A DNA stretch of 6,984 bases, from IMG/VR virus record IMGVR_UViG_2734482539_000005, one strand, 5' to 3'. Shown here piece after piece: positions 1 through 6,984 of the stretch; position 1 is the first letter of the stretch, and every line of letters begins with the position of its first letter. The translations under genes and the position numbers were made by a program. The stretch is from a virus. Taxonomy: Duplodnaviria; Heunggongvirae; Uroviricota; Caudoviricetes. Below the pieces are notes generated by a model. The model made no database searches. It was given only the letters and a program-made list of their open reading frames with translations, and was not told where the DNA came from.

Positions 1-1
1 G

Positions 2-667
2 ACGACACGCCTCACTCAGTCAGCCCAGGTGGTGCTCTGGGAAATCGATCTGACAGAGGTCGGTGGTGAACGTTATTTTTTCTGTAATGAGCAGAACGAA
101 AAAGGTGAGCCGGTTACCTGGCAGGGGCGGCAGTATCAGGCATACCCCATTCAGGGGACGGGATTTGAACTGAACGGCAAGGGCAGTGCTGCCCGTCCGA
201 CACTGACGGTTTCTAACCTGCACGGAATGGTCACCGGGATGGCGGAAGACCTGCAGAGTCTGGTCGGCGGAACGGTGGTCAGGCGTAAGGTTTACGCCCG
301 TTTTCTGGATGCGGTGAACTTCGTCAACGGAAACAGCGACGCCGATCCGGAACAGGAGGTGATCAGCCGCTGGCGCATCGAGCAGTGCAGCGAACTGAGC
401 GCGGTCAGTGCCTCTTTTGTGCTGGCCACACCAACGGAGACGGATGGCGCGGTTTTCCCGGGGCGTATCATGCTGGCGAATACCTGTATGTGGACTTACC
501 GTTCTGATGAGTGTGGTTACACGGGCAGGGCAGTGGCTGACGAGTTCGACAAACCAACGACGGATATCCGGAAGGACAAATGCAGCAAGTGTATGCGCGG
601 GTGTGAGTTGCGCAACAATACCGGTAATTTCGGCGGTTTCCTTTCCATCAATAAACTTTCTCAGTAA
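2..667 (+). CDS. L: Tail tip assembly protein L (gpL-like), 5'-partial; the reading frame is open from the window edge and the track's GTG at 29 is not the true start
   Basis: Frame 2 is open from base 2 to TAA at 665-667. The translation (…VVLWEIDLTEVGGERYFFCNEQNEKGEPVTWQGRQYQAYPIQGTGFELNGKG…CSKC…GNFGGFLSINKLSQ) matches lambda gpL almost residue for residue as I recall it, including the Cys-rich C-terminal segment. Same-strand position immediately upstream of K. Confidence 0.9.
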   Translation, partial: TTRLTQSAQVVLWEIDLTEVGGERYFFCNEQNEKGEPVTWQGRQYQAYPIQGTGFELNGKGSAARPTLTVSNLHGMVTGMAEDLQSLVGGTVVRRKVYARFLDAVNFVNGNSDADPEQEVISRWRIEQCSELSAVSASFVLATPTETDGAVFPGRIMLANTCMWTYRSDECGYTGRAVADEFDKPTTDIRKDKCSKCMRGCELRNNTGNFGGFLSINKLSQ

Positions 668-671
668 ATCC

Positions 672-1756
672 ATGACACAGACAGAATCAGCGATTCTGGC
701 GCACGCCCGGCGATGTGCGCCAGCGGAGTCGTGTGGCTTCGTGGTAAGAACGCCGGAGGGAGACAGGTATCTTCCCAGCGAGAATATCTCCGGTGAGCCG
801 GAGGAACGGTTCCGGATGGCTCCGGAGNNNNNNNNNNNNNNNNNNNNNNNNNNNNNNNNNNNNNNNNNNNNNNNNNNNNNNNNNNNNNNNNNNNNNNNNN
901 NNNNNNNNNNNNNNNNNNNNNNNNNNNNNNNNNNNNNNNNNNNNNNNNNNNNNNNNNNNNNNNNNNNNNNNNNNNNNNNNNNNNNNNNNNNNNNNNNNNN
1001 NNNNNNNNNNNNNNNNNNNNNNNNNNNNNNNNNNNNNNNNNNNNNNNNNNNNNNNNNNNNNNNNNNNNNNNNNNNNNNNNNNNNNNNNNNNNNNNNNNNN
1101 NNNNNNNNNNNNNNNNNNNNNNNNNNNNTTCCGGTGAGCCGGAGGATTATTTCCGGATGGCTCCGGAGGACTGGCTGCAGGCAGAAATGCAGGGTGAGAT
1201 TGTGGCGCTGGTCCACAGCCACCCCGGTGGTCTGCCCTGGCTGAGTGAGGCTGACCGGCGGCTGCAGGTGCAGAGTGATTTGCCGTGGTGGCTGGTCTGC
1301 CGGGGGGCGATTCACAAGTTCCGCTGTGTGCCGCATCTCACCGGGCGGCGCTTTGAGCACGGGGTGACGGACTGTTACACGCTGTTCCGGGATGCTTATC
1401 ATCTGGCGGGGATTGAGATGCCGAATTTTCATCGCGGGGATGACTGGTGGCGTCACGGTCAGAATCTCTATCTGGATAATCTGGAGGCCACAGGTTTTTA
1501 CCGTGTCGCACTGACAGAGGCACAGCCGGGCGATGTGCTGCTGTGCTGTTTTGGTTCATCGGTGCCGAATCATGCCGCCATTTACTGCGGTGACGGCGGG
1601 CTGCTGCACCATATTCCTGAACAACTGAGCAAACGAGAGAGGTACACCGACAAATGGCAGCGACGCACACACTCCCTCTGGCGTCACCGGGCATGGCGCG
1701 CATCTGCCTTTACGGGGATTTACAACGATTTGGTCGCCGCATCGACCTTCGTGTGA
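672..1756 (+). CDS. K: Tail tip assembly protein K (gpK-like), N-terminal JAB/MPN (JAMM) domain plus C-terminal NlpC/P60 domain; interrupted by the N-gap at 828-1128. The lambda-style 199-aa annotation corresponds to 1157..1756
   Basis: ATG at 672 gives MTQTESAILAHARRCAPAESCGFVV… up to the gap. After the gap, frame 2 reads SGEPEDYFRMAPEDWLQAEMQGEIVALVHSHPGGLPWLSEAD…VTDCYTLF…NHAAIYCGDG… to TGA at 1754-1756. A JAMM motif H-x-H-x7-S-x2-D lies at 1214-1255. The NlpC/P60 catalytic Cys is in DCYTLF (codon 1373-1375), with a downstream His. Near-identical to lambda gpK from memory. Confidence 0.85.
828..1128. other. Assembly gap (301 N) inside K, flanked by a near-identical 39-bp direct repeat
   Basis: Run of n. 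789-827 (tccggtgagccggaggaacggttccggatggctccggag) and 1130-1168 (tccggtgagccggaggattatttccggatggctccggag) differ at only 4 clustered positions and encode the same K segment (SGEPE-EERF/EDYF-RMAPE). Confidence 0.9.
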
Positions 1757-2295
1757 AAACGGGGGCTGAAGCCATCCGGGCACTGGCCACACAGCTCCCG
1801 GCGTTTCGTCAGAAACTGAGTGACGGCTGGTATCAGGTGCGCATTGCCGGGCGTGATGCAGGTGAAACCGAATTGTCTGCCCGTCTTAATGAGCCGCTGG
1901 CAAATGGTGCAGTGATCCACATAGTACCGCGTCTGGTGGGAGCTAAAAGTGGCGGTGTGTTTCAGGCGGTGCTGGGGGCGGCTGTTATGGCGGTTGCTAT
2001 ATGGATGCCGGGGGTAGGAATTATGGCGAGTAATCTGCTGTTTTCTCTCGGTGCCAGTATGACGCTTGGCGGTGTTGCACAGATGCTGGCACCGAAAGCC
2101 AGAACTCCCCGTACACAGACAACGGATAACGGTAAGCAGAACACGTATTTCTCGTCACTGGATAACATGGTTGCCCAGGGCAATGTTCTGCCCGTTCTGT
2201 ACGGTGAAATGCGCGTGGGGTCACGTGTGGTTTCTCAGGAGATCAGCACGGCAGACGAAGGGGATGGTGGTCAGGTTGTGGTGATTGGTCGCTGA
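1654..2295 (+). CDS. I: Tail tip assembly protein I (gpI-like)
   Basis: ORF translation MAATHTLPLASPGMARICLYGDLQRFGRRIDLRVKTGAEAIRALATQLPAFRQKLSDGWYQVRIAGRD…GGVAQMLAPKARTPRTQTTDNGKQNTYFSSLDNMVAQGNVLPVLYGEMRVGSRVVSQEISTADEGDGGQVVVIGR matches lambda gpI, with a hydrophobic Gly/Ala-rich middle segment. GAGAGG at 1637-1642 is a possible SD about 11 nt upstream of the ATG. The start is uncertain; an in-frame ATG at 1693 is an alternative. The ORF overlaps the 3' end of K in a different frame. Confidence 0.8.
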   Translation: MAATHTLPLASPGMARICLYGDLQRFGRRIDLRVKTGAEAIRALATQLPAFRQKLSDGWYQVRIAGRDAGETELSARLNEPLANGAVIHIVPRLVGAKSGGVFQAVLGAAVMAVAIWMPGVGIMASNLLFSLGASMTLGGVAQMLAPKARTPRTQTTDNGKQNTYFSSLDNMVAQGNVLPVLYGEMRVGSRVVSQEISTADEGDGGQVVVIGR

Positions 2296-2313
2296 TGCAA
2301 AATGTTTTATGTG

Positions 2314-2340
2314 AAACCGCCTGCGGGCGGTTTTGTCGTT
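2314..2340 (+). terminator. I-J intergenic hairpin (aaaccgcc-tgcg-ggcggttt) followed by a T-rich tract; possible weak terminator or RNA-stability element
   Basis: Perfect 8-bp inverted repeat with a 4-nt loop at 2314-2333, followed by tgtcgttt. The T-tract is interrupted, so terminator efficiency is doubtful. Confidence 0.4.
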
Positions 2341-2355
2341 TATGGAGCGTGAGGA

Positions 2356-5300
2356 ATGGGTAAAGGCAGCAGTAAGGGGCATACCCCGCGCGAAGCGAAG
2401 GACAACCTGAAATCCACGCAGTTGCTGAGTGTGATTGATGCCATCAGCGAAGGGCCGGTTGACGGTCCGGTGGATGGATTAAAAAGCGTGCTGCTGAACG
2501 GTACGCCGGTCCTGGACAGCGAGGGGAAGACAAACTTTTCCNNNNNNNNNNNNNNNNNNNNNNNNNNNNNNNNNNNNNNNNNNNNNNNNNNNNNNNNNNN
2601 NNNNNNNNNNNNNNNNNNNNNNNNNNNNNNNNNNNNNNNNNNNNNNNNNNNNNNNNNNNNNNNNNNNNNNNNNNNNNNNNNNNNNNNNNNNNNNNNNNNN
2701 NNNNNNNNNNNNNNNNNNNNNNNNNNNNNNNNNNNNNNNNNNNNNNNNNNNNNNNNNNNNNNNNNNNNNNNNNNNNNNNNNNNNNNNNNNNNNNNNNNNN
2801 NNNNNNNNNNNNNNNNNNNNNNNNNNNNNNNNNNNNNNNNNNNNNGGAAAAAGACATCACCATTAAGGGCAAAACCACTTCGCAGTATCTGGCCTCGGTG
2901 GTGGTGGGTAACCTGCCGCCGCGCCCGTTTAATATCCGGATGCGCAGGATGACACCGGACAGCACCACAGACCAGCTGCAGAACAAAACGCTCTGGTCGT
3001 CGTACACCGAAATCATCGATGTGAAACAGTGCTACCCGAACACGGCGCTGGTCGGCGTGCAGGTGGATTCAGAGCAGTTCGGTAACCAGCAGGTGAGTCG
3101 CAATTATCATCTTCGCGGGCGCATTCTGCAGGTGCCGTCGAACTATAACCCGCAGACGCGGCAATACAGCGGTATCTGGGACGGAACGCTTAAGCCAGCA
3201 TACAGCAACAACATGGCCTGGTGTCTGTGGGACATGCTCACTCATCCGCGCTACGGCATGGGGAAACGTCTTGGTGCGGCAGATGTGGACAAATGGGCGC
3301 TGTATGTCATCGGCCAGTACTGCGACCAGTCAGTGACGGACGGATTTGGCGGCACGGAGCCGCGCATCACCTGTAACTCTTACCTGACCACACAGCGTAA
3401 GGCGTGGGATGTTCTCAGTGATTTCTGCTCGGCGATGCGCTGTATGCCGGTATGGAACGGACAGATGCTGACGTTCGTGCAGGACCGACCGTCGGATAAG
3501 GTGTGGACCTATAACCGCAGTAATGTGGTGATGCCGGACGATGGCGCGCCGTTCCGCTACAGCTTCAGCGCCCTGAAGGACCGCCATAATGCCGTTGAGG
3601 TGAACTGGATTGACCCAGATAACGGCTGGGAGACGGCGACAGAGCTTGTGGAGGATACGCAGGCCATTGCCCGTTACGGTCGTAATGTCACGAAGATGGA
3701 TGCCTTTGGCTGTACCAGCCGGGGGCAGGCACACCGAGCCGGGCTGTGGCTGATTAAAACGGAACTGCTGGAAACGCAGACCGTGGACTTCAGCGTGGGC
3801 GCAGAAGGGCTTCGCCATGTACCGGGTGATGTCATTGAAATCTGCGATGATGATTATGCCGGTATCAGCACCGGTGGTCGCGTACTGGCGGTGAACAGCC
3901 AGACCCGGACGCTGACGCTCGACCGTGAAATCACGCTGCCGTCCTCCGGTACCACGCTGATAAGCCTGGTTGACGGAAGTGGCAATCCGGTCAGCGTGGA
4001 GGTCCAGTCCGTCACCGACGGCGTGAAGGTGAAAGTGAGCCGGGTTCCTGACGGCGTTGCAGAATACAGCGTGTGGGGGCTGAAGCTGCCGACGCTGCGC
4101 CAGCGTCTGTTCCGCTGCGTGAGTATCCGTGAGAACGACGACGGCACGTATGCCATCACCGCCGTGCAGCATGTGCCGGAAAAAGAGGCCATCGTGGATA
4201 ACGGGGCACACTTTGACGGTGACCGGCGCGGCACGGTGAATGGTGTCACGCCGCCAGCGGTGCAGCATCTGACCGCCGAAGTCACCGCAGACAGCGGGGA
4301 ATATCAGGTGCTGGCGCGATGGGACACGCCGAAGGTGGTGAAGGGTGTGAGCTTCCTGCTTCGCCTGACCGTGGCAGCGGACGACGGCAGTGAGCGGCTG
4401 GTCAGCACAGCCAGGACGACGGAAACCACATACCGCTTCAGGCAGCTGGCGCTGGGGAATTACAGTCTGACAGTCCGGGCGGTAAATGCCCGGGGGCAGC
4501 AGGGCGATCCGGCGTCGGTATCGTTCCGGATTGCGGCACCGGCAGCGCCTGTCACTATTGAACTGATACCGGGGTATTTTCAGATAACGGCGGTCCCGAA
4601 ACTGGCTGTATATGACCCGACGGTGCAGTTTGAGTTCTGGTTTTCGGAAAAGCGGATTGCGGATATCAGGCAGGTTGAAACCAGCGCCCGCTATCTTGGC
4701 ACGGCGCTGTACTGGATAGCCGCCAGTATCAATATCAGGCCGGGCCATGATTATTATTTTTACGTTCGCAGTGTGAACACCGTTGGCAAATCGGCATTTG
4801 TGGAGGCCATCGGTCGGGCGAGCGATGATGCAGAAGGTTATCTGAATTTTTATAAAGGGTTGATCAATAAAACGCATCTCGGCAAGGAGTTGTGGACGCA
4901 GATTGATAACGGTCAGCTTGCGCCGGACCTGACTGAAATCAGGACGTCCATTACGAATGTCAGCAATGAAATCACGCAAACCGTCAATAAAAAACTGGAA
5001 AATCAGAGTGCTGCAATCCAGCAGATACAGAAAGTTCAGGTTGATACAAATAATAACCTGAACAGCATGTGGGCTGTGAAGCTGCAACAGATGAAGGACG
5101 GACGCCTTTATATTGCGGGTATCGGTGCCGGTATTGAGAATACGCCAGCAGGAATGCAGAGTCAGGTGCTGCTGGCGGCAGACAGGATTGCGATGATTAA
5201 TCCTGCGAATGGCAACACAAAGCCGATGTTTGTTGGTCAGGGCGATCAGATATTCATGAACGACGTGTTCCTGAAATGCCTGACGGCTCCGACCATTACC

Positions 5301-5879
5301 AGCGGCGGTAATCCTCCGGCATTTTCCCTGACACCTGGCGGACGGCTGACGGCGAAAAATGCCGATATCAGCGGTAACGTGAACGCGAACTCCGGGACGC
5401 TCAACAACGTCACGATTAATAAGAACTGTCGGGTTCTGGGAAAATTGTCCGCGAACCAGATTGAAGGCGATCTCGTTAAAACAGTGGGCAAACCTTTCCC
5501 ACGGGACTCCCGGGCACCGGAGAGGTGGCCATCAGGGACCATTACCGTCAGGGTTTATGACGATCAGCCGTTTGATCGGCAAATTGTTATTCCCGCGGTG
5601 GCGTTTCGCGGTGCTAAACATGAGCGGAAGAATAACAATATTTATTCGTCATGCCGCCTGATAGTGAAGAAAAACGGTGCTGAAATTTATAACCGAACGA
5701 CCCTGGATAATACGCTGATATATACGGGTGTTATTGATATGCCTGCCGGTCACGGTCACATGACGCTGGAGTTTTCTGTATCGGCATGGCTGGTAAATGG
5801 CTGGTATCCCACAGCAAGTATCAGCGATTTGCTGGTTGTGGTGATGAAGAAAGCCACTGCAGGCATCACGATTAGCTGA
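2356..5879 (+). CDS. J: Host specificity protein J (gpJ-like central tail fibre / tip attachment protein), interrupted by the N-gap at 2542-2845; the C-terminal part is divergent
   Basis: GAGG at 2350-2353 followed by ATG at 2356. The N-terminus [34 protein letters not shown]… is the canonical gpJ start. After the gap the 993-codon frame continues (…[58 protein letters not shown]… through the FN3-like central region) to TGA at 5877-5879. The reading frame before the gap (frame 1) and after it (frame 0) differs, which is attributed to the inexact gap length. Confidence 0.9.
2542..2845. other. Assembly gap (304 N) inside J
   Basis: Run of n. The J reading frame is not preserved across it (a frame-preserving length would be 2 mod 3, whereas 304 is 1 mod 3), which indicates an estimated rather than exact gap length. 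Confidence 0.9.
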
Positions 5880-5897
5880 ATTTTATAACCCAGATAC

Positions 5898-5924
5898 GGG
5901 CACCAGAAATGGTGCCTTTTTTAT
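5898..5924 (+). terminator. Rho-independent terminator downstream of J
   Basis: GGCACC (5899-5904), loop AGAAAT, GGTGCC (5911-5916), followed immediately by TTTTTTATT (5917-5925), 19 nt after the J stop codon. Confidence 0.7.
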
Positions 5925-5946
5925 TGCAGAAAAGCGAGAGGTAATT

Positions 5947-6546
5947 ATGCGTAAAGTTTGTGCAGCCATTTTGTCCGCAGCCATCTGTCTGGCCGTATCC
6001 GGTGCGCCTGCATGGGCGTCTGAACATCAGTCCACGCTGAGCGCCGGGTATCTTCAGACCCATACTGATATGCCAGGCAGCGATGACCTGAAGGGCATTA
6101 ACGTGAAATACCGTTATGAGTTTACGGACACGCTGGGGCTGATTACGTCATTCAGTTATGCCAACGCTGAAGATGAGCAAAAAACGCATTACAGCGATAC
6201 CCGCTGGCATGAAGATTCCGTGCGTAACCGCTGGTTCAGCGTGATGGCGGGGCCGTCTGTGCGCGTGAATGAATGGTTCAGCGCGTATGCGATGGCGGGC
6301 GTGGCTTACAGCCGTGTGTCGACCTTCTCCGGGGATTATCTCCGCGTAACTGACAACAAGGGGAAAACGCACGATGTGCTGACCGGAAGTGATGGCGGTC
6401 GCCACAGCAACACGTCTCTGGCGTGGGGGGCTGGCGTGCAGTTTAACCCGACCGAATCCGTGGCCATTGACCTTGCTTATGAAGGTTCCGGCAGTGGTGA
6501 CTGGCGCACTGACGGTTTCATCGTGGGTGTCGGTTATAAGTTCTGA
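5947..6546 (+). CDS. lom: Lom-like outer-membrane beta-barrel protein (Ail/Lom/OmpX/PagC/Rck family), a phage moron
   Basis: SD GAGAGG at 5935-5940, ATG at 5947. N-terminal signal peptide [24 protein letters not shown]|SE with an AxA cleavage site. Conserved family blocks [29 protein letters not shown] and a C-terminus [26 protein letters not shown] that is identical to the lambda Lom C-terminus as I recall it, ending in the aromatic Phe typical of OMP barrels. Confidence 0.9.
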
Positions 6547-6573
6547 TTAGCCAGGTAACACAGTGTTATGACT

Positions 6574-6598
6574 GCCCGCTGGTTCAGGCGGGCTTTTT
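6574..6598 (+). terminator. Rho-independent terminator downstream of lom
   Basis: GCCCGC (6574-6579), 8-nt loop, GCGGGC (6588-6593), then TTTTT (6594-6598). Confidence 0.65.
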
Positions 6599-6609
6599 GT
6601 GGGGTGAAT

Positions 6610-6936
6610 ATGGCAGTAAAGATTTCAGGTGTACTGAAAGATGGGGCGGGTAAACCTGTCGTAAATTGTGCGATTGAACTGCGGGCCAGAAGAACCAGTC
6701 CGACCGTTGTGGCACACGTTGTTGCCACTTGCGTGACGGACAATAACGGTGCTTATGTGATTGAGGCTGAGCCGGGGTATTACGAGGTTGCGCTTCACTG
6801 TAACGGCTGGCAGCCAACCCGTGTCGGGGATATTGATGTGGCACCGACTGATGCACCGGGGACACTGAACGCGTTTCTGAATGCACCAAAGGATGGTGAT
6901 TTACGTCCGGAGGTGATGAAGTGTCAGCGCCAGTGA
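6610..6936 (+). CDS. Prophage side-tail-fibre N-terminal-domain protein (homolog of the N-terminus of Stf), ending at a stop after 108 codons
   Basis: ATG at 6610 preceded by GGGGTG; the track ORF 6568..6936 is the same frame with an earlier alternative start. The translation MAVKISGVLKDGAGKPVVNCAIELRARR…PGTLNAFL…RPEV… follows the lambda Stf N-terminus (MAVKISGVLKDGTGKPVQNCTIQLKARR…PGTLNDFL…RPEV) as I recall it. TGA at 6934-6936. Only 48 nt of the window remain downstream. Confidence 0.7.
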   Translation: MAVKISGVLKDGAGKPVVNCAIELRARRTSPTVVAHVVATCVTDNNGAYVIEAEPGYYEVALHCNGWQPTRVGDIDVAPTDAPGTLNAFLNAPKDGDLRPEVMKCQRQ

Positions 6937-6984
6937 TATAAGACGGTAATTCGCCATTTGGATTGTCCGCTCCACCCAACATGT

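What the first reader, a model, noticed from the sequence alone, without database searches (positions are those of the whole stretch)
5420..5879. J C-terminal (receptor-binding) domain is divergent from lambda while the rest of J is near-identical
From memory, J matches lambda gpJ closely through the N-terminal and FN3-like central regions and through the block MWAVK…[38 protein letters not shown]…[23 protein letters not shown]. The last ~150 residues (…[40 protein letters not shown]…[46 protein letters not shown]) keep only patchy similarity. In lambda this domain binds LamB, so a divergent one implies a different or altered outer-membrane receptor. The DNA here is also more AT-rich than the upstream part of J, consistent with a swapped module.
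Basis: partly seen in the sequence, partly recalled or inferred. Interest (0 to 1): 0.55.

Follow-up and report, generated by a model that had tools for sequence, protein, structure and literature searches.

The report
Swapped receptor-binding tip of prophage J
The last ~150 residues of this lambda-like prophage's tail-tip protein J are a swapped-in receptor-binding domain of a known type whose closest tested relative binds the porin OmpC instead of lambda's LamB; this is ordinary lambdoid mosaicism.

Summary
The readable J sequence is 90-100% identical to lambda gpJ over lambda residues 150-800. The last ~155 residues (nt ~5421-5879) are only 41.5% identical. GC there is 0.49, against 0.60±0.02 in the J core.

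The segment is the Ig-like receptor-binding domain (Pfam Ig_GpJ_C, E=2.8e-36). It behaves as a discrete cassette. Phage cdtI is 90-100% identical to the window on both flanks but about 50% identical between nt 5440 and 5860.

The domain is 92.5% identical to the allele of O157 prophage PPompW. That allele matches the "1A2" gpJ domain at every readable position. Brödel et al. (Nature 2024) grafted 1A2 onto lambda J and showed it delivers DNA through OmpC in cells lacking LamB. A sister class, A8 (about 60% identical), has solved structures alone and bound to OmpC (PDB 9wca, 9wcb).

OmpC is the likely receptor, by inference.

Corrections:
- A second divergent block (nt ~4830-5240, the helical shaft, +28 aa) was missed.
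- lom also diverges from lambda (45% aa).
- J is broken by an N-run, so its intactness is unproven.

This is already known biology. Interest is low.

The parts
2356..2541 (+). J (tip attachment protein) N-terminal 62 codons, lambda-like
   Evidence: 56/62 aa identical to lambda gpJ
2542..2845 (.). N-run inside J, not length-faithful (about 260 nt expected); the reading frame differs on the two sides
2847..4830 (+). J hub domains and two FNIII/Ig domains, about 95% DNA identity to lambda
   Evidence: Pfam Phage-tail_3, Ig_J, Ig_J_second
4831..5240 (+). Second divergent block: alpha-helical shaft and top of the central straight fibre (lambda aa ~800-905/920). Net +28 aa, GC 0.465. Shared with phages 640R1 and cdtI, not with lambda.
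   Evidence: domain names from PMC11101478
5241..5420 (+). Conserved lower part of the central straight fibre (…FMNDVFLK…SGTLNNVTI). It forms the left recombination anchor and includes the lambda aa 964 junction used for engineered chimeras.
   Evidence: 85-92% DNA identity to lambda; junction at aa 964 in PMC11338833
5421..5879 (+). Receptor-binding domain cassette (Ig-like, Pfam Ig_GpJ_C from nt ~5487) of the 1A2/PPompW class, with stop codon at 5877-5879
5622..5642 (+). Hypervariable loop of the domain (ERKNNNI here, EKEHTDI in 1A2); predicted to be a receptor-facing bottom loop
   Evidence: entropy 1.5 bits against 0.23 elsewhere in 16 class members; loop position from the AF2 secondary structure; bottom-loop assignment is inferred
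5898..5917 (+). Terminator-like hairpin followed by a T-run, between J and lom
   Evidence: consensus scan only; the count is not above the shuffles
5947..6546 (+). lom (Ail/Lom outer-membrane beta-barrel), 45% aa identity to lambda Lom but 93-100% DNA identity to cdtI and 640R1
6610..6936 (+). Side tail fibre (stf) N-terminal domain, truncated after 108 codons
   Evidence: Pfam phage_tail_N, E=1e-36; similarity to other prophages ends at 6921
6912..6984 (.). End of an IS3-family (IS1397-like) insertion sequence that interrupts stf

Best explanation
Nt ~5421-5879 encode the C-terminal Ig-like receptor-binding domain of a lambda-type tail-tip protein J. The domain sits in an E. coli/Shigella-type lambdoid prophage tail module ordered L-K-I-J-lom-stf.

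The domain is an allele of the '1A2/PPompW' class, not the lambda class. It arrived by homologous recombination. The left anchor is the conserved end of the central straight fibre (…SGTLNNVTI). The right anchor is the conserved J terminus and the J-lom spacer.

By homology, a trimer of this domain most likely docks its bottom loops onto the extracellular loops of the trimeric porin OmpC rather than LamB. Binding would then trigger the rearrangement described for lambda: the fibre twists, the helical shaft flips, the FNIII domains are released and the tail tip opens.

The loop at nt 5622-5642 is the most variable position within the class. It probably tunes which OmpC alleles are accepted.

Shown here: domain identity, fold, class membership, cassette boundaries and purifying selection. 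Inferred: OmpC as the receptor of this allele, the role of the loop, and that this copy of J is functional.
For: - Family and fold: Pfam Ig_GpJ_C, E=2.8e-36, above its cut-off. Sequence hits to solved chains: A8 gpJ 713 (9wca) E=8e-108 and lambda gpJ (8xcj/8xck) E=5e-85. The AF2 model (pLDDT 81.5, pTM 0.73, all-beta) matches 9wca/9wcb (A8 gpJ closed, and open with OmpC of EDL933) at TM 0.76-0.77 with 60-61% identity, and lambda 8xck at TM 0.78 with 41% identity.
- Class membership: 147/159 aa (92.5%) identical to the PPompW_EH2246 allele. That allele equals the 1A2 domain reconstructed from the paper's supplement at every readable position.
- Function of the class: 1A2 and A8 chimeras, joined at lambda aa 964, deliver DNA to a strain lacking lamB and ompC only when OmpC is supplied from a plasmid. 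1A2 works on the EDL933 and TN03 OmpC variants (98% and 96% delivery). It does not work on K-12 OmpC (2-5%) (PMC11338833). 1A2 is also used to target O157.
- Cassette behaviour: cdtI is 90-100% identical on both flanks and about 50% identical inside.
- Selection: against PPompW, dS=0.28 and dN/dS=0.15. The ratio is 0.40 in the predicted bottom loops and 0.08 elsewhere.
- Signalling mechanism taken from PMC11101478.
Against: - No binding or infection data exist for this allele.
- It differs from 1A2 at 12 residues. Five of them are consecutive, in the most variable loop, so receptor-allele range or even receptor identity could differ.
- No solved structure of a 1A2-class domain with OmpC was found. 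Only the A8 class (about 60% identical) has one.
- The loop-to-receptor assignment rests on strand-alternation topology in a monomer model, not on coordinates.
- J is interrupted by an N-run with a frame discrepancy, and stf is cut by an IS element. The closest complete genome carries its gpJ as a pseudogene. This copy may therefore belong to a defective prophage.
Confidence: 0.75

Rival explanations
1. The domain belongs to the same fold family but recognises a different outer-membrane protein (another porin such as OmpF or PhoE, or LamB), because its contact loops differ from those of 1A2.
For: Receptor switches in lambda J need only a few substitutions in this domain (general knowledge; discussed in PMC11101478). 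Five consecutive residues differ from 1A2 in the hypervariable loop. Gifsy-1 J binds several outer-membrane proteins (PMC12312913).
Against: The domain is 92.5% identical to a proven OmpC binder, with strong purifying selection outside the loops. The more distant A8 class (about 60% identical) also uses OmpC. OmpC use therefore spans far more divergence than separates this allele from 1A2.
Confidence: 0.15
2. The segment is a decaying remnant in a defective prophage. Its divergence from lambda has no present functional meaning.
For: stf is truncated by an IS3-family element. J contains an unresolved N-run with a frame discrepancy. gpJ in the closest complete genome (E. coli O121 201805972) is annotated as a pseudogene with an internal stop.
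Against: The readable 1010-codon J frame (2847-5876) has no stop codon. dN/dS of 0.15 at dS=0.28 shows that the domain evolved under purifying selection. A 99% identical protein cluster has 351 member sequences. Lambda PaPa is viable without functional stf (stated in PMC11338833). Decay of this copy would not in any case explain the class-level divergence from lambda.
Confidence: 0.1

Closest known systems
gpJ '1A2' receptor-binding domain (Brödel et al., Nature 2024), equal to the J allele of O157 prophage PPompW_EH2246 (LC567836)
   Same: Same length (159 aa from LNNVTI to the end). 92.5% aa identity, with no gaps. Same conserved junction upstream. Same C-terminus (…[14 protein letters not shown]).
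   Different: Twelve substitutions, five of them consecutive in one loop (ERKNNN against EKEHTD). dS=0.28, so this is an old allele split and not a recent variant. The OmpC allele range has not been tested for this allele.
gpJ 'A8' receptor-binding domain (PDB 9wca closed; 9wcb open, with OmpC of EDL933)
   Same: Same fold (TM 0.77). About 60% identity. Same CSF-RBD junction and C-terminal motif. It is an OmpC binder.
   Different: Different loops, including a 5-residue insertion in the hypervariable loop and a shorter first loop. A8 accepts K-12 OmpC, which 1A2 does not.
Lambda gpJ receptor-binding domain (PDB 8xck, 8xcj), which binds LamB
   Same: Same Ig-like fold (TM 0.78) and the same Pfam family. 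The hub and FNIII parts of the protein upstream are nearly identical.
   Different: 41.5% identity, with the loops not conserved. The receptor is LamB. The window also carries a different, 28-aa longer helical-shaft block and a 45%-identical Lom.
Phage 434 J and phi330 J (OmpC binders)
   Same: Lambdoid J proteins with the same domain family and OmpC as receptor.
   Different: 434 is only ~42% identical in the domain. The phi330 paper reports 35-40% identity among the phi330, 434 and lambda domains; phi330 was not compared with the window.

Membership tests
Lambda-type tip attachment protein J (gpJ) | Domain architecture: hub (Phage-tail_3), two Ig/FNIII domains, tail-tip fibre, C-terminal Ig receptor-binding domain | tested here: met
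   Pfam hits above cut-off: Phage-tail_3 6e-43, Ig_J 8e-43, Ig_J_second 4e-38, Phage_Tail_Tip 1e-30, Ig_GpJ_C 3e-36
Lambda-type tip attachment protein J (gpJ) | Gene order L-K-I-J-lom-stf | tested here: met
   ORFs and Pfam hits for Phage_tail_L, Lambda_tail_I, Ail_Lom and phage_tail_N; same order as lambda
Lambda-type tip attachment protein J (gpJ) | One uninterrupted reading frame of ~1130-1160 codons | tested here: inconclusive
   The N-run at 2542-2845 hides ~87 codons and the frames differ on its two sides. The frame is open from 2847 to 5876.
Ig_GpJ_C receptor-binding domain fold | Beta-sandwich superposable on solved gpJ receptor-binding domains | tested here: met
   AF2 model with pLDDT 81.5; Foldseek TM 0.76-0.78 and E<=6e-15 to 9wca, 9wcb, 8xck and 8xcj
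1A2/PPompW class of OmpC-binding gpJ domains | High, gap-free sequence identity to the 1A2 domain across the whole domain | tested here: met
   147/159 identical to PPompW; 137/153 resolvable columns identical to the OCR-noisy 1A2 DNA
1A2/PPompW class of OmpC-binding gpJ domains | DNA delivery depends on OmpC and is independent of LamB | not testable with these tools
   Shown for 1A2 only (PMC11338833)
1A2/PPompW class of OmpC-binding gpJ domains | Conservation of receptor-contact residues | tested here: inconclusive
   No solved 1A2-OmpC structure was found. 8 of the 12 differences fall in or next to predicted bottom loops.
Lambda-class LamB-binding domain | Close similarity to the lambda domain, including loops L1-L4 | tested here: not met
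   41.5% identity overall; 26% over lambda residues 1072-1121

The most novel reading that the evidence does not exclude
The hypervariable-loop allele ERKNNN is found here and, exactly, in a Shigella flexneri and an E. coli chromosome. It might retarget the domain to an OmpC variant that 1A2 does not accept, for example that of Shigella/EIEC hosts, or to a different porin. If so, this one loop would act as a natural specificity switch within the class.
Probability: 0.25. Interest if true: 0.3.

Novelty: already known. Interest (0 to 1): 0.15.

Why it matters
It matters little for discovery. Exchange of the J receptor-binding domain among lambdoid phages is textbook mosaicism. This class has already been exploited for engineered lambda particles, and a sister class has been solved bound to OmpC.

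The practical value is in annotation. The prophage's tail tip can be labelled as a probable OmpC binder of the 1A2 class rather than a LamB binder. The allele also adds one more natural variant of the hypervariable loop, which could be screened when engineering delivery vectors for Shigella/EIEC-type hosts.

Tried and rejected
1. Source of the window. An exact-match scan of genome contigs with the loop region found S. flexneri SFBU1023 and E. coli ECMA0423. Neither is the source: the first is 98.3% identical, and the second has a different J C-terminus.
2. Paper behind PDB 9wca/9wcb. It is not in the held library.
3. Receptor data for the PhiR phages that share this domain class (PhiR46_1, PhiR49_2). 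None were found. I only noted that both were propagated on ECOR13 rather than K-12. This fits 1A2's failure on K-12 OmpC but is weak evidence.
4. Direct translation of the 1A2/A8 supplementary DNA failed because of OCR frameshifts. A frameshift-tolerant alignment solved this.
5. RBD-lom linkage. I considered that the domain and lom travel as one module, because both diverge from lambda. I rejected this: cdtI shares lom at 93-100% but not the domain.
6. Overlapping ORFs in the segment (5246-5542 minus strand, 5461-5661 plus strand). They were treated as incidental because the J frame is conserved and under purifying selection.

Full report
**Context**

The window holds the distal tail module of a lambdoid prophage. 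The genes are:
- L (29-667)
- K (broken by an N-run at 828-1128)
- I (1654-2295)
- J (2356 to 5879, broken by an N-run at 2542-2845)
- lom (5947-6546)
- the first 108 codons of a side tail fibre gene (6610-6936)

The last ~73 nt match an IS3-family (IS1397-like) element, which truncates stf.

The closest complete genome is E. coli O121 strain 201805972, at 99.2% over nt 5100-6921. There the same prophage end carries ipaH, and gpJ is annotated as a pseudogene. An exact copy of the variable-loop region occurs in S. flexneri SFBU1023 and E. coli ECMA0423, but neither is the source of the window.

**Checking the observation**

I aligned the readable J translation (2847-5876, 1010 codons, no stop) with lambda gpJ taken from NC_001416. 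Results, by lambda residue range:

| Lambda residues | Identity to window J |
|---|---|
| 150-800 | 90-100% per 50-aa block |
| ~800-921 | falls to 26-60%, with a net 28-aa insertion |
| 922-971 | 92% |
| 972-1132 | 50%, 50%, 26%, 40% |

- tblastn gives 41.5% over 158 aa for the C-terminal domain.
- At DNA level the break is sharp at nt ~5424, just after …SGTLNNVTI.
- GC of 5420-5879 is 0.493. In the J core, 460-nt windows average 0.600±0.023 with a minimum of 0.563.
- Lambda's own domain dips only to 0.545.

Three corrections apply:
By the domain map of the lambda-LamB cryo-EM study, this block is the alpha-helical shaft and the top of the central straight fibre (PMC11101478).
- The 304-nt N-run hides ~87 codons and is not length-faithful. 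About 260 nt are expected from S. flexneri and lambda, and the frames differ on its two sides.
- Divergence from lambda continues through lom, which is 45% identical in protein.

**What the segment is**

- Pfam places Ig_GpJ_C ([quoted passage not shown]) on the last 130 residues, with E=2.8e-36.
- Among solved structures, the best sequence match is "A8 gpJ 713" (9wca/9wcb, E=8e-108). Lambda gpJ follows (8xcj/8xck, E=5e-85).
- An AlphaFold2 model of the 159-residue segment, built on 31 homologues, has pLDDT 81.5 and is all-beta.
- Foldseek superposes the model on 9wca, and on 9wcb ("open state … with OmpC G17 from E. coli EDL933"), at TM 0.76-0.77 with 60-61% identity. It superposes on lambda 8xck at TM 0.78 with 41% identity.

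**The domain is an exchangeable cassette**

- Phage cdtI is 90-100% identical to the window across the shaft block, the lower fibre, the J-lom spacer and lom. It is only ~45-60% identical between nt ~5440 and ~5860.
- Phage vB_EcoS-640R1 is ~90-98% identical throughout.
It is bounded by the conserved fibre end on the left and the conserved J terminus and spacer on the right.
- lom is not part of the unit, because cdtI shares lom but not the domain.

**Which class, and which receptor**

In the phage collection the domain is 89-94% identical to J of several phages:
- vB_EcoS-640R1
- the O157 prophage PPompW
- many Stx1a and Stx2a phages
- PhiR46_1 and PhiR49_2

It is 61-65% identical to a second group (mEp460, 1H12 and others), and ~42% identical to lambda, 21 and 434.

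Brödel et al. (Nature 2024, PMC11338833) fused C-termini of natural E. coli prophage gpJ variants to lambda gpJ at residue 964. [quoted passage not shown] Two chimeras, 1A2 and A8, delivered DNA to cells lacking lamB through OmpC.

Their supplement gives the DNA, with OCR errors. A frameshift-tolerant alignment shows:
- The window domain matches 1A2 at 137 of 153 resolvable columns, and A8 at about 60%.
- The natural PPompW allele equals the reconstructed 1A2 domain at every readable position.
- The PPompW allele is 147/159 identical to the window.

Their source data show the following delivery results:

| Chimera | OmpC supplied | Delivery |
|---|---|---|
| 1A2 | EDL933 allele | 98% |
| 1A2 | TN03 allele | 96% |
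| 1A2 | K-12 allele | 2-5% |
| A8 | K-12 allele | accepted |

1A2 is also the tail tip of an anti-STEC delivery particle (bioRxiv 10.1101/2025.02.28.640725). OmpC use by long-tailed EHEC phages and by Gifsy-1 J has been reported independently.

The best-supported reading is that this domain binds OmpC. This is inference from 92.5% identity to a tested allele. It was not measured for this allele.

**Selection and the specificity loop**

- Against PPompW, dS is 0.28 and dN/dS is 0.15. The domain is therefore an old, functional allele under purifying selection, not a decayed copy.
- Among 16 class members, variability concentrates in domain residues 75-81 (nt 5622-5642). Mean entropy there is 1.5 bits, against 0.23 elsewhere. 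Lesser hot spots lie at residues 118/120 and 131-135.
- The window reads ERKNNNI in this loop where 1A2 reads EKEHTDI.
- By strand alternation in the model, residues 32-45, 75-80, 102-104 and 132-143 should be the four bottom loops. In lambda these insert into the receptor (PMC11101478).
- dN/dS is 0.40 in these loops and 0.08 outside them.
- The topological assignment is inferred. No coordinates were available to me.

**Mechanism**

Transferring the lambda model gives the following sequence:
1. The trimeric domain docks on the trimeric porin.
2. The bottom of the domain spreads.
3. The fibre prism compacts and twists.
4. The helical shaft flips.
5. The FNIII domains separate.
6. The hub opens.

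The window carries a different, longer shaft block than lambda. The functional consequence of this is unknown. Engineered chimeras kept the lambda shaft, so they say nothing about it.

**Rival explanations**

- Another receptor. The loop differences allow it, but A8 at 60% identity still uses OmpC. I put this at about 0.15.
- A dead remnant. stf is cut by an IS element, J cannot be read through the N-run, and the closest genome has a gpJ pseudogene. However, the selection signature and the open 1010-codon frame argue that the domain itself is, or recently was, functional. Decay would also not explain class-level divergence. I put this at about 0.1.

**Verdict**

This is lambdoid mosaicism of the J receptor-binding domain. 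The class has been functionally characterised, and a sister class has been solved in complex with OmpC. Interest is low (0.15).

The most novel reading not excluded is that the distinctive loop allele shifts OmpC-allele or porin specificity. I give this probability ~0.25, and the interest would be modest even if true.

Noticed in passing
window 4830-5240: A second mosaic block in J. The alpha-helical shaft and top of the central straight fibre are 26-60% identical to lambda, 28 aa longer, and have GC 0.465. The block is shared with phages 640R1 and cdtI. The effect of a longer shaft on signal transmission is unknown.
   Followed up: partly
window 828-1128 and flanks 789-827 / 1130-1168: The N-run inside gene K is flanked by two near-copies of a 39-nt segment (35/39 identical). 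In S. flexneri the sequence is continuous with a single copy. This looks like a scaffold join between contigs from different prophage copies, or a masked insertion.
   Followed up: partly
window 2542-2845: The N-run in J is 304 nt where about 260 nt are expected, and the J frame differs on its two sides. N-run lengths in this window are not faithful.
   Followed up: yes
window 6912-6984: The last ~73 nt match an IS3-family (IS1397-like) element at 95-96%. It truncates the side tail fibre gene after 108 codons.
   Followed up: partly
window 5947-6546: lom is only 45% identical in protein to lambda Lom, but 93-100% identical in DNA to the lom of cdtI and 640R1. Identity to lambda resumes at the lom 3' end and the stf start (about 6460-6660).
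   Followed up: yes
L005 (E. coli O121 201805972) 9677-11428: In the closest complete genome the same prophage end carries the T3SS effector gene ipaH, next to yecD/aspS. This suggests an EIEC/Shigella-type host background for the window.
   Followed up: no
window 5898-5917 and 6574-6593: Terminator-like hairpins with T-runs lie after J and after lom. The count is not above the shuffled expectation.
   Followed up: no
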